Origin: a bacterium
Lineage (GTDB): Bacteria; Patescibacteriota; Patescibacteriia; UBA1558; S5-K13
Direction of reading: 5' to 3'
DNA length: 61,375 nt
NCBI GenBank assembly: GCA_035356975.1
Contig: DAORGW010000002.1
Span: forward strand, 1 to 61,375
Shown: one piece after another, positions 1 to 61,375 of the stretch
How positions within the stretch are numbered: position 1 is the first letter of the stretch
Layout of the letters: each line of letters starts with the position of its first letter
The notes under the pieces: model-generated
Database searches by the model: none
What the model saw: the letters and a program-made list of their open reading frames with translations, nothing else
Told to the model about the DNA's origin: nothing
Program-made: the position numbers and the translations under genes

Positions 1-7
1 TACATAT

Positions 8-35
8 TTGACAATATCAGTATTTTTGATATAAT
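8..35 (+). promoter_or_regulatory. sigma70-type promoter upstream of rpmA (TTGACA 8-13, 16-nt spacer with TG at 27-28, TATAAT 30-35)
   Basis: Hexamers read directly from the sequence, about 90 nt before the rpmA ATG. Confidence 0.55.
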
Positions 36-124
36 TTTTTAAGTTATCAATAAAAATAGCAATTAGTTGTTGGCTATTAGCCATTAAGAGCTAAGGCTGG
101 AACCAAGAGCTAAAAACTAAATAT

Positions 125-406
125 ATGGCACATAAGAAATCTGGTGGTTCTACCCAACTGGGGAGAGATTCACAAGCAAAAAGACTGGGTGTAAAGATGC
201 AACACGGACAAAGCATAAAACCTGGCCAAATTATCATAAAACAACGCGGAAGCAAATATCACGCAAGCGCAAATGTAAAAAAAGGCACTGATGACACTCT
301 TTATGCTGCAAAATCAGGAATAGTTAAATTTGCCAAAAAAAAGGTAAAAGCGTTTGATGGTAAATTAAAGCTTAGAAATTTTGTATCGGTCGAAGAGAAA
401 AAATAA
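125..406 (+). CDS. rpmA: 50S ribosomal protein L27
   Basis: N-terminus [24 protein letters not shown] is the L27 signature; size 93 aa. Confidence 0.95.
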
Positions 407-412
407 ATTATA

Positions 413-450
413 TAAAAAAATCAGCTCTTTTTAGGAAGCTGATTTTTTAT
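413..450. terminator. bidirectional intrinsic terminator between rpmA and ftsX
   Basis: Stem atcagct (420-426) / agctgat (437-443) flanked by an A-run and a T-run. Confidence 0.7.
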
Positions 451-461
451 TTTTATCAAAT

Positions 462-1391
462 TTAAAATTTTAAATATCTTTTAATCGAAATGAGAGAACT
501 AATTATTGAGAACACACAGGACAAAAGCAATTGTCCAAAAAATATTACAATAAAATTGGAATTAAAATAAGAAACCAGATTAATTGTGTATCCTTCAAAT
601 AATTTATCTACTATTGGTTGTAAAAATGCTCCACCGAGATATACTATTCCTATAATCACAATTAAAGCAACTATATTATAAAATAAAATATTTAATATAA
701 ATGGGGCTTTTATAAAATTTTCTGTCGCTCCAACTAATTTCATAATGCCTATTTCATCTCTATGTGTGTAAATTGCGATTTTTATAGTATTAAAAACCAT
801 CATAAAAGCTATAAGCATAAATACTCCTGATAATATATAAGCAAAAAATCTAATTTTATCCGAAATATTTATTAATCTTTGTGTCATTAATGTATAATCT
901 TGAAATTGATTTTCATCTATTTCAAACAAATCAACATACTGACTTTCTTTGAGTTCGTTTAATATATTCTCATACATTGATATGTCTTTGGCTTTTATTT
1001 TTAAACTTGCAGAAAATACATTTGAATTATCTTTTTTAAGTTCCTCTATTGCACTTAGGAGGTTCTCATCTTGGGCGTGCTTTTGTTTAAAATTTTCCAG
1101 AGATTCCTCCGCCGAAACATAATCAACTGACTTTATATATTGAGATGAGGAAATTTTTTGTTTTAAATCATCAATTTGTTCTTGTGTTATATTTTGTTTA
1201 AAATAAATACTTACATCAACCTTTTCTTTTATTACATGAATTGCGTTATTTGTAAGCAAATTAAAAATTATCAAAAAATTAATTGTTAAAAGCGCTAAAA
1301 CTAAAATAGTAATATTTACTATTGAAAGCCAAATATTTCTTCCAAAATCCTGCGCAGCAAATTTGAATACTCTTCTAAAATTTACAAACAT
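462..1391 (-). CDS. ftsX: cell-division ABC transporter permease FtsX
   Basis: About 300-aa protein with an N-terminal TM, a large loop and 3 C-terminal TMs, directly downstream of ftsE. Confidence 0.85.
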   Translation of the reverse strand: MFVNFRRVFKFAAQDFGRNIWLSIVNITILVLALLTINFLIIFNLLTNNAIHVIKEKVDVSIYFKQNITQEQIDDLKQKISSSQYIKSVDYVSAEESLENFKQKHAQDENLLSAIEELKKDNSNVFSASLKIKAKDISMYENILNELKESQYVDLFEIDENQFQDYTLMTQRLINISDKIRFFAYILSGVFMLIAFMMVFNTIKIAIYTHRDEIGIMKLVGATENFIKAPFILNILFYNIVALIVIIGIVYLGGAFLQPIVDKLFEGYTINLVSYFNSNFIVIFFGQLLLSCVFSIISSLISIKRYLKF

Positions 1392-1469
1392 ATTTTAAAT
1401 TTTGAATTATAAATTTTAAATAAATTAATTATTGAATTTTATAATTTATTCATGATTCAAAACTCTTAA

Positions 1470-2150
1470 TTATAATATATAGCGCCCTCTTTTCTGATCA
1501 CTTATAATGCGTCCGCCCTCCATTGTTACAACACGCCTATTCAAACTATTTACAATGTCTCTATTATGTGTAACTAAAATTACCGTTGTATTTAAATGAT
1601 TGATTCTTAACAGTAAATCAATTATTTCTCTTGAATTAATTGAATCTAAATTTCCAGTTGGCTCATCTGCTATTAGCAATTTTGGCTGATGGACTAAAGA
1701 TCTGGCTATAGCTGCTCTTTGTTGTTCTCCACCAGATAGTTGATTTGGATATCTCTCTGCTTTATGTTGAAGGCCAACAATCTTTAAAATCTGAGGCAAA
1801 ACTTTTTTAATTTTATCATCATCTATTCCTGAAGTTTGCATTGCAAAGCTTATATTTTCGTAAATATTTTTCTTGGGTAATAATTTAAAATCTTGAAATA
1901 TAAATCCTATTTGGCGTCTTAGATATGGAACCTCGTGTTGTTTTATATCAGTTATATCCCAACCACCAATTTCTATTGTTCCCTCTGTTGGGCGCTCTTC
2001 TGCAAATAAGAGTTTTGCAAGTGTACTTTTCCCAGTTCCTGATTGCCCAACAATAGAAACAAATTCTCCTGGATCAATATCAAGAGATACTTTATTTACA
2101 GCCCAAACATCTGGCTTATAAAATTTTGATACATTATCTAGTTTAATCAT
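1470..2150 (-). CDS. ftsE: cell-division ATP-binding protein FtsE
   Basis: Walker A GQSGTGKST, ABC signature LSGGEQQR, Walker B LLIADEPT; paired with ftsX. Confidence 0.9.
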   Translation of the reverse strand: MIKLDNVSKFYKPDVWAVNKVSLDIDPGEFVSIVGQSGTGKSTLAKLLFAEERPTEGTIEIGGWDITDIKQHEVPYLRRQIGFIFQDFKLLPKKNIYENISFAMQTSGIDDDKIKKVLPQILKIVGLQHKAERYPNQLSGGEQQRAAIARSLVHQPKLLIADEPTGNLDSINSREIIDLLLRINHLNTTVILVTHNRDIVNSLNRRVVTMEGGRIISDQKRGRYIL

Positions 2151-2264
2151 TTTATTGGCGCTTAGCTTTCAGCTTTTAACTATGTATTTTCTAAAAGCTA
2201 ATAGCTAATAACTGATTGCTTATTTATATTTTACTATATTTTCGGATTTTTGACTAAAAATAAA

Positions 2265-2588
2265 TTAATTAAAATTTTCTAAATAATCTTTAAGTGCATT
2301 TTTAGTTAAATAAACATCTAAAATTCCCCCCACTTCTGCTACAAAAGCGACATGAATTTGTTCTATTTCATTGTTATTATAAAAAACTTTAAGCTCAGAT
2401 ATTTCAGCAGTTCCAGATGCAACTCTATTAAGAGTATCTGTATTTCCACCAGAAAAATGTAACTCCCATGGACTATAATCTTTATAATCTATAGAGCTCA
2501 AAAAATTTAAAACAGAACCGCCTCTTTTACTTTTTTCATCAACCCAACCACTATTTACTTCTTTAGTTTCAAAATTTTTATTTTCCAT
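2265..2588 (-). CDS. hypothetical protein (107 aa)
   Basis: Intact ORF in an otherwise coding-dense region; no recognisable motif. Confidence 0.5.
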   Translation of the reverse strand: MENKNFETKEVNSGWVDEKSKRGGSVLNFLSSIDYKDYSPWELHFSGGNTDTLNRVASGTAEISELKVFYNNNEIEQIHVAFVAEVGGILDVYLTKNALKDYLENFN

Positions 2589-2620
2589 ATATTTTATTTA
2601 AATCGATAAAATTATTTTTA

Positions 2621-2696
2621 TGGAGCCGGGAACAGGATTCGAACCTGCGATCTTTGGTTTACGATACCACTGCTCTACCAACTGAGCTATCCCGGC
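2621..2696 (-). tRNA. tRNA-Thr (anticodon CGU), CCA encoded
   Basis: The reverse complement folds as a cloverleaf: acceptor GCCGGGA/TCCCGGC, D arm GCTC-AGTTGGTA-GAGC, anticodon loop AT-CGT-AA, T arm GCAGG-TTCGAAT-CCTGT, 3' TCCA. Confidence 0.93.
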
Positions 2697-2700
2697 GTCA

Positions 2701-3594
2701 TTATTGTACTAAAACTTTAAATTTTCCATTAACTAAATATTCATCAAGATAGTCGCTCAAACTTTTTGTTGGCAAAAATATCTGACTAAATTCATAAAAC
2801 CTATCATCCTTTTCTTTGTCAAGTAAAACGGCCTCTATTTTATAAATGTGAAAACCTGATATACTTTGAAAAACTGGAGAAATATCACCAACATTCATAT
2901 TATCTATAATATCGGCTAATGAATTTGGTAGGTCCGATTTTGACAGCCACCCTATTTTTTTAATTGGATTAATTTTTTTGTCATTATATTTGTCACTATA
3001 CTCTAAAAATTTATCTGGATTTTTCACTATATCAGAGTATATCTCATCAATTTTTTTTCTTTGATTTTTATTGAAATCAAAGGATTGCAATTTTTCTGAA
3101 ATTTTTATTCTACAAAAAGTGGGAAATACTACACATTCTTCAAATTTATTTTCCTGAAAACCTAAATTTGTCTTTAATTTTAGAACAACATCTTTGTCTA
3201 TATTATTTTGAAAATAAAAATTATCTCTAAATTTTAAGTATTCTTGATTTTTTGTACACTGAACATTTAATTTATCACCCATCTTTTCTATAAAATTTAA
3301 ACCCAAAAGTTGTTTTACTCCTGAATTAATATATTGTTGATCTTTTTTAACTTTTTCATTAAATAAAAAATAAATTTTATAATCATCTAAAAATTTTTCA
3401 TACTTACGTAAAGTTATAAATTCTCCATTACAATAAATGGCTGGGAAGGGAATTATTTTTGCAAAAAATCTACCAAAAAATAAGTTAGACTTTACAAAAT
3501 AAATATCTACAACTGATAAAGAAAACAAACAAACAATAAATAAAAGAAAAATAATAATAATTCGTTTAATTTTCATATTTATTATTAACTGCAA
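2701..3594 (-). CDS. membrane-anchored parvulin/PpiC-like peptidyl-prolyl isomerase family protein (start possibly at 3576)
   Basis: N-terminal TM helix; the C-terminal segment GDISPVFQSISGFHIYKIE resembles the parvulin rotamase core. Confidence 0.5.
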   Translation of the reverse strand: MQLIINMKIKRIIIIFLLFIVCLFSLSVVDIYFVKSNLFFGRFFAKIIPFPAIYCNGEFITLRKYEKFLDDYKIYFLFNEKVKKDQQYINSGVKQLLGLNFIEKMGDKLNVQCTKNQEYLKFRDNFYFQNNIDKDVVLKLKTNLGFQENKFEECVVFPTFCRIKISEKLQSFDFNKNQRKKIDEIYSDIVKNPDKFLEYSDKYNDKKINPIKKIGWLSKSDLPNSLADIIDNMNVGDISPVFQSISGFHIYKIEAVLLDKEKDDRFYEFSQIFLPTKSLSDYLDEYLVNGKFKVLVQ

Positions 3595-4003
3595 AAAAAT
3601 AATCCCACCAAAGCCTCATATTTCCATAAATTCTTGATTTTTCTTCATTAATACTGGAATTATTTTCTATCTCTTCTTGCTTTGGCAAAATAATAATTTT
3701 CTCTCCTGGTTTTTTAAGTCCTAGTTTTTCCCTTGCAAAAGATTCTGCATATTCATCTGTTTCAAAATATCCTATAAGATTTTTTAAATCACTGTTCTGT
3801 TTATCAACTTCATTAATTTGATTTTGTAAATTTTTAATTTCCTGTTTCACTCTTTGTCGTTGCTGTAAATCCTTATATAAATTAGTTGCTAAATATATTG
3901 AAAACACCAGAACAAACACAAAAAATATTTTTGATGAAAAAATTCTAAAAAATAATGATTCTTTTTGTTTAATCATATATTTATTATACCTAAAAAATAA
4001 CAC
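3566..4003 (-). CDS. septum formation initiator FtsB/DivIC-like protein
   Basis: Single TM followed by a coiled coil, then the motif AREKLGLKKPGEKII typical of the FtsB/DivIC family. Confidence 0.65.
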   Translation of the reverse strand: MLFFRYNKYMIKQKESLFFRIFSSKIFFVFVLVFSIYLATNLYKDLQQRQRVKQEIKNLQNQINEVDKQNSDLKNLIGYFETDEYAESFAREKLGLKKPGEKIIILPKQEEIENNSSINEEKSRIYGNMRLWWDYFFAVNNKYEN

Positions 4004-4012
4004 ATATTCAAA

Positions 4013-4492
4013 CTAAACACGCGTCTCTAAAATAAAATTTTTGACATTTAGTGGATTATAAATAAAATCAAAATAAACAATTTGTTTATTTTTCAATTTA
4101 ATTATCATATCTCCTATTTTAAATAATTTTAAAAATAAATTTCTGTATTCTATTTCAATTTGTAAAATACTATCAAGTAAAAACTCTTCCATGTCATTTT
4201 TAAAAAATCCAAAATAACAATTTATACATTTTTTATTTGTAATAACCAAACAATCATACTCCCATCTTTTATAAACAACGTATGTCGAAATAACACAAAA
4301 AATTATTATAACAAAAAATAATACAAAGCCTATTATTCCCAGTTTCATAATTGGAACCATAAAGAAGAAAGCACTTAAAAATAATATAAACCTAAATATT
4401 ATTTTTATTGCAAGAAAAAAAACTGAATAATGAAAAATTTCTAAAAGCTCTTCATTATTTGATAAATATTTGCTAAAATATTTATAAGACAT
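4013..4492 (-). CDS. hypothetical membrane protein (two TM helices plus a small soluble domain)
   Basis: Hydrophobic hairpin FFLAIKIIFRFILFLSAFFF / GIIGFVLFFVIIIFCVI; no family assigned with confidence. Confidence 0.45.
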   Translation of the reverse strand: MSYKYFSKYLSNNEELLEIFHYSVFFLAIKIIFRFILFLSAFFFMVPIMKLGIIGFVLFFVIIIFCVISTYVVYKRWEYDCLVITNKKCINCYFGFFKNDMEEFLLDSILQIEIEYRNLFLKLFKIGDMIIKLKNKQIVYFDFIYNPLNVKNFILETRV

Positions 4493-4596
4493 AAAATTAT
4501 GAAAAAAAGTAAACTAGTAAAGATATTTTGGGTAATAACAGCTACTATTGTTATATTTTCTATGATAGCCTGGACTATTGGAATTAATTATTTATA

Positions 4597-6408
4597 TTAA
4601 TCTCTTTTTAACACTGATAAATATACGTCTTGAGGCAATTCAACCCTACCGCTGGATTGCATTCTTTTTTTACCTTGCTTCTGTTTTGCTAATAATTTTT
4701 TCTTTCTACTTACGTCTCCTCCGTATAATTTTGCCGTAACATCTTTTCGGAGCGCACTTAATCTTTCCGCTGCAATAACTTTTGAACCAATAGATGCCTG
4801 TATTTTTACAACAAATTGTTGTCTTGGAATTACTTCTTTTAATCTATCCACAATTCCACGACCCACTCTATATGCCTCATCTTTATACACAAATGATGAA
4901 AGTGGCTCAACAAGCTCTTCTGCTATATAAATGTCCAATCTCAATAAATCAACTTTTTCATATTTCAAAAATTCATAATTTAAAGACGCATAACCACGAC
5001 TTACGCTTTTTAATTTATCATAAAAATCGACTAAAATAGGGGTGAGTGGAATTTCATATTGCAAAACAACAAGATCCTGGTCTAAATATTTTGTATTTTT
5101 GTAAATTCCACGACGCTCTGTTGCTAAACTCATCACAGAACCAATATATTCACTTGGTGTTACAATATCCATTGTTACAATTGGCTCTTCTATATAATTT
5201 ATAAATTGTTCTTCTAATTCCGCTGGTTTTGTAAGCTCTATATAGCTTCCCTTGTCATCTTTTATGATATCACCTTTAAATTTATGAATCATCTCATTTT
5301 TTAAATAAGCACGATATGCAACAGATGGAATTGTTACAACTAAATCAAGATTATATTCTCTGTTTAATCTCTGTAAAAAGATATCTAGGTGTAGTAACCC
5401 TAAAAATCCACATCTAAATCCAAATCCAAAAACAGGTGAGGAGTCTTTCTGAATTTCAAGTGAAGAATCATTTAATTTTAGTTTTTCTACAGCATCGCGA
5501 AGTTCTTCATAGTTATCACCTCCACGAGAATAAATTCCCGCAAAAACCATAGGTTTTACAATTTTATATCCTGGAAGTGCTTCATTTTGCTCTGAAACAA
5601 GTGAAATTGTATCTCCAACTCTTACACTTCTTAAATCTCTTTCGCCTGTTATTATATAACCTATTTCACCACTTTGAAGTTCATTTGATTTTTCATGTTT
5701 TATTTTAAAATATCCAACCTCTAAAACTTCTGCTGTTTTATTAGTTCCTAAAAATTTTACCCTATCTCCTCTTTTAAACTTTCCCTCAACAATTCTAACA
5801 TAACTTATTATTCCCTTGTATTCATCGTAGACAGAATCAAAAATAAGAGCTCTATTTTTTGAAAAATCAATGCGTGGTTCTGGAATTAAATTTATAACCT
5901 GATCTAATAATTTATCAACATTTAATCCAGTTTTTGCTGAAATTCCAATTATATCATCGGGATTACATTGAATTAAATTCACTATTTCTTCTTTTGTTTT
6001 TTCTACGTCAGCGGTTTGTAAATCAACTTTATTTATAACTGGAACAATTTTTAAATTTTGTTCTTGAGCAAAACGTAAATTTACAAGAGTTTGAGCTTGA
6101 ATTCCCTTTGTTGCGTCTACTACTAAAATTGCTCCTTCAACGCAAGCAATTGATCGACTCACTTCATAACTAAAATCCATATGTCCGGGGGTATCAATTA
6201 AATCCAAAATATAGTCTTTATATTTCATTCTAACTGGTTGAAGTTTTATTGTTATTCCTCTTTCACGCTCCAAGTCCATGTTATCTAAAATCTGATCTTT
6301 CATTTCACGACTTGATAATGTATTCGTAATTTCTAATAGCCTATCAGCTAATGTGGATTTTCCATGATCAATATGAGCAATAATACAAAAATTTCTAATA
6401 TTTGACAT
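4597..6408 (-). CDS. lepA: translation elongation factor 4 (LepA); start taken at MSNIRNF rather than the ORF-track start 6426
   Basis: NIRNFCIIAHIDHGKSTLADRLL, DTPGHMDF, NKVDL GTPase motifs and a LepA C-terminal domain. Confidence 0.95.
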   Translation of the reverse strand: MSNIRNFCIIAHIDHGKSTLADRLLEITNTLSSREMKDQILDNMDLERERGITIKLQPVRMKYKDYILDLIDTPGHMDFSYEVSRSIACVEGAILVVDATKGIQAQTLVNLRFAQEQNLKIVPVINKVDLQTADVEKTKEEIVNLIQCNPDDIIGISAKTGLNVDKLLDQVINLIPEPRIDFSKNRALIFDSVYDEYKGIISYVRIVEGKFKRGDRVKFLGTNKTAEVLEVGYFKIKHEKSNELQSGEIGYIITGERDLRSVRVGDTISLVSEQNEALPGYKIVKPMVFAGIYSRGGDNYEELRDAVEKLKLNDSSLEIQKDSSPVFGFGFRCGFLGLLHLDIFLQRLNREYNLDLVVTIPSVAYRAYLKNEMIHKFKGDIIKDDKGSYIELTKPAELEEQFINYIEEPIVTMDIVTPSEYIGSVMSLATERRGIYKNTKYLDQDLVVLQYEIPLTPILVDFYDKLKSVSRGYASLNYEFLKYEKVDLLRLDIYIAEELVEPLSSFVYKDEAYRVGRGIVDRLKEVIPRQQFVVKIQASIGSKVIAAERLSALRKDVTAKLYGGDVSRKKKLLAKQKQGKKRMQSSGRVELPQDVYLSVLKRD

Positions 6409-6412
6409 AACG

Positions 6413-7978
6413 TTATCTATTAACAAATTTTTTAAAATATTTTTTTATTAATTGAACTTCCTCTATTTTTTCAAAAATTGAAATAAAGTAATATAGAGCA
6501 AAGCCTATTATAAACAAAATTATCAATTCTGCCAATACTTTTATTAATGACTCTATTCCGATATATTTTATATAAATTAATCTCAAAAAATAAAAAAATA
6601 CAAAAATAATTAATGAATTAAATAAAATTTTCAAAAAATAAATAAGCAATATTTTACATTTACAAAATTTGTGCTTTAAAGATAGTAAAACCGATAACAA
6701 TATAGCAAATATTGTATTACTTATTGAAAACGCAATAGCCAATCCTATTATTCCAATTTTACGAGATAAAAATATTGCCATAACAATATTTAAAGCTAAA
6801 CTTATAAAACTCAAAATCACGGGAGTTCTTGTATTTTCATGCGCGTAAAAAGCTCGAGACAATACATTAGAAATACATTGAAATAGCATTGAAGCACAAA
6901 ACCACCCAAAAACAATTGATGTGTAATTTATATTCTCTATATTAAAATTTCCAGTCCCAAGAACAATTTTTACTATTTCAAATCTTGTAAGAATCATAAA
7001 TAAAGAAATTGGCACTACAAAAAAAATTATTTTTTTTAAATTTCTCTCTAAATATAAATTAAAATTTTCATTATTTCCCTCATTTACAAATTCTGACAAA
7101 ACTGGAAATATTGCAATTGCAACAGAAACCCCAAAAATACTTACAACAAAAGATTGTAAATTTATCCCAAAATAAAATACCGAAATACTTCCAACAACAA
7201 GCGATGATGCAATCATTGTAATTACAAACTGATTTATCTGACCCAAAACCAAAGCAACCGTTCTCGGAATCATTAATTTAAAAATCCTTAAAACATTTTT
7301 ATCTTTTAAATTAAAAACAAGTTCATATCTCCACCCAAGTTTTACTAACTCTATTAATTGGATTAAAAAATGAAGCAATGCACCAAGCACAACGCCCCAA
7401 GCCAACATATCATAACCAAAATATTTTGATGCAACTATTCCAGCAATTAATCCTAAATTATAAAAAACCGGTGCAATACTATAGGTAATATAAGTTTTTT
7501 TTGAATTTAATATTGAGCTCGCAACAGAAGAAAATCCAAAAATTACTACACTTATAAGCATAATTGATGTAAGACGAACTGTGAGTTGTAATTGAAAATA
7601 ATTAAATCCAGGCGCTAAAAGTTTCACCAAAAAATCAACATTAAAAAATGCAATTAAACAAAGTATAGATAAAATTAATGTAATTATATTTAAAACTGAA
7701 TTTGATACTTTTATAGCATATTTTTCATCTTCTTTACTTAATTTTACAAAAACAGGAACAAATGCACTAGCAAGCGCCCCCAAAATCAAAGAATTAAAAA
7801 TAAAATCTGGAATTCTAAATGCAGCAAAATATGAATCTAAAATTTGTCCCGCACCAAAACTTGATGCAAGCATTCTATCCCTTAAAAGCCCCAAAATCTT
7901 GCTTAAAACAGAAAAAACGCTAATTAGTATAGCGCCACCTAAAACAGTCTTATTTAAGCTTTTAAATGGATTTTTCAT
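6413..7978 (-). CDS. murJ: lipid II flippase MurJ/MviN
   Basis: 521-aa polytopic protein with N-terminal LSKILGLLRDRMLASSFGAG and AFRIPDFIFN motifs. Confidence 0.88.
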   Translation of the reverse strand: MKNPFKSLNKTVLGGAILISVFSVLSKILGLLRDRMLASSFGAGQILDSYFAAFRIPDFIFNSLILGALASAFVPVFVKLSKEDEKYAIKVSNSVLNIITLILSILCLIAFFNVDFLVKLLAPGFNYFQLQLTVRLTSIMLISVVIFGFSSVASSILNSKKTYITYSIAPVFYNLGLIAGIVASKYFGYDMLAWGVVLGALLHFLIQLIELVKLGWRYELVFNLKDKNVLRIFKLMIPRTVALVLGQINQFVITMIASSLVVGSISVFYFGINLQSFVVSIFGVSVAIAIFPVLSEFVNEGNNENFNLYLERNLKKIIFFVVPISLFMILTRFEIVKIVLGTGNFNIENINYTSIVFGWFCASMLFQCISNVLSRAFYAHENTRTPVILSFISLALNIVMAIFLSRKIGIIGLAIAFSISNTIFAILLSVLLSLKHKFCKCKILLIYFLKILFNSLIIFVFFYFLRLIYIKYIGIESLIKVLAELIILFIIGFALYYFISIFEKIEEVQLIKKYFKKFVNR

Positions 7979-8058
7979 TTATTTATAAGTGTATTATAGC
8001 AAAAATTAACTAAAAATCCACCCATTGGTGGATTTTATAATATCTAATAAATTTAAAA

Positions 8059-8811
8059 TTATATGGATTCTGATTTTATCTCTGGTGGGGTTGGATTATT
8101 AAAATTAACTTCTTTCATTTTTTTATAAACATAGGCTGTTGCGATATAAGAAATTGGTATTGTTACTAAAAGCCCCACACCCAAACACAATAATCCCAAT
8201 AAATTAATTAATCCTAAAACAAATCCCAAAACCATAAGCGACCACACTAATCCTTTTGTAATTTTATAACTTTTTTTTAACGATTCAATGATGCCCAATC
8301 CCTCAATTATAAAATATGGATAATAACTTAATCGTATTGAATATATAATCATAAAAACAAGAGAGGCTAAACCCAAAATTCCCAAAATGATATTAATAAT
8401 TATATTAACCTTTAAAACCATCATCAAAATAAAGAATGCAAAAATTATACCCGTTGGTAAAAAAACAAAAGCACTAAACAAAATAGAGGCCAATAAATAT
8501 TTAATAAATAAATCAGAACCAGAGAACAAATCTTTAATTTTGGGTTTTTCTATTTTGTCATAAACAACATTAAGACACAGTTTTGTGATTCCTATTGAAA
8601 CAATAATCTGTAAAAACCAAAATATTAAATGAAACAAAATGCCCATGACGGAAAATTGATTTTCATCTGTTGTTGTTAATTTATTAACAGTTTGGGGAAT
8701 ATAGGTTATTAAAAAAATAATAATAGATAATAAAATAAAAAAACCTAAGTGCTTTTTTACTTTTTCCCAAGAATAATTTACCACCTCTTTGATTGTAAAA
8801 ATATTTGTCAT
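8059..8811 (-). CDS. polytopic membrane protein (DUF975-like)
   Basis: Five to six TM segments; resemblance to the DUF975 family is from memory only. Confidence 0.4.
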   Translation of the reverse strand: MTNIFTIKEVVNYSWEKVKKHLGFFILLSIIIFLITYIPQTVNKLTTTDENQFSVMGILFHLIFWFLQIIVSIGITKLCLNVVYDKIEKPKIKDLFSGSDLFIKYLLASILFSAFVFLPTGIIFAFFILMMVLKVNIIINIILGILGLASLVFMIIYSIRLSYYPYFIIEGLGIIESLKKSYKITKGLVWSLMVLGFVLGLINLLGLLCLGVGLLVTIPISYIATAYVYKKMKEVNFNNPTPPEIKSESI

Positions 8812-8889
8812 TGTTTTAAGTTTCAGACTTTAGTTTTCAATTTTCAGATAACACTGAAATATGAAATCTACAAACTGAAAAATTATTAA

Positions 8890-11652
8890 TTATTTTTTAT
8901 CTAAAATAAATCCGTTTGCAAGGTCACTAGAAAATTCTTTATTTTGCTTAAAATTGTCTAAATTTGACCAAATCAACTTCAGTGAATCAGACCATTTATA
9001 ATTAAATTCTATATCTCCCTCTATTCCCGATTGCTTCTGATAAATCACAGAATAACTACTAAATTTATTAGAATTATCTTTGAATAATCCATTTAAAAAG
9101 GATTGTAGTGATTCAAAACTTAATATAAATGGTAGCTCATATTTCACATAAACAATTTTTTCTTCACCAGGACGAATTTCTTGCCAGCCAGCAAAAGTTG
9201 TTTTTCCTAGTTCATCAAATATTTCAATTCCAGATGCTTTATCAACGGACACTCTTCCCTGTAACTCCAATAATTTTCCAAACTCTTGAGATCCATATGA
9301 TGGTTTTACATAATCTTTTTCTGGGAAAGAATCAAATCCACCAGCTTCAATTAATTTAGAACCATATGGAACATAAATTCTCATGTAATTTTTATTTGTG
9401 GCTTGTGCAAAAAAATTATCAGAAACTTCATTAAATTTTCTTACAATTCTTACCGTGTCGATAATTTTACCATTAGAGAGCACCTCAACATTATGATAAA
9501 TTTTTTGTTTTATAAATTCATCTGTTTTTCCTCCACCAATATTTGTATTTACAACAGATAAATAATCCTTATCTGTCTCTCTCATAGAACCAGACCAACC
9601 ATAGTTATCTACAAATGCTTCTAGTGAAGAATCACTAAAATACATTTGAATATCTTTACTTGAAACACCCCTATCAAAAAGCTTCGCAATTTCTACATAA
9701 TTTAAATTTTTATCATTAAATAATCTATCTAATATTTTTTGCATCATCTCACCTATAACTTTTTTGGGTTTGTTTTCTTCTTTATCATATTTAAATTCAA
9801 CAATTTCTTGAATTTCTCTATAAAAATTTTTTTCTGTTATATCTAAATTATATTCATCTATGTGAACTGGGCCAGTCAACTTCAAAACATCAAGCATTAC
9901 ATCGCTATTTATTGAAATCACTCCGTCAACAGTCTGCCCGCCAGCTCTTTCAAAATTTTCTGCAATTGTAGAATATGATATTGGTGCATCTAACCACCAG
10001 TTCATATCCCAAAAATAAAAATTTGGATTTATAAGCCACAGTGGTTTTGGTGCTATAAAACTATCTGTAATTCCAGCTCTATAATCATATGGTCCGCCGG
10101 GTGGAACAATTATATTTTGAATTTCTCCTTGTTTTATATCGACTATAGCTAGAGATCCTATAAATCCACCCGTTGGACGAAGTTCATTATTATTTTGAAA
10201 TAATAATAAATATCTTTTAGTTCCATTTGAACCTAAAATTTGATTTGTAACATCAAAAAGAGAAGTAATTTTATCTATATTTGAAGTAAGTAGAGGAAAT
10301 TTTTCTTTCATTAATTTAAATTTTCCCCTATATTCTTGTGGTAAAACGTTTTCATTTATCTCAGATATGTTTTTGCCAGCTAATTTAAGACTATCTTTAC
10401 ATTTTTCTAAATTATCCTGAATTAATTTAATCTTTTGTGTTAATGTTAATCCTTCTTGATCAGTTAATGCTGAATTTATATAAACAGCTGATTCTGACAA
10501 CAATCTACCAGTTTCAATTAATTTCTCTCCATAATCAATTTGTTTACCTTGGTTTGGAATTAATTTTAATATTTGATTTATAATCTCCCCATGCTGATTT
10601 ATTTCATTTTCGGCTTCTGTAAATTTCTGATTAGCGTTTGAAAAATTTGAATGTGCATTTTCAAAATCGTATCCAACCATTGACTTTATTCCACTTTCTA
10701 AACTCTGATAAGCCTGCTCAGAAATACCAAGCACCCTTCCTTTAGTTTCATTTAATTTATTTACAAAAGCAGAAAAATTAATAATTATAATTATTAAAAT
10801 AGAACTTATCACGAAAGCAAATAATTTTTTATAAAATTTAAATCCGCTTGGCTTAAATAATTTTGATGGTTCTATTTTTGAAACTTCTAATTTAATTTCC
10901 TTATATCTATTTTTTGGTTTTTTTTCTGACACAACAAACATTTTATAAACACCGCGACCAAGCATGTCTACTGAAGCAACAAGAGAAACGCTAGCATTTA
11001 CAATGCCTTTTGCAATATATTTTACTGGATAAAGTGAATAAACAAAAAAATTATTAGTTCCCTCACCAAGAAAATAAACCAATTTAACAAATTTATTTTT
11101 TAATAGTATTTTTGAAATTTCTCTAAAATAAGAATCTGAAACGCTTTTAAGTGTTTTTTTCTTTGGGATATCAAAAGATAAATCTCTATTTATATTTTGA
11201 TCTTTTTGTACTTTGTCTCTTAGATTGATAACATGTTGAGAATTTTTATTTGTGTTAACACTTCCAAACACTGTAGAATCATTATCTCCTATTTTGATTT
11301 TATAGTTAAAATTTTGTCTTAAAAATTCTGCATCAGCCACATCTTGCTTTATTATTCTTTCAATTTCATTAAGCTCTGTAGAATCTTCAATATTTTTTTT
11401 ATCTTCAATTACTTCTTTTTTTAGATCTAAAAAATTTGGAGAATAATTGATTTCCGCTTCTTTTAAAAATGAATCTAAATCATTTAAAACTTCATTATTA
11501 TAATACAAAAAATTATCCTTATTTATATCAGGAGAAATTTCTTCTATTTGAGAAACATTTATTTTTTTATTTTTTTCTTTTATAACAGAAGAATTCTTCC
11601 TTTTAGCTACTTTTTTAGGAAGATTTTTCTGTAAGACATTTGTCTTTTTCAT
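8890..11652 (-). CDS. large DUF4012-like extracytoplasmic protein (920 aa)
   Basis: Single TM near residue 280, then motif NNNELRPTGGFIGS typical of DUF4012 proteins; next to a glycosyltransferase block. Confidence 0.6.
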   Translation of the reverse strand: MKKTNVLQKNLPKKVAKRKNSSVIKEKNKKINVSQIEEISPDINKDNFLYYNNEVLNDLDSFLKEAEINYSPNFLDLKKEVIEDKKNIEDSTELNEIERIIKQDVADAEFLRQNFNYKIKIGDNDSTVFGSVNTNKNSQHVINLRDKVQKDQNINRDLSFDIPKKKTLKSVSDSYFREISKILLKNKFVKLVYFLGEGTNNFFVYSLYPVKYIAKGIVNASVSLVASVDMLGRGVYKMFVVSEKKPKNRYKEIKLEVSKIEPSKLFKPSGFKFYKKLFAFVISSILIIIIINFSAFVNKLNETKGRVLGISEQAYQSLESGIKSMVGYDFENAHSNFSNANQKFTEAENEINQHGEIINQILKLIPNQGKQIDYGEKLIETGRLLSESAVYINSALTDQEGLTLTQKIKLIQDNLEKCKDSLKLAGKNISEINENVLPQEYRGKFKLMKEKFPLLTSNIDKITSLFDVTNQILGSNGTKRYLLLFQNNNELRPTGGFIGSLAIVDIKQGEIQNIIVPPGGPYDYRAGITDSFIAPKPLWLINPNFYFWDMNWWLDAPISYSTIAENFERAGGQTVDGVISINSDVMLDVLKLTGPVHIDEYNLDITEKNFYREIQEIVEFKYDKEENKPKKVIGEMMQKILDRLFNDKNLNYVEIAKLFDRGVSSKDIQMYFSDSSLEAFVDNYGWSGSMRETDKDYLSVVNTNIGGGKTDEFIKQKIYHNVEVLSNGKIIDTVRIVRKFNEVSDNFFAQATNKNYMRIYVPYGSKLIEAGGFDSFPEKDYVKPSYGSQEFGKLLELQGRVSVDKASGIEIFDELGKTTFAGWQEIRPGEEKIVYVKYELPFILSFESLQSFLNGLFKDNSNKFSSYSVIYQKQSGIEGDIEFNYKWSDSLKLIWSNLDNFKQNKEFSSDLANGFILDKK

Positions 11653-11710
11653 ATATTATATTATACAACTTTTTTACTAAATTGAGAAATATTTTGATAA
11701 AAAATTATTT

Positions 11711-11742
11711 AAAAGAAAAAGCATCCCGTTTTACCGAGATGC
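11711..11742 (-). terminator. intrinsic terminator after the 98-aa membrane protein gene
   Basis: Stem gcatcccg (11721-28) / cgagatgc (11735-42) with a T-run on the minus strand (A-run 11711-20). Confidence 0.6.
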
Positions 11743-11764
11743 TTCAGAGAAAATGCAAAGCAGA

Positions 11765-12061
11765 CTATATTGTGTTTGATTTGTATTTTCTCAATTTTTT
11801 GTATATTCTCCAAATCTTCCATTGGAGAATAGTAAAAAACCCCACCAATCCTCCAGCCATAAAGCAAAAGACCAGAAATATAACTAAATCCATCACGGTC
11901 AAAATTTTCACCCAATTAAAAATAGATGAAATTAGACCCAGGACGGCGAAGATAATTGCCGGAATTCCAAGAGTTTGATGAAGATCCATCTTGTCAAGAA
12001 GATTATTAAACCTTCTGAACCCTACCCCAGAAAGCCTGGGTTTAAAAAATACTGGTATCAT
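11765..12061 (-). CDS. small membrane protein (98 aa)
   Basis: Strong SD GGGGAGG 4 nt before the ATG, two TM helices, own terminator. Confidence 0.65.
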   Translation of the reverse strand: MIPVFFKPRLSGVGFRRFNNLLDKMDLHQTLGIPAIIFAVLGLISSIFNWVKILTVMDLVIFLVFCFMAGGLVGFFTILQWKIWRIYKKLRKYKSNTI

Positions 12062-12177
12062 GATTCCTCCCCATTAGAGCATTTTTAATATATAAATCAT
12101 ATCATATTTTAATATTTTTGTCAATAATTTACAAATAAACAAAAAATGACTTAATTATAGACATTTTTATATATTAC

Positions 12178-13281
12178 TTACTTATATATCTCTAGTGTTT
12201 GTCTTGTCATTTTTTCCCATGTATAATTTTTCAATAATTCCTGTGATTTTAACCTCAAATCTTTTTTCAAATCATCATCGGTTAAAATTTTATTTAATTG
12301 TTCTATAAAATTAGTTTCATCTTTTGGATCAAAATAAATTGCACAGTCTTTTAATATTTCTGGCAAACATGAATAATTACTTGATAAAACTACGGCAGAA
12401 TTTGTCATAGCTTCAAGTGGTGGAAGTCCAAATCCCTCACAGAGTGATGGGAAAACATAAACAGAACATTTTTTATATAAAATACTTAAATTAGAATCAT
12501 CTACAAATCCAGCAAAAATTATATTTTTAAAACTATTATCTGTAACAAATTGCTTAAGTCGTTTATAAAAATAATCCTCTTTTCCTACAAGCACCAATTC
12601 GTAATTTTCTAAATGTTCAAATTTATTAAAGGTGGAAATTAAAAACTCCAAATTTTTATGTGGATAGGCGTTTCCCACATAAAGCAAAAAATCTTTTTTT
12701 ATATTTAATTTATTTAAAATATCTAAACTTTCATTGCTTGATACCAGCTTGTGGGAAACGCCCTCGTAAGTTACAAAAACCTTATCGCTTTTAATCTTAA
12801 AAAATTTTACAATGTCTAATTTTGTAAATTCTGATACGGCTATAATTTTTTTAGATTTTTTTACTGCATTTGAAATTACCATTCTATATAAAATATTTTT
12901 TATAAAATATTTAATTGGTGAAAGTGTTGTCGCTTTTTGAGATGGATATCTTGTAAGGATTAGATCGTGAATTGTTACTATAAATGGAAATTTACAATAA
13001 AGAGGAACATTAAAATGTGGAAAATGAACTAAATCTGGTTTAATTTTTTTTAAAATTTTTGGAACTTCTAATTGTTCTTTTAATCCGTACCAAGGAATAT
13101 CAACTATAACTTTTTTAAAATTAGATTTTTTTGATTCATATTTATTTTCATTTTCACGATTTATCAAAATAAAATAATGATTATCGTGATCAACACTTTC
13201 TAAATTAAAAACTAACTCACTGACATATCTTCCTATGCCAGTTGCAGTGCCCATAAATCTTGCATCAATTAATATTTTCAT
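12178..13281 (-). CDS. glycosyltransferase family 4 (GT-B, group 1)
   Basis: C-terminal FPSLCEGFGLPPLEAM motif (EX7E region) typical of GT4. Confidence 0.85.
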   Translation of the reverse strand: MKILIDARFMGTATGIGRYVSELVFNLESVDHDNHYFILINRENENKYESKKSNFKKVIVDIPWYGLKEQLEVPKILKKIKPDLVHFPHFNVPLYCKFPFIVTIHDLILTRYPSQKATTLSPIKYFIKNILYRMVISNAVKKSKKIIAVSEFTKLDIVKFFKIKSDKVFVTYEGVSHKLVSSNESLDILNKLNIKKDFLLYVGNAYPHKNLEFLISTFNKFEHLENYELVLVGKEDYFYKRLKQFVTDNSFKNIIFAGFVDDSNLSILYKKCSVYVFPSLCEGFGLPPLEAMTNSAVVLSSNYSCLPEILKDCAIYFDPKDETNFIEQLNKILTDDDLKKDLRLKSQELLKNYTWEKMTRQTLEIYK

Positions 13282-13284
13282 AAA

Positions 13285-14427
13285 TTAAAATATTTTCAAT
13301 AAATCTTGTGCGCACTCTTTCCAATTTTCATAATAAGTATCATCAAATGTTTTATTTTTGTAAAAATTATATAAATCACTATTTTCCAATAAGGATTTTA
13401 TCCCCAAATAAAATGATTCTATGTTATATGCTTCACAAAGTAACGTATTTTTTCCAATTATTTCTGGCATTGAAGAATTATTTGACGAAACTGTAACACA
13501 ATTACAGGCTAAAGCTTCAAGTGGTGGAAGCCCAAATCCTTCATAAAAAGATGGCCAAATAAATATTTTTGCACTATTATATAGTGCTGGCAATTCATCG
13601 TATTTAACATAACCCAAAAATTTTATTCTTGATTTTATAGAATCTTTTAATTTATGAAAATTTAAATCAAATTTATATTTCATCCATCCAAAATCTCCAC
13701 AAATTACTAAATCTAGATTACTAAAATCAGATGTTAATTTTTCAAAAACAGCTAATATACAATCTAAATTTTTTCTTGGTTCAATTGTTCCTACGTAGAG
13801 TAAAAAATCTCTATTTAGTCCATATTTATCCTTAAAATTTTGAATTTCTAAATTATCTAATTTCTTATAGTTTGTTGATATACCTAAATGATTTACAATA
13901 ATTTTTTCTTTTTTAATTTTTAAAAAATTCATGAGGTCAAATTTTGTATTTTCAGAAACACAGATAATTCTATCGGCTCTTTTGATAAGTTTCTTGGGGC
14001 GCACAAAAAAATGCCACAAGTTTCTCTTAAAATCAAAAAAATGTTTAAATAAAAAAAAGCTTATATCATGAATTGTGAGAATCAATCTTGTTTTATTTGA
14101 TAGAACGCATGGAGAAATATTTGGCAACCAAAAACAATCCAATTGTATATTTTTTTTCTTATTTATTAATTTATCAATTTTTGGATAATTAAAGAAAAAA
14201 TTTGCAAGAAGGATTAATTTACTTGGAATATTAAAATGAATATGATAAACATTTTTATAATTATCTAAATCAAAATTAATTTTTATATTTTTTTTTCCAA
14301 AAGTTATGAGATAATATTCGTTTTCACTATCTATATCAAAAAGATTTTCTAAAACATTTTTTAGATAAACTCCTATCCCACTTATATTTTCCTGCCTAAG
14401 TGATGTTATATCAATTCCTATTTTCAT
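13285..14427 (-). CDS. glycosyltransferase family 4 (GT-B, group 1)
   Basis: PSFYEGFGLPPLEALA motif. Confidence 0.85.
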   Translation of the reverse strand: MKIGIDITSLRQENISGIGVYLKNVLENLFDIDSENEYYLITFGKKNIKINFDLDNYKNVYHIHFNIPSKLILLANFFFNYPKIDKLINKKKNIQLDCFWLPNISPCVLSNKTRLILTIHDISFFLFKHFFDFKRNLWHFFVRPKKLIKRADRIICVSENTKFDLMNFLKIKKEKIIVNHLGISTNYKKLDNLEIQNFKDKYGLNRDFLLYVGTIEPRKNLDCILAVFEKLTSDFSNLDLVICGDFGWMKYKFDLNFHKLKDSIKSRIKFLGYVKYDELPALYNSAKIFIWPSFYEGFGLPPLEALACNCVTVSSNNSSMPEIIGKNTLLCEAYNIESFYLGIKSLLENSDLYNFYKNKTFDDTYYENWKECAQDLLKIF

Positions 14428-15508
14428 TTAATTTTTCATTAATATAATCTCTAATTTCTTCTTCAAATCTCGTACGAGAAAAATTTTGTGCATGATTTTT
14501 TATAAATTCATGATCAAAACTCATTTTAGAAAAATCTAACACCGCCTCTGCAAGTGATTGCCAATTCTGCTCTTCAAAAAATACTCCTGTTTTATTTTCT
14601 ATCATTGTTTCAAGAGCCCCACCTTTTTTGTATGCAATTACAGGACAACCGGAGGCAAGCGCTTCCACAAGTGAAATTCCAAAATCTTCTTCCTGTGGAT
14701 GAATAAATGCTTTAGCGCGAGATAAATATTTAAATTTTTCTTGATCACTAAGCTCTCCCAAAAATTCTATATTATCTTTTGCTGTTTTTTTATAGTAATC
14801 AATATCTCCACCACCAATAATTTTTAATGGCAATTTTAATTGATTAAAAGTCTGAATTGCTAAATCTATTTTTTTGTATGGTCTTAGGCGAGATACTAAA
14901 ATATAATAATTCTCTTTTGTCTCGGAATAAAAATTTTCTACATCAACCGGTGGATAAATAACATAAGATTCTTTATTGTAATATTTTTTAATTCTATCTG
15001 CTATAAATTTTGAATTTGCAATAAAATAATCTACTTCTTGTGCTTTTTTATAATCCCATTCTTTCATATTTTCTAAAACATTTATTAAAAAATATTTGAT
15101 AGGTTTGGGAAAACGAAGTCCATCAACGTATTCTTTCATATCACTCCATAAATATCTTGTTGGTGTGTGACAATAACAAAAATGAATTGTGTTTTTTGGC
15201 TTTGTAATTCCTTTTGCAAAAGCAGACGTAGAAGATAAAATTACATCATACTCGGATAAATCAAAACTCTCCCATGCTTTTGGCATTAAAGTTAAAAATA
15301 ATTTAAAAAGTTTTGTAGAACCAGGAATTTTTTGAATATATGAAGTTCTAATATCACAATTTTTCAAAAATTCTCTACTTCTTTTATTACAAATTAGTGT
15401 ATAGATGGGACTTTCTGGATAAATTTTATGAAATTCCAAAAGCACTCTTTCTGCACCACCAATTTGAAATAAATGATCGTGTGTTATTGCTAATTTATTG
15501 TCTTTCAT
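14411..15508 (-). CDS. glycosyltransferase group 1 (start taken at MKDNKLAITHD)
   Basis: GGAERV N-terminal motif and QEEDFGISLVEALASGCPVIA C-terminal motif. Confidence 0.85.
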   Translation of the reverse strand: MKDNKLAITHDHLFQIGGAERVLLEFHKIYPESPIYTLICNKRSREFLKNCDIRTSYIQKIPGSTKLFKLFLTLMPKAWESFDLSEYDVILSSTSAFAKGITKPKNTIHFCYCHTPTRYLWSDMKEYVDGLRFPKPIKYFLINVLENMKEWDYKKAQEVDYFIANSKFIADRIKKYYNKESYVIYPPVDVENFYSETKENYYILVSRLRPYKKIDLAIQTFNQLKLPLKIIGGGDIDYYKKTAKDNIEFLGELSDQEKFKYLSRAKAFIHPQEEDFGISLVEALASGCPVIAYKKGGALETMIENKTGVFFEEQNWQSLAEAVLDFSKMSFDHEFIKNHAQNFSRTRFEEEIRDYINEKLNENRN

Positions 15509-15594
15509 AATAAGAATTATAAATAATTTAACCCCCTCGGTCAAATAATAAAAATGAGCAAAAAACTCATTTTTTAAATAAATTTATAGAATAA

Positions 15595-16977
15595 TTAAAC
15601 GGCTTCCTTTTTAAATAAAACCCTTATTGTTTTGAGTAGAATTCTTAGATCGAGCATTAAACTCCAATTTTCTATATAATAAACATCAAGTCTTACTTCG
15701 TCTTCAAATTTTAAATTTGAACGCCCTGAAACCTGTGCCATTCCGGTTATTCCTGGCTTTATAACCAACAATTGCATTTGCTCATCTTTATACTGAGCCA
15801 CCTCGCGTGGTTCATGTGCACGAGGTCCAACTAAACTCATTTGTCCTTTTATTACATTCAAAATTTGTGGAATTTCATCAATTGATGTTCGTCTTAAAAA
15901 TTTTCCAACGCGTGTAATTCTTGGATCGTTTTTCATTTTAAAAAGTGGTCCATCTCCTCTTTCATTAAATTTTATAAGCTCATCTTTCATTTTTTCAGCA
16001 TTAGAAATCATTGATCTAAATTTATACATTTTAAATTCTTTATTTCTAACTCCAATTCTTGTAAGCCCTACCAACACCGGTCCGCGAGAATCGATTTTTA
16101 TAATAATTCCTATAATTACATAAATTGGGATAAGGATAATTAATCCCAATATTGCGAGAATTAAATCGAAAAGTCTTTTGGAAATTCTACCCCAACCCTC
16201 AAGTTTAGTTCTTTTAATCTCCAAAATTGGTATTCCAGCTACATCATTTACTTCAAAATTTATTATTCTGGTATCAAGAAGTGATGCCGTGTATTTATAA
16301 GTAATATGTTTCACATTACATAAATTTATAAGTGCAGACACAAAATCTTTTTCAGCATATGGATCTGTTAAAATTATTTCATCAACTTTATTATTTAAAA
16401 TATAATTTTCAATTTCATAGATAGTGTTATTATTTATTGAAAAATGATTTACAATTTCATATCCATATGTTTTATCATTTTTAAATTCTATTTCTAATTC
16501 ATCTGCGGTTTCGTTTTTTCCCACAAGAATAATTTTTGTTTTTATAATTCCCTTTTTTGCTAAAATTCTTCTTGTTATATCAAGAACAATTCTTTCTAGT
16601 AGTAGAAATATTATTCCAATTATCCAATAAATTATAACTATAAATCTTGAAGAAAATAATCTCTGCTCAAAGAAAAAAGCAATTATAAGTATTAAAATAA
16701 ATGTTGAACAAGCTGAAAAAACTTTTGCAAATTTTTGATAAACCGTTCTTTTTTCAAAGCTATAAAGACCCGAAATCATAAACACTATAATTGCCACAAA
16801 TGATGTAGCAATTAATATTTGTAAAAATAAAAAAAACGGTAATTCAAAAATTACCGGTCTATATTGTGTTATAAATTGAGCAAATCTTAAATAATAAGCA
16901 ATAATTCCTGATACAATTAACAAAATAAAATCAAGAGGAATTTCTATTGCATTTAAAAAAAGTTTATTTCTTATCAT
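15595..16977 (-). CDS. polyprenyl-phosphate sugar phosphotransferase (WbaP/EpsB-type bacterial sugar transferase)
   Basis: N-terminal TM bundle plus the conserved C-terminal domain KRLFDLILA...YKFRSM...GPLFKMKNDPRITRVGKFLRRTSIDEIPQ...GQMSLVGPR. Confidence 0.9.
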   Translation of the reverse strand: MIRNKLFLNAIEIPLDFILLIVSGIIAYYLRFAQFITQYRPVIFELPFFLFLQILIATSFVAIIVFMISGLYSFEKRTVYQKFAKVFSACSTFILILIIAFFFEQRLFSSRFIVIIYWIIGIIFLLLERIVLDITRRILAKKGIIKTKIILVGKNETADELEIEFKNDKTYGYEIVNHFSINNNTIYEIENYILNNKVDEIILTDPYAEKDFVSALINLCNVKHITYKYTASLLDTRIINFEVNDVAGIPILEIKRTKLEGWGRISKRLFDLILAILGLIILIPIYVIIGIIIKIDSRGPVLVGLTRIGVRNKEFKMYKFRSMISNAEKMKDELIKFNERGDGPLFKMKNDPRITRVGKFLRRTSIDEIPQILNVIKGQMSLVGPRAHEPREVAQYKDEQMQLLVIKPGITGMAQVSGRSNLKFEDEVRLDVYYIENWSLMLDLRILLKTIRVLFKKEAV

Positions 16978-16994
16978 AACAACAAATATAAATT

Positions 16995-17392
16995 TGCTAA
17001 ATTAGCTATAAGCCGAATTCTGTTTCCTCCAAAAGGAGGCGATGATCATCTATCTTGTCTATTTATCACTAAATAGATCTAGCAACTTACCACTCCCACA
17101 AAATGGGATTTCTTAGTTTTGCACCGAATAGAGTTTACCTCTTCTCTATTGTCGCTAATAGAGCGTCTGAGCTAATTATCTCAGAATTTCACCCTTATCC
17201 CCGACGATATTTCGCGAAGCGAAACGAATCAAGGGAAGGAATTTTTTCTGTTGCACTTGTCCTCTTTTAAAATCACTTTTAAAAGGATTGCCGTTAGCAA
17301 TTATTCCCGAGTTATAAAACTTGGCAAAATGGTGTTCGGACTTTCCTCGATAAACCATAATAGTTTACCGCGATCATCCACTAATCTAGCTT
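16995..17392 (-). ncRNA. rnpB: RNase P RNA (bacterial type A)
   Basis: The reverse complement contains CGAGGAAAGTCCGAACACC (P4 5' strand), AGGGTGAAA, GGTAAACTC...GGTGCAA and ACAGAATTCGGCTTAT (P4 3' strand). The ends pair as P1 (gctagattag / ctaatttagc). The region is visibly more G+C-rich than its flanks. Confidence 0.9.
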
Positions 17393-17436
17393 ATATATAC
17401 TATAACAATTATTTAATTTTGTCAAATAAAATATTA

Positions 17437-18375
17437 TTATTTTTTATACCTGAGGTCTTTAAAAAAATTCAAAACATTGTCGTTTTCATACATTTGTAAT
17501 TTTTTTGGATCGCTTAATATACCGTCCCTTAAAGATTTCATATCTTTTTCATCATTTAATTGCTTGAAAAAAATTAAAATATTTTCATATTCTTTTGCAA
17601 TACTATCCTGATTTATACTTTTTGCATATTCAACAAAATATTCTAATTGCAATATTATCTGATCTATAATAATTAAACGAAAAGGGTGATTAATAAGTTT
17701 GTCATTGCTTCCTTTTTCCTGATTTATAACGCCCATCCAAAGCCTTATAACATTTTCTAAATTAAACATATCCATTCCTATAACAAGCTTTGGAATATTT
17801 TCTAAAGATAATTGATATGAATTCTCTGATTTAAAATATTTTATATTTGCCAATCTTCCATTTAGAATATCTCTTTTTAAACTTTCGACTTTTTTATTTA
17901 GTTGATCTGTATTTGAAGTAAGTGTTGCATCATAAGCCAAAGCCAAATGCTCATATTCATCTGATTCTTCTGGTAATAATTCCATTATAGTATCAACCCT
18001 ATTATGATAATCATCATACTTACAAGTACTAATTGTATGCACATTCATACCCAGTATTAAATTTTGTTCTATCTGATTATATAAAAAAGCCTCTAAAATA
18101 GTACCTATTTTTTTATTATTTTTTGCTATATCGGTATTTGATTCATCAAAATTATGTTCAAGAGCTTGTACGTGTTTTTTATCTTCATTTATTTCTGCTT
18201 GACTGTATTTAGTCAAGAAAACAGGGTCACTGATATCTATTGTATCTATACTAAGATTTTCTAATGCAATTTTGTAACACTCTTCTAGATACTCTGGATT
18301 TCTAAATGTTTCATTACTACGCTTAACCCTATCAGCCTCTTGAAAAAGTCTATTAATACTATCTTCAAATGACAT
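17437..18375 (-). CDS. hypothetical protein (312 aa, acidic, soluble)
   Basis: Long intact ORF; no motif recognised. Confidence 0.6.
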   Translation of the reverse strand: MSFEDSINRLFQEADRVKRSNETFRNPEYLEECYKIALENLSIDTIDISDPVFLTKYSQAEINEDKKHVQALEHNFDESNTDIAKNNKKIGTILEAFLYNQIEQNLILGMNVHTISTCKYDDYHNRVDTIMELLPEESDEYEHLALAYDATLTSNTDQLNKKVESLKRDILNGRLANIKYFKSENSYQLSLENIPKLVIGMDMFNLENVIRLWMGVINQEKGSNDKLINHPFRLIIIDQIILQLEYFVEYAKSINQDSIAKEYENILIFFKQLNDEKDMKSLRDGILSDPKKLQMYENDNVLNFFKDLRYKK

Positions 18376-18443
18376 AATTTTAATATTAATTATTATCTAA
18401 TTATTAATATACTATATAAATTAATTATGAGCAAAATCATCTA

Positions 18444-18471
18444 TTGACAAATATAATGAATATGCTATAGT
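18444..18471 (+). promoter_or_regulatory. sigma70-type promoter (TTGACA 18444-49, 16-nt spacer, TATAGT 18466-71) for the 94-aa ORF
   Basis: Consensus hexamers followed by SD AGGAGG (18483-88) and the ATG at 18493. Confidence 0.6.
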
Positions 18472-18492
18472 ATAAATCCTCAAGGAGGTATT

Positions 18493-18777
18493 ATGAAATT
18501 TATAAAAAATCCACTAAATGAAACATTGGTGGTAAATTTTATGGATGATTCTTGGATTAAAAGGCTCCTAATTTGGCTTATAAAAAACCGGGATGATCTA
18601 GAAATCAATATTGACTGGAGATGGGAGTATATGACCATCAAACCAAATCTTTTAAATCCAATAAGAATAATTGGATCAAAAGATTCAACACTAATTTTTT
18701 GGGAAGAATTTTTCTACATAGACAAAAAAAAATATACCCCCATTAAATTCTTAAAGCAGATAATAAAAGTACTTTAG
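18493..18777 (+). CDS. hypothetical protein (94 aa)
   Basis: Consensus promoter, AGGAGG SD at optimal spacing and a terminator directly after the stop. Confidence 0.65.
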   Translation: MKFIKNPLNETLVVNFMDDSWIKRLLIWLIKNRDDLEINIDWRWEYMTIKPNLLNPIRIIGSKDSTLIFWEEFFYIDKKKYTPIKFLKQIIKVL

Positions 18778-18814
18778 AGCTGGATGTTTATCAAAACTTC
18801 AGCTCTTTTATTTT
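18776..18814. terminator. intrinsic terminator shared by convergent genes
   Basis: Stem agagctg (18776-82) / cagctct (18800-06) followed by a T-run. Confidence 0.55.
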
Positions 18815-19899
18815 AAATTATTAAAAACTTCAATTGTTTTTTCTGCTGTATTTTTCCAAGTATAATTTTTCAAAATTTCAAAATTTTTCTCAACTAAATA
18901 ATTTTTAAATTCCTGATCTTTTAATATTTTCATTGCTTTTCTTATTGCATCACTTCTAAAATCATTAGTATAACAAATCTCATCTAAATTTATTTCCCGA
19001 AATACTTCTAAGTCGGAAATTAACAATGGAACTTTTAAAATTACTGCCTCAAGAATTGTCATTCCAAATCCCTCAAAATTTGAAAAATTTAAATACAGTG
19101 AACAATTTTTTAAAATCTGAATTTTCTCACCTTCGCCAACGTAACCTAAAATTTTTATATGTTCTTTAAATTTTGAATTATCAATTCTAAATTTTATTTT
19201 TTCATAACCATATCCAGGTCCACCAATTAAAACCAAATCGTAATTTAATCCAAATTCAACACAATAACCATCATAAAAATCTATTAATGATTCTATGTTT
19301 TTCTTTGTCTCTAATCTTCCAATATACACAAAATATTTTTTTAAATTAAATTTTTCTAAAATTTCTCTATTATATATAGTATTTTCATACTTTTCAAAAT
19401 CAATTCCATGAGAAATCACTCTAATTTTTTCTTCATTTATATTATAAATTTTTATTATGTCTTTTTTTGTAAAAAATGATGGTGAGATTATTGCATCTGT
19501 TTTTTTTAATTTATTTGCACCTAAATTCAAAGAAATTTTTTGCAAAAAAGAATAATAGTCCGGATAATGTTTATAGCCCAAATCATGCCAAGTTATAATT
19601 TTTTTACAATGACATATTGGCAGATTATGTGATGGCGAGAAAAAAATATCTAAATTATATTTTTTTAAACTCAGACTAAGTCTAAAAATTGTCCAAAATT
19701 TTTTCATGGGCCAATTTAAAACAATATTTTTTACATTGTTAAAATTTGTAAATTCATAACTTAGTTTTTCTCTGGAAAATAAAAAATATTGATTTTTTTT
19801 ATCAATATTTAAAATATTTTTTACTATATAATAAGAATACCACTCTGTACCGGTTTTCTGTTTGATTTCAATTCTAGAACAATCTATTCCAATATTCAT
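18808..19899 (-). CDS. glycosyltransferase family 4 (group 1)
   Basis: NFSNFEGFGMTILEAV motif and GT-B length. Confidence 0.8.
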   Translation of the reverse strand: MNIGIDCSRIEIKQKTGTEWYSYYIVKNILNIDKKNQYFLFSREKLSYEFTNFNNVKNIVLNWPMKKFWTIFRLSLSLKKYNLDIFFSPSHNLPICHCKKIITWHDLGYKHYPDYYSFLQKISLNLGANKLKKTDAIISPSFFTKKDIIKIYNINEEKIRVISHGIDFEKYENTIYNREILEKFNLKKYFVYIGRLETKKNIESLIDFYDGYCVEFGLNYDLVLIGGPGYGYEKIKFRIDNSKFKEHIKILGYVGEGEKIQILKNCSLYLNFSNFEGFGMTILEAVILKVPLLISDLEVFREINLDEICYTNDFRSDAIRKAMKILKDQEFKNYLVEKNFEILKNYTWKNTAEKTIEVFNNLK

Positions 19900-19974
19900 A
19901 TTATCTATCAGCTTTAGCTATAGGCTATCAGCAATGCATTTCCTAAAAACTGAAAGCTGAATGTTAAAAACTAT

Positions 19975-20988
19975 TTATCTTGCTGACAACAAACTTCTCT
20001 TATATGATTCCAGGTTTTCGAGTGCAATTCCTGTTCCCTTTGCAACACAAAGATATGGATGATCTGATGCATAAGAAGGAACTCCCGTTGTCTGATTTAA
20101 TAATTTATCTAAATTTCTAAGCTGAGCTGTACCACCAGATAAAATCATACCCTTTTCCATAACATCTGCTGATAACTCGGGTGGAGTATCAAATAAAACA
20201 GCTTTTATTGCTGAAATAATTCCATAAATATCATTCTGTAATGCTTCTGTTATGTCATCTGATGTAATTTTCAAAATTCTTGGAAGTCCTGTTATCATGT
20301 CTCTTCCCTTAATCTGCATACTCATTTTTTCCTTATCATCTAAAAATAAAGCTGAGCCGATTTTAATTTTTGCTTGCTCTGAGGTGGACTCACCAATAGC
20401 TAATCCATATTTTTTCTTAATGTGTTCCATTATTGATAAATCAAATTTTGTTCCACCAATTCTTACGGATTTACATGTGACTATTCCACCAAGTGAAATA
20501 ACTGCAATTTCTGTTGTTCCACCACCAAGCTCAACGATCATATGTCCAGAAGCAGAACCAATTGGAATCTCTGCACCTATTGCAGCGGCAAGTGGTTGTT
20601 TAATTATATAAGCTGCTTTTGCCCCTGCTGAAATTGTAGCGCCTATTACCGCCCTTCTTTCTGTTGATGTAATACCCGCGGGAACTGATATCATAACCTC
20701 TGGTCTAAAAATTTTAATTCCAGACAAAGATTTGTTAATAAAATATCTTAACATGCTTTCAGTTGTTCTATAATCTGCAATTACACCATCTTTAAGTGGT
20801 CTATAGGCCATTATAGAATCAGGGGTTCTACCAATCATTTCTTTTGCTTCATTTCCCACTGCTAAAACTTTTTTATCAATAGTTGAAATAGCAACAACAG
20901 ATGGCTCATTTATTATGATCCCCTTTTTGGGTACATAAACTAGTGTTGTTGTCGTGCCCAGATCTATTCCTATTTTTTTTCTAAACAT
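19975..20988 (-). CDS. mreB: MreB-like actin homolog (second paralog)
   Basis: IGIDLGTTTTLVYV, MIVELGGGTTEIAVISLGG and MILSGGTAQLRNLDKLL actin-fold motifs. Confidence 0.9.
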   Translation of the reverse strand: MFRKKIGIDLGTTTTLVYVPKKGIIINEPSVVAISTIDKKVLAVGNEAKEMIGRTPDSIMAYRPLKDGVIADYRTTESMLRYFINKSLSGIKIFRPEVMISVPAGITSTERRAVIGATISAGAKAAYIIKQPLAAAIGAEIPIGSASGHMIVELGGGTTEIAVISLGGIVTCKSVRIGGTKFDLSIMEHIKKKYGLAIGESTSEQAKIKIGSALFLDDKEKMSMQIKGRDMITGLPRILKITSDDITEALQNDIYGIISAIKAVLFDTPPELSADVMEKGMILSGGTAQLRNLDKLLNQTTGVPSYASDHPYLCVAKGTGIALENLESYKRSLLSAR

Positions 20989-21455
20989 TATTTTATATCT
21001 AAAATTTTACACTTAACTTTTCCTTTTGGAACCTCAACTTCAAATTCATCTCCCTTTAATTTTCCAATAAGTGATTGGCCTAGTGGTGAATTATAAGAAA
21101 TTAATCCCTTAAATGGATCGCTATCAGTAGCGCCCACGATTTCAAATTCTTTTTTATTTCCATCAAATTCAACTGATAACCTAGAACCAATTTTAACAAC
21201 TGTACTTTTTGATGACCCTGATGTATCAACTATACTTGATGTTTTAAAAAGATGTTCAATTTCTAGAATTCTTCCTTCTATAAATGCCTGCTCTTCTTTT
21301 GCATCTTGATATTCTGCATTTTCAGACAAATCACCAAATTCCCTTGCCTTGTCTATTCTCTTTGCAACTTCCAATCTCTTTGTTTTTTTTAAATATTCAA
21401 GCTCTTCTTGTAATTTTTTATATCCCTCTTCCGTTAAAAAACTTGTATCTGACAT
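20988..21455 (-). CDS. greA: transcription elongation factor GreA
   Basis: N-terminal coiled coil LTEEGYKKLQEELEYLK...AREFGDLSENAEYQDAKEEQ plus a C-terminal FKBP-like domain. Confidence 0.93.
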   Translation of the reverse strand: MSDTSFLTEEGYKKLQEELEYLKKTKRLEVAKRIDKAREFGDLSENAEYQDAKEEQAFIEGRILEIEHLFKTSSIVDTSGSSKSTVVKIGSRLSVEFDGNKKEFEIVGATDSDPFKGLISYNSPLGQSLIGKLKGDEFEVEVPKGKVKCKILDIK

Positions 21456-21528
21456 AAATTTGTTATTGTTAATAGAAAAACTAGACAGCGCAAAAGCTCT
21501 CTAATTAGTTTAATAATCTGGCAAATTT

Positions 21529-23460
21529 TTATTTCTGCCTATCTTTAAAATACCATAATAAAATATCTCTAGCAAGTGGCACGGCAACACTACTTCCCTC
21601 TCCCCCTCCTTCAATCATAATAGTTATTACTATTTCTGGATTTTCGTATGGAGCATATCCAGTAAACCAGGCGTGTGTTTTTCCTTCATTTCCAAACTGT
21701 GCTGTACCAGTTTTGCCAGTTGCCTCAATAGGAAGAGTAGATAAAAACCTTGAACTTCCAGAAGTAACACCTTGTCTCATTCCTTCTTGAACTAATTGTA
21801 ATTTATCACCGTCAATAAAATTAGAATTTTTGATTTTCACTGGGATAATTTCTTCTATTCCTGAAATATTAATTTTTTTATCAACAATTTTAGGTTCATA
21901 TAATTTTCCTCCATTTGCTATAACGCTCGTAAGCATTGCAATTTGTAGTGGTGTAGCTAAGGCATCACCCTGACCAATACTTAAATGATACGTATCTCCT
22001 ATATACCATGGTTCATTTTTTACCTCTTGTTTCCATTTCTGTGATGGTAAAAATCCACTTGCTTCTCCAGGTAAATCTATTTCTAATTTTTGAGACAAAC
22101 CAAATTTTTTTGCATATTCAACAATTTTTTCTAAACCCAGGCCATTAAAATTATTATAACCACCGCCAACTGTATAAAAAAATGTATTGACAGACTCTGC
22201 TATCGCCTTTAAAACATTTGTAGATCCATGCCCGCCAGATTTCCAGTCAGGAAAAAACCACTCACCATATTTTATTCCACCATTACTCATAAAACTTGTA
22301 TTTCTATCAACTATATTTTCCTGTAAAGCCGCAGCCGCCATTATTAATTTAAATGTTGATCCAGGGGGATATTCTCCCGATATTGCTCTAAAAAACATGG
22401 GTAAGTCGGGGTCTTCTATTAATTTTTTATAATCTTCATTATTTAATTTCTCAGAAAATATATTATTATCATAGGAAGGGGTGGAAATTAACGCTAAAAT
22501 TCTTCCATTTCTTGGATCAACAGCTACAATATTAGCTTTTTTAAATCCTGTTCTTGTTAAAAGATTACTTAATAGTTCATATGATTTTAGCTGTAAATCT
22601 AAATCTAAAGATAAAACAAGGTTTGTTCCATCCTGTGGTTTATCAAATGCAACTTCTTTTATCTCCCTACCCAAAGAATCAACTTCTATTTTTCTTTTCC
22701 CCATTACTCCTCTCAAATCTTTTTCATATTCATATTCTACTCCAGTTTTTCCAATTTTATTATCCAAAAAATATCCCTCATTTTTCAATTCTTCATACTC
22801 TTTATCTGAAATTTTTCCCATATAACCCAGTATATGAGCGAGTGGCTCTTTGTAGATATACTCTCTTTTATTGTTAATAATAACAGAGACTCCATTTAAA
22901 TTTTTTGTAATAACAATAAGTCTCATTGCATCATCATAACTAAGAGATTCTTTTATTATTCTTGGTTTAAAATTTTCTAAAACATCTTTGGAAATATACT
23001 TTGATAAATCAAGCTCATGGTCTCCAACACCATAGCGTAAAATATTTTGAGTCTTTAATAGTTCATCATTATTTTTAGGAAGATCTATGGGCAAAATTTG
23101 AAGAGAAAAACTAGCTCCATTTTTAAGAAGTGGCTTCATATTTCTATCATAAATGATCCCTCGATCTGGATCCACTCTTTTTATTCTAATTCTGTTTTCA
23201 TCTGCAGATAATCTATAATCATCACCACTTAAAATTTGCAAATAAAAAACTCTTCCAAAAATAATTACCCAAACGCAGAGCATAAAAATAGTCATTATTG
23301 AAAATCTATATTTATTTAACAAAATTCCTATATTACCACCACTCTCGTAAGTATTAAAAAAATCTCCCATTCCTCTTTTCTGAGAATAGTCCTTTATTAA
23401 AGAATTTTTTTTATCTGGTCTAGATTTTAAATCTATTTCAGATATTTCAAAATATTCCAT
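21529..23460 (-). CDS. mrdA: penicillin-binding protein 2 (elongasome transpeptidase)
   Basis: N-terminal TM, dimerisation domain, STFK (SxxK), SVN and KTGTA motifs; follows mreBCD. Confidence 0.9.
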   Translation of the reverse strand: MEYFEISEIDLKSRPDKKNSLIKDYSQKRGMGDFFNTYESGGNIGILLNKYRFSIMTIFMLCVWVIIFGRVFYLQILSGDDYRLSADENRIRIKRVDPDRGIIYDRNMKPLLKNGASFSLQILPIDLPKNNDELLKTQNILRYGVGDHELDLSKYISKDVLENFKPRIIKESLSYDDAMRLIVITKNLNGVSVIINNKREYIYKEPLAHILGYMGKISDKEYEELKNEGYFLDNKIGKTGVEYEYEKDLRGVMGKRKIEVDSLGREIKEVAFDKPQDGTNLVLSLDLDLQLKSYELLSNLLTRTGFKKANIVAVDPRNGRILALISTPSYDNNIFSEKLNNEDYKKLIEDPDLPMFFRAISGEYPPGSTFKLIMAAAALQENIVDRNTSFMSNGGIKYGEWFFPDWKSGGHGSTNVLKAIAESVNTFFYTVGGGYNNFNGLGLEKIVEYAKKFGLSQKLEIDLPGEASGFLPSQKWKQEVKNEPWYIGDTYHLSIGQGDALATPLQIAMLTSVIANGGKLYEPKIVDKKINISGIEEIIPVKIKNSNFIDGDKLQLVQEGMRQGVTSGSSRFLSTLPIEATGKTGTAQFGNEGKTHAWFTGYAPYENPEIVITIMIEGGGEGSSVAVPLARDILLWYFKDRQK

Positions 23461-23470
23461 ATTAACCTAA

Positions 23471-23980
23471 TTAACCTATTGAAATAAATCTATTTTTAGT
23501 TTTATGAGATAATGTATTTGTAAGATAATAAAAAAAGCTCGAAATAATAATATTAAAAAATATCGCCTCAAAAAGCATAACAATATATTTCCCAAAATTA
23601 ATATTATAAATACCTAAATTTAAACTATTTATAAGTAAATTGTAAAGAAAGAAAAAAACAAATAAAAAAAATATACCCATCATATTCATCCAAACATATG
23701 TAGAAAATCTGTCATTTGGTAAAAGCTCTTTTTCTATATAATAAAGAATTATAAATATTAATAAAAAAGAAAATATATATACACCAAAATTTATTGCAAA
23801 AAAATCCATAATCACTGCACTCATAAAAGCTACAATAAGTGAATCATTGGGATTATGAAAAAATAAAACGTAAATAAAAAAAATTAATGGTAAATTAAGA
23901 TTTAAAATTCCAAAATCAAAACTTGATTGAATCAAGGCAAGAACAAAAGAAAGTAATATTATAATAATTTTAAATTTCAT
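23471..23980 (-). CDS. mreD: rod shape-determining protein MreD
   Basis: 169-aa polytopic protein directly downstream of, and overlapping, mreC. Confidence 0.7.
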   Translation of the reverse strand: MKFKIIIILLSFVLALIQSSFDFGILNLNLPLIFFIYVLFFHNPNDSLIVAFMSAVIMDFFAINFGVYIFSFLLIFIILYYIEKELLPNDRFSTYVWMNMMGIFFLFVFFFLYNLLINSLNLGIYNINFGKYIVMLFEAIFFNIIISSFFYYLTNTLSHKTKNRFISIG

Positions 23981-24789
23981 TGAATTATCATAACATTTAC
24001 AAAATTTAAAAAATTCATATCAAAAAATGGATAAACAACGGCTGTCTTGAAATAATCTCCATCAGAAAAAGTTAATTCTCTAATCTGACCTATAACTAAA
24101 CCCCTTGGAATATATTCTTCAAATCCAGATGTTGTAACAATATCTCCTGTTTTAACTTTTGAATCTAGTGGAATATAAGACATTTCCATTGCATTTGCTA
24201 AATTACCTTTTAAAATTCCAGATATTTTTTCCTCTCCCTGAATTGAAGCACTTATTAAACTTTTTCTATCCGATAATAACATTACGTCTGCAAAATTATC
24301 ATCTGTTTTTAAAATTGTTCCTATTAAAACTCCATTATATATAACTGGTAAATTGTCAAAAATTCCGTCATTTTTACCAACATTTATTCTGACCATATTC
24401 CCGCTATCTAAATTAAAACCTGAAACAACTTCTCCAGTAACAAATTTTACATTTGGTGTTTTTATATAACCAATTTCATTTTTTAATACTGTATTTTCAT
24501 TTTGTAATTCTTGCAATTTACTATAATCAACAACTCTCTCTGCTAATTGTTTATTCAAATCATTTATATAACTTCTTATTTCTTTATGATGAAAAATATA
24601 ATAAAAATAAGAATCAATATTTTGACTCAAATCATAAGAAGCCGATCTTGGTTTTTCTGTAATATTAAAAAATGTCTTCTTAATTGGAGACAATATTTTA
24701 TTGTAGTTTAGTATTATTAAAAAAAATGCAATTATAACAATCCAAAAAAATAATTTCCTTTTTAAAACTTCTCTCATAAATTTATTCAA
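23977..24789 (-). CDS. mreC: rod shape-determining protein MreC
   Basis: N-terminal TM, coiled coil and beta-barrel region with GDIVTTSG..PRGLVIGQI motifs; located between mreB and mreD. Confidence 0.85.
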   Translation of the reverse strand: MNKFMREVLKRKLFFWIVIIAFFLIILNYNKILSPIKKTFFNITEKPRSASYDLSQNIDSYFYYIFHHKEIRSYINDLNKQLAERVVDYSKLQELQNENTVLKNEIGYIKTPNVKFVTGEVVSGFNLDSGNMVRINVGKNDGIFDNLPVIYNGVLIGTILKTDDNFADVMLLSDRKSLISASIQGEEKISGILKGNLANAMEMSYIPLDSKVKTGDIVTTSGFEEYIPRGLVIGQIRELTFSDGDYFKTAVVYPFFDMNFLNFVNVMIIQ

Positions 24790-24807
24790 TTGAGTTAAAA
24801 TTTTAAA

Positions 24808-25860
24808 CTATCTTCTTCTATGATCAGATGCAGGAGGTAAAAATAAATCTTTTAAATTGTCAAAATCCTCCAAAACAATACCTATTCCGCGAACAACAGT
24901 TGTAAGTGGATCATCAGCTATCGTAACCGGAATCAATGTTTCTTCATATATAAGCTTATCTAATCCACGAAGTCCAGCACCACCACCAGATAAAATCATT
25001 CCTTTTTGATATAAATCAGATACAATTTCTGGGGGGGTTTGTTCTATAACATCTTTTACTGCAACAACTATAGAATCAATTGATCTTTTTATTGCATCTC
25101 TTATCTCATCACTTTTTATTACAATTTCTTTTGGTAATCCATTTAATAAATTTCTTCCCCTAACTTTTATTCTTAAACCCTTTTCAAGGGGCAAAACACT
25201 TCCTATTTTTATTTTAGTTTGTTCTGCAGATCTTTCTCCCAAAAATACATTATATTTTTCTCTTATATAATCAATTATATCATTATCCAGTTTTTCTCCC
25301 GCAATTTTAAGAGATTTTGAAGCAACAATTCCACCAAGTGAAATAACCGCAATTTCTGTTTTTCCCCCACCAATTTCAATAATCATACTTCCACTTGCTT
25401 CCTGAATTGGCAATCTTGCACCAATTGAAGTTGCGACCGGTTGCTCTATTAAATGAACCTCTCTTGCACCTGCAGAAACAGCAACATCTTCTACTGCTTT
25501 TCTCTCTACCTCTGTTATATCAAGTGGAACTCCAATTATAATTCTTGGACGAGGTGCAAAAGAAAATGATTCTTTATGAATTCTATCTACAAAATATTTC
25601 ATCATTTTTTCTGCGACTTCAAAATCAGAAATAATTCCATTTCTAAGAGGTTGTACGGCTGAAATATGTTGAGGCGTTTTACCAAGCATTCTTCTAGCCT
25701 CTTCTCCAACTGACAAAATTTGATCAGTTCTTAAATTAATTGCGACAACGGATGGTTCGTTTATAACAATCCCCTTGCCCTTTACATAGACCAAAGTATT
25801 TGATGTTCCTAAATCAACACCAATATCTTTTGAAAATTTTCCAAAAAAACTCTTCAACAT
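24808..25860 (-). CDS. mreB: rod shape-determining protein MreB
   Basis: IGVDLGTSNTLVYVKGKGIV, MIIEIGGGKTEIAVISLGG and MILSGGGAGLRGLDKLI motifs. Confidence 0.95.
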   Translation of the reverse strand: MLKSFFGKFSKDIGVDLGTSNTLVYVKGKGIVINEPSVVAINLRTDQILSVGEEARRMLGKTPQHISAVQPLRNGIISDFEVAEKMMKYFVDRIHKESFSFAPRPRIIIGVPLDITEVERKAVEDVAVSAGAREVHLIEQPVATSIGARLPIQEASGSMIIEIGGGKTEIAVISLGGIVASKSLKIAGEKLDNDIIDYIREKYNVFLGERSAEQTKIKIGSVLPLEKGLRIKVRGRNLLNGLPKEIVIKSDEIRDAIKRSIDSIVVAVKDVIEQTPPEIVSDLYQKGMILSGGGAGLRGLDKLIYEETLIPVTIADDPLTTVVRGIGIVLEDFDNLKDLFLPPASDHRRR

Positions 25861-25862
25861 AA

Positions 25863-27104
25863 TTATTTAAAAAATTCTTTTTTTAATAAATCAATTGATT
25901 CTTTTTGCGATAAAATTTGACTCGTTTTATCTATTCTCTTTTTTATTTCTATTTTATCACCCAACTTATCACTTAAAATAAACCTATAATAAATTCCAAT
26001 TAAATCAGCATCTTTTAATTTAACCCCCGGATTTTCATTTCTGTCATCATATAGTACTTCAATATTGTTTTTTTGTAAAATATTATAAAATTTATCATCT
26101 TTATTCGTTCTTAAATCAAGTAAATGAACATTAAATGGCGAAACATTTTTTGGCCACATTAATCCGTTTTTATCATTATGAATTTCTGCGATTGTTCCCA
26201 TAACTCTCCCCGGTCCTATACCATAACTCCCCATAAAGACGTCTTGTTTTACACCATTTTCATTTGTAAATTGTAAATCAAGCGCACCTGAAAATTTATA
26301 TCCAAGCGTAAAAATATTTCCAACCTCAACAGCACGCTCCTCAATCAAATCTTTTTTATTCAAACTTAAATTATTTAATACTTCGTCATTGTAAACTTCT
26401 TTATTCACGGCAAGCTTCTTTTTTTTATCAACATAAATTGTATCCTCACCATTTTTAGCTAATGTTTGAAATTCATGTGAATATTTACTAAAAACTCCTC
26501 CGGATGCAAAAGTTAAATAAGTTATATCTCCCAATCCGCATCTTTCAAAAACATTTATGTATGCTTGCTTTGATTTTTCATAAAATATCTCGTGCTCTTT
26601 TTGATCTCTACAAAAAGAATACATATCTTTCATAAGAAACTCTCTGCATCTCATAATTCCACCCTTTGCACGAAGTTCATTTCTAAACTTAGTTTGAATC
26701 TGATATGCAAATTTTGGTAAATCCTTATAGGAGCTTATATAATTTTTCATTAAATTCGTGAGTGGTTCTTCATGTGTAAAGCTAAGTCCTAATTCTGTAT
26801 TATTTTTCAATTTTGTTCTAAACCAATTATCCACCGATTCATCACTCCACCTATCTGTTTTTTTCCATAATTCTGGATTTTGCAATGATGTTAAAAACAA
26901 TTCCTGTCCTCCTATCGCATTCATTTCTTCACGAATTATATTATTTATTTTATTTAGAACCCTAAGTCCAAGGGGTAAATAAACATAAACACCGGCAAGT
27001 TCTTTATAAATAAAACTGGATTTTAAAAGAAATTGGGTGCTTATACTTTTTTCTTCTTTATCAATACTTCTTAGAGTTTTTGTAAAAAGTTGTGATTGTT
27101 TCAT
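25863..27104 (-). CDS. proS: prolyl-tRNA synthetase, compact bacterial-like form (413 aa)
   Basis: Class II aaRS motifs (RAKGGIMRCREFLMKDMYSF; GSYGIGPGR) and an N-terminus typical of ProRS; no room for a full INS editing domain. Confidence 0.8.
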   Translation of the reverse strand: MKQSQLFTKTLRSIDKEEKSISTQFLLKSSFIYKELAGVYVYLPLGLRVLNKINNIIREEMNAIGGQELFLTSLQNPELWKKTDRWSDESVDNWFRTKLKNNTELGLSFTHEEPLTNLMKNYISSYKDLPKFAYQIQTKFRNELRAKGGIMRCREFLMKDMYSFCRDQKEHEIFYEKSKQAYINVFERCGLGDITYLTFASGGVFSKYSHEFQTLAKNGEDTIYVDKKKKLAVNKEVYNDEVLNNLSLNKKDLIEERAVEVGNIFTLGYKFSGALDLQFTNENGVKQDVFMGSYGIGPGRVMGTIAEIHNDKNGLMWPKNVSPFNVHLLDLRTNKDDKFYNILQKNNIEVLYDDRNENPGVKLKDADLIGIYYRFILSDKLGDKIEIKKRIDKTSQILSQKESIDLLKKEFFK

Positions 27105-27132
27105 TTTTTTATTTCGAGCTATGCTCTATATT

Positions 27133-27432
27133 TTAAATATTTTTTGACATTATATTTAACATTCTTTTTATTTCATTTTTTACACTTAAATCATTGTAAT
27201 CTCCACTATGTGCCGTTTGTCCTTGGTATGATGCTTTTTTTTGATCTAAATGTAAATCAAATTCATAAAAATTATTGTTTTTTTCAAAATATAAATGCCA
27301 TCTCGGGTAAAATCCAACATTTGATAATCTTCTTATATAACTATTTTCATATCTTGGATGTAAACGATATCCACATTTTTTCAAAATCACATCAAGATTT
27401 TCTTTAAAATCTGCTTGTATTTTAAATTTCAT
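27133..27432 (-). CDS. hypothetical protein (99 aa)
   Basis: Intact ORF tightly packed between rseP and proS. Confidence 0.5.
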   Translation of the reverse strand: MKFKIQADFKENLDVILKKCGYRLHPRYENSYIRRLSNVGFYPRWHLYFEKNNNFYEFDLHLDQKKASYQGQTAHSGDYNDLSVKNEIKRMLNIMSKNI

Positions 27433-28512
27433 TTATTTATGAAAAACATATTTTAATATATCTTTGTATGTTACTAAAATCATAAGCAACATCAAAAGTC
27501 CAAAACCAACATTGTGAACAATTGCTTCTATTTTCTGATTATTGGGTTTTCTTCTTATTTTTTCAATTAACAAAAACAACAATCTCCCACCATCAAGCGC
27601 TGGAAATGGAAATATATTTATTATTGCTAAATTAATTGATAAAAGTGCCATGAATTGCAATATATAAGAAAATCCCATTGAAACAGCGCGTCCTGTAAAC
27701 ACAGCCACGCCAATTGGACCAGAAACATCTTTAGCGCCCTCACCCCTAAATAAACCCTTTAATAAATTAAAAAATGCATCTCCTATTGCAACAGTTAAAT
27801 TAAAACCTGCTTTAAATCCATATAGAGGAGCTTTATACCAGGGATAAGAAACAACTCCAGTGTCAACCATAGAGATTCCCAAAACTTTTTTATCAGTAAT
27901 CCCCTCTAGGCTTTCTGGCCTTATCTCTACTGATTTATTTTCTTTAGAATCATTAGTTACAACTTTTATATTTTTCTCTTGATTATTATAAACATAATTA
28001 ATAGCCTCATTAGAGTTTGTAAAATTATTATCATCAAAAGAAACTAAATAATCACCAAGTTTTATTCCTGCATTTTGTGCTGGAGAATTTGGATAAACTT
28101 CTATAATTTGTATTTTCTTGTCTCTTATTTTTGCATCACCCGGAAGATCTTCTAATGCAGAGGGTAATCCTATACCAAAACCAATGCTTAATATAATACA
28201 AGCTGAGATAAAATTCATAAAAACTCCAGCAAAAAGAACTATAGCCCTTTTCCAGGCTGGTTGAGATATAAAACTATCTGGATCATTATTATCACCAGAT
28301 TCACCTTTTATTTTTACAAAACCTCCGATTGGAATCCAATTTACAGAATACATTATTCCATTTTTCTTTATACCGAAAATTCTTGGCGGGAATCCGAATC
28401 CAAACTCCTCCACTCCAATGCCTAATTTCCTTGCAGTATAAAAATGTCCTATTTCATGAACAAAAACTATGATACCTAAAATTATAAAAAATATTATTAT
28501 TGTTAAAAACAT
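27433..28512 (-). CDS. rseP: site-2 (RIP) zinc metalloprotease RseP
   Basis: HEIGH zinc motif in TM1, a central PDZ-like segment and a C-terminal NLAIINIFPFPALDGG motif. Confidence 0.92.
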   Translation of the reverse strand: MFLTIIIFFIILGIIVFVHEIGHFYTARKLGIGVEEFGFGFPPRIFGIKKNGIMYSVNWIPIGGFVKIKGESGDNNDPDSFISQPAWKRAIVLFAGVFMNFISACIILSIGFGIGLPSALEDLPGDAKIRDKKIQIIEVYPNSPAQNAGIKLGDYLVSFDDNNFTNSNEAINYVYNNQEKNIKVVTNDSKENKSVEIRPESLEGITDKKVLGISMVDTGVVSYPWYKAPLYGFKAGFNLTVAIGDAFFNLLKGLFRGEGAKDVSGPIGVAVFTGRAVSMGFSYILQFMALLSINLAIINIFPFPALDGGRLLFLLIEKIRRKPNNQKIEAIVHNVGFGLLMLLMILVTYKDILKYVFHK

Positions 28513-28581
28513 ATTATTTGTTTAAAAAATTAAAATACTAGGTTACAAAAATTTTAAATTAAAAGTCAAAAATCTTATAAT

Positions 28582-29136
28582 TTATATTTTCATAATATCT
28601 TCCTCTTTTGCTTTTGAAATATTATCAATTTCAGTTGATTTATCCTTGGTAACTTTGTCTAATTCTTCAATAAAAGAAAATTTTTCATCCTGCGAAATTT
28701 CTTTGTCTTTTTCTTGTCTTTCTATTTCTTTTTTTATTTTTTCTCTTACTTGTCTAACTATAACTTTTGCATCTTCTCTTTTTTCGTTTAAAATTTTTAT
28801 TGTCTGCTTCCTTTTTTCTTCGGTTAGGGCTGGAATCTTTGCTCTTACAATATTTCCAGTAACAGAAACACTTAAATCTAAATTTGCAGATGATAATGCT
28901 TTTTCAATCTCTTTTGTAACTGTTTTATCCCATGGCTCAACCTGCAATAATGAAGGCTCTGGTATTGAAATTGAGGCGACTTGTTTAAGTGGAGTCTTAA
29001 CCCCATAGCACTCTACTAGAACTTCTTCTATCATTGAGGGATGCGCTCTTCCGGCTTTTAATTTTTCAACATCTTCTTGAAAATGTTTTATCGCCTTATT
29101 AAAGTCTCCATTAAAAGATTCTATAAATTGTGACAT
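28582..29136 (-). CDS. frr: ribosome recycling factor
   Basis: 184 aa; GRAHPSMIEEVLVECYG and LTEEKRKQ motifs typical of RRF. Confidence 0.93.
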   Translation of the reverse strand: MSQFIESFNGDFNKAIKHFQEDVEKLKAGRAHPSMIEEVLVECYGVKTPLKQVASISIPEPSLLQVEPWDKTVTKEIEKALSSANLDLSVSVTGNIVRAKIPALTEEKRKQTIKILNEKREDAKVIVRQVREKIKKEIERQEKDKEISQDEKFSFIEELDKVTKDKSTEIDNISKAKEEDIMKI

Positions 29137-29165
29137 AAATATTTTTAATTAATTATTATAAATTA

Positions 29166-30239
29166 TTAATCCATTAATTTAACTGCCATAAAAATACTAT
29201 CTTGATTTACGGAGTCAACCAACATATCAATTGGAGCTTGTTTTGTTGGAAGAGTTTTAGTAATCCAAGTATTTCCTCCATCTAAGGTTTTATAAATTTT
29301 ATTTGGAATTGTATAATAAATTTCATTTGAATTTTTTGGGTTAGAGGCAATCGAATAAATAGTTACAGAACTTGGTTTTGTAAGAAGCTTTAAAACACTC
29401 CACGTTTCTCCTCCATCCTTTGAATAAAAAATACCATACTTATTGGCATAAAAAAATGCATCTTCTTTTGACAAATCAAATTCGAAATCTTTATAAACGC
29501 CTACATTTGAATTACTTTTCTTATCTCCTAAATCTATCTTATCGGTAATATTAAACCAATCAATTCCTCCATTTTCTGTTTTAAATATGCCGTCTTTTTC
29601 AGTACACACATAAATTTTATCTGAATTTTTTGGATTCATTGTAGCTTTTACAATAGTCTCATCATCAAAGCTTTTTATCATTTTCCAAGAAATACCAAAA
29701 TCATCACTTTTATAAAATCTTCCATCTGTTGTTGCTAAATATATTTTATTATTATTTATATAATCAACTAAAACAGATTTAACTATTTTATTATTTCCAT
29801 CAGTATAAATTTGTCTCCAATTTCTTCCACAATCCTCTGTTTTGTAAATTTTAGTACTTACAGCACCATACATAGTACATCTATATTTATTATCAATTGC
29901 AATGTCATTTATAGCACCCTTTCCAAAAAGTGTTTTTTGCCAACCAGCACCACCATCAAAAGAATATAATAAACCATCTTGTAATGTTCCTAAATAAATC
30001 GCCTTTGGGTCATTTTGATCTTGTTTTATAAATGTAGATTGAGCTGTTTTAAAAAATGATCTATTTGGGCCAACGTTCAAATATTCAACTTTTTGTACCC
30101 AAGTTGCCCCCCTATCATAGCTTATATAAACACCAGAATCATCAATCTTTTTCTTCCCAAGTCCTCCTATTTGCAATGAACATCCGGTTAAAACAAAGCA
30201 AAATAAAATAACTAATAAAATTTTTATTTTTGTGTTCAT
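29166..30239 (-). CDS. lipoprotein with seven BNR/Asp-box (SxDxGxTW) repeats, predicted beta-propeller
   Basis: Lipobox LTGC at residues 17-20. Repeats: SYDRGATW, SFDGGAGW, TEDCGRNW, SDDFGISW, TENGGIDW, SKDGGETW, TLDGGNTW. Confidence 0.75.
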   Translation of the reverse strand: MNTKIKILLVILFCFVLTGCSLQIGGLGKKKIDDSGVYISYDRGATWVQKVEYLNVGPNRSFFKTAQSTFIKQDQNDPKAIYLGTLQDGLLYSFDGGAGWQKTLFGKGAINDIAIDNKYRCTMYGAVSTKIYKTEDCGRNWRQIYTDGNNKIVKSVLVDYINNNKIYLATTDGRFYKSDDFGISWKMIKSFDDETIVKATMNPKNSDKIYVCTEKDGIFKTENGGIDWFNITDKIDLGDKKSNSNVGVYKDFEFDLSKEDAFFYANKYGIFYSKDGGETWSVLKLLTKPSSVTIYSIASNPKNSNEIYYTIPNKIYKTLDGGNTWITKTLPTKQAPIDMLVDSVNQDSIFMAVKLMD

Positions 30240-30316
30240 AGATTTAAATTATAAAATTGTAAAGTTATTGGTTATAAAGATTCTCTTCGCTTTATAACTT
30301 TTAACTTTCAACTACC

Positions 30317-31321
30317 TTATATTAATAATAAATTTTCAAAAATTAATCTTGGATTTACGTTTTCAAAAATAATATTTCTTGACTTATTTGCAAAATCATA
30401 AAATTCCAATAATTTTTCTATCTTATATTTTTCTGAAATAACCTTTATATCTTCTTCTAAAAAGGGGTGGATTAATTCAGTATGCTTATCTGTTTTAAAA
30501 ACACAAAGATCTCTTGCAATTCTCATAAAATCAATAAGGGTTTTTGAGAGTGCGCTATATGAATCCTGAGTTCTTGATTTATCTACAATATTTTCAATCC
30601 ATTTAAATTTTTCATTTATTGAAGATTGCATTATTTCAATTATCTCTCCTAAATCCTTTTTTCTTTTCTCCCATTCTTTTGGATTTTTTAAATATGCCAT
30701 CGCTACTCCAGGCGCTCCACCCGAAAATTTTGATAATTCCTGTGCTAAATTCTTGTCAGCGCCGCCATCAATTAAATAATCATAAATTTCTTTTTGTTTT
30801 ACGCCACCAAAAATAATATTCTGCGATCTGGATTTTATTGTTGGTAAAATTCTATCAGCATCGCAAGCTATTAGAATTATAAAAGAATTTCTTGGTGGCT
30901 CTTCGATAATTTTTAAAAGTGCATTTGATGATTCAGGATTTAACCTATCTGCATCATTTATAATTCCTATTTTAAATTCGGATCTAAGTGGAGTTAAGGA
31001 AAATTTTTCCCTAAAATCTCTTATTTGTTCAATGGAAATATTTTTCTTTCCCTCTTCAAGTGAAACAGAAATTAAATCTGGATGAGTGAAATTTTTTATC
31101 TCTAAACAATCATTACATTTATTACATGGAATATTTTCTTCACTTTTACAAAAAATAGAACTAACAAAATATCTTGCAACTGTTTTTTTACCAACATCTT
31201 CTGCTCCCGAAAAAAGATAAGTATTTAAAAAATTTCTAGTACTTACAATTTTTTGTAGATATTTAATTATATTCGCATGTCCTAATATATTCCAGTTATA
31301 CAAAAATTTATCTTCTTTCAT
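30317..31321 (-). CDS. holB: DNA polymerase III delta-prime subunit
   Basis: AAA+ clamp-loader fold: GAEDVGKKT P-loop, zinc module CNKCNDC, IINDADRL, SRSQ sensor. Confidence 0.8.
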   Translation of the reverse strand: MKEDKFLYNWNILGHANIIKYLQKIVSTRNFLNTYLFSGAEDVGKKTVARYFVSSIFCKSEENIPCNKCNDCLEIKNFTHPDLISVSLEEGKKNISIEQIRDFREKFSLTPLRSEFKIGIINDADRLNPESSNALLKIIEEPPRNSFIILIACDADRILPTIKSRSQNIIFGGVKQKEIYDYLIDGGADKNLAQELSKFSGGAPGVAMAYLKNPKEWEKRKKDLGEIIEIMQSSINEKFKWIENIVDKSRTQDSYSALSKTLIDFMRIARDLCVFKTDKHTELIHPFLEEDIKVISEKYKIEKLLEFYDFANKSRNIIFENVNPRLIFENLLLI

Positions 31322-31388
31322 GTTTTAGAAGCTTTATATTTATATAAGTTAAGAATATCAAATTTTGAAGCTTTATTCAATGTAAATT

Positions 31389-31417
31389 AACCTGCGAGGT
31401 TGCCAACCTGCGAGGTT
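31389..31417. repeat. tandem GC-rich near-palindromic repeat AACCTGCGAGGT x2 (16-nt period)
   Basis: Exact 12-mers at 31389-31400 and 31405-31416. The 29-nt block matches 40819-40847 at 27/29 positions. Confidence 0.9.
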
Positions 31418-31438
31418 GTAGTTATCCACAACTCACTA

Positions 31439-31466
31439 TTGACAAATTCTATGGATATGATATAGT
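31439..31466 (+). promoter_or_regulatory. sigma70-type promoter (TTGACA 31439-44, 16-nt spacer, TATAGT 31461-66) for the candidate large RNA
   Basis: Hexamers read directly; no ORF downstream. Confidence 0.6.
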
Positions 31467-31472
31467 TATTTG

Positions 31473-32472
31473 TTAATCTAAATGTAATTTGACAATTAAA
31501 TAACAGACAAATCCTGAAAAGGGCAGAATTATGCAGAAGATATGCAAGATAAATATTCAAGACAAACAGCTAAAAACTTCATAGAAACAGCTTAAAATAT
31601 ATGAAATTCATCTTCTTCTACATAATTCTGCCCTAAACTTGCTAGCTTTCCTTTCATGAGGAAAAATAAAAACTAGCATGGCTTTTGGAGGACCGATGGA
31701 CTAGCATGTCTGTCGTCAAATCCGGCCCTAAACTGAGTCAAACGGCCGGTACCGGATCGTAGAAAAATTTCTGAGTATAAACGAGGCGGGATTCATTTCT
31801 CTTCTCACATGAAATCCAAATTCCCCTAACCTATTGGAGGAAGGATGATCACCCTGAGACGCCTGCGGCAACAAACTCCAAAAAAACCAAAAGTCATGGA
31901 GGTTGTGGCCAATTCTGGATTTTACTAAGGTAATGCGGGAATTACCCGTTCTTGCCTGTTGCGCTTGCCGAGCGCTTTATAAATAGGCAAACTAGCGGGA
32001 CACGTGGTCGGAAAAACCCAGCACAGCATACCCACACACTACCCATGGGTACTGTAGGGTGAAGCACTGGTTTAAAACCGACTCAGGCAACACGCCACTC
32101 CCGCCCCTGAAAAAAGGCTCCCCACCCAGACAAGGAGCCCACGTGAAAAATCACGTGCAAAAAGTACTGGAAATTGATCTCTTCTCCATTTGCGGGAAAT
32201 TCTACCGCGGAAGATAATCCCGCGCCGGAACACAAGGAGTTGAGATCACCAGTGGTGGAGGCGCTCTTTTTAGCGAAAAGCTAAAAACTGCCTGGTATAA
32301 CATTATGGAGATTAATCTCCGGTTTACTACCTAGCTAAATTGAGCCCCTTCCCCACGGTAAAATATATCCAGCGCCTCCCCGCCTTCAAAAGAGTAAGAG
32401 ATAAACATCGCTCATTGGAGGTGCCGGATCATTTTTTAAACCAACCTAATCCAAGGCTGGTTTTCTTTTTTA
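31473..32472 (+). ncRNA. candidate large (about 1 kb) structured non-coding RNA, class unknown; ends approximate
   Basis: No ORF of 60 aa or more in six frames; G+C far above the flanks; promoter upstream; terminator at 32438-32472; numerous readable helices including 13-bp and 9-bp long-range pairings. Confidence 0.55.
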
Positions 32473-32482
32473 TTTAAAGCCC

Positions 32483-32511
32483 TTGACAAAATTAAAATAA
32501 AAGTTTAATAT
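32483..32511 (+). promoter_or_regulatory. sigma70-type promoter (TTGACA 32483-88, 17-nt spacer, TAATAT 32506-11) for the small RNA
   Basis: Consensus hexamers at optimal spacing, immediately after the upstream terminator. Confidence 0.6.
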
Positions 32512-32518
32512 CTACATT

Positions 32519-32666
32519 AAGGACTGTGCCCGTGGTCCCAGGGCAATTTAGGGACAAATGGATGATTGATTTTAAACATCAAACATCTGGAGCGAAGACT
32601 CAGACGAGATAAAGAGAAAATAGCATACTTGGTAGTAAATACTATTTTCTCTCTCGTCTTTTTTTA
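32519..32666 (+). ncRNA. candidate small RNA (about 150 nt), class unknown
   Basis: Promoter-to-terminator unit without an ORF or a downstream same-strand gene; 17-bp terminator stem (32603-23 / 32642-58) plus T7; 5' domain capable of forming a pseudoknot. Confidence 0.5.
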
Positions 32667-32671
32667 TTTAC

Positions 32672-32693
32672 AAAAAATCAGCATATAGCTGAT
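32672..32693 (-). terminator. intrinsic terminator of rnhA
   Basis: Stem atcagc (32677-82) / gctgat (32688-93) with a minus-strand T-run (A-run 32672-76). Confidence 0.65.
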
Positions 32694-32718
32694 TATAAAT
32701 TTTCTTAAATCTCAAATC

Positions 32719-33111
32719 TTAATCCTCATTAAGCGCCTGATTTACTAACTTATCCGCATAAAAATTTTGTTCACGAATAACGTGGGTAAATGTAATCTTT
32801 TGAAATTCCTGTTTCATATTCCACACACGAACAAAAAGAACCGCCAAATCTTTATCTTTTACTTTAAATTCTCTATTAACTTGCTTTACAACTAATTCAC
32901 TATCCAAAAAACACTCTAATTCTTTTATTTCTAAATCTTTGGCTATTTCTAGACCTTTTATAAGCGCTCGATACTCTGCCTGATTATTTGTAGTTATTCC
33001 AATACATTCATTAAATTGTTTTATAATTTTATTTCCATCATAAATAACTCCACCTATCGCACTAGGCCCTGGATTACCACGAGAACCACCGTCTGTATAT
33101 AACTTATACAT
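32719..33111 (-). CDS. rnhA: ribonuclease HI
   Basis: LYTDGGSRGNPGPSAIGGVI, NNQAEYRALI and DSELVVKQ motifs carrying the DEDD catalytic residues. Confidence 0.9.
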   Translation of the reverse strand: MYKLYTDGGSRGNPGPSAIGGVIYDGNKIIKQFNECIGITTNNQAEYRALIKGLEIAKDLEIKELECFLDSELVVKQVNREFKVKDKDLAVLFVRVWNMKQEFQKITFTHVIREQNFYADKLVNQALNED

Positions 33112-33137
33112 ATTTTTATTTAATTTAAAAACAAATT

Positions 33138-34850
33138 CTAAACCCCAATTCCCATATCCGAAATATATATTTCTATATTTCTATTTCCATTCCACTCGTT
33201 TATACCAATATTTACCACTAAATCTATTTTATCTCCAATTTTCAAATTTGAAAACTTGTTTGCAAATCCAAATCCAACCGCTCTTTTTATTATTCCATCT
33301 TGTTCTAATGTAATTCTTAAATGTGATTTATCAGAACCTATTGTTGATATTTCTTTTACAATACAATTTTTTAATAAAAATTTTGGTTCTGGATTCTCCA
33401 TTCCAAATGGTTCAAATTTTTCTAGCCAGTCACATAAATTCCAATCAATATCGGATAAATTAATTTCTGACTCAACTTTTAGAGACGGGCTCAATTCAAT
33501 GCCTTGTAATTTTTTTTCTAATTCATTTTTTATAACATTTTGAACAAATTCTAAATTTTCCTCTGGAATAGAAAATCCTGCCGCTGATTTATGTCCACCA
33601 AATCTAATCAATTTGTCACTAAATTTTAAAATTATTTCCATTATATCAATTTCATCAATTGAGCGGCAAGAACAAACCCAATATTTACCATCATATCCCA
33701 AAACAAAACTTGGCCTGTAATATTCCTGAGATAATTTTCCGGCTACCAGTCCTATAATTCCTAAATTCCATTTTTCATTTTTTACAAAAATAAACTTTGT
33801 ATTTTCATCAACGCAATCAATCTGACTCTTTGCATCCTGCACAATTTTATTTGTTAAATCCTGTCTTTTTGTATTACTTATATTTAATTCTTTTGCAATT
33901 TTTATTGCTGTTTCTAAATTATTTGTTTTTAATAATTCAAATGCGTTATTTGCGTGATCCATACGACCTGCAGAATTAAGCCTTGGACCAATTTGAAAAC
34001 CAATTGTTGTGCTATTTATTTTATCAACATTTGTTCCTGCAATTTCATAAAGTTGTTGCAATCCCAACCTCTGAGTTTTTCGCAAAACTATAAGCCCATA
34101 TTTTACCAGAGTTCTATTTTCTCCAATTAAAGGAACCATGTCAGTAACAGAACCAATTGCAACTAAATCCAGTAGCCATTTTAAACTTTTTTCACGCTCA
34201 GTTTCATCTTTATTAAAAAATTCACTTTTTATAATTCCTGATGCGAGCTTATATGTAACACCCACTCCAGCTAAATTTTTACTTGGATAATTTTCTCTCT
34301 TAAGTCCAGGATGAATTATAGCAAATGCATTTGGTAATTTTTCCGGTTCTTTGTGATGATCCGTTATAATTACATCGACCCCATAATTATTAAAAAGCTC
34401 TACTTCATCAAAATTACTTATTCCACAATCACAAGTAACAACTAAATTAAATTTTCTATCAATAATTTCCTTTACAGCAGATTCATTTAACCCATATCCC
34501 TCTGTTTCTCGCTGTGGAATATAAACTTCTGGATGAAGTCCAATTTGAGTAAAAATATCATACAAAAGCGTAGAACTTGTCACGCCATCAGCATCATAAT
34601 CTCCATAAATTAGAACTTTTTCATTTTTCTCCACTGCCTCAAATATTCTTTTAACAGCACGCTCCATATCAATTAAAACATATGGATCACAAATATCAGA
34701 AATAAAATCAGCATTAAAAAATTCATCAATTTGTTCTTGAGTTTTGATCCCTCTGTTATGAAGTAATTGCAAAATTACCGGACTTAAATCCGGAAATTCT
34801 TTTATTAAATCATCAAGAATACTCTCTGCTAATTTCCACTTTTTTGACAT
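33138..34850 (-). CDS. recJ: single-stranded-DNA-specific exonuclease RecJ (start taken at MSKKWKL, not ORF-track 34940)
   Basis: DHH family motifs: GDYDADGVTS, VTCDCGISN, ITDHH, GGHKSAAG. Confidence 0.92.
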   Translation of the reverse strand: MSKKWKLAESILDDLIKEFPDLSPVILQLLHNRGIKTQEQIDEFFNADFISDICDPYVLIDMERAVKRIFEAVEKNEKVLIYGDYDADGVTSSTLLYDIFTQIGLHPEVYIPQRETEGYGLNESAVKEIIDRKFNLVVTCDCGISNFDEVELFNNYGVDVIITDHHKEPEKLPNAFAIIHPGLKRENYPSKNLAGVGVTYKLASGIIKSEFFNKDETEREKSLKWLLDLVAIGSVTDMVPLIGENRTLVKYGLIVLRKTQRLGLQQLYEIAGTNVDKINSTTIGFQIGPRLNSAGRMDHANNAFELLKTNNLETAIKIAKELNISNTKRQDLTNKIVQDAKSQIDCVDENTKFIFVKNEKWNLGIIGLVAGKLSQEYYRPSFVLGYDGKYWVCSCRSIDEIDIMEIILKFSDKLIRFGGHKSAAGFSIPEENLEFVQNVIKNELEKKLQGIELSPSLKVESEINLSDIDWNLCDWLEKFEPFGMENPEPKFLLKNCIVKEISTIGSDKSHLRITLEQDGIIKRAVGFGFANKFSNLKIGDKIDLVVNIGINEWNGNRNIEIYISDMGIGV

Positions 34851-35013
34851 AATTTTTCTTTTCATTATATAAGGATTATAAAGGAAATAAAGAAAATAGG
34901 CAAAAGCATTAAATAACTTTATATTTTTATATATTGACAAAAAATATAATATATGATAATATACTCCATTCCAACAAAAAAATTAGAAATTTTTAAACAT
35001 CATGGGGGAAAAC

Positions 35014-35184
35014 ATGAAAAAATTAAACAGTATCAAAGTAAAATTGGTATTGGTAATTGTAGCGATTATGCTATCAATAGTGGGAACTCTTTTGAAACGA
35101 TATTTAAATATGCAGGTAGTGCCCGCTCTACTCTTCTCTATTTCTATTATAATAAGCATAATAGCTATTATACAAAAAGCATAA
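35014..35184 (+). CDS. small membrane protein (56 aa; alternative start 35002)
   Basis: Promoter TTGACA-N17-TAATAT at about 34926-34954, SD GGGGGA before the ATG at 35014, two hydrophobic helices, terminator after the stop. Confidence 0.55.
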   Translation: MKKLNSIKVKLVLVIVAIMLSIVGTLLKRYLNMQVVPALLFSISIIISIIAIIQKA

Positions 35185-35205
35185 TGGCGTAAAAATATTA
35201 TAAAA

Positions 35206-35237
35206 AAGAAAAACTCTCTTCGGAGAGTTTTTTTATA
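35206..35237. terminator. bidirectional intrinsic terminator (UUCG loop)
   Basis: aaactctc-ttcg-gagagttt (35211-30) flanked by an A-run and a T-run. Confidence 0.8.
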
Positions 35238-35263
35238 ATTTCCTAAAAACTGATAACTGAAAG

Positions 35264-35485
35264 CTAAGAGCCAATTTTAATTGCGCCATCAGGACAAATT
35301 CTCTCGCAAATCTTACATTGAATACATTTTGAAATATCGCATTTAATGGTGTCATTTCCATATACTCCTCGTTCGCTGTCTTTAAATTCTAAACATTTCT
35401 TTGGACAAAATTCTATACAAAGCCCACAACCCTTGCAATATTTAGGATGATTTATAAAAGATTTTTCTCCTTCTTTGTATTGCAT
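35264..35485 (-). CDS. 2x[4Fe-4S] ferredoxin
   Basis: Two cluster motifs, CKGCGLCIEFCP and CIQCKICERICP. Confidence 0.9.
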   Translation of the reverse strand: MQYKEGEKSFINHPKYCKGCGLCIEFCPKKCLEFKDSERGVYGNDTIKCDISKCIQCKICERICPDGAIKIGS

Positions 35486-35490
35486 AATTA

Positions 35491-36261
35491 TTATAAATTA
35501 ATAATTATAATACTTTGATCTTTATCTAATTTTACTTTATATGATCTTTTAAGTGGCATTAATTCTATTACTTCAGCTTCTCCATTTTTTGTTTTAACTC
35601 TATCTCCTATTTCTGGCATTCCAGTTAATAATTCCTTATAAGCGTCTTCTTCATAAGCAAGGCAACATTTTAATCTTCCACACATTCCAGATAATTTTTC
35701 AAGTCCTCGATGAGCAACTTGCTGATCTCTTGCAAAACTTGTATTTATACTTTCTAATGTTTTTAAAAATCTTTTACAACACAAAACCTGACCACACTCT
35801 CCAATATCACCGAAAGATTTTGCCTCATCTCTAACTCCAATCTGATATAATCTAATTTTTTTCTTATACTTTTTAGAAATATTTTTTACTAACTCCCTGA
35901 AATCAACCCTTCCATCAGCAACAAAAGAAAAAACCATCATTGAATTATCGAGTGATATATGTAAATCAACGAGCTTCATTTCAAGTTCTTGTTTTTTAAT
36001 AAGATTTTTTACGTCTTTGAGAATTTTATCATTATTTATATTATTTTTTTTGAATTGAGATAGGTCTTTATCATTAACAAGTCTTATAACTTCACCCAAT
36101 CCCTGTGTTTCATTAGATTCTTTTATTTCAACTATTTCTGCAATATCGTTTACCTCCATGTGCTCCACAACGACTTTATCTCCAATAGAAAAATTTTCTT
36201 CTTTTAATAAAAAAAAGTTTGTAGAGTCCCATGAAACAAATTTTGCACCAAATATTTTCAT
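35491..36261 (-). CDS. PSP1 domain protein (RicT/YaaT-like)
   Basis: Cys-rich core GECGQVLCCKRFL...GMCGRLKCCLAYE typical of PSP1 C-terminal domain proteins. Confidence 0.8.
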   Translation of the reverse strand: MKIFGAKFVSWDSTNFFLLKEENFSIGDKVVVEHMEVNDIAEIVEIKESNETQGLGEVIRLVNDKDLSQFKKNNINNDKILKDVKNLIKKQELEMKLVDLHISLDNSMMVFSFVADGRVDFRELVKNISKKYKKKIRLYQIGVRDEAKSFGDIGECGQVLCCKRFLKTLESINTSFARDQQVAHRGLEKLSGMCGRLKCCLAYEEDAYKELLTGMPEIGDRVKTKNGEAEVIELMPLKRSYKVKLDKDQSIIIINL

Positions 36262-36262
36262 A

Positions 36263-36967
36263 TTATTTTATCATTAAAGTTCCAATATCATCTTTTTCGA
36301 AAATACGTTTAAAATTTCCACTTTTTAATTTGAAAACTTTTATTTTTATATTATTTTTATCGGCTATTTCATAGGCACGTAAGTCCATAATCCCCAATTT
36401 CATTTTTATCGCATCTTTTAATTTTAGTTCTTGAAATTGTTTTGCATTCTTATATTTATTTGGATCTTTATCATAAACACCATCAACTTGAGTTGCTTTT
36501 AAAACTATTTCTGCTCTTAATTTTCTTGCCACATCAACGGACGAGGTGTCTGTTGTAAAATGAGGATTTCCGGTTCCTCCAGCAAAAACCAAAATATAAT
36601 TTTCCTTAAAATATTTTAAACATTTTTTATTATTATAAAGCTCTACAAAATTAGAAACTGGAAATGCAGAAATTACCTTTGATTTTACTCCAATTTGATT
36701 TAGCACACCACTTAAACACATTGCATTTAAAACTGTTGCTGTCATTCCCATGTGATCTGCGCGTATTTTATCTAACTCATTATTTTTTATCATACGACCC
36801 CTGAAAATATTTCCACCGCCTATCATAATTCCTATTCTTACACCTTTTTGATTTATATATTTTAGCTCATTTGCTAATTTTTTAATTATTACAAAATCAA
36901 AACCAAAATTACCAGCTCCGCTTAGAGCCTCTCCCGATAATTTAATAACCACTTTTTTATATTTCAT
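36263..36967 (-). CDS. pyrH: UMP kinase
   Basis: YKKVVIKLSGEAL N-terminus, GGGNIFRG, GTGNPHFTTDT motifs. Confidence 0.95.
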   Translation of the reverse strand: MKYKKVVIKLSGEALSGAGNFGFDFVIIKKLANELKYINQKGVRIGIMIGGGNIFRGRMIKNNELDKIRADHMGMTATVLNAMCLSGVLNQIGVKSKVISAFPVSNFVELYNNKKCLKYFKENYILVFAGGTGNPHFTTDTSSVDVARKLRAEIVLKATQVDGVYDKDPNKYKNAKQFQELKLKDAIKMKLGIMDLRAYEIADKNNIKIKVFKLKSGNFKRIFEKDDIGTLMIK

Positions 36968-37023
36968 GAAGAAAAATAAATTATTATAATTTCATTATAC
37001 AGCTCACAACAACAAATAACAAA

Positions 37024-37797
37024 CTACAGACTAAATCTTCTAAATTTATCTATTTTTGCTTGATTTTCTTCTAATAATTTGGAGATTGTTTTTGTATCAT
37101 CTTTTACAAACAACTGATTAGTAAGACAATTTTCTTTGTAAAATTTATCTAATTTACCATTTAATATGTTTTCAATTATATTTTCCGGCTTTCCTTCTTT
37201 GCTTAATTGTTCTCTGTAAATTTCTTTTTCTTTCTCTATTATATCATTTGGAACATCTTCTGGATGCAAATATGCTGGATTCATTGCTGTTGCGTGCATT
37301 GCAATATCTCTTGCCAATTCTTCACTTCCACCTATTAATGATACTATTGAAGCAATTTTATTATTTGTATGCAAATAATATGAAATTGGACTTCCTTCTA
37401 TAATTTCAAAAAATGCTAACTTTAAGTTCTCGCCAATTTTTACAATTAATTCATTTTTTATTTTATCGTCAGCTATTGATTCAAAATTTTCGACTCCTGT
37501 TTCTAAAAGTTTTTCTGATAATTCCTTGGTAGAGCTTATAAAATCTGAATTTCTTGCAACGAAATCTGTTTCACAATTTAATCCAACTACTGAAATTTTA
37601 TTATCTTTTTTAATAATAGAAATACAACCTTCATTTGCTGTTCTTGAAGATTTTTTATCTGCTAATTGTTCACCCTTTTTTCTAAGAAGTTCGACTGCTT
37701 GATTTAAGTCGCCATTTGTTTCTTCTAGTGCTTTCTGGCAATCACTCATTCCTGCACCAGTTAAATCTCTGAGTTGTTTAATTTGTGCTATGTCCAT
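37024..37797 (-). CDS. tsf: translation elongation factor Ts
   Basis: UBA-like N-terminus IKQLRDLTGAGMSDCQKALEETNGDLNQAVELLRKKG; downstream of rpsB. Confidence 0.93.
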   Translation of the reverse strand: MDIAQIKQLRDLTGAGMSDCQKALEETNGDLNQAVELLRKKGEQLADKKSSRTANEGCISIIKKDNKISVVGLNCETDFVARNSDFISSTKELSEKLLETGVENFESIADDKIKNELIVKIGENLKLAFFEIIEGSPISYYLHTNNKIASIVSLIGGSEELARDIAMHATAMNPAYLHPEDVPNDIIEKEKEIYREQLSKEGKPENIIENILNGKLDKFYKENCLTNQLFVKDDTKTISKLLEENQAKIDKFRRFSL

Positions 37798-37894
37798 ATT
37801 TATTTTTGTTAAAAAATTATAAAGTTAAAAGTTATAAAGTTCGTAAGTTTAAAAAAACCTAAAACTTTATAACTTGATAATTGATGCCAATTTT

Positions 37895-38575
37895 TTACTT
37901 TTTTGCTTCGTTTATAGATTCTTTAAATACTGAAAGTATAAGTTTTAAAGTGTTTACGGAATCATCATTTGCGGGAATTGGATAATCAACGAGTTCTGGA
38001 TTTGTATTTGTATCAGCAATTGCAATTACTGGAATTTTTCTTTCTTTTGCTTCTGTCACGGCTGTTTTTTCATAATTTATATCAACTACAAAAATTGCTT
38101 GTGGTATACCATTTAAATCTCTAATTCCCTCTACCATTTCTTTTAATTTTGCGATTTCTCTCTCAATCATTAGTTTTTCTTTTTTTGTATATTTTTCGTA
38201 CACACCATTTGCCATATCTTCCTCTAATTTCTTCATTTTATTTGGTAGGCGAATAATGTTATCAAAATTTGTAAATGTTCCGCCCAACCAACGAGATATT
38301 ACGTATGGCATATTTATGCTTTCAGCAAATTCTTTAACAATTGCTTTTGCTTGACGTTTTGTTCCAACAAAAAGAATTTTTCCTTTATTTGCAATTATTT
38401 TTTTTACAAATTCAGATGCCTTTTCAAGAGATTCTATTGTTTTTTCCAAATCAATAATATGAACCCCGTCTTTTACGCCGAAAATATATTTATCCATTTT
38501 TGGATATCTTTTTGATTTTACTTGGCCAAAATGTGCTCCACTTTTTAATAAATCTAGAATTGATACTGTTTTCAT
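37895..38575 (-). CDS. rpsB: 30S ribosomal protein S2
   Basis: LLKSGAHFGQ, GVHIIDLEKT, ILFVGTKRQA, RWLGGTFTN motifs. Confidence 0.95.
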   Translation of the reverse strand: MKTVSILDLLKSGAHFGQVKSKRYPKMDKYIFGVKDGVHIIDLEKTIESLEKASEFVKKIIANKGKILFVGTKRQAKAIVKEFAESINMPYVISRWLGGTFTNFDNIIRLPNKMKKLEEDMANGVYEKYTKKEKLMIEREIAKLKEMVEGIRDLNGIPQAIFVVDINYEKTAVTEAKERKIPVIAIADTNTNPELVDYPIPANDDSVNTLKLILSVFKESINEAKK

Positions 38576-38732
38576 ATTGTATTATTAGGCTTCAGTTTTT
38601 AGGTTTCAGTTTTTAGAAATTTATTTAAATCTAGATTTCCGGAAACTGTAAACTGTAATCTGAAAACTATTATTTAAATTAATAAAATTAAGCATGATTA
38701 TGCTTTAAAGTGATTAAATATTAGCATAATAG

Positions 38733-38774
38733 TGAAAAAAAAGCAAGAAAAAGGGTTGCTCCGCAGAGCAACCC
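38733..38774 (-). terminator. intrinsic terminator of the 52-codon gene
   Basis: 9-bp GC-rich stem gggttgctc / gagcaaccc (38753-74) with a 4-nt loop and a long minus-strand T-run. Confidence 0.8.
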
Positions 38775-38791
38775 ATGAAAAAGGAGGTCTC

Positions 38792-38950
38792 TTAATGAAG
38801 ACCACGGGGTTCTGGTATGAGACCGTCTTCATCTAAAAGATGCAAACGGTTATTAAGCCCCCTTGTATTAGAAAGAGCTTTAATTTCCTCATCCGTGGGT
38901 TCATCTTGTTTCCCAATAGACACTTTGGTTTTCTGTTTTTCCTTTTCCAT
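38792..38950 (-). CDS. small acidic protein (52 aa), not in the ORF track (below its size cut-off)
   Basis: Promoter TTGACA-N17-TAATAT on the minus strand, SD GGGAGG 5 nt before the ATG at 38950, strong terminator after the TAA at 38792. Translation: MEKEKQKTKVSIGKQDEPTDEEIKALSNTRGLNNRLHLLDEDGLIPEPRGLH. Confidence 0.65.
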   Translation of the reverse strand: MEKEKQKTKVSIGKQDEPTDEEIKALSNTRGLNNRLHLLDEDGLIPEPRGLH

Positions 38951-39091
38951 ACTTTCCTCCCATTTAATGATAATAATATATTACCCCTAAAATACAACAG
39001 TGTCAACTATAATAAATTATAAAAGCCCTTGCATATTGTTAAATATTGTGCTAATATCTTATTCAGTTTATATTAATAAAATTATATTTTT

Positions 39092-39379
39092 ATGAAAAAA
39101 GAATTACATCCAAAATACAACGAAAAAGTAAAAGTTACATGTACTTGTGGCAATACTTTTTATACTGGCTCCACAATGGATCCAATAAATATTGAAATTT
39201 GTTCACAATGTCATCCTTTTTACACGGGCAAACAGAAACTTATTGATGATTCAGGAATTATTAATAAATATGCTAAAAGAGTTGAAAGTCATGGAAAAAT
39301 TTCAAAAACAAAAGTTGGTAAAAAAGCAAAAAGAGCAAGACAAGCTGTTAAAAAGTCAACAAAATCTACAAAAAAATAA
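39092..39379 (+). CDS. rpmE: 50S ribosomal protein L31 with a Lys-rich C-terminal extension
   Basis: MKKELHPKYNEKVKVTCTCGNTF...CSQCHPFYTG L31 signature. Confidence 0.93.
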   Translation: MKKELHPKYNEKVKVTCTCGNTFYTGSTMDPINIEICSQCHPFYTGKQKLIDDSGIINKYAKRVESHGKISKTKVGKKAKRARQAVKKSTKSTKK

Positions 39380-39449
39380 CATAAGCAATAAAAGCATCTT
39401 TTACACAACAAAGATGTTTTTATTTTGTAAATTTTGATAAAATAAATAC

Positions 39450-40505
39450 ATGATTAATATTAAAAAAATAGAAGAATTACAAAAAAAATCCGAAGAATTG
39501 GAAAATCAAATGAATGATCCGGTAATTTTTAACGATCTTTCAAAAATTAAAAATATATCAAAAGAGTACAATGAGATAAAAAAAATTTTAGATAATTTTT
39601 CAAAAATTCAATTGATAGAAAAACAAATTTCTGAATGTGATGAAATTTTAAAATCCGAGGATGTTTCTATGATTGAAATTGCAAAATCTGAAAAGGAAAG
39701 TTTAGAACAAAAATTAAATAAATTAAATTTAGAAACTGAAGAAATGATAAATCCATCTTCTCCGTATGATAAAAAAAATGCGATTATGGAGATTCGCGCT
39801 GGAACGGGTGGAGAAGAATCTGGGCTTTTCTCTGCTGATTTATTTAGAATGTATTCAAGATATTGTGAAAGATACGGATTTAAACTACAAATACTAAGTG
39901 ATAGCCGGACTGAAATAGGTGGATTTAAAGAAATAATTTTTGAAATAATTGGTGATAATGCATTTGGTGTGCTTAAATACGAAAGCGGGGTTCATAGAGT
40001 ACAGCGCGTTCCAGAAACTGAAAAATCTGGAAGAATTCATACATCAGCCTCAACAGTTGCTGTGCTTCCAGAAGCAGAAGATGTTGATATTAAAATTGAA
40101 GATAAGGACTTAAAAATTGATACATTTTGTTCAAGTGGTGCTGGTGGTCAATCGGTTAACACAACTTATTCTGCTGTAAGAATTACTCATCTTCCAAGTG
40201 GTCTTGTTGTCTCGTGCCAAGACGAAAGATCCCAATCACAAAACAAGGAAAAGGCAATGCAAATTTTAAAATCTCGTTTACTTGCGTTAGAAGAAGAAAA
40301 AAGACAACAAGAAATTGCTAAAAATAGAAAATCTCAGGTTGGATCTGGTGATAGATCAGAAAAAATAAGAACATATAATTTTCCACAAAACAGAGTTACA
40401 GATCATAGAATAAATTTAACTTCATATAATTTAGATAGAGTTCTTGATGGTGAGATAGATGAATTCATAGAAAAATTAAAAGAATTCTATAGAAATGAAA
40501 ATTAA
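39450..40505 (+). CDS. prfA: peptide chain release factor 1
   Basis: GGQ motif [12 protein letters not shown]1-type tripeptide region RVPETE, class I RF length. Confidence 0.93.
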
Positions 40506-41346
40506 TGAATCATTAAAATTTGCCCATGAAATTTTAAGAAAGGCTGGGATTGATTCTTTTGTTTTAGATTCTGAAATTTTATTGGGGTTTGTTTTGAAAA
40601 AAAGCAGGGAATGGATTTTAGCAAATCCTGATTTTATACTTCACAAAAAAGCAGAAAAAAAATTTTTTAGATTAATTATAAAACGTGTAAAAAATTATCC
40701 AGTTGCATATATTTTGGGCTATAAATATTTTTATGGATTAAAATTTAAAGTAAATAAAAGCGTGTTAATACCAAGGCCAGAAACAGAAATTTTAGTTGAT
40801 GGCACCTTCGAGGTGGTCAACCTGCGAGGTGGTCAACCTGCGAGGTTAACAATCCTTGATATTGGAACGGGTTCTGGTTGTATCGCAATTACACTTGCAA
40901 AAAAAATAAAAAATGTAAAAATTATAGCATGCGATATTTCACAAAAAGCACTAAGAATTGCTAAGAAAAATGCGAAGATAAACAAAGTAAACAATATTGA
41001 ATTTATAAAAAGTGATTTATTAAAAAATATAAAAAATAAAAAAATAGATATCATTGTGGCAAACCTACCCTATGTAAAAAAAGACTATACTAATGATTCT
41101 ATAAAATATGAACCACGCTCTGCGCTCTATTCTTACTCAAAAGATGGATTGTCGTATTATAAAAAATTATTACACCAAATAAAAAAATTCGAATTTAATC
41201 CAAAGTATATATTTTTTGAAATAGATCCCGAACAGCGTCCGATTTTAGAAACTTTTGTAAAGCAAATATTTAAAAAAACAATAATTGAAATAAAAAAAGA
41301 TCTAAATAGTCTTGGTAGGGTTTTTATAATAAAACTCATAATTTAA
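40495..41346 (+). CDS. prmC: release-factor glutamine N5-methyltransferase PrmC
   Basis: PRPETE, SAM motif [12 protein letters not shown], catalytic NLPY (NPPY variant); overlaps the prfA stop. Confidence 0.88.
40803..40847. repeat. 16-nt-period GC-rich repeat inside prmC (CACCTTCGAGGT, AACCTGCGAGGT, AACCTGCGAGGT)
   Basis: Exact 12-mers at 40819-30 and 40835-46 plus a degenerate copy at 40803-14; in frame, encoding [14 protein letters not shown]. Confidence 0.9.
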
Positions 41347-41354
41347 TATTAAAA

Positions 41355-41390
41355 ACAAAAAAACAGCCCAACACTTTGAGCTGTTTTTTA
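41355..41390. terminator. bidirectional terminator between prmC and the delta-60 repeat gene
   Basis: acagc (41363-67) / gctgt (41380-84) flanked by an A-run and a T-run. Confidence 0.5.
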
Positions 41391-41400
41391 TATAAATATA

Positions 41401-42975
41401 TTACTCTATACTAAAACCTATTTCATAATCCCTAAAAGATGCTTCACTTATATCATGAACTAATTTATTCCAATTAGGACCATATAATCTATTGGCGGCA
41501 TTTTCTGTTTTTATCCACTGCAATGCTCCACCAGCAGAAACTCTATACACTTTTGGAATTGATGGTATTTTTACTAAAGAATTGGCATTAAATGGTACAT
41601 TTTTACCCAAAGGATATGATTCTAATTTTCTAGAAGACACAGAGGGGATATTATAAAAAGCATTACTATCAAAATAAGAATACCATATAGATTCATTAAT
41701 ATATGCGTGCCTTATTTGATTCATATCTATAAAATATACGGCGGATGTGTCCCTTGACTTTACCCAAGAACCCCTAGTCCAAAATGATAAATTTTGTTTA
41801 TTAAAACTATTATCCAAAGAAGCGTCTAAATTTAATCTTGCAATATAATTTCTCATCTGCCCATTATACATTGTAAATTTACCAACTATAATTATTCGAC
41901 TATCTTGATCTAATTTAGAAAAAAAGATTGCGTTATCTGCGCCGAGATTTGGGTTAAAACTTGTATCAAGCGAACCATCTGAGTTTAATCTTGCAATACG
42001 ATTTCTTGATGTCCTGTTATATTTTGAAAAATATCCACTTATTATTAATTTATTATCCCGCTGTCTGTATATAGAATAAATAGTATAATCTGCCCCAGAA
42101 CCAGGATTAAAACTTGTATCAAGCGAACCATCTGAGTTTAATCTTGCAATACGATTTCTTGATATCCCGTTATATGTTGTAAAATCACCACCTATTATTA
42201 TTTTTCCACCAGATCCAATTGTTAAAAATCTAATAAATTGATCTGCCCCAGAACCAGGATTAAAACTTGTATCAAGTGATCCATCTAAATTTAATCTTGC
42301 AATACGATTTCTTGATATCCCGTTATATGTTGTAAAATCACCACCTATTATTATTTTTCCATCTGGTTGAAAAGTAGAAGTATAAACAGAATATCTTGCC
42401 CCCAAACCAGGATTAAAACTTGTATCAAGTGATCCATCTGAATTTAATCTTGCAACACCACCCCTTCCTAAATAGTCATATCTTGTAAAGTCTCCTACTA
42501 TTATTATTTTTCCATCTGACTGAATAGAGCAGCCATAAATAGAATTATCCGCCCCATTACCAATATTAAAACTTGTATCAAGCGAACCATCTGAGTTTAA
42601 TCTTGCGATACGGTTTCTTGATGTACCATTATATGTTGTAAAATCACCACCTATTATTATTTTTCCGTCTTGTTGTTCACACATAGAACGGATTATATTA
42701 TTTAACCCAGAGCCAGGATTAAAACTTGTATCAAGCGAACCATCTGAGTTTAATCTTGCAATACGATTTCTTGATGTACCATTATATGTTGTAAAATCAC
42801 CACCTATTATTATTTTGCCATCTGGCTGAAGAGTATAAACATATATCTGATTATTTGCCCCTTGATATATATTTTCTGACAATGTTGTATCTGCCAGAGA
42901 ATTACTAATAAAATATATACTTGCACCCACAACCATTAAAGATATTATCAATAAAATCTTATTTATTCTTTTCAT
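41401..42975 (-). CDS. secreted delta-60-repeat (seven-blade beta-propeller-like) protein with a C-terminal unknown domain
   Basis: Signal/TM N-terminus, then 7 tandem units of about 51 aa: DGKIIIGGDFTTYNGxSRNRIARLNSDGSLDTSFNPGSGA. Confidence 0.75.
   Translation of the reverse strand: MKRINKILLIISLMVVGASIYFISNSLADTTLSENIYQGANNQIYVYTLQPDGKIIIGGDFTTYNGTSRNRIARLNSDGSLDTSFNPGSGLNNIIRSMCEQQDGKIIIGGDFTTYNGTSRNRIARLNSDGSLDTSFNIGNGADNSIYGCSIQSDGKIIIVGDFTRYDYLGRGGVARLNSDGSLDTSFNPGLGARYSVYTSTFQPDGKIIIGGDFTTYNGISRNRIARLNLDGSLDTSFNPGSGADQFIRFLTIGSGGKIIIGGDFTTYNGISRNRIARLNSDGSLDTSFNPGSGADYTIYSIYRQRDNKLIISGYFSKYNRTSRNRIARLNSDGSLDTSFNPNLGADNAIFFSKLDQDSRIIIVGKFTMYNGQMRNYIARLNLDASLDNSFNKQNLSFWTRGSWVKSRDTSAVYFIDMNQIRHAYINESIWYSYFDSNAFYNIPSVSSRKLESYPLGKNVPFNANSLVKIPSIPKVYRVSAGGALQWIKTENAANRLYGPNWNKLVHDISEASFRDYEIGFSIE
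41785..42855. repeat. seven tandem repeats of about 153 bp within the delta-60 repeat gene, several stretches identical at the DNA level
   Basis: For example gattaaaacttgtatcaagcgaaccatctgagtttaatcttgc recurs at about 42107, 42570 and 42717. Confidence 0.85.
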
Positions 42976-43070
42976 ATTATTATTTAATTAATTTTTTATA
43001 TATAATAAATCACATTAATCATATATCTTATATATAACACCATATACAAAGTTAAATCAATGGTAAACTC

Positions 43071-43099
43071 AAAAAGCCAAGATAAACTTGGCTTTTTTT
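43071..43099. terminator. bidirectional intrinsic terminator
   Basis: aaaaagccaag-ataaa-cttggcttttt. Confidence 0.7.
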
Positions 43100-43109
43100 G
43101 ATTATTGAC

Positions 43110-43880
43110 TTACAAAATTGTTTTAAAGGCTTCAACTGCCTGACGCTTTGTTTCTTCTATAGAAACTGAGGCATCAATATAAACTACTTTTACACCCCGA
43201 GACTGAAATATCATTTGAAAATCTTGACTTTCATAAATTGGTTTAAGTTTTTTCTGAAAATCAAGTTGTTCAAAATTACAATCATCATTTTTTTCTGTTC
43301 TGTTTTGTAATCTTTTTTCTAAATCTTCTGGGTTTTGAATTGTTGGAACTATTAAAAGATTCATTGGATGAGAAAGGGCAAAGGCATTTCCCTCCATTTT
43401 AATAATTTCTTCAACGCTTAAATCATTTTCTTTTTGTTCTTTTGATTGAAGTGTTTGATAGGTAATAGAGGTTGAGACGCTTCTTGATTGAATAATTGTT
43501 TTCCCCACGTCGAGCGCTGGCAAAATAATTCTCCTATACAAAACCATTCTATCATTTGAATAACATTCTGCTGTAAATCTGGCAGAATATCTTCTGGAAG
43601 TTTTTTTAATAACCTCTTCTCTTATAGAAAGACCAGTTCCTGTAAAAGTTGGTTCAGATGAACGAATCACATCAAAAGAATTCAAATCTAGATAATAATC
43701 AGAGTTGTTATTTTCAAAATCAGGATGAAAACCATGCTCTACCCAATATTTATCTAAATTTAGAACTCTTTTTCCTTGTAATTCAAGAAATTCAATTATT
43801 GCATCTATTCCCACTCCTTTTCCTACTCCATCTAGCCCATCAATGACTACAAATTTTCCTTTCATTTTGGATTCCTCCAT
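43110..43880 (-). CDS. thymidylate kinase-like P-loop nucleotide kinase
   Basis: GKFVVIDGLDGVGKG matches the Tmk P-loop (xxEGxDGxGK); longer than canonical Tmk. Confidence 0.55.
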   Translation of the reverse strand: MEESKMKGKFVVIDGLDGVGKGVGIDAIIEFLELQGKRVLNLDKYWVEHGFHPDFENNNSDYYLDLNSFDVIRSSEPTFTGTGLSIREEVIKKTSRRYSARFTAECYSNDRMVLYRRIILPALDVGKTIIQSRSVSTSITYQTLQSKEQKENDLSVEEIIKMEGNAFALSHPMNLLIVPTIQNPEDLEKRLQNRTEKNDDCNFEQLDFQKKLKPIYESQDFQMIFQSRGVKVVYIDASVSIEETKRQAVEAFKTIL

Positions 43881-43883
43881 TTA

Positions 43884-44354
43884 TTATTTTATTAATTCAA
43901 CAAACGAGTATTTAAAATCATCTGTTTCAAAATTTTCCTGTTTTATTATATTTTTAAATTCACTATAATCCGGGAAAAATGCATCTGCATCAGTAACTTC
44001 ACAGTCAACAATTGTAAGATATAATTTGTCTGCTGTTTTTATAGTTTGTTCATAAATACTTGCGCCACCTATTATAAAAATTTCTTTGTCTTTTGATAGT
44101 GCAAAATCAATTGCCATCTCAAGTGATGTAAAAACTTCACAATTAGGAATTTCAATTTTATCTTTACTCACTACAACATTAATTCTATTTGCTAGTGGTT
44201 TTCCTATAGAATAATAAGTATTAAGTCCCATTAAAACAGGATGGTTTTGAGTAATTTCTTTAAAGTGTTTCAAATCATCTGGCAAATGCCACAATAATTG
44301 ATTATTTTTCCCTATTGCCAAATTTTTTGCAACAACCGCGATTATGTTTATCAT
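43884..44354 (-). CDS. folA: dihydrofolate reductase
   Basis: MINIIAVVAKNLAIGKNNQLLWHLPDDLKHFKEIT and IIGGASIYEQ motifs; 156 aa. Confidence 0.9.
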   Translation of the reverse strand: MINIIAVVAKNLAIGKNNQLLWHLPDDLKHFKEITQNHPVLMGLNTYYSIGKPLANRINVVVSKDKIEIPNCEVFTSLEMAIDFALSKDKEIFIIGGASIYEQTIKTADKLYLTIVDCEVTDADAFFPDYSEFKNIIKQENFETDDFKYSFVELIK

Positions 44355-44360
44355 ATTAAA

Positions 44361-45653
44361 TTATTTTTCTTTTATATCTTGCGTTCCTCTTCTTATATCC
44401 CAATCATCTTTATCTAGATCTGATTGTAGTTTAATCTCTGGAAAATTATTTAAAAGCTCTCTTGTCATTTTATGTGCAATATTTCTCAATGTTGGATGAA
44501 CACTTTTCCCAGATCTAAGTTCTGTTACATAACAAGCAGCAGGAAGTCCATAAGCTACACGACAAGTAACATTAAAACCAAGTGATATATAATATTGCTT
44601 TATAAATTCAGAAGTATCTAATTCATCTATTAATTTTTTCTGATTCTTTATTAAATTTTCTGCTTCAATTCTTAAATCATCTGGTAATTGAGATAAATAC
44701 CACTCATTAAAACCAAATTCAGTTGTAAGAAGTGGCATACGACAAACTCCATTTCTGTGTCTTTGCAGATCCCTAAATGAACCAAAATCAAGCAGAAAAT
44801 CAAATCTTATAACCCCTAACTCTGTCAAAAAATGTGGTAATCCTGTTTTAATAGATCTTTTATTAAATAAATCAATATATTTTTTTAATTCCTCGTGTTT
44901 TATGTCTGTATAAAAGGCAAAGTCTGAATCTAATTTTTCTAATTTATAATATGAATATTTTTGCATTACATACTTTCTATAATTTTCTTGTTCTTCAAAT
45001 GTAACATCACTGAAACTATGAGAATATTTTTCTTTTAACTTATTCCAAATTTCTTTTGCAATATTTCTAACTTCTTCTATCGGATGATACTGCATTAAAA
45101 GCAATTTATCACTTGCTTGTCTTAAATTTGTATGCCAACTTAACTGTGTCGTAATTCCAGCTGGTAAAAATCCTCTCATTATATCAAAACATCTTGCATT
45201 TATAGCCCTTTGATAAATATTTTCATCTTCATCTGATTTCTTTGAATAAATTGATCTTATATGACTTTTAACACTTTCTTGATTTCCAATGTAAAACTTC
45301 ATCCAATTATTCAAAATTTCTTTAGATTTTTCATTATTTAAAGGATCTATAATTTCTTGTTTTGACATATCAATATATCTAGTACTTGTTTCTTGTCCAC
45401 TGTAAAGTGGCCAATCTTGAATAGATTTATCCGCTAGAATACTTAATTTCTCTATAAAAATCGTGGTACTTCCACAATCGGCAATACTTGAGTGCCCATA
45501 TCCGAGATAAAAAGTTTCCATAAATTTTCCAGATCCACATTTTCTTACTTTTTCAACGTGATCTATAACAGAACTAGCGCTTCTTGAATAGAGCGCTTGA
45601 AGCATTGCATTATCTTCAGGATTAAATTCATCAAAAATAAAAATTTTTGCCAT
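44361..45653 (-). CDS. thyX: long (430 aa) ThyX-like flavin-dependent thymidylate synthase family protein, apparently a fused two-lobe form
   Basis: The N-terminal lobe has SGQETSTRYI (the S-x-Q-E-S-x-RY part of the ThyX motif) and the C-terminal lobe has FRDLQRHRNG (RHR motif); embedded among dut, folA and dCMP deaminase. Confidence 0.6.
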   Translation of the reverse strand: MAKIFIFDEFNPEDNAMLQALYSRSASSVIDHVEKVRKCGSGKFMETFYLGYGHSSIADCGSTTIFIEKLSILADKSIQDWPLYSGQETSTRYIDMSKQEIIDPLNNEKSKEILNNWMKFYIGNQESVKSHIRSIYSKKSDEDENIYQRAINARCFDIMRGFLPAGITTQLSWHTNLRQASDKLLLMQYHPIEEVRNIAKEIWNKLKEKYSHSFSDVTFEEQENYRKYVMQKYSYYKLEKLDSDFAFYTDIKHEELKKYIDLFNKRSIKTGLPHFLTELGVIRFDFLLDFGSFRDLQRHRNGVCRMPLLTTEFGFNEWYLSQLPDDLRIEAENLIKNQKKLIDELDTSEFIKQYYISLGFNVTCRVAYGLPAACYVTELRSGKSVHPTLRNIAHKMTRELLNNFPEIKLQSDLDKDDWDIRRGTQDIKEK

Positions 45654-45690
45654 ATTTCTAATTTTAATACTAAAATTTATGAACTAAAAA

Positions 45691-46122
45691 TTATTTTCCC
45701 GTGCTCCCCCACTTTCCAGCACCTCTTTCTGTTTCACTAAGATCTTCTACTTCTACAATATTCGCTTTAATAATAGGCTGAATTAAAATCTGTGCTATTT
45801 TATCTCCCTTTTTAAATTCTTGTGCTTCTTTTCCTGTGTTTAATAAACATATTGTATATTCTCCTCTATAAGTATATTCAAAAACCCCACCCATGACTTT
45901 TAATCCTCTTTTCATAGATATTCCGCCCTTATCCCAAATAAGCGCACAATATCCTTCGGGAATTTCTAATGCAAAACCAGCGTGAAAAATATATCTTTCC
46001 ATTGGCTCTATAATAACATCTTCTCTGCTAAACACATCTAATCCCGCATCACCATATAAAGCATATGAAGGAATTATCACATCATCGTATAATTTTTTTA
46101 TTTTTACATTAATTTCTTTCAT
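45691..46122 (-). CDS. dut: dUTP diphosphatase (trimeric dUTPase)
   Basis: YGDAGLDVFS, GGISMKRGLKV, RGAGKWGSTG motifs. Confidence 0.88.
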   Translation of the reverse strand: MKEINVKIKKLYDDVIIPSYALYGDAGLDVFSREDVIIEPMERYIFHAGFALEIPEGYCALIWDKGGISMKRGLKVMGGVFEYTYRGEYTICLLNTGKEAQEFKKGDKIAQILIQPIIKANIVEVEDLSETERGAGKWGSTGK

Positions 46123-46139
46123 TTATATAAAAAATTTTA

Positions 46140-46715
46140 TTATAAATTAATTTCTAATTCTTTTATTTTTGTATCAATAACTTCATCAACTTGTTTGTGT
46201 AGATTCTCTTGAGTTGTGTTATTATCAATTGTAAAATCTGCATTTTCTGCAACTTCTCTTATTTGAGATTCTGCTTCTTGTTTAGCGTCTTCTAAAAATT
46301 GTTCATAGGTTTTATTTTTATCATCTGAATTTTCACTTCGGAGTATTAATCTTTTGTATCTAATTTCTGAATCGGTATAAACATTTATAACACAAAATCC
46401 AGATAATTTTTTTAAATATTTAATATCATCCATTCTTCTTATTCCATCTACAATAACTATCTGATTTTTATCTTTTAAAACGTCTTTTACAATTACTTTT
46501 GCAAGCAAATCCTGACCAAATGTATTTCTTAGTGTGGTAGATAAATCTTGTAAATTGCTCCTACTTTGCTCAATTGATAATCTATCTAAAACATCTCTTA
46601 AAATTGTAGAAAATCTATAAGAATTTATATTGTATTTTTTACAAATATAATCAACTGCAGTTCCCTTTCCAGAAGCAATTTCTCCTACAAATCCTAAAAT
46701 TAATTTATTATCCAT
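46140..46715 (-). CDS. P-loop nucleoside/nucleotide kinase (dNMP kinase or dephospho-CoA kinase-like)
   Basis: P-loop GFVGEIASGKGT; about 190 aa; located in the nucleotide-metabolism block. Confidence 0.5.
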   Translation of the reverse strand: MDNKLILGFVGEIASGKGTAVDYICKKYNINSYRFSTILRDVLDRLSIEQSRSNLQDLSTTLRNTFGQDLLAKVIVKDVLKDKNQIVIVDGIRRMDDIKYLKKLSGFCVINVYTDSEIRYKRLILRSENSDDKNKTYEQFLEDAKQEAESQIREVAENADFTIDNNTTQENLHKQVDEVIDTKIKELEINL

Positions 46716-46720
46716 ATATT

Positions 46721-47215
46721 TTACATATTATCATATTTGACAACTTCATCATTTAAAAGTTCATATTTAACACCTGCTTCTTTAAAAATTTCTTTACTTC
46801 TATCTCCCGCATGATAATCATTTTTACAAACCACTCTTTTAATCCCGCAATTTATAATCATTTTAGCGCAGGCATAGCAAGGAGTCATTCTTGTATATAA
46901 AGTACTTCCATGAATAGAAATTCCCATTCTTGCTGCCTGACAAATAGCATTTTGCTCAGAGTGAGTTGTCCTCATACAATGCTGAGTTTTTTCTCCGTCT
47001 TCGTGTATAACTGTATTAAGCTCATGACCTATTTCATCACACGACGCACAATTCTCTGGGGCGCCAACATATCCGGTTGTTAAAATCCTTTTATCTTTTA
47101 CAATAATTGTACCAGCTCTTCCCCTATCGCAAGTACCTCTTGTTCCTACAATATCAACAATGCTCATAAAATATTCATCCCAACTTGGTCTTTTGTATTG
47201 TTTATCTTTTTCCAT
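46721..47215 (-). CDS. dCMP deaminase (ComEB-type)
   Basis: Zinc motifs HSEQNA and PCYACAKM (HxE ... PCxxC). Confidence 0.88.
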   Translation of the reverse strand: MEKDKQYKRPSWDEYFMSIVDIVGTRGTCDRGRAGTIIVKDKRILTTGYVGAPENCASCDEIGHELNTVIHEDGEKTQHCMRTTHSEQNAICQAARMGISIHGSTLYTRMTPCYACAKMIINCGIKRVVCKNDYHAGDRSKEIFKEAGVKYELLNDEVVKYDNM

Positions 47216-47345
47216 ATTTTTAATCTAATTATAACTAAAAACATTTTATCAAGTATCAATTAGCTTTGCAAATCAATAAAATAATTGATTTTTATTTATA
47301 TAATTTTTATATATAATTAAATCAGCAAACAAAACAATATACTAA

Positions 47346-47933
47346 ATGTATAAACTACAAAAAAATTTAGGCATGTACCTAAGTTCGTTAATTCTTATTA
47401 TTTTTACAATAATTTTTTTGATTAAAGGCAATTTTGAATTTATAACCTATACAATTTCTATAGGTTTTTTAATTTTTATTATCATAAAAACAGATAAAAA
47501 ATTTAATTATCCTCAAATTGCTAAATTTGGATTTGCTATCTGGTTGTTATTACATTTTCTAGGTGGCTCTCTAAAAATTAATGGAATTAGATTGTATGAC
47601 ACAATACTTATTCCTATTTTTTCTGAACCATTAAATATTTTTAGATATGATCAATTATTACACACCTTTTGTTATTTTGTTTTCGTGTTCTTTGTTTATT
47701 CAGTTGTCAAAAATAGTCTAAAAGAAAATATAAGCAAGGGAATGACTTTGTTTATTATTGTTTTAATCGCGGAGGGAATTGGTGCAATAAATGAAATAAT
47801 AGAATTATCTACGGTTGTTTTCTTTCATACACAAGGTGTTGGTAATTATTACAACAATGCCCTTGATTTAGTATTTAATCTTATTGGGGCAATGCTGGGC
47901 TCTATAATAATTTTAAATACTAATAAAGAATAA
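47346..47933 (+). CDS. polytopic membrane protein (195 aa)
   Basis: Five to six hydrophobic helices; family not recognised with confidence. Confidence 0.5.
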   Translation: MYKLQKNLGMYLSSLILIIFTIIFLIKGNFEFITYTISIGFLIFIIIKTDKKFNYPQIAKFGFAIWLLLHFLGGSLKINGIRLYDTILIPIFSEPLNIFRYDQLLHTFCYFVFVFFVYSVVKNSLKENISKGMTLFIIVLIAEGIGAINEIIELSTVVFFHTQGVGNYYNNALDLVFNLIGAMLGSIIILNTNKE

Positions 47934-47969
47934 CGATAATTAATTTCACATATAATTTAAAAAATTAAA

Positions 47970-47986
47970 TCTTGTTTAAAACAAGA
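47970..47986. promoter_or_regulatory. 17-bp perfect palindrome TCTTGTTTAAAACAAGA, 7 nt before the ATG of family gene A (TATAAT at 47951-56)
   Basis: Exact copy in front of all four MQEKF genes. Confidence 0.45.
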
Positions 47987-47993
47987 AAAAATT

Positions 47994-49064
47994 ATGCAAG
48001 AAAAATTTGTAAATGCCATAAAGACTCAAGTAGCAACAAAAGTCTCTACAAAGACAAAAGTTTTGTTAGGACTTATTATTGTTGCATCCCTTAGTGGCAT
48101 GTTTGCACTCATAGGACTAAGTTCAAAAACATTATTAAAGCAAAATGTTGTGAGGAAAACAAATTCAAATATGACTGTCAATGATGAAATTGTAAAAGTA
48201 AACAGAATAGATACCGGAAAAATACAGAACAATTTATTAAATAAATATGTTTATACGGAAACAGAAAAAATAGAAACAAGGGAAATTAATATCCCGTATA
48301 ATGATATAGTTTTAGGTATAAGTTATGGTACTAATAACGATCACATTCCCACAATGGACGGAATAATTAATGATTGGGAGCAAGAAAATACAACAATAAG
48401 ACATTCTCTTCCAGGATCAAATAATTTTTCTCACGATATATATAGTAAACTGGTGGACAATAAAATTTATTTGGCTGTAAAGGCAAGCGGTTATGCTGAT
48501 GTTTGCGATATAAAGAAATTTCCTTATATGCAAATTATTAATTTTAATGTTAAATTAGAAGAGGGCCATAATACATTTTATGGTTCTGGGAGTTTAGATT
48601 ATGCCAATAATGCACATCAGGAAGATTTGAAAATGGTACATTTAGATTTAAACTTTAATGATGGGCAAACTTATTTGTGTGATGGGTATTTAGCAGAAAC
48701 TGATGACCAAAATAATTTTAATTATTGGAAGGCTATGTGCAGTACATATATGCCGGAGCAAATAGATTTTAGGGGCGGGGTTACATTATACCAAAATAAT
48801 GATCTTTGTGTTATATCTGGAGAAATGCTTATTCCATTAAAGGGACAAGACGGCATCTATGTTGAGGGTTTTAATGATGAAAGCGATTTAAATCTTGGAT
48901 CGAATGAAAGATTAATAGGCATAAGACATTTCTTTGGGGCGGGGGGCATGTCTTTATCACCATCAACGCTTTATCCTGATCCTTACGGTTATTATAAAAT
49001 AAGAATAATAGAACCAACAATAAGTAAACCGCCAACAAATGTTCTTCATACATCGCCACAATAA
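47994..49064 (+). CDS. MQEKF-family signal-anchored protein A (356 aa), unknown C-terminal domain with 4 Cys
   Basis: The first 71 nt of the CDS are identical to genes B and D. N-terminus MQEKFVNAIKTQVATKVSTKTKVLLGLIIVASLSGMFAL includes a TM helix. Confidence 0.75.
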   Translation: MQEKFVNAIKTQVATKVSTKTKVLLGLIIVASLSGMFALIGLSSKTLLKQNVVRKTNSNMTVNDEIVKVNRIDTGKIQNNLLNKYVYTETEKIETREINIPYNDIVLGISYGTNNDHIPTMDGIINDWEQENTTIRHSLPGSNNFSHDIYSKLVDNKIYLAVKASGYADVCDIKKFPYMQIINFNVKLEEGHNTFYGSGSLDYANNAHQEDLKMVHLDLNFNDGQTYLCDGYLAETDDQNNFNYWKAMCSTYMPEQIDFRGGVTLYQNNDLCVISGEMLIPLKGQDGIYVEGFNDESDLNLGSNERLIGIRHFFGAGGMSLSPSTLYPDPYGYYKIRIIEPTISKPPTNVLHTSPQ

Positions 49065-49121
49065 GACAGAATCATAATAAAATTTCCTATTTAAAATTTC
49101 ACATATAATTTAAAAATTAAA

Positions 49122-49138
49122 TCTTGTTTAAAACAAGA
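49122..49138. promoter_or_regulatory. 17-bp palindrome TCTTGTTTAAAACAAGA before family gene B
   Basis: Exact repeat; TATAAT at 49103-08. Confidence 0.45.
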
Positions 49139-49145
49139 AAAAATT

Positions 49146-49781
49146 ATGCAAGAAAAATTTGTAAATGCCATAAAGACTCAAGTAGCAACAAAAGTCTCTA
49201 CAAAGACAAAAGTTTTACTTGGTTTAATGATGATGGCTTGTTTAGGTGGAATGTTTGCAATAATAAATACACTTAATTTTAAAACATTAAAACAAACAAG
49301 AAAAGTTACAACAACACATTCTAATGATTATATTAATCTAAAACGCATATTAAATGATTTTAAAAACCAAAATAAAAATAATAAACCAGAGCTTATTGAA
49401 CATATTTTATTGTTAGAAAATTTTATAAATAATACAGAAAAAAACACCCCAACCAATCATGATAAACAAATTTTACAAAGCTGTATAAAAACAGATACAG
49501 CAAAAACAATAACTGATAATTTAGAATACTTGGAATGTTTAGAAAATAATAATTTCCCATTAAAAAAAATCTCTGGATATTCTACAAATGAGCTTGTGGA
49601 AACCATCAATACCGCAAATTCAATAGAAGAAACATATGGAACAGATCCTGGACCAGATCATCCCTGTTGCGAACGTTTCTGCAATTACTATTGTCTGAAA
49701 CCCTGTGGTGAAGATACTTGTTGCGCATGCAATTTTACAGGACTTTTAAATGCAATAATTGGTTGGCTACTTGGATTATAA
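49146..49781 (+). CDS. MQEKF-family signal-anchored protein B (211 aa) with an 8-Cys tail and a hydrophobic C-terminus
   Basis: The first 113 nt are identical to gene D. Tail: PCCERFCNYYCLKPCGEDTCCACNFTGLLNAIIGWLLGL. Confidence 0.75.
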   Translation: MQEKFVNAIKTQVATKVSTKTKVLLGLMMMACLGGMFAIINTLNFKTLKQTRKVTTTHSNDYINLKRILNDFKNQNKNNKPELIEHILLLENFINNTEKNTPTNHDKQILQSCIKTDTAKTITDNLEYLECLENNNFPLKKISGYSTNELVETINTANSIEETYGTDPGPDHPCCERFCNYYCLKPCGEDTCCACNFTGLLNAIIGWLLGL

Positions 49782-49816
49782 TATTTATTAATTTCACATA
49801 TAATTTAAAAATTAAA

Positions 49817-49833
49817 TCTTGTTTAAAACAAGA
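49817..49833. promoter_or_regulatory. 17-bp palindrome TCTTGTTTAAAACAAGA before family gene C
   Basis: Exact repeat; TATAAT at 49798-49803. Confidence 0.45.
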
Positions 49834-49840
49834 AAAAATT

Positions 49841-50368
49841 ATGCAAGAAAAATTTATAAATGCTACACAAACACAAACAACCACACAAGTTTCAACAAAG
49901 ACAAAAATTTTGTTAGGACTTATTATTGTTGCCTCAATAACTGGAATCTTTGTTGTAATTAGTTTAAGTATTAATAATATGGGCACTAAAAAACAATTAA
50001 TCGAGACAAAGAAGAAAATAATAGAAAATGATTTATTTGACCAAAAAACAGGGGAACGCATTTTGTATAGAACAAATAATGGACTTAAATTAGAGGCGGG
50101 ATATAAATTTATAAGAATAAATAATAATTTATTGCAAATTGTTAAAAATATTGGAGATGGAACATATCTTGAGTTACCAGGTGGAATTACATTCACTGGC
50201 TGTGATTGTTTTTACGAAAGCGCTACTGGTTCTTGTACGGCAAATTGTAGTACCGTAGTGCAAGATAATAATATGACAAGTTGTTCTGGTAGTTGTACTG
50301 GGGATTGTGGAGTTAGTTGTAAAGAGTATTCTGTAACAATAGACCCAAGCACTCTTATTATTAAATAA
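49841..50368 (+). CDS. MQEKF-family signal-anchored protein C (175 aa) with an 8-Cys C-terminal region (start at the internal ATG of ORF 49718..50368)
   Basis: The conserved upstream module ends at the ATG at 49841. N-terminus MQEKFINATQTQTTTQVSTKTKILLGLIIVAS; Cys region GCDCFYESATGSCTANCSTVVQDNNMTSCSGSCTGDCGVSC. Confidence 0.7.
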   Translation: MQEKFINATQTQTTTQVSTKTKILLGLIIVASITGIFVVISLSINNMGTKKQLIETKKKIIENDLFDQKTGERILYRTNNGLKLEAGYKFIRINNNLLQIVKNIGDGTYLELPGGITFTGCDCFYESATGSCTANCSTVVQDNNMTSCSGSCTGDCGVSCKEYSVTIDPSTLIIK

Positions 50369-50442
50369 AAATATTTAAATTTAAATTAAAAAATATCATT
50401 ATAAAAAATATTAAAAAATAACCATTAATTTAAAAAATTAAA

Positions 50443-50459
50443 TCTTGTTTAAAACAAGA
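50443..50459. promoter_or_regulatory. 17-bp palindrome TCTTGTTTAAAACAAGA before family gene D
   Basis: Exact repeat. Confidence 0.45.
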
Positions 50460-50466
50460 AAAAATT

Positions 50467-51444
50467 ATGCAAGAAAAATTTGTAAATGCCATAAAGACTC
50501 AAGTAGCAACAAAAGTCTCTACAAAGACAAAAGTTTTACTTGGTTTAATGATGATGGCTTGTTTAGGTGGAATGTTTGCTATAGCGTCAAGTACAACAAA
50601 GTTAATAAACACCCCTCAAAAAAACACCAATAGACCAACAACTATATCTTCAAGAAAAAATGATGAGTCGTTTTATGCTTTATCTAGATGTCCTAGAGGT
50701 ATGGTAGCAATAAATGGGAACATTGCATGTAATGAAAATGGATCCACCATAAGACCATCAATGGTATCTTCTTCAGCAGAAACATCTAACTTTACAAACA
50801 ATGGCTGGATAGGAACATGCAGGGGAATAGGTGATGTTTGGGTGGGATCAATATGTATTGACCCCGATGAATTATCTATTCAAAATGCACCATTTGCACA
50901 CACAACTCATTACACAAATGATGAAGAAAGCTATGAGGCCGTTTCAGTGTGTCCAACGAGTACAACGGCAATAGGTGGATGGGTTGATTGTGCTGATCCA
51001 GGATCAACAACCGTTAGACCATCAATGGTTTACTCTGAACCATTAATAACTAATTTTCAACATACTGGATGGATAGGCGCATGTAAAGGCAATGGTAGTG
51101 TATATGTAGGTGCAATATGTGCGAATTCAGACAGAATAACAACCTATCAAGGAGAAACTCTCGGGGAAAATGAACACACAACCAATGATCAGATAAGTTA
51201 CGAAGCAACATCAATGTGTCCCAATGGAAAAGTAGCAATAGGGGCAAATGTCACTTGCAATGGAATAAATGGTGGCACAAGACCATCAATGGTTTACTCA
51301 GGACCTGAGATAATTAATTTTCAAAATATTGGATGGAAGGGGGCTTGTAAGGGACCGGGTAGTATTCGCGTACTAGCGATATGTGTAGATCCAGAACAAG
51401 TAACTATTCAAAATGGAGAGGTTGTGTTTACACAACATCATTAA
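50467..51444 (+). CDS. MQEKF-family signal-anchored protein D (325 aa) with three 4-Cys repeats of about 85 aa
   Basis: Shared N-terminal module, then 3 repeats of the pattern SYEAxSxCPxGxxAIGxxxxC...RPSMVYS...NFQxxGWxGACKGxGSxxVxAIC. Confidence 0.75.
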   Translation: MQEKFVNAIKTQVATKVSTKTKVLLGLMMMACLGGMFAIASSTTKLINTPQKNTNRPTTISSRKNDESFYALSRCPRGMVAINGNIACNENGSTIRPSMVSSSAETSNFTNNGWIGTCRGIGDVWVGSICIDPDELSIQNAPFAHTTHYTNDEESYEAVSVCPTSTTAIGGWVDCADPGSTTVRPSMVYSEPLITNFQHTGWIGACKGNGSVYVGAICANSDRITTYQGETLGENEHTTNDQISYEATSMCPNGKVAIGANVTCNGINGGTRPSMVYSGPEIINFQNIGWKGACKGPGSIRVLAICVDPEQVTIQNGEVVFTQHH

Positions 51445-51463
51445 TTGATAAACTTTTTTAATT

Positions 51464-51493
51464 TCAAAAACTCCGCTTAGCGGAGTTTTTGAA
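51464..51493. terminator. bidirectional intrinsic terminator between family gene D and rplA
   Basis: caaaaactccgc-tta-gcggagtttttg. Confidence 0.8.
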
Positions 51494-51510
51494 ATATATA
51501 AATTTTATAT

Positions 51511-52188
51511 TTACATATTAACTTTAAGTCCTGGTCCCATTGTTGAAGAAAGTGCAACTGATTTTATATATACGCCTTTTAATGATTGTGGCTTTGCTTT
51601 TTTAACAGCATCTACAAAAGATTTTACATTATCCACTAATTTATTTTCATCAAAACTAATTTTTCCGACAGCTAAATGAACATTTGCACTATCATCATTT
51701 TTAAATGACTCTTTACCAGATTTTAATTCTGTAATCATTTTTTTAACGTCATTATCAATTGTTCCTGATTTTGGATTTGGCATTAATCCTTTTTGACCTA
51801 AAATTTTTGCAATTGAAGCAAGGCGAGGCATAATTTCTGGAGTTGCAACTGCAATATCAAAATCACATTTTCCACTTTGTCTTATTTTTTCGATATACTC
51901 ATCATCACCAATTATATCAGCTCCGGCAGCTTTTGCTTCATCAATTTTAGTAGTAAAAGCAACTAATTTTCTTACTTTTCCATTGCCATGTGGTAATGTA
52001 ACGGTTGATCTTACTATTTGTTCACCTTTTTTAGGATCAATACCTAAAGAAATATGAGCCTCAAGAGATGAATCAAATTTTACATTTGCAGTATTTTTAA
52101 GAATTGACACAGCTTCTTCAACTGTATAAATTTTCTTTGTATCAACACTACTTTTTATCGCTTTCATTCTTTTTGACAATTTTGCCAT
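51511..52188 (-). CDS. rplA: 50S ribosomal protein L1
   Basis: MAKLSKRMKA..., GTVTLPHGNGK-like motif, 225 aa. Confidence 0.95.
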   Translation of the reverse strand: MAKLSKRMKAIKSSVDTKKIYTVEEAVSILKNTANVKFDSSLEAHISLGIDPKKGEQIVRSTVTLPHGNGKVRKLVAFTTKIDEAKAAGADIIGDDEYIEKIRQSGKCDFDIAVATPEIMPRLASIAKILGQKGLMPNPKSGTIDNDVKKMITELKSGKESFKNDDSANVHLAVGKISFDENKLVDNVKSFVDAVKKAKPQSLKGVYIKSVALSSTMGPGLKVNM

Positions 52189-52250
52189 ATTTTTTACTTT
52201 CTTTTGAGGTACAAACCCATGAAAATTTCACAGTCCCTCATTAAATTTAA

Positions 52251-52673
52251 TTAAACTATTTCTTCGTCCCTTTTTCTTTCTTTTTTAATTATACTCCAAT
52301 GTATAAAATAAAGTGGAAATCCAATTAAAATCATAGCTATTGAATTTGAAAAATCTCTTTGTCTTTGAGATGTAATTTGCATATTACTCTCATCAATTTT
52401 CTTCCAATTCTGATAATCAGCTAACCACATATCTATCATTTCTTTATCCTGGACTGTTAGATCGCTACACTCTTTTAACATTGTTACTTGTTTTTCAGAA
52501 TTTGCTAAATATAATTCACTTGGTCTTGAATAATAATTCATGTCTGCTTTTTTAAAAACAAATACCTTTAAAGCAGAATTTAACATTGTTATCGATCCTA
52601 TAACAAAAATTATTAAACCAATTGTTGTCATAAGATATAAATATACTATTCTAATCCATGGAATTTTTTGCAT
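52251..52673 (-). CDS. hypothetical membrane protein (140 aa) inserted between rplK and rplA
   Basis: N-terminal and C-terminal TM helices; intact ORF. Confidence 0.55.
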   Translation of the reverse strand: MQKIPWIRIVYLYLMTTIGLIIFVIGSITMLNSALKVFVFKKADMNYYSRPSELYLANSEKQVTMLKECSDLTVQDKEMIDMWLADYQNWKKIDESNMQITSQRQRDFSNSIAMILIGFPLYFIHWSIIKKERKRDEEIV

Positions 52674-52719
52674 AATTTTTTTATAATTTATAAATTATAA
52701 TTCAAAACTCAAATAAAAT

Positions 52720-53142
52720 TTATTCAATTTTTACTCCCATTTGTCTTGCAGTACCTTCAATTATTTTCATTGCTGCTTCAATATTATAAGCATTTAAATC
52801 CGGTAATTTTTTCTCTGCAATTTCTTTTACTTGTGCTTTTGTAATTTTTCCAACCTTTTCTGTTAATGCATTTTTTGCACCTCTTTGAATTCCTGCAGCT
52901 TTTTTAATTAATTCAGATGCTGGGGGAGTTTTTAGTATAAAACTAAAACTTGTATCTTCATAAATAGTAATAACTACTGGAGCTACTTCTCCCATTTTAT
53001 CTTTTGTTGCATCATTAAATTTTGTACAAAAATCCTGAATATTTACACCATGCTGACCCAATGCAGGTCCCACTGGTGGAGCTGGATTTGCTTGACCAGC
53101 TTTTATTTGTAACTTTATAGTTGTTTTAATTTTTTTTGCCAT
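52720..53142 (-). CDS. rplK: 50S ribosomal protein L11
   Basis: [27 protein letters not shown] signature. Confidence 0.96.
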
Positions 53143-53200
53143 AAATTTATTTTACTACTTTTGTTCAAGAAGCAGGCCAATGGCCATGAACAATTTTAAA

Positions 53201-53746
53201 TTATATTCTCTTAATTTGTAAAAAGTCTAACTCAACTGGAGTTTCTCTTCCAAACATAGAAACAAGTACTTTTACTTTTCCATGATTTTGATCAATACTT
53301 GAAACTTTTCCTTCAAAATCTTTAAATGGTCCATCAACAATTTTTACTGCATCACCTTTTTCTACGTCAATCTTGTATTCTGGCTCCTCTACTCCCATTC
53401 TTTTTTGAAGTGCCTTTACTTCTTCATCTGACATTGGAATTGGTGTAGTTCCTGATCCAATAAATCCAGTTACATTTGGAGTATTTCTTACAACATACCA
53501 AGAATCATCAGTTACAATCATCTTTACTAAAACATAACCCGGAAAAATTTTTTCTCTAACTGTTTTTCTTTTTCCGTTTTTAATTTTAATTTTTGTCTCT
53601 GTGGGTATAAGGACTTCAAGAATTTTTTCTTTCATATTCATTGATTCAATTCTCTCTTCTAAATTTCTTTTAACATTTTCTTCATAACCCGAATATGTAT
53701 GTATAACATACCATCTTGTACCCAAACTTTCGTTTTGTTTAGACAT
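53201..53746 (-). CDS. nusG: transcription termination/antitermination factor NusG
   Basis: WYVIHTYSGYEENV NGN domain and a C-terminal KOW (GDAVKIVDGPFKDFEGKV). Confidence 0.95.
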   Translation of the reverse strand: MSKQNESLGTRWYVIHTYSGYEENVKRNLEERIESMNMKEKILEVLIPTETKIKIKNGKRKTVREKIFPGYVLVKMIVTDDSWYVVRNTPNVTGFIGSGTTPIPMSDEEVKALQKRMGVEEPEYKIDVEKGDAVKIVDGPFKDFEGKVSSIDQNHGKVKVLVSMFGRETPVELDFLQIKRI

Positions 53747-53750
53747 TTTT

Positions 53751-53936
53751 TTATTTAATAAATGATGTTAATAGAGTTGATAATAAAAAATCCACCACTC
53801 CCAAAAAAACCGCAACAAAAATACTTACAAAAAGAACTTGCAATGTTTTTCTTGTTGCTTCTTGTTTTGTTGGCCAAGTTGCTTTTTTTAATTCTTTTAT
53901 AGAATCTTTAATGTACTGAGTTAATTTGTTTGCCAT
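53751..53936 (-). CDS. secE: preprotein translocase subunit SecE
   Basis: 61 aa; ELKKATWPTKQE motif followed by one TM; upstream of nusG. Confidence 0.9.
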   Translation of the reverse strand: MANKLTQYIKDSIKELKKATWPTKQEATRKTLQVLFVSIFVAVFLGVVDFLLSTLLTSFIK

Positions 53937-53984
53937 ATAATTGTCTCAATAATAAAAACATAGTCGCTTGACTAATATATGATT

Positions 53985-54013
53985 ATTATACGTTAATACA
54001 TAGAAAAAGTCAA
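53985..54013 (-). promoter_or_regulatory. sigma70-type promoter of the secE-nusG-rplK operon (TTGACT-N17-TATAAT on the minus strand)
   Basis: agtcaa at 54008-13 and attata at 53985-90 on the plus strand. Confidence 0.55.
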
Positions 54014-54022
54014 CACCCAAAA

Positions 54023-54547
54023 CTAAACAATAAATGTGGATAAAATACCTATTTTATGCATAAATTCATTTAATCTCTTAATACTCTCTTCTTTATATTT
54101 CAAGGGTTCTTTGAATCCAATTGTTCCTAAAATTTTATTATCCTTAAATTCATTTTTTAAATTTTCAAAAACCTTTGCTTCGTCGCCCCCAAAACATGCA
54201 AAAAATAACAACTCCTTTCCAATAACTTTATTATCTGAAATAAAACTTCTAATAGCTGGGGTATAACTTCCTACCCAAACAGGGGTTCCTATAAAAATTT
54301 TTTCATATTCATCAAAATTTTTATTATAATCTAATAACTCTGGAGTTTTTTTCATAAACACTTGTTTTCCACCCCAAAAATATTTAAAAAAACCGTGAGT
54401 CTTAATATCATTTTTTACTTTTAATTGTAAAATATCAGCATTTGTTAATTTTTGAATTTCTTCTGCTATAAATTTTGTATTTCCTTCAAATGAATAAAAA
54501 ATTATAAGTTTTTTGGATTGATTATATATTGTATTTTTTGTATTCAT
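54023..54547 (-). CDS. flavodoxin-like protein (start taken at MNTKNT, not ORF-track 54625)
   Basis: KLIIFYSFEGNTKFIAEEI flavodoxin FMN-binding N-terminal motif. Confidence 0.7.
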   Translation of the reverse strand: MNTKNTIYNQSKKLIIFYSFEGNTKFIAEEIQKLTNADILQLKVKNDIKTHGFFKYFWGGKQVFMKKTPELLDYNKNFDEYEKIFIGTPVWVGSYTPAIRSFISDNKVIGKELLFFACFGGDEAKVFENLKNEFKDNKILGTIGFKEPLKYKEESIKRLNEFMHKIGILSTFIV

Positions 54548-54563
54548 ATAAATTTTATTTAAT

Positions 54564-54821
54564 TTAAAAATCTTTAAAATTAATAAAAGAACCCGATGCT
54601 CCATGTAAATTAGAATTTGCTCCATGAAAATTATTAATTCCCATTCCGGTATTTTGAAAATTGTTTAATGAGTTTTGAATTTGTTGAGGATTTGAAATAT
54701 TTATATCAAAATTTATAATTCCGGGTTTTATTTCCTGATCGTTTTCTCTAAAAATTAATATTGTTAATATTGATAAAATAATAACAAAAAAAATAAATTT
54801 ATATATTTTCATGTTTTCCAT
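54564..54821 (-). CDS. small secreted/membrane-anchored hypothetical protein (85 aa)
   Basis: N-terminal signal/TM helix; Asn/Gly-rich tail; overlaps the ATPase stop by 23 nt. Confidence 0.45.
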   Translation of the reverse strand: MENMKIYKFIFFVIILSILTILIFRENDQEIKPGIINFDINISNPQQIQNSLNNFQNTGMGINNFHGANSNLHGASGSFINFKDF

Positions 54822-57423
54822 TTATTATAAATTTTTTACCAATTTCATATACAAATATACTAAATACAGCATAAAATAATAAAATAATCCACTCTTTTAT
54901 TCCCAGTGGAATTGTTTTTAAAATATTATTAAAAAACGGAACATAAATAGCGACTAACATTAAAATAAATCCCAAAAACGTCGTTCCTATTAAATATTTA
55001 TTTGAAAATAAACCAATTTTAAATATGGAAAATTTAATTCCTCTTACTGCATAAATATAAAACAAAGATGTTATGCCTAAGCCCACAAATGTAATTGTTC
55101 TGGCATAATCAAGATTTCCGCTGGTTTTCCAAAAATAATAAAATATCATAAATAAAAATGAATCTATAATTATAGCATAAAAAAATATAAGAATTTTAAA
55201 TTTATTATTAACAATTTTTTCTGTTCTCTTTCTTGGTTTTTCATTCATAACATTCTCATCAATTTCATCAAAAGATAAGCTCATTGCTGGAAAAGAATCT
55301 TCTATTAATTTTATCCATAAAATTTGTGCTGGTAGTATTGGCAGAGGCAGAGAAAGAAGAACAGAACCAGATATTATAATCATTTCTGAAAAAGAATCTG
55401 TGAGTAAATATAAAACCACCTTTCTTATATTATTAAATATAATTCGTCCTCTTTTAACAGTTTCAACAATTGTTTTAAAATTATTATCAAGTAATACCAA
55501 ATCTGCAATTTCTTTTGTTATACTTGTACCACTTCCAACAGCAACACCAACATCAGCTTTTTTTATTGCAGGAGCATCATTTACTCCATCTCCTATCATG
55601 GCTACAACTTCAGAATTATTTTTGAGTGCTGTAATTATCCTTAATTTATGCCTTGGTTCCACTCTTGCAAAAATTACAATTTCCCCCACAAGTGATTGAA
55701 GTTCTAGATCTGACAATTCATCTAATTCTCTACCCTCTAAAACGTTTTTACTACTAATCTTAAAGCCCAGATCTTTTGCTATTGAAATAGCTGTAAGTCT
55801 GTGGTCCCCTGTTATTATAATTGGTTTTATTCCTGCTTTTTTACAAATCTCTATAGATTCTTTTGCATCAACCCTTAATGGATCTTTAAATGCAACGAAA
55901 CCCGAAAAAACAAAATTTTTACATTTTTCTTTATTTATTTTTTCAAATTCTGTTTTTTTAATATTTAAATTGTATCCCAATGCTAAAACGCGCAAACCCA
56001 AAGCAGTTAATGATTCAAATTGTTTTTTTAACTTTTCTTTTTTAACGCTATCAATTAAAACATTTTTATTATTGATATTAATATAGAACACCATTTCTAA
56101 AATTTTCTCAGGGGCTCCTTTTATATAAGCAACGTAGTTCTTGTCTTTATTATGTAAAGTAGCCATAAATCCAGAATCTGAATTAAAAGGAATTTCCAAA
56201 ATACGTGGCTCCTGCTTCATTAAATATTCTCTTTCAAGTCCATAAACCACGCTTTCAATAATAAAGGATTTATCAATTGGATTTCCTATAATATTCCAAT
56301 TTGTAAAATCATCATTGGGATTTTCTACAATCGCATCATTGCACAAAATACCTATCTTCATATTTAAAATATTTTTATCTTTATCTTCTAAATTATCTAA
56401 ATTACTAACGATTTTAATAATTTTCATTTGCCCCTCTGTTAAAGTTCCAGTTTTATCAGAACAAATTACTGATACAGATCCTAGTGTCTCTGTTGATATC
56501 ATTTTTCTTACTAGGCCATTATGTTTTAATAATTTTTGCATTCCCGTAGCAAGAATTACAGACATGGCTGGTAAAAGTCCCTCTGGAACCGCTGCTACAA
56601 CAACAGCGACTGAAGTTAAAAACATCTCAAAAACATCTTTTCCTGTTAATATACCAACACCAAAAATAATAATATTAGCTATTATAAGTAAAAATCCTAT
56701 TGTCTTTCCTAAAACAATAATCTGTTTTTGTAGCGGGGTTTGATCCTCTTTTGTTTCCTTAATCAGGGTTGCCATTTTACCCAATTCTGTATTTTTGCCA
56801 GTTTCAACAACTATTGCCTTCGCAATTCCACTTGCAACACTAGTTCCCATATAAATCATATTTTCTCTATCTGCTAAGGCTACTTCTTTTGAAATTATAT
56901 TATTGTGTTTTTTAGAAGGATCTGATTCTCCCGTTAGCGTTGCCTCCACAACCTCAAAATCATTTTCTTCTATAATTCTGCAATCGGCAACTATCATATC
57001 TCCCGGGAATAACAAAATCACATCTCCTTTTACTAATTTTTCTTGCCCAACAATTATTTGTTTTCCATCTCTCAAAACTCTGACACTGTATTTTATCATC
57101 TTTTTAAGTTTTGAAAGCGATCTATTTGCCTTGTATTCTTGGAAAAAACCTATCAAACCACTTATTAAAATAATGGTTAAAATTATCCAAGCATCTATTG
57201 AATGCTTAGTAATAAAGCTAATTATTAAAGCAAAAAATAAAATATATATAAGTGGATTTTTAAACTGATCTAAAATTAAAGAAAATATACTAGCACTTTC
57301 TTTTTCAGGAATTTTATTTTGTCCATACTTTTTTAAACGAATACTTGCTTCAACACTAGAAAGACCATTAATTCCAGAATCTAATAATTTAAAAATTTCT
57401 TCTATTTTTAAAGAATGATACAT
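54799..57423 (-). CDS. P-type cation-transporting ATPase (type II, Ca2+/Mg2+-like)
   Basis: TGES, phosphorylation site CSDKTGTLT, hinge GDGVNDAPA, 10-TM architecture, 874 aa. Confidence 0.92.
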   Translation of the reverse strand: MYHSLKIEEIFKLLDSGINGLSSVEASIRLKKYGQNKIPEKESASIFSLILDQFKNPLIYILFFALIISFITKHSIDAWIILTIILISGLIGFFQEYKANRSLSKLKKMIKYSVRVLRDGKQIIVGQEKLVKGDVILLFPGDMIVADCRIIEENDFEVVEATLTGESDPSKKHNNIISKEVALADRENMIYMGTSVASGIAKAIVVETGKNTELGKMATLIKETKEDQTPLQKQIIVLGKTIGFLLIIANIIIFGVGILTGKDVFEMFLTSVAVVVAAVPEGLLPAMSVILATGMQKLLKHNGLVRKMISTETLGSVSVICSDKTGTLTEGQMKIIKIVSNLDNLEDKDKNILNMKIGILCNDAIVENPNDDFTNWNIIGNPIDKSFIIESVVYGLEREYLMKQEPRILEIPFNSDSGFMATLHNKDKNYVAYIKGAPEKILEMVFYININNKNVLIDSVKKEKLKKQFESLTALGLRVLALGYNLNIKKTEFEKINKEKCKNFVFSGFVAFKDPLRVDAKESIEICKKAGIKPIIITGDHRLTAISIAKDLGFKISSKNVLEGRELDELSDLELQSLVGEIVIFARVEPRHKLRIITALKNNSEVVAMIGDGVNDAPAIKKADVGVAVGSGTSITKEIADLVLLDNNFKTIVETVKRGRIIFNNIRKVVLYLLTDSFSEMIIISGSVLLSLPLPILPAQILWIKLIEDSFPAMSLSFDEIDENVMNEKPRKRTEKIVNNKFKILIFFYAIIIDSFLFMIFYYFWKTSGNLDYARTITFVGLGITSLFYIYAVRGIKFSIFKIGLFSNKYLIGTTFLGFILMLVAIYVPFFNNILKTIPLGIKEWIILLFYAVFSIFVYEIGKKFIINGKHENI

Positions 57424-57507
57424 TTTAAATTTCTTATTATTTATAATAATATTCTATCATAAAAATAAAATTACTAAAATTCTATAATTTATGATAAACT
57501 TATTTAT

Positions 57508-58443
57508 ATGTATTTAATATTATATATTATTTCACTAATAATACTTTTTGGTATACTGGGGCTCAGTGCTGATTTTTTAGTACATAACATAAAAATTATA
57601 TCTCGTAAACTTGGAATAAAAATATTTGCACTAGGCATTGTTCTTGGTGTTATGACATCACTTCCGGAAATGGCTGTGAGTGTAAATTCTATTATAAATA
57701 AAGTACCAAATATATCAGTTGGAAATTTAATGGGTAGCGTAATGGTAATATTTGGATTAATTCTAGGAATTAGTTTAATTTTAAATAGAAAAATCCGCAC
57801 AGATGGAGATATGAAATATTTATTACCGCAATTAGGAATTGTTTTTTTACCATTTATATTGGGACTTGATAAAAAATTTGGAGTAGTTGATGGAGTTATA
57901 ATGATTTCAATTTATATAATTTTACTAATATATTTATATCAAATAAGTAAAAAATACCAAAATATTCAAATTTCCATCATTAAAGAACAAAAAATTTTTA
58001 AATCAATTTTACTTAGTATAATTTCGGCAATAGTAGTTGTCGCATCATCTTATATAATAGTAAAATTATCTGTAATATTATTAAATAAATTAGAAATAAA
58101 ACCATTTATTCTTGGATTATTAATATTTTCTCTTGGGACAAATTTACCAGAAATAACAGTGGCTATTACATCTTGGAAGAAAAAATCACCAGAATTATCT
58201 GTCAGTCATCTAATGGGTTCAATAATAACAAATGTTATTATACTGGGCTCAATAAGTATAATAAATCCGATAACAATTAATTTGGGATATTCATATACAT
58301 TACTAATAATTTTTGTTTCTCTTATATTATTACTTACTGCGATATTTTATAAAACAAAAAAGTCTTTAGACAGAATAGAGGGATTATTTTTAATATCTAT
58401 ATATTTTATTTTTCTTTATACTATTATCGCATTGCAAATTTAA
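57508..58443 (+). CDS. CaCA family Na+/Ca2+ (cation/Ca2+) exchanger
   Basis: Two alpha-repeat motifs (GNLMGSV and SHLMGSIITN) in a 10-TM protein of about 310 aa. Confidence 0.75.
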   Translation: MYLILYIISLIILFGILGLSADFLVHNIKIISRKLGIKIFALGIVLGVMTSLPEMAVSVNSIINKVPNISVGNLMGSVMVIFGLILGISLILNRKIRTDGDMKYLLPQLGIVFLPFILGLDKKFGVVDGVIMISIYIILLIYLYQISKKYQNIQISIIKEQKIFKSILLSIISAIVVVASSYIIVKLSVILLNKLEIKPFILGLLIFSLGTNLPEITVAITSWKKKSPELSVSHLMGSIITNVIILGSISIINPITINLGYSYTLLIIFVSLILLLTAIFYKTKKSLDRIEGLFLISIYFIFLYTIIALQI

Positions 58444-58473
58444 ATATAACAACTTATATTTTTTTACAAAAAT

Positions 58474-58503
58474 AAAAAACGCCTAATAAATAAGGCGTTT
58501 TTT
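58474..58503. terminator. bidirectional intrinsic terminator
   Basis: aaaaaacgcct-aataaata-aggcgtttttt. Confidence 0.8.
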
Positions 58504-58514
58504 AAAACAACAAA

Positions 58515-59198
58515 TTAATATTTTACAAAATATTTTATCTTTGCTTTTGTTTTAAGATCATTTATAAAAGCCTGTGCTTCAATATTTAATTTTTCATTTG
58601 TTAATGCGCTTTTTACTTGGATATTTACCTCTTCTTCTTGTCCGCTTTCAACTGTAATAGCATTATCTTTGATATATTTTGCTACTTCTTCATCTGTAAC
58701 GTTTATCTTATCAGACAATAATTTTTCAACTTGTTTTTGTAATGTTATCTGTTTTTTAACATCATTTAATGTCATTCCTTGTGAGTCTAATATGGCTTCA
58801 AGTGTACCACCCTGAGCCTTGACTTGATCTTCCACTTTTTTGATTTCTTCATTTATTTCTTCATTACTTATGACAATTTTTTTTGCCCTAGCTTCATTTT
58901 CTATTAATTTTTCTGTAATTATTGAATCAAGAACAGAGGCTCCGCCTTGTTGTTCAAGTTTATTTATAAGAGACAAGCGACTTATTGGATTACCATTAAC
59001 GGTGGCAACCACAAAAAATCCTTTTATAAGATAAAAAACAACTAATACGGCTACAATTATTGCAACTATAATTATAGTTTTTTTATTAATTTTAATAGAT
59101 TTTTTGTCTATTTTTTCATCAGACTCTTTTAAATCTATTATATCTTCCTTGTTTTGCTCTTCTTTTATTGTTTCTTTTTTTGTTAAATCTTCTTCCAT
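58515..59198 (-). CDS. membrane-anchored SurA N-terminal-domain / PrsA-like chaperone lacking a PPIase domain
   Basis: TM anchor, then VATVNGNPISRLSLINKLEQQGG...VTDEEVAKYIKDN typical of SurA_N-type chaperone domains. Confidence 0.55.
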   Translation of the reverse strand: MEEDLTKKETIKEEQNKEDIIDLKESDEKIDKKSIKINKKTIIIVAIIVAVLVVFYLIKGFFVVATVNGNPISRLSLINKLEQQGGASVLDSIITEKLIENEARAKKIVISNEEINEEIKKVEDQVKAQGGTLEAILDSQGMTLNDVKKQITLQKQVEKLLSDKINVTDEEVAKYIKDNAITVESGQEEEVNIQVKSALTNEKLNIEAQAFINDLKTKAKIKYFVKY

Positions 59199-59237
59199 AA
59201 AATTAATTTAGAGCTATGCTCTATTATACTTAAATTA

Positions 59238-60635
59238 TTAAATTTTTTTAAAAAGCGGGTCTTCAAAAAATATTTTCTCTCCCAATCTTTGTTTAATTTT
59301 CTCTGAAATATCCGGCATAAATGGTTGCAGATCAAAAGCTATTTGTCTTATGTTTATTATACACCTATTTAGATTATTTATTAATTCTTCGCCCTCCTTA
59401 TTCCATAACTTTTCTGTTTCAATAAAACGATTCTCTTCTGTAATTTTTTCCTGAATATATTCTAAACACAAATCTAATCTAAAATTATCAAAATGTTCTC
59501 TAACTTTTTCTGAAAAATTTTCTGGATATGGGGTTGTGTTTGTATAATTTATTTTTTCACAAATTTTTGTAACACGCTGAACTAAATTCCCCAATCCATT
59601 CGCTAAATCAGAATTATTCACTTCTTTAATCTTTTCCTTTGAAATATCAACATCATCATAAAGTGGTCCTCTCTTTAACAAAAAGTACCTAATCGCATTT
59701 ACATCAAATTCCTCAACTAATTCACTTGGACGAATTATATTTCCTAAGGTTTTACTAATTTTCTGTCCATCTATATTTATAAAATCATGAGAATAAACAA
59801 TATCCGGAATTTTTAAATCTGCAGATTTAAGCATTGCTGGCCAAAGCAATGAATGCCATCTTAAATTATCCTTTCCTAAAAAATGAATAATTGTAGTGTC
59901 TTCATCCCAAAAATCGGTTTTAATTCCAGCCGTATAATAATTAATAAGCGCATCAAACCAAACATAAATAACCTGAGTTTCATCTTCTGGAACTTTTATT
60001 CCCCATTTTATATTTTGTCTTGATATTGAAATGTCCTCTATGCCAGACTTTAAAAAATTAAACATTTCATTATATTTGTTTTGTGGTAAAACAAAATTTT
60101 TATTTTTTTCAAAAAACTCCTCTAAAAATTTTTGATAATTAGACCATTTGAAAAAATAATTTTCTTCTTTTTGCTCAGTTAATTTAAGAGTTTTATGAAC
60201 ATTACAAAATCCATTTTCTGTTTCCGATTCTGTTTTAAATGATTCACAGCTCAAACAATAAAGTCCTGTAAATGATTTTTTATATACATCTCCCTTATCA
60301 AAAATTATTTTCCAAATTTTATTTACTGTTTCTTTATGATCTAAATCAGTTGTTCTTATAAATCTGTCATATTTTACACCCAGTGAATCAATTTGTTTTT
60401 GATCTTCACTAGAAACATAATCAACATAATCTTTTACATCTTTTCCGTTTGAATTTGCTATTTTTTCTATATTTGCACCGTGCTCATCTGTTCCCGTGAC
60501 AAAAAATACTTGTTTACCTAAAATTCTATAATATCTTGCAAAACAGTCAGCTAAAACTTTTTGATATGCATGACCAATATGAATAACATCATTTGCATAA
60601 TCGATTGCTGTTGTTATTAAAATTTTATCTTTCAT
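59238..60635 (-). CDS. metG: methionyl-tRNA synthetase, minimal form (465 aa)
   Basis: HIGHAY (HIGH) and KISKTLGN (KMSKS) class I motifs; MetRS-type connective peptide with a Cys knuckle remnant. Confidence 0.9.
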   Translation of the reverse strand: MKDKILITTAIDYANDVIHIGHAYQKVLADCFARYYRILGKQVFFVTGTDEHGANIEKIANSNGKDVKDYVDYVSSEDQKQIDSLGVKYDRFIRTTDLDHKETVNKIWKIIFDKGDVYKKSFTGLYCLSCESFKTESETENGFCNVHKTLKLTEQKEENYFFKWSNYQKFLEEFFEKNKNFVLPQNKYNEMFNFLKSGIEDISISRQNIKWGIKVPEDETQVIYVWFDALINYYTAGIKTDFWDEDTTIIHFLGKDNLRWHSLLWPAMLKSADLKIPDIVYSHDFINIDGQKISKTLGNIIRPSELVEEFDVNAIRYFLLKRGPLYDDVDISKEKIKEVNNSDLANGLGNLVQRVTKICEKINYTNTTPYPENFSEKVREHFDNFRLDLCLEYIQEKITEENRFIETEKLWNKEGEELINNLNRCIINIRQIAFDLQPFMPDISEKIKQRLGEKIFFEDPLFKKI

Positions 60636-60730
60636 AAATCCTTATTTACTTATAATATACTATATAATCTCATATTTTGTTGGAAAAATCAATAAAATAT
60701 TTATATTACATAATATTATTTATCTACAGT

Positions 60731-61198
60731 CTATATATCTCCTCCGAGAGCAAAAAATATAGCCAAAACCAAACTAGTTAAAATTACGCTATAATAATAA
60801 ATCCAGGGCTGTTTTGTTTGATAAAAATAATATATAGAGCTCAAAACCAATAAAAATCCCAAACTATAAATAATTATTGGCCAATGGTATAAAAATATTC
60901 CTATTGTTACTAGTGTTGTTGCTAATGGAACAACTAAAAAAATTGCCTTAAAAATTGTTTTAAGTTTTGAATGAAAAATAAAATAAGAAATAATGATTAT
61001 TATACCCAAAAAACAAAAACGTATAATGCTGGGGATAAAATACCAATGCATTTCGCCATCAATTCCGATAACATTTATTATTCTTGTAACTAAAAAATAA
61101 AACAATGCATTTAATATAAAAGTTATATTTAACAAAATAAAACCAAAAAATGGTATTGATATTAATGATAAAATATTTTTAATAATTTTCTTATTCAT
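60731..61198 (-). CDS. polytopic membrane protein (155 aa)
   Basis: Four to five TM helices; no family recognised. Confidence 0.5.
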   Translation of the reverse strand: MNKKIIKNILSLISIPFFGFILLNITFILNALFYFLVTRIINVIGIDGEMHWYFIPSIIRFCFLGIIIIISYFIFHSKLKTIFKAIFLVVPLATTLVTIGIFLYHWPIIIYSLGFLLVLSSIYYFYQTKQPWIYYYSVILTSLVLAIFFALGGDI

Positions 61199-61375
61199 GT
61201 ATTATAATTTTCTCACAATATAATAAAGAAGTAAAACAAAAGACGTCTTGATAAATAACGTCTTTGTGCTCTAATATGTGATTTTCGACGCAAGTCGGTT
61301 GCTCGAAACATGTACTAGGTTGGCTCCGTATAGTCCAGGACATTAGAACTATAATACAGAAACAAACTGAATATA

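Follow-up and report, generated by a model that had tools for sequence, protein, structure and literature searches.

A stretch of the plus strand from ~31473 to 32471 probably constitutes a stand-alone gene for a ~1.0-kb non-coding RNA that is highly structured, undescribed and lineage-restricted, its recombining modular body preceded by a conserved 5′ handle. It lies in a 61,375-nucleotide piece of patescibacterial DNA, hereafter the window. The putative gene forms a separate plus-strand unit. Its ends, strand and abundance have been deduced from consensus motifs in the absence of expression data, and transcription is unproven. The first-pass annotation had proposed an ornate structured RNA of unknown class. 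A large structured RNA is supported by the lack of a matching family, by structure and by homologues, but its fold is not uniformly conserved and ornate. Of the outcomes that the annotation named as refuting, none was encountered.

Table 1. Positions of genes, signals and structural modules in and around the island
Feature	Position	Strand	Remarks
holB	30317-31321	-	Pfam DNA_pol3_delta2
DnaA box	31422-31430	+	Perfect, TTATCCACA; 8 nt upstream of -35 hexamer
Sigma-70 promoter	31439-31466	+	TTGACA 31439-44, N16, TG 31458-59, TATAGT 31461-66 (extended -10); 11/12 match
boxA-like element	31483-31497	+	UGUAAUUUGACAAUU, 5′ leader; inferred NusB/S10-type antitermination site, no binding data
Leader hairpin	31520-31634	+	20-21-bp stem 31520-40 / 31614-34 around an irregular, A+U-rich hairpin of 73 nt
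P2 hairpin	31641-31677	+	GCUAG...CUAGC around UUUCC/GGAAA; pairing kept through change
SD-like element and mini-ORF	31687-31704	+	GGAGG (31687-91), then start-codon-stop ATG GAC TAG (31696-31704); read from sequence, no translation data
M0 helix	31783-31808	+	UAAAC-GAGG ... UCUC-AC
M1 module	32006-32083	+	Stacked helices GGUCGG/CCGACU and AACC-AG/CUGGUU, variable distal hairpin
GGCUCC/GGAGCC hairpin	32116-32139	+	Loop CCACCCAGACAA
Module B	32189-32226	+	UUUGCGGGAAAUUCUACCGCGGAAGAUAAUCCCGCGCC; three mutually complementary G+C strands, including palindrome CCGCGG
Module C	32234-32349	+	GAAAA-loop hairpin 32267-87, CUGGUA/UACCUAG, GGAGA/UCUCC hairpin 32307-20, conserved CCUAGCUAAAUUGAGCCC
3′ closing helix H_f	32369-32427	+	CCAGCGCCUCC (32369-79) with GGAGGUGCCGG (32417-27)
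Intrinsic terminator of the large RNA	32438-32471	+	Stem 32438-46 / 32455-63, then UUUUCUUUUUU
rnhA terminator	32676-32694	-	Flagged in window; L003 has orthologous hairpin and T-run on the rnhA strand
rnhA	32719-33111	-	Pfam RNase_H/RVT_3

The island and its relatives

The ORF-poor island occupies 31322-32718 (1397 bp) between holB and rnhA, and its gene neighbours are recJ, rnhA, holB, a BNR-repeat protein gene and frr. Both properties that first drew attention to it were reproduced. No ORF reaches 60 aa, the six-frame maximum being 57 aa, and G+C rises to 0.42-0.52 at ~31600-32400 against 0.23-0.30 (~27%) in the AT-rich flanks. The island is the strongest G+C peak of the 61-kb window, higher than rnpB. 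Pfam gave no match for nine ORFs of the window island, nor for a 180-aa gene-caller ORF in the related locus L003, a Cys/Gly/Arg/Trp-rich frame of no family that we judged spurious. Only 2 of 22 indels between the window and L003 are multiples of three. With no long frame, no Pfam signal and indels that are not triplet-wise, the test for a pseudogene or protein-coding gene is not met. A protein hit would have refuted the first-pass annotation; none was found in the island ORFs, in a search limited to Pfam without a frameshift-tolerant comparison with a full protein database.

The island also matches no known RNA family, as had been supposed, in the window or in six relatives. At gathering score, Rfam 15 recovered only rnpB and one tRNA from the whole window; with E up to 10, 31250-32800 yielded sub-threshold chance matches only, such as miRNA models on the long hairpin, and six related loci gave no match with E up to 0.5. 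Several specific classes were rejected. ARAGORN on the whole window returned only tRNA-Thr and no tmRNA. The island has neither a family of repeats nor a periodicity that would indicate a CRISPR array or tandem organisation, no 4-6-mer is consistently enriched in six alleles over dinucleotide shuffles as in a Csr/Rsm or Crc sponge, and no RT gene that would point to a retron or DGR RNA lies at any locus examined. For an antisense or guide RNA, complementarity to the rest of the window is at chance level and phage and plasmid collections and IMG/VR were negative; the rest of the genome and the host were outside scope. A full-text literature search did not find such an RNA, or any large structured RNA of unknown function in Patescibacteria/CPR, described.

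Homologues were sought, and islands were found in the same gene slot of relatives. The slot between rnhA and holB yielded seven distinct full-length alleles and two partial ones, falling into three subclades, with HolB identity down to 51%. Genomes with the island come from samples including ERZ15185696, SRR21076680, ERR7570000 and that of GCA_964386425.1. As far as these comparisons reach, the family is limited to a narrow clade of AT-rich Patescibacteria-like bacteria. Scans of metagenome and genome collections returned only known alleles, plus four chance 19-mer matches. In IMG/VR, four conserved modules were not found, and all 36 matches to a leader-hairpin pattern were discarded as chance, having neither outer stem nor G+C jump. 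The recJ-rnhA-holB synteny is also found without an island, and in a related lineage a membrane-protein gene occupies the same slot.

Promoter, leader hairpin and terminator

The near-consensus rightward promoter of the first-pass annotation stands up well, and its orientation is the same in all alleles. An 11/12 match with the TG dinucleotide recurs on the same sense strand in the window, L003, L004, L007 and L025, while L062, by reading, carries TTGACA, N16 and TGcTATACT; in alignment A1 the promoter forms invariant blocks. From the promoter we infer a transcription start near 31473. The adjoining DnaA box is one of just two perfect boxes in the 61-kb window and has no surrounding cluster. 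It is invariant across clade-A alleles, occurs in inverted form as TGTGGATAA at the equivalent site of clade B (L011, L012/L013, L024, L025), and is missing in L062.

Downstream of the promoter, all clades keep a boxA-like element at about +12 to +28, in the form UUUGACAAUU, UUUAACAAUUUA, AUUAACAAUU or GUUGAAAAAU. We take this element to resemble the rrn boxA consensus. By itself the match lacks statistical significance: with a genomic G+C of 27%, such an A+T-rich 10-mer is expected ~2 times per 61 kb by chance.

The leader hairpin contains the helix 31521-33/31621-33 picked out at first reading, which is present, conserved and covarying among relatives. Its inner arms, UGYAGAAGA and UCUUCUACA, are invariant, and its local z is -5.4. 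Across seven sequences, 97% of cells are paired and double-sided changes occur in 6 of 20 pairs, a covariation score reached by none of 500 shuffles; slid controls score 0-1. The same architecture is found in L062. At the nucleotide level the leader is more alike between alleles than holB is (for example, 94% versus 76%), showing that, as measured by alignment, the first ~160 nt with the boxA-like element and 20-bp hairpin are more strongly conserved than adjacent holB. Judged by the same alleles, the promoter, leader hairpin and terminator are clearly under purifying or compensatory selection.

At the other end, the proposed terminator is present in the sequence, and its orientation is conserved: every allele ends in a hairpin and T-run on the plus strand. 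The window stem forms 8 of 9 pairs with one A.C mismatch, and an A.C in the proposed sense also occurs in the terminator stems of L004/L005. A terminator scanner did not flag the window hairpin but did flag the orthologous hairpin in L003, where a C-G pair has changed to U-A in a compensatory manner. The rnhA gene has a terminator of its own, which insulates the island from read-through, again in the absence of expression data.

A structured, mosaic body

The whole unit is more stable than shuffled sequences on both strands (z -9.7 plus, -9.2 minus). The G+C-rich bodies of six alleles, including mutually unalignable ones, reach z -4.1 to -10.9, compared with +0.3 and -1.6 for the flanking mRNAs. 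Predicted unpaired body positions are A-rich (41-51%) and G-poor (7-9%), and between the window and L003 aligned paired positions have changed less often than unpaired ones (11.6% versus 18.5%). In a blind test on MFE-predicted pairs, structure-preserving substitutions were not in excess of structure-breaking ones. The generic criteria for a structured functional RNA, compensatory change and excess stability, are met, with the blind MFE test neutral. Outside the leader hairpin covariation statistics are weak, since the comparison comprises no more than nine alleles of one narrow clade, seven of them full-length and two partial.

All helices listed in the first-pass annotation exist in the window sequence, and their fates in the relatives diverge. 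The GAAAA-loop, GGAGA/UCUCC and GGCUCC/GGAGCC hairpins are conserved or covarying. The nested helix at 31952-90 is conserved but does not covary, and the cacgtga (32140-57) and ggattcat (31789-31817) pairings are window-specific or differ from the conserved pairing. A further helix, 32257-65/32371-79, exists in the window but competes with the better conserved H_f, whose 5′ arm it shares. Several helices, four of those first listed among them, stay paired through compensatory or wobble changes.

These changes can be followed module by module. In P2, the window and L003 pair GCUAG with CUAGC, L004 and L009 pair ACUGGU with ACCAGU, and L005 has CUGGU/GCCAG, which includes a U.G pair. The base of M0, GAG.../...CUC-AC, is present in six of six clade-A alleles, and its distal part covaries (GAGACA/UGUCUC, GAGAGUGGG/CCCACUCUC, GAGGAGA/UCUUCUC); M0 overlaps the ggattcat helix, and the two cannot nest together. 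The counterpart of the GGCUCC/GGAGCC hairpin in L004 is GGCCC/GGGCC around the same 12-nt loop, one base pair having been lost on both sides. In H_f, the window forms nine Watson-Crick pairs, one G.U and one A.C, L003 has 11 perfect base pairs, and L007 has 10, with one pair lost on both strands.

Other modules are shared in a patchwise manner. M1, with conserved internal loops CAYAGCA and AAGCA, occurs in the window, in L003 and, despite a HolB identity of just 51%, in distant L062, and contains 23 consecutive nucleotides that are identical; its distal hairpin has been wholly replaced, but the base of that hairpin stays paired. Model R1 of M1 matched only these three loci and not L004, L005, L007 or L025. 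Module B is near-identical in the window, L003 and L004 and absent in L005 and L007. Module C is common to the window, L003 and L007, at 82% window-L007 identity compared with 68% in the leader flank; in L007 GGAGA/UCUCC gives way to GAGG/CCUC, and two U-A pairs become U.G in the RNA sense. Beyond P2, M0, M1, B, C and H_f, other alleles hold other modules, and apart from the leader no body element is common to all alleles.

Replacement reaches the level of strains. Two genomes that agree at 98-99% over 11 kb and have the same holB sequence nevertheless carry unalignable 500-700-nt island cores. An assembly chimera crossing over in the conserved leader could in principle account for the L004/L005 difference. 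Metagenome contigs repeatedly break inside the island or ~120-220 nt upstream of holB, and one allele is 99.9-100% identical across four independent records. Four contigs have an IS-end-like repeat at the locus. Comparison of the alleles shows that modules have been exchanged or replaced by recombination, even between near-identical genomes, insofar as sequence alone can do so.

Possible roles, rival readings and known systems

We propose that the body is a modular scaffold or hub, which would account for the retention of its helices and a few loops amid quick turnover of module order, number and sequence. As a best guess it would act in trans, each conserved-loop hairpin docking a protein or RNA partner, and module turnover may be under diversifying selection. 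The leader, inferred to be a constant functional handle, would let RNA polymerase withstand Rho or internal terminators along a long untranslated transcript through boxA-type antitermination, with NusB/S10 binding inferred; alternatively or additionally, it may be a recognition site for RNase III or a protein. The DnaA box beside the -35 hexamer would couple expression to DnaA status in most lineages. Considerably more speculative is the idea that the locus represents a cassette-like new class of lncRNA, in which a constant promoter, leader and handle, DnaA-linked in most lineages, drives structured modules that recombination shuffles and replaces among co-existing strains. The locus would then be the RNA equivalent of hypervariable surface or defence loci, and through it these presumed episymbionts may interact with phages, hosts or kin.

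The same modularity could instead mean that the 1-kb molecule is not one unit. A precursor cut by RNase III, RNase E or RNase P/Z would release several small RNAs, a polycistronic array with the strain-specific module set as its repertoire. We regard this as unlikely, though it is the rival that fares best. The body does consist of mostly independent hairpin modules with A-rich linkers between them, gained, lost and exchanged one by one, and a long perfect stem like the 20-bp one of the leader is a classical RNase III-type substrate. However, long-range pairings such as H_f and the nesting within M1 suggest domains of larger size, searches for a recurrent processing signal or spacing were negative, and complementarity to the rest of the window does not exceed chance.

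Short reading frames raise the question of an mRNA or dual-function RNA, in which a very short post-leader ORF (a start-stop, a proline-rich leader peptide or a 32-37-aa peptide) is the conserved purpose and the G+C-rich remainder a regulatory or stabilising 3′ region. An SD and start lie ~20-90 nt after the leader hairpin in eight of nine alleles, with ORFs of 2 to 37 codons. The window mini-ORF has counterparts in L003 (TTG GAC TAG) and L062 (ATG GGC TAG), and other frames read MDPPYKKDRPKKRR in L007, MIKMPPPP in L025 and MKHGPPNS... (32-37 codons) in L004/L005/L009, the last with all three indels in multiples of three. Yet three alleles have an ORF of merely two codons and L013 has none, third-position substitutions are not in excess (6/4/7), and a Pfam signal is absent. 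Pro-Pro codons complement the SD-like GGAG and are explicable as a helix arm, and a peptide of 2-37 aa leaves 800 nt of maintained G+C and structure unexplained. The RNA may still be coding or serve a dual function, but we consider this account of the locus improbable.

High G+C and excess structure have been kept in every lineage despite full sequence turnover in a 27% G+C background, and selection on promoter, leader hairpin and terminator is evident. Both observations argue against decaying foreign or mobile DNA, that is, a remnant of a G+C-richer element at an insertion hot spot whose hairpins are incidental and without RNA function. Nor is any open frame or protein similarity left on either strand in any allele, and phage, plasmid and viral collections contain nothing similar to the island. 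The strongly atypical composition, the different alleles in near-identical genomes, the IS-end-like repeat and the membrane-protein gene in the slot would fit such a remnant, to which we give very little credence.

Two further readings seem to us barely tenable. A DnaA-controlled R-loop or primer transcript acting in cis on DNA, ColE1 RNA II-like or origin-type and processed by the adjacent RNase HI, would suit the perfect conserved DnaA box abutting the promoter and the adjoining replication genes rnhA, holB and recJ, but an oriC or ColE1-like origin was rejected on the single DnaA box without a cluster and a cumulative GC skew monotonic through the locus, a C-rich rather than G-rich RNA disfavours stable R-loops, L062 lacks the box, and the synteny exists without the island. 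A functional minus strand, with the island as a long structured spacer in a recJ-rnhA-holB transcript (for example, a processing or insulation element), has in its favour about equal folding, lower consensus energies, a G+U-richer strand and two terminator stems that read better there (G.U for A.C), but rnhA carries its own terminator on that strand, the 11/12 promoter and all end-of-island hairpin/T-run terminators sit on the plus strand, unpaired positions would be rich in U instead of A, and curated wobble changes favour the plus strand. Those changes number ~11 plus-sense wobbles to 3 A.C mismatches in hand-curated conserved helices, a choice of helices biased towards the result. Among blind MFE pairs G.U and A.C outcomes were about equal, and folding energy, consensus energies included, did not discriminate the strands.

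If the stand-alone structured RNA is confirmed, it would offer a tractable example of modular RNA evolution, an RNA that may take part in the biology or defence of episymbionts, and a collection of natural conserved-loop hairpins on which structural work could draw. For organisms with genomes as tiny as those of Patescibacteria/CPR, it is costly to maintain 1 kb under a near-consensus promoter, and conservation-based searches would miss such RNAs. To our knowledge, only about a dozen classes of large structured bacterial RNAs of unknown function exist, and we know of no precedent among bacterial ncRNAs for a conserved covarying 5′ handle joined to a strain-exchanged structured body.

Known systems resemble the island in part. 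ColE1 RNA II is likewise a structured transcript of several hundred nt near replication functions and RNase H, but the island has no origin signature, its RNA is C-rich, and its chromosomal locus is syntenic with housekeeping genes. With CsrB/RsmZ (GGA loops) and CrcZ (CA motifs) it shares a multi-hairpin design, its own promoter and terminator, A-rich single strands and many GGAG/CCUCC-type elements; unlike them, it has no repeated binding motif (best mean z ~2, for AAAA, against dinucleotide expectation). Leaders of rRNA operons and CRISPR arrays also combine a strong promoter, a boxA-like UUUGACAAUU/UUUAACAAUUUA within ~30 nt and a long perfect stem, and lie ahead of a lengthy untranslated, structured RNA on which Rho would otherwise act. 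Here, however, the downstream part is neither rRNA (no SSU/LSU match, E up to 10) nor a repeat array, the stem closes on itself without bracketing the body, and boxA is assigned by resemblance only.

Closest in kind are OLE, GOLLD, ROOL, raiA and HEARO, which like the island are protein-free, multi-helix RNAs of several hundred nt to ~1 kb, encoded in G+C-rich ORF-free intergenic islands of AT-rich genomes with their own promoter and terminator, and whose function cannot be deduced from context. The island matches none of their covariance models. Their core folds are conserved throughout many genera, whereas the island has only a conserved 5′ leader, followed by a mosaic body that is replaced even between strains, and occurs in a single narrow clade. 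Its mode of evolution is better likened to that of yeast telomerase RNA TLC1, as generally known. The island is bacterial, with no reverse transcriptase or dedicated protein gene nearby and no template element identified, and no homology or shared function is implied; the two RNAs are alike in their ~1-kb size, very fast evolution of sequence and length, few short conserved elements on replaceable helical arms, and tolerance of module gain, loss and relocation.

A G+C-rich island upstream of holB in related loci

The island is flanked by holB (30317-31321, minus strand; Pfam DNA_pol3_delta2) and by rnhA (32719-33111, minus strand; RNase_H/RVT_3). Its longest ORF in all six frames is 57 aa, and its G+C content reaches 0.42-0.52 at ~31600-32400 against 0.23-0.30 in the flanks, the top peak of the whole window and above the rnpB gene. 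The ORF scan and G+C profile thus agree with the first-pass annotation, which had proposed an ORF-free, G+C-rich island encoding a ~1-kb structured RNA of no known family. The latter point also held, as Rfam gave no credible match: the scan of the whole window returned RNase P RNA and tRNA-Thr only, a permissive scan of 31250-32800 gave sub-threshold chance matches, and ARAGORN found no tmRNA. We further rejected a repeat array (no repeats in the island), a motif-repeat sponge (no enriched motif), a phage, plasmid or IMG/VR origin (no similarity to any of these), antisense to other window sequence (complementarity not beyond chance) and a replication origin (neither DnaA-box cluster nor skew change). 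RNase P RNA class A (16993-17389, minus strand, 192.5 bits) and tRNA-Thr(CGU) (2621-2696, minus strand), both ordinary, are the window's sole RNA genes of known type. At 38790-38950, a small minus-strand ORF of ~52 codons with a GGGAGGAAAG Shine-Dalgarno sits in a 516-bp gap that separates annotated-size ORFs.

For comparison, we chose contigs encoding HolB homologues at graded identities to the window protein: the window allele (L001, 99-100%), clade A (L003, 85%; L004 and L005, 83%, protein identical in both; L007, 75%; L009, partial, 69%), clade B (L025, full, and L013, partial, 52-53%) and clade C (L062, 51%). The HolB relatives that carry names come from Patescibacteria/Parcubacteria MAGs and are ~35-38% identical. 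Every one of these loci, down to 51% HolB identity, carries an ORF-free island of 0.9-1.3 kb and up to 0.55-0.60 G+C in the same slot upstream of holB, with rnhA at its far side where contigs are long enough to show it (L001, L003, L004, L005). A single leader-motif scan each of metagenome and genome collections recovered the same alleles, chance matches and nothing further. In the L014/L015 lineage (HolB 51%), the slot is instead taken up by a gene for a 182-aa membrane protein, equipped with its own promoter; in L014 (4288-4836, minus strand) the protein is multi-pass and the gene has a TTGACA promoter and a terminator. L014 also carries, at 1022-1405 (plus strand) upstream of recJ, a bAvd/23S_rRNA_IVP-family gene, of a DGR accessory type. 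One allele comes from a public MAG (L022 and L004; CAYLQO010000001.1) labelled 'uncultured Gammaproteobacteria bacterium'. Its genes, its HolB relatives and a G+C of 27-30% suggest a Patescibacteria-like organism and hence a label that is probably wrong.

A conserved leader opens an inferred 1.0-kb transcription unit

The rightward promoter and intrinsic terminator proposed earlier both withstood comparison. The promoter (TTGACA 31439-44, N16, TG-n-TATAGT 31461-66; 11/12) is the best in the region; the window, L003, L004, L007 and L025 all have an extended -10 TG promoter (11/12) in this sense, and L062 has TTGACA, N16, TGcTATACT. The terminator stem and T-run are present in the window, every allele ends in a terminal hairpin and T-run on the RNA sense strand, and a compensatory change, C-G to U-A, separates the terminators of window and L003. 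Since rnhA is terminated separately, on the opposite strand and directly after its stop codon, these signals together imply a plus-strand RNA of roughly 1.0 kb, ~31473 to ~32471, inferred from motifs without transcript data.

Between alleles, nucleotide identity from the promoter through the first hairpin exceeds that of the adjacent holB (94% vs 76% for L004 vs L009). The DnaA box does not vary in clade A, lies inverted at the corresponding position in clade B and is missing from L062; the boxA-like element reads UUUAACAAUUUA or AUUAACAAUU in other alleles. The leader stem, which includes the previously noted 31521-33/31621-33 helix, is 97% paired across seven sequences, with 6 of its 20 pairs changed on both sides between clades; none of 500 shuffles reached the observed score, and slid controls gave 0-1 such pairs. 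Its inner arms, UGYAGAAGA/UCUUCUACA, are invariant, and this invariance points to recognition by sequence as well as pairing.

Two smaller elements adjoin the unit. Downstream, a second unit with a promoter (TTGACA, N17, TAATAT; 10/12) would yield an RNA of ~150 nt ending in a long terminator hairpin (32602-32660) and T-run, with a fold z (stability against shuffled sequences) of -3.4 and no Rfam match. Its promoter and ~45-nt 5' segment are common to L004/L005; L003 lacks the unit, and in L007 it is replaced. The conserved UUUACUACCUAG segment in module C (32323-32334) is complementary at 11/12 positions to the loop of the small RNA's terminator hairpin (32628-32639), which could be a kissing interaction or chance. 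Upstream, two tandem 13-bp palindromes, AACCTGCGAGGTT (31389-31418, 16 bp apart), lie on either side of a -35-like TTGGCA in a putative holB promoter. Equivalent pairs of other sequence occupy the same place in L025 (CACCTCAGAGGTG, twice), L024 (degenerate copies) and L062 (CACCCGCCGGGTG/CACCCGACGGGTG); none occurs in L003, L004, L007 or L009. The arrangement resembles a co-varying operator or two small hairpins.

Features of the island RNA and its surroundings
Feature	Position	Sequence or pairing	Remark or alleles
DnaA box	31422-30	TTATCCACA	perfect; 8 nt upstream of -35
boxA-like element	31483-97	UGUAAUUUGACAAUU	resemblance only, not significant alone
Leader hairpin	31520-31634	20-bp stem	
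P2	31641-77	GCUAG/CUAGC to ACUGGU/ACCAGU	
M0	31783-31808	GAG.../...CUC-AC helix	6/6 clade-A alleles; distal part freely covarying
M1	32006-83	three stacked helices, conserved internal loops	window, L003, L062
Hairpin	32116-39	one pair deleted from both arms	12-nt loop identical in L004
Module C hairpin		GGAGA/UCUCC to GAGG/CCUC	module C: window, L003, L007
H_f	32369-79/32417-27 (window)	CCGGCACCUCC/GGAGGUGCCGG	window, L003, L007
Module A			L003, L005, L007
Module B			window, L003, L004
Module D			L004, L005
Small second unit	32483-32668 (+)		between the large RNA's terminator and rnhA
MKHGPPNS frame	L004 371-475, L005 371-484, L009 364-462		RNA-sense island positions (L004)

The body is structured, modular and strain-variable

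The full unit folds with z of -9.7 on the plus and -9.2 on the minus strand, and six leader-free bodies, several mutually without detectable similarity, score -5.8, -9.0, -6.0, -4.1, -8.7 and -10.9; equal-length holB and recJ mRNA pieces give +0.3 and -1.6. Predicted unpaired positions in the bodies are 41-51% A and 7-9% G. P2, M0, M1, the 32116-39 hairpin, the module C hairpin and H_f are conserved between alleles. M1 shares 23 identical nt with distant L062, where the distal hairpin is completely replaced. H_f is perfect in L003; in L007 it has lost one pair from both strands and is again perfect. The earlier helix list fared unevenly: pairing of the 32116-39 and GGAGA/UCUCC hairpins is kept in relatives, the cacgtga hairpin is real but window-specific, and 31789-31817 is not the conserved pairing because M0 overlaps it. 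The 32257-65/32371-79 helix exists, but one of its arms is also used by H_f and no other allele has it perfectly paired; we therefore treat it and H_f as competing alternatives. A blind test counsels caution: with substitutions mapped onto MFE-predicted pairs, 11.6% of paired vs 18.5% of unpaired positions changed; pair-preserving changes showed no excess, and G.U and A.C outcomes were balanced.

Modules are distributed patchily among the alleles. Over 11 kb, L004 and L005 are 98-99% identical and their holB genes the same, whereas their island cores (one of 680 nt, the other of 490 nt) cannot be aligned: identity fades just past the leader and returns abruptly in a shared 3' module. The L004 and L009 islands are 87% identical over 856 nt vs 76% for holB. 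Outside the leader, the clade-B bodies (L013, L025) show no detectable similarity to one another or to clade A. Ten contigs, drawn from seven lineages, stop inside the island or within ~120-220 nt upstream of holB (L006, L008, L010, L011, L012, L013, L024, L063-L065), and L009 ends inside the body; such breaks are expected if several alleles co-exist in a sample. Four independent records carry the L007 allele at 99.9-100% identity, from which we conclude that the variation reflects alleles and recombination, not hypermutation. Four contigs from three lineages have GCACATACATWTGKCGGTTT at their end or no more than ~25 nt from it, in each case on the locus's minus strand: directly after the DnaA box, where the RNA promoter is expected, in L008 (1-20), L010 (3-22) and L011 (27-46), and after the island's terminator in L025 (2-21). 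The sequence does not occur in the window and resembles one end of an IS or comparable multi-copy element that has inserted here.

A proposed trans-acting scaffold RNA and its alternatives

We consider the island probably a functional structured RNA gene and rate its RNA a new class, with no expression data for either claim and, for the latter, few alleles and a narrow distribution. The structured-RNA interpretation is supported, though not as a single conserved fold along the length: a conserved 5' handle precedes a strain-variable modular body. Our preferred reading is that the island is a self-standing gene whose highly structured ~1-kb RNA acts in trans, with the leader as constant handle. 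Being long, untranslated and C-rich, the transcript would make a good Rho substrate, and it is full of terminator-like hairpins; the boxA-like element and hairpin might keep RNA polymerase elongating through it. The 20-bp stem with its invariant inner arms may be a site recognized by RNase III or by a protein. The DnaA box could tie expression to replication status in most lineages. The body may be a flexible scaffold, keeping helices and a few loop sequences while recombination adds, loses and swaps modules, a pattern that would suit a scaffold on which several partners dock, perhaps under diversifying selection. These specific roles remain tentative.

That the RNA is a precursor for several small RNAs seems unlikely, if worth keeping in mind. 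A short-peptide or dual-function mRNA is somewhat more doubtful. After the leader, L004, L005 and L009 share a frame of 32-37 codons (MKHGPPNS...) with AAGGAG as its Shine-Dalgarno, and all three indels are in-frame (3, 3 and 9 nt); its substitutions lack third-position bias, and the window equivalent is only ATG GAC TAG (31696-31704). In L007, AAGGAGG, a 6-codon ORF (ATG AAT AAA AAA ATT GAT TAA) and a strong hairpin with T-run (RNA sense, just past the 3' helix; locus ~250-370) look leader-peptide-like; they are not seen in the window. Decaying foreign DNA is a poor prospect. ORF, protein-family and indel tests gave no signal of a gene or recognizable pseudogene in the island. A minus-strand operon spacer and a cis-acting R-loop or primer element are barely tenable. 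In the curated helices, ~11 wobbles vs 3 A.C mismatches favour the plus strand, with helix choice biasing the count.

Full-text literature searches found no description of such an RNA. The trans-acting RNA favoured here shares with OLE, GOLLD, ROOL and raiA no more than its general type (large, orphan, structured) and fails their model tests, and it lacks the repeated motif that defines Csr/Crc sponges. Its leader resembles rrn and CRISPR leaders, and its mode of evolution that of flexible scaffolds like yeast telomerase RNA.

Follow-up and report, generated by a model that had tools for sequence, protein, structure and literature searches.

How might four adjacent genes have come to share one head and to carry bodies that have nothing in common? 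The 61,375-nt stretch of DNA analysed here (hereafter the window), from a tiny, uncultured member of the Patescibacteria, contains four ORFs on the same (+) strand, A to D, each of which is opened by the same 5′ module. We think it reasonably probable that the array represents a lineage-specific family of exported proteins, in which one conserved head is joined to interchangeable bodies that are turned over by homologous recombination. Because the head is shared, the bodies are unrelated and the sets differ between strains, the locus resembles a set of mix-and-match parts from which surface or secreted proteins are built.

Organization of the array

All four ORFs were recovered on the + strand at the positions and lengths given in the preliminary description. 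Gene A (47994..49064, 356 aa) has a body with 4 Cys; gene B (49146..49781, 211 aa) consists of the leader, a Lys/Asn-rich spacer, a C-terminal 10-Cys block and a hydrophobic tail; gene C (49841..50368, 175 aa) has a diverged leader and an 8-Cys C-terminal block beginning with GCDC; and gene D (50467..51444, 325 aa) has the leader followed by three 88-aa repeats. The conserved left border of the array is a gene encoding a DUF2238 membrane protein (47346..47933, + strand; Pfam PF09997); in the window, as in the related loci L005, L019 and L002/3, a leader gene comes directly after it. Gene D is always the last gene, beside rplA, and the space that separates D from this convergent gene holds a 30+30-nt inverted repeat (51448..51508, no strand), which is likely to be a bidirectional terminator.

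The near-identical 5′ module described for the four genes was confirmed by a repeat finder, by a core count and by alignment. The repeat finder returned a single family (4 × 175 nt, 78–100% identity), and a 44-nt core, running from the inverted repeat to ATG+14, is present in exactly four copies within the window, where shuffles predict 0.00. The gaps between A and D measure 59–98 nt and are filled by the promoter-hairpin module of the next gene; short overlapping frames aside, they hold no same-strand ORF of ≥40 aa, in keeping with the earlier remark that immunity-like ORFs are missing. That remark had extended to a recombinase and a dedicated transporter nearby, and searches of the ORFs for domains found neither of these, nor a transposase, within the 61-kb window. 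In A–D themselves, Pfam and PADLOC detected no toxin domain. A polymorphic toxin system was therefore ruled out, the conserved part being 46 aa and toxin hits and immunity ORFs being absent, as was an RiPP precursor (lanthipeptide, NHLP/Nif11), because the proteins are 175–356 aa long with a TM helix and no RiPP modification enzymes occur in the window.

The 5′ module and its inverted repeat

The module of A (47942..47993, + strand) comprises a TATAAT box (47951-47956), an A-tract, a 17-nt inverted repeat (47970-47986; TCTTGTTTAAAACAAGA) and an A-rich spacer. Those of B (49095..49145, + strand; TATAAT 49104-49109, inverted repeat 49122-49138) and C (49787..49840, + strand; TATAAT 49799-49804, inverted repeat 49817-49833) have the same two elements. 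The shared upstream block of about 50 nt, first ascribed to all four genes, holds for these three; the truncated module of D (50430..50466, + strand; inverted repeat 50443-50459) is shorter because the homology begins only at about −37. A separate TATAAT is retained in each of A, B and C, whereas the −10 box of D is degraded to cATTAAT. An intact −10 box is found in D when it is the first gene (L002/3) and also in L005.

The inverted repeat was found in 12 of 12 core upstream regions. In these, 85.7% of cells are paired, against 46–61% when the partner is slid, and cells with a double change number 10, against 0–2; none of 500 shuffles reached the observed values. Because compensatory changes keep the pairing and spacer length is variable (3 to 7 nt), a 5′-UTR hairpin is favoured, and an RNA role is the favoured reading of the repeat on this covariation. 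A dimeric DNA-binding site would also fit, symmetric covariation being compatible with it. Folding of the hairpin is weak (−3.4 to −6.9 kcal/mol, z-scores of +0.06 to −2.3), and in these AT-rich genomes perfect stems of ≥6 bp lie upstream of 26 of 103 scanned ORFs, with nine leader genes still in the count. Shine-Dalgarno sequences are absent from the genome.

Leader sequence and signal class

The leader is 46 aa long, a Thr/Lys-rich tail followed by a hydrophobic helix. In A (47994..48131, + strand), the 22-aa tail (MQEKFVNAIKTQVATKVSTKTK) precedes a hydrophobic span that runs without interruption for about 22 aa. The motif of the leader is TQTQVATKVSTKTKVLLG...GMFAI, and its helix is rich in small residues (G26, A/S/C31-32, G34-35, A38). 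The N-terminal tail has a net charge of +2 to +5 in 27 of 28 family members (P0030 has 0), and a hydrophobic span of 18–24 aa, with a mean Kyte-Doolittle hydropathy of 2.0–3.1, is present in all 28. Positive charge occurs on either side of the helix, in a proteome that is Lys-rich. Read from the sequences, the leader of D and several relatives ends in AIA-S, a putative signal-peptidase-like site, and A, B and C offer weak candidates only. The best reading of these features is a lineage-specific family of Sec-type signal-anchors or signal peptides, and export and a corresponding membrane topology may be predicted for A–D and the family.

The view that this leader lies outside the known signal classes was upheld. 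It gave no match to Pfam or NCBIfam at E ≤ 1 and has no GG site. The YSIRK/GXXS and KxYKxGKxW motifs are absent from it by inspection, and the translations of A–D contain neither LPXTG nor a serine-rich repeat region; with no LPXTG, no motif and no model matched, membership of these families was ruled out. A type IV pilin or class III signal was likewise rejected, since the 27 aligned leaders show no Glu at +5 and no pilin consensus, though G26 precedes the helix.

The original statement that there is no lipobox stands for the four window genes, none of which matches [LVIM][ASTVI][GAS]C; in the wider family, only 10 of 28 members carry this lipobox-like pattern at the mid-helix position (e.g., IAAC, IVGC, IAGC). 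Such members might suggest atypical lipoproteins, in which the mid-helix Cys would be the lipobox cysteine and the module a long lipoprotein signal peptide. We consider this extremely unlikely: A and C have Ser at this position and B and D have MMAC, the family as a whole has Cys, Ser, Ala or Gly there, and another 8–12 hydrophobic residues lie beyond it, so that the segment reads as one 18–24-aa helix.

The family was sized, as initially proposed, by an exhaustive HMM search with the leader profile against 1.84 billion representative proteins. This yielded 27 proteins (clusters) worldwide, with the match at the N-terminus in every one and at least 15 unrelated body classes behind it. All examined matches came from close Patescibacteria relatives, and the leader family thus appears to be confined to one small clade of Patescibacteria.

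Homogenization and selection in the leaders

The identities reported earlier were confirmed: A, B and D are identical over CDS nt 1–71, B and D over nt 1–113, and C is a diverged copy (77–82% identity in the first 78 nt). Over the same 78 nt, A, B and D are 95–100% identical to one another, the window paralogs are 86–88% identical to their own orthologs, and the L005 paralogs share 87% among themselves. These values point to recent homogenization of the leaders within the source genome, besides selection. Across species, leader codons 1–26 have a pN/pS of 0.26 with pS of about 0.5, and the conservation of the leader at this distance is best attributed to purifying selection and not to homogenization alone. 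The sequence upstream of C is identical to that of B through ATG+14 and 77% identical beyond that point, and nt 66–92 of A match C and not B or D; given this switch and this match, the modules are mosaics.

Unrelated bodies behind the leader

Beyond the module, the absence of detectable similarity noted at the outset was borne out: pairwise BLASTP between the bodies of A–D gave no similarity (best E 0.48), and hhalign detected no homology. For the body of A, no homolog was found among 5.8 billion proteins. AlphaFold predictions of the bodies were of too low confidence to provide a usable fold. D contains three internal 264-nt (88-aa) units starting at nt 50668, all-beta and with 4 Cys apiece. 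The sequence comparisons support the view that the four bodies are mutually unrelated, although structural homology may be hidden among them.

Could these genes simply be diverged paralogs, produced by tandem duplication, whose bodies drifted past recognition and whose leaders alone stayed similar? In several body classes, the Cys-rich block starts with much the same h-C-x-C motif, and four classes resemble one another in Cys spacing. Against this stand the lack of BLASTP or profile-profile signal, the different lengths and architectures (3 × 88-aa beta repeats versus a helical spacer with a Cys block), the sharp boundary of identity and the mosaic tracts. Furthermore, orthologous bodies are 81–85% identical between species, like flanking housekeeping genes (the orthologs of C and D, P0017 and P0010, share 85% and 83%), and the last ~50 residues of B, comprising the 10-Cys block and the tail, are nearly invariant in its L005 ortholog P0011. 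Because the bodies diverge no faster than housekeeping genes, drift to unrecognizability within one lineage is improbable, and we regard ordinary divergence as a very unlikely origin. By the same token, bodies that evolve at ordinary rates imply that variation consists of gain, loss and replacement of cassettes, not of hypermutation.

Most bodies of the family are small, and 22 of 24 have an even number of Cys, which suggests that these residues may form disulfides. Extracellular-type modules were seen in other members, not in A–D themselves: Lcl_C in P0012 scored 54.6 bits, above the cutoff; BNR_4 in another was borderline, with a summed score just over the cutoff and no single qualifying match; and Dockerin_1 in another fell just under it. 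An ectodomain function, as adhesins or secreted effectors, would be in line with these features.

Cassette turnover among relatives

Comparison of strains and bins, suggested at first as a check for cassette shuffling, revealed that the family varies in related genomes, both in the DUF2238 slot and at a second locus. First, the slot behind DUF2238 is occupied by A-B-C-D in the window, by B′-D′ in L005, by C′-D″ in L018/19 and by D, possibly alone, in L002/3. The DUF2238-to-D junction of L002/3 and the A-to-D junction of L004 span an identical repeat of 116–160 nt and could be path choices of the assembler. Second, L016 and L014 are 96–98% identical in the flanks and through the leader and then differ by a whole cassette; cassette junctions fall inside the leader module. 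Third, a slot between an AAA gene and gyrB is common to four species and has a different body in each. Finally, in L007 the 3′ end of rplA with the 30+30-nt inverted repeat is copied behind a leader gene elsewhere, from which an rplA fragment appears to have been carried with the cassette to another locus. Together with the mosaics and the homogenization, this turnover supports the proposed pattern of recombination or gene conversion for a 5′ module joined to unrelated bodies.

Varying slot occupancy might also be expected if the locus served phase or antigenic variation in the manner of vsp, vpma and vsa in Mycoplasma; a site-specific recombinase would then act on the 5′-UTR inverted repeat, and silent bodies would be moved behind an active promoter. 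The vpma/vsp layout likewise combines a conserved 5′ UTR and signal sequence with mature parts that diverge, and the contrasting states of the −10 box of D would suit this mechanism. We nevertheless consider it quite unlikely. Neither the window ORFs of ≥120 aa nor the called genes of seven related loci yielded an integrase or recombinase domain; all four genes have one orientation, and three have their own TATAAT; the variable repeat spacer is unlike a fixed recombinase core; and the lipobox is not conserved. The apparent junctions are ends of identity tracts within the CDS, and these fit homologous recombination.

The AAA gene brings in a further possibility, namely that the head is not a plain Sec signal but a recognition leader for a dedicated partner. 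The candidate is a membrane-anchored ClpC/ClpB-D1-like AAA+ ATPase encoded immediately upstream in most relatives, which would act on the Thr/Lys-rich tail by threading or sorting it, in analogy to RiPP/bacteriocin leaders or accessory-Sec signals. The leader would then be the sorting signal of an unrecognized, Patescibacteria-specific pathway, with its invariant tail and its helix of small residues recognized by the D1-only ATPase and the interchangeable, disulfide-rich bodies as cargo, displayed on the surface or secreted to serve contact between episymbiont and host. The N-tail and helix residues are conserved far past the needs of a generic signal peptide, the adjacency occurs in at least five species with two different left flanks, the ATPase carries a TM helix, Walker motifs and a KYRG pore loop, and the Cys/Ser/Thr-rich C-termini superficially resemble RiPP cores. 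However, the leader genes are not beside the ATPase in the window or in L005, and the 61-kb window lacks it altogether; the bodies measure 90–310 aa, with folded domains of an extracellular type among them; neither maturation enzymes nor an ABC exporter is encoded close by; and the adjacency could be inherited synteny only. Both the dedicated partner and the pathway built upon it are, in our estimation, unlikely; if true, the link would point to a new protein-handling pathway.

Proposed mechanism and significance

We therefore return to the exported-protein family turned over by homologous recombination. In this model, the head would supply a −10-like TATAAT, a 5′-UTR stem-loop ending 5–11 nt ahead of the AUG and an A-rich initiation region for expression. 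It would also supply an N-terminal Sec-type signal-anchor or long signal peptide, with the 22-aa Thr/Lys-rich tail in the cytoplasm, then the 18–24-aa helix and, in some members, an AxA-like end. The body would sit outside the membrane, its even cysteines paired as disulfides, and the ectodomains would most likely contact other cells or polymers in an adhesin- or lectin-like manner or be secreted disulfide-rich effectors. The repeated heads could serve as substrates for ordinary homologous recombination, in which head-to-head exchange would delete, duplicate or swap bodies and gene conversion would homogenize the heads within a genome; related strains would consequently show different sets of ectodomains.

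An existence attached to other cells is assumed for Patescibacteria (CPR), whose surface and secreted proteins are, to our knowledge, very poorly characterized. The locus defines an unannotated, putative export leader specific to one lineage, whose attached ectodomains are apparently exchanged between strains and between loci, and a search with this leader should recover variable, probably host-facing proteins of these organisms. It also offers a compact natural case of promoter-to-leader modules as recombination substrates in a reduced genome, with no dedicated recombinase at the locus.

Comparison with known systems

The tandem multigene layout resembles Mycoplasma vpma (M. agalactiae), vsp (M. 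bovis) and vsa (M. pulmonis), whose gene content also varies between strains (PMC2268961). In all three, a conserved 5′ UTR and signal-peptide coding region precede mature parts that differ between members, and in vpma and vsp the recombination site lies at −1 to −72 (PMC2268961). The array differs in having no conserved lipobox, adjacent Xer-type recombinase, inversions or opposed orientations; most of its copies have their own −10 box, and its bodies are Cys-containing and of a disulfide type, whereas the Mycoplasma products are repeat-rich lipoproteins.

[quoted passage not shown] The array leader likewise joins an N-region motif and small helix residues to unrelated proteins, but with a different motif, no LPXTG anchor, a longer span (18–24 aa) and a distribution confined to one small Patescibacteria clade.

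In the lipoprotein-like lpl gene cluster of Staphylococcus aureus, a conserved tract in tandem paralogs is a site of homologous recombination (PMC2568036, Tsuru and Kobayashi 2008) that shuffles variable regions and alters copy number between strains (PMC2568036). Shared sequence of tandem paralogs would act in the same way in the array. However, the lpl tract occupies the middle of the ORF and homology extends over the whole length of the paralogs, whereas in the array the shared tract is the head, from promoter to leader, in front of unrelated bodies.

Polymorphic toxins (Rhs, CDI, MafB) have a conserved N-terminus, a sharp boundary and variable C-termini exchanged by recombination. The array shares the sharp junction of conserved N-terminal and variable C-terminal parts; its conserved part is only the 46-aa leader, and dedicated secretion genes are absent.

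In conotoxins and defensins, a strongly conserved signal is followed by a small, highly divergent, disulfide-rich mature part. Legume NCR peptides likewise combine a conserved export signal with a small, divergent, disulfide-rich mature part (background in PMC7230169). All of these are eukaryotic ER signal peptides on short peptides, whereas the array consists of bacterial genes with larger, more heterogeneous bodies, whose diversity appears to arise by cassette turnover and not by accelerated substitution.

Organization and setting of the array

The four tandem forward-strand genes A (47994-49064), B (49146-49781), C (49841-50368) and D (50467-51444) belong to a real, unannotated and lineage-specific family, probably of exported proteins, in which a conserved head for expression and putative export is joined to recombining ectodomain cassettes. 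The common 5′ block on which the preliminary description was built is borne out: the window contains exactly four copies of its 44-nt core, which extends from the inverted repeat to ATG+14, where 0.00 are expected, and a repeat finder returned one repeat family of 4 × 175 nt at the array. We obtained the same identities as before, with A, B and D identical over nucleotides 1-71 of the coding sequence, B and D over nucleotides 1-113, and C a diverged copy. The further claim that one block of about 50 nt precedes all four genes holds for A, B and C and fails for D, whose upstream copy is truncated and whose -10 box has decayed from TATAAT to ATTAAT. Beyond approximately codon 46, BLASTP found no pairwise similarity among the four proteins (best E 0.48), as expected of bodies that had been described as unrelated. 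The modules themselves are mosaics: the upstream sequence of C equals that of B up to ATG+14 and is 77% identical thereafter, and nucleotides 66-92 of A match C, not B or D. Assembly artefact was ruled out as the source of the array because its junctions recur in independent assemblies. The A-tracts that separate the -10 box from the inverted repeat (47957-47965, 49110-49117, 49805-49812 and 50430-50438) number six A upstream of genes A and D and five upstream of B and C, possibly a slipped-strand length difference.

The window has a GC content of 25-34%, and almost all of its genes are housekeeping genes on the reverse strand (cell wall, division, translation, nucleotide metabolism). By its MetRS gene the organism belongs to Patescibacteria, with farther matches of Microgenomates type. 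The array and the DUF2238 gene upstream of it (47346-51444) lie on the forward strand between a dCMP-deaminase/dUTPase/thyX/DHFR block and rplA-rplK-nusG-secE; since the other genes are mostly on the reverse strand and the cumulative GC skew falls steadily, transcription of the array probably runs head-on into replication. Neither a recombinase nor a dedicated exporter had been noticed nearby, and we likewise found no recombinase, transposase, dedicated exporter or maturation enzyme among the genes of the window. Its only Rfam matches are a bacterial class A RNase P RNA (16993-17389, 192.5 bits) and one tRNA (2624-2696), both on the reverse strand. Shine-Dalgarno sequences are almost absent before the start codons of ORFs of at least 120 aa across the whole window and A/T-rich tracts precede them instead, so that translation in the source organism appears to initiate without such pairing. 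ThyX (Thy1, 430 aa; 44361-45653) sits between DHFR and dUTPase, where the locus of a close relative, L005, encodes ThyA (Thymidylat_synt, 270 aa; 6079-6891); this is a non-orthologous replacement in conserved synteny.

A small leader family

The leader has no match in Pfam or NCBIfam, and A-D have none in Pfam, NCBIfam, PHROGs or PADLOC domain and family scans. The body of A is without a homolog, since a word-indexed search with A matched only proteins having the same leader; the body of D has a single ortholog. The profile search that had been proposed for sizing the family was run exhaustively (48-aa leader HMM, 1.84 billion representative proteins, E ≤ 1e-3) and matched 27 proteins, practically all at the N-terminus. 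With a narrower leader alignment as query, two loci were found in GTDB genomes, three in JGI metagenomes and none in IMG/VR viral contigs. The family is thus small, lineage-restricted and unannotated. Its consensus reads M-x-E-K-F-x-x-A-T-Q-T-Q-V-A-T-K-V-S-T-K-T-K-V-L-L-G, followed by a small-residue helix and G-M-F-A-I.

A hydrophobic span of 18-24 aa follows an N-terminal tail whose net charge is +2 to +5 in 27 of 28 members, and the helix ends in AIA-S in D and several relatives. A lipobox-like pattern occurs in 10 of the 28 members and in none of A-D, and pilin, GG, YSIRK and LPXTG features are absent from the leader-family sequences examined; together with the lack of a Pfam or NCBIfam match, this agrees with the initial impression that the leader fits no recognised signal class. 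From these sequence features, we infer that it may be an N-in/C-out signal-anchor or a long cleavable signal. Near the array, a 524-aa DUF5122 beta-propeller-type protein (41401-42975, reverse strand), whose internal repeats of about 153 nt closely resemble one another, is a probable second surface protein; it is missing from L005 at that position. Because it carries an ordinary, cleavable-looking signal peptide, the leader would mark a special subset of exported proteins. Downstream of a full-length member in the related contig L022 lies P0033 (4866-5006), a 46-aa ORF of tail, helix and stop, which could be what remains of a lost cassette, or else a small membrane peptide.

Twenty-four full-length members fall into 15 body classes without BLASTP links. 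The typical body has 90-130 aa and 6-13 cysteines, with an even cysteine count in 22 of the 24. The recognisable modules are extracellular in type, namely Lcl_C (54.6 bits against a cutoff of 34.9), BNR_4, which barely exceeds its cutoff by summed score only, and Dockerin_1, which falls barely below it. PDB sequence searches with A and with a profile of the D repeat gave no match. AlphaFold2 returned a pLDDT of 39 for full-length D and, for its 88-aa repeat (six-row alignment), a predicted all-beta structure with pLDDT 63 and pTM 0.50. Foldseek found nothing in PDB better than E 0.4, where the matches are generic beta-sandwiches only; no fold was therefore assigned. Homology of the C-type cysteine block to that of the P0020 class through a common CxC motif was rejected, because hhalign gave it a probability of 0.2%.

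The upstream element

Each of the 12 distinct upstream sequences in the core group has a -10-like TATA(T/A)A(T) box and an inverted repeat that ends 5-11 nt before the ATG, with arms TCTTGTT...AACAAGA, TCTGTT...AACAGA, TTTTGTT...AACAAAA or TTTGCTTT...AAAGCAAA. In the MAFFT alignment the arms pair in 85.7% of cells, compared with 46-61% for slid partners, and there are 10 double-change cells against 0-2; none of 500 shuffles reached the observed values. Spacer length between the arms ranges over 3 to 7 nt; this counts against a dimer-binding site of fixed spacing and in favour of a stem-loop. The stem is weak (-3.4 to -6.9 kcal/mol), AT-only hairpins often precede other genes as well, and the repeat is absent from the two most distant family members. 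We infer from the covariation and variable spacing that the repeat may form a 5′-proximal stem-loop in the mRNA, with a role in stability or translation control. A sigma-70 and terminator consensus scan is uninformative in DNA of 27% GC (26 promoter-like sites against 29.7 expected). Elsewhere in the window, a small hairpin, TAGAGCATAGCTC, occurs in two exact reverse-strand copies (27116-27128 and 59211-59223), each just past a TATAAT-like box, with the ATG of an unrelated gene about 12-15 nt further on. One of these genes encodes a class II tRNA synthetase and the other a SurA-like protein; the order of box, hairpin, A-rich tract and ATG is that of the leader genes.

Constraint, homogenization and cassette turnover

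How might the near-identity of the modules have arisen? Over codons 1-26 of 11 distinct leaders, pS is 0.48 and pN 0.13, and the ratio of 0.26 shows that the leader peptide is maintained by selection. Pairwise identity over the first 78 nt is 95-100% among A, B and D, 86-88% between these and their L005 orthologs, and 87% between the two paralogs of L005, so the near-identity in the window is recent. Judged from these identities, it is recent gene conversion or duplication on top of long-term constraint. Orthologous bodies are 81-85% identical and neighbouring housekeeping genes 82-96%; since the bodies diverge much as the housekeeping genes do, their diversity comes from gain, loss and replacement, not hypermutation.

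Relatives at approximately 85-90% identity carry different gene sets in the slot between DUF2238 and rplA: A-B-C-D in the window, B′-D′ in L005 (a 50-kb contig with non-identical modules), C′-D″ in L018/L019, A-D in L004, and D alone, directly after DUF2238, in L002/L003. The last two were given low weight: their junctions run through repeats that are identical over 116-160 nt, and the assembler may have chosen these paths; the firm cases, in which the modules are not identical, are L005, L018/L019 and L016 versus L014. L016 and L014 are 96-98% identical in their flanking DNA and up to nucleotide 113 of the leader coding sequence, after which they differ by a whole cassette and then reach another module. 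The variable slot of L014 also encodes a 156-aa protein with a distant, degenerate leader (4444-4914) and a 142-aa membrane-anchored protein (5774-6202) that has a CYYC motif but no Pfam match and might be a thiol-disulfide oxidoreductase.

A second locus has the order pheT, small TM protein, AAA+ ATPase, leader gene, gyrB, groES, groEL, and in four species the ATPases are 85-88% identical and the body is different in each. At this AAA-gyrB locus, L007 10797-11099 (equal to L013 5797-6099) carries, right after the leader gene, a copy of the terminator shared by D and rplA together with 300 nt from the 3′ end of rplA; its identity to window 51507-51806 is 84.5%. The fragment is the footprint of a transfer between the two loci and indicates that a cassette was copied with its flanking DNA.

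The 320-aa AAA+ protein (L007 8980-9942; L006 4051-5019; L012 4971-5846; L014 3443-4405; L022 3040-4002) consists of an N-terminal TM helix and only the D1 module of ClpC/ClpB, with Walker A/B motifs and a KYRG pore loop; its best PDB matches are to ClpC residues 150-426. In at least five species its gene directly precedes a leader-family gene, and its own left flank is either pheT or PPDK; no D1-only AAA+ ATPase is present in the window. A putative functional link between the leader family and this membrane ATPase, as gene order might suggest, seems to us rather improbable.

Comparison with known systems

Pam pilus proteins, lately described in CPR bacteria, have ordinary signal peptides and are unrelated to the leader family. 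The closest layout is that of the mycoplasma vsp/vpma loci, in which the 5′ UTR and signal sequence are conserved (PMC2268961), as they are here; however, three defining features of those loci, the lipobox, the recombinase and inversion, fail at the array. Signals of the YSIRK/GXXS type (PMC5962339) are alike in principle, although the leader motif is different, and the lpl cluster of S. aureus (PMC2568036) follows a similar recombination logic.
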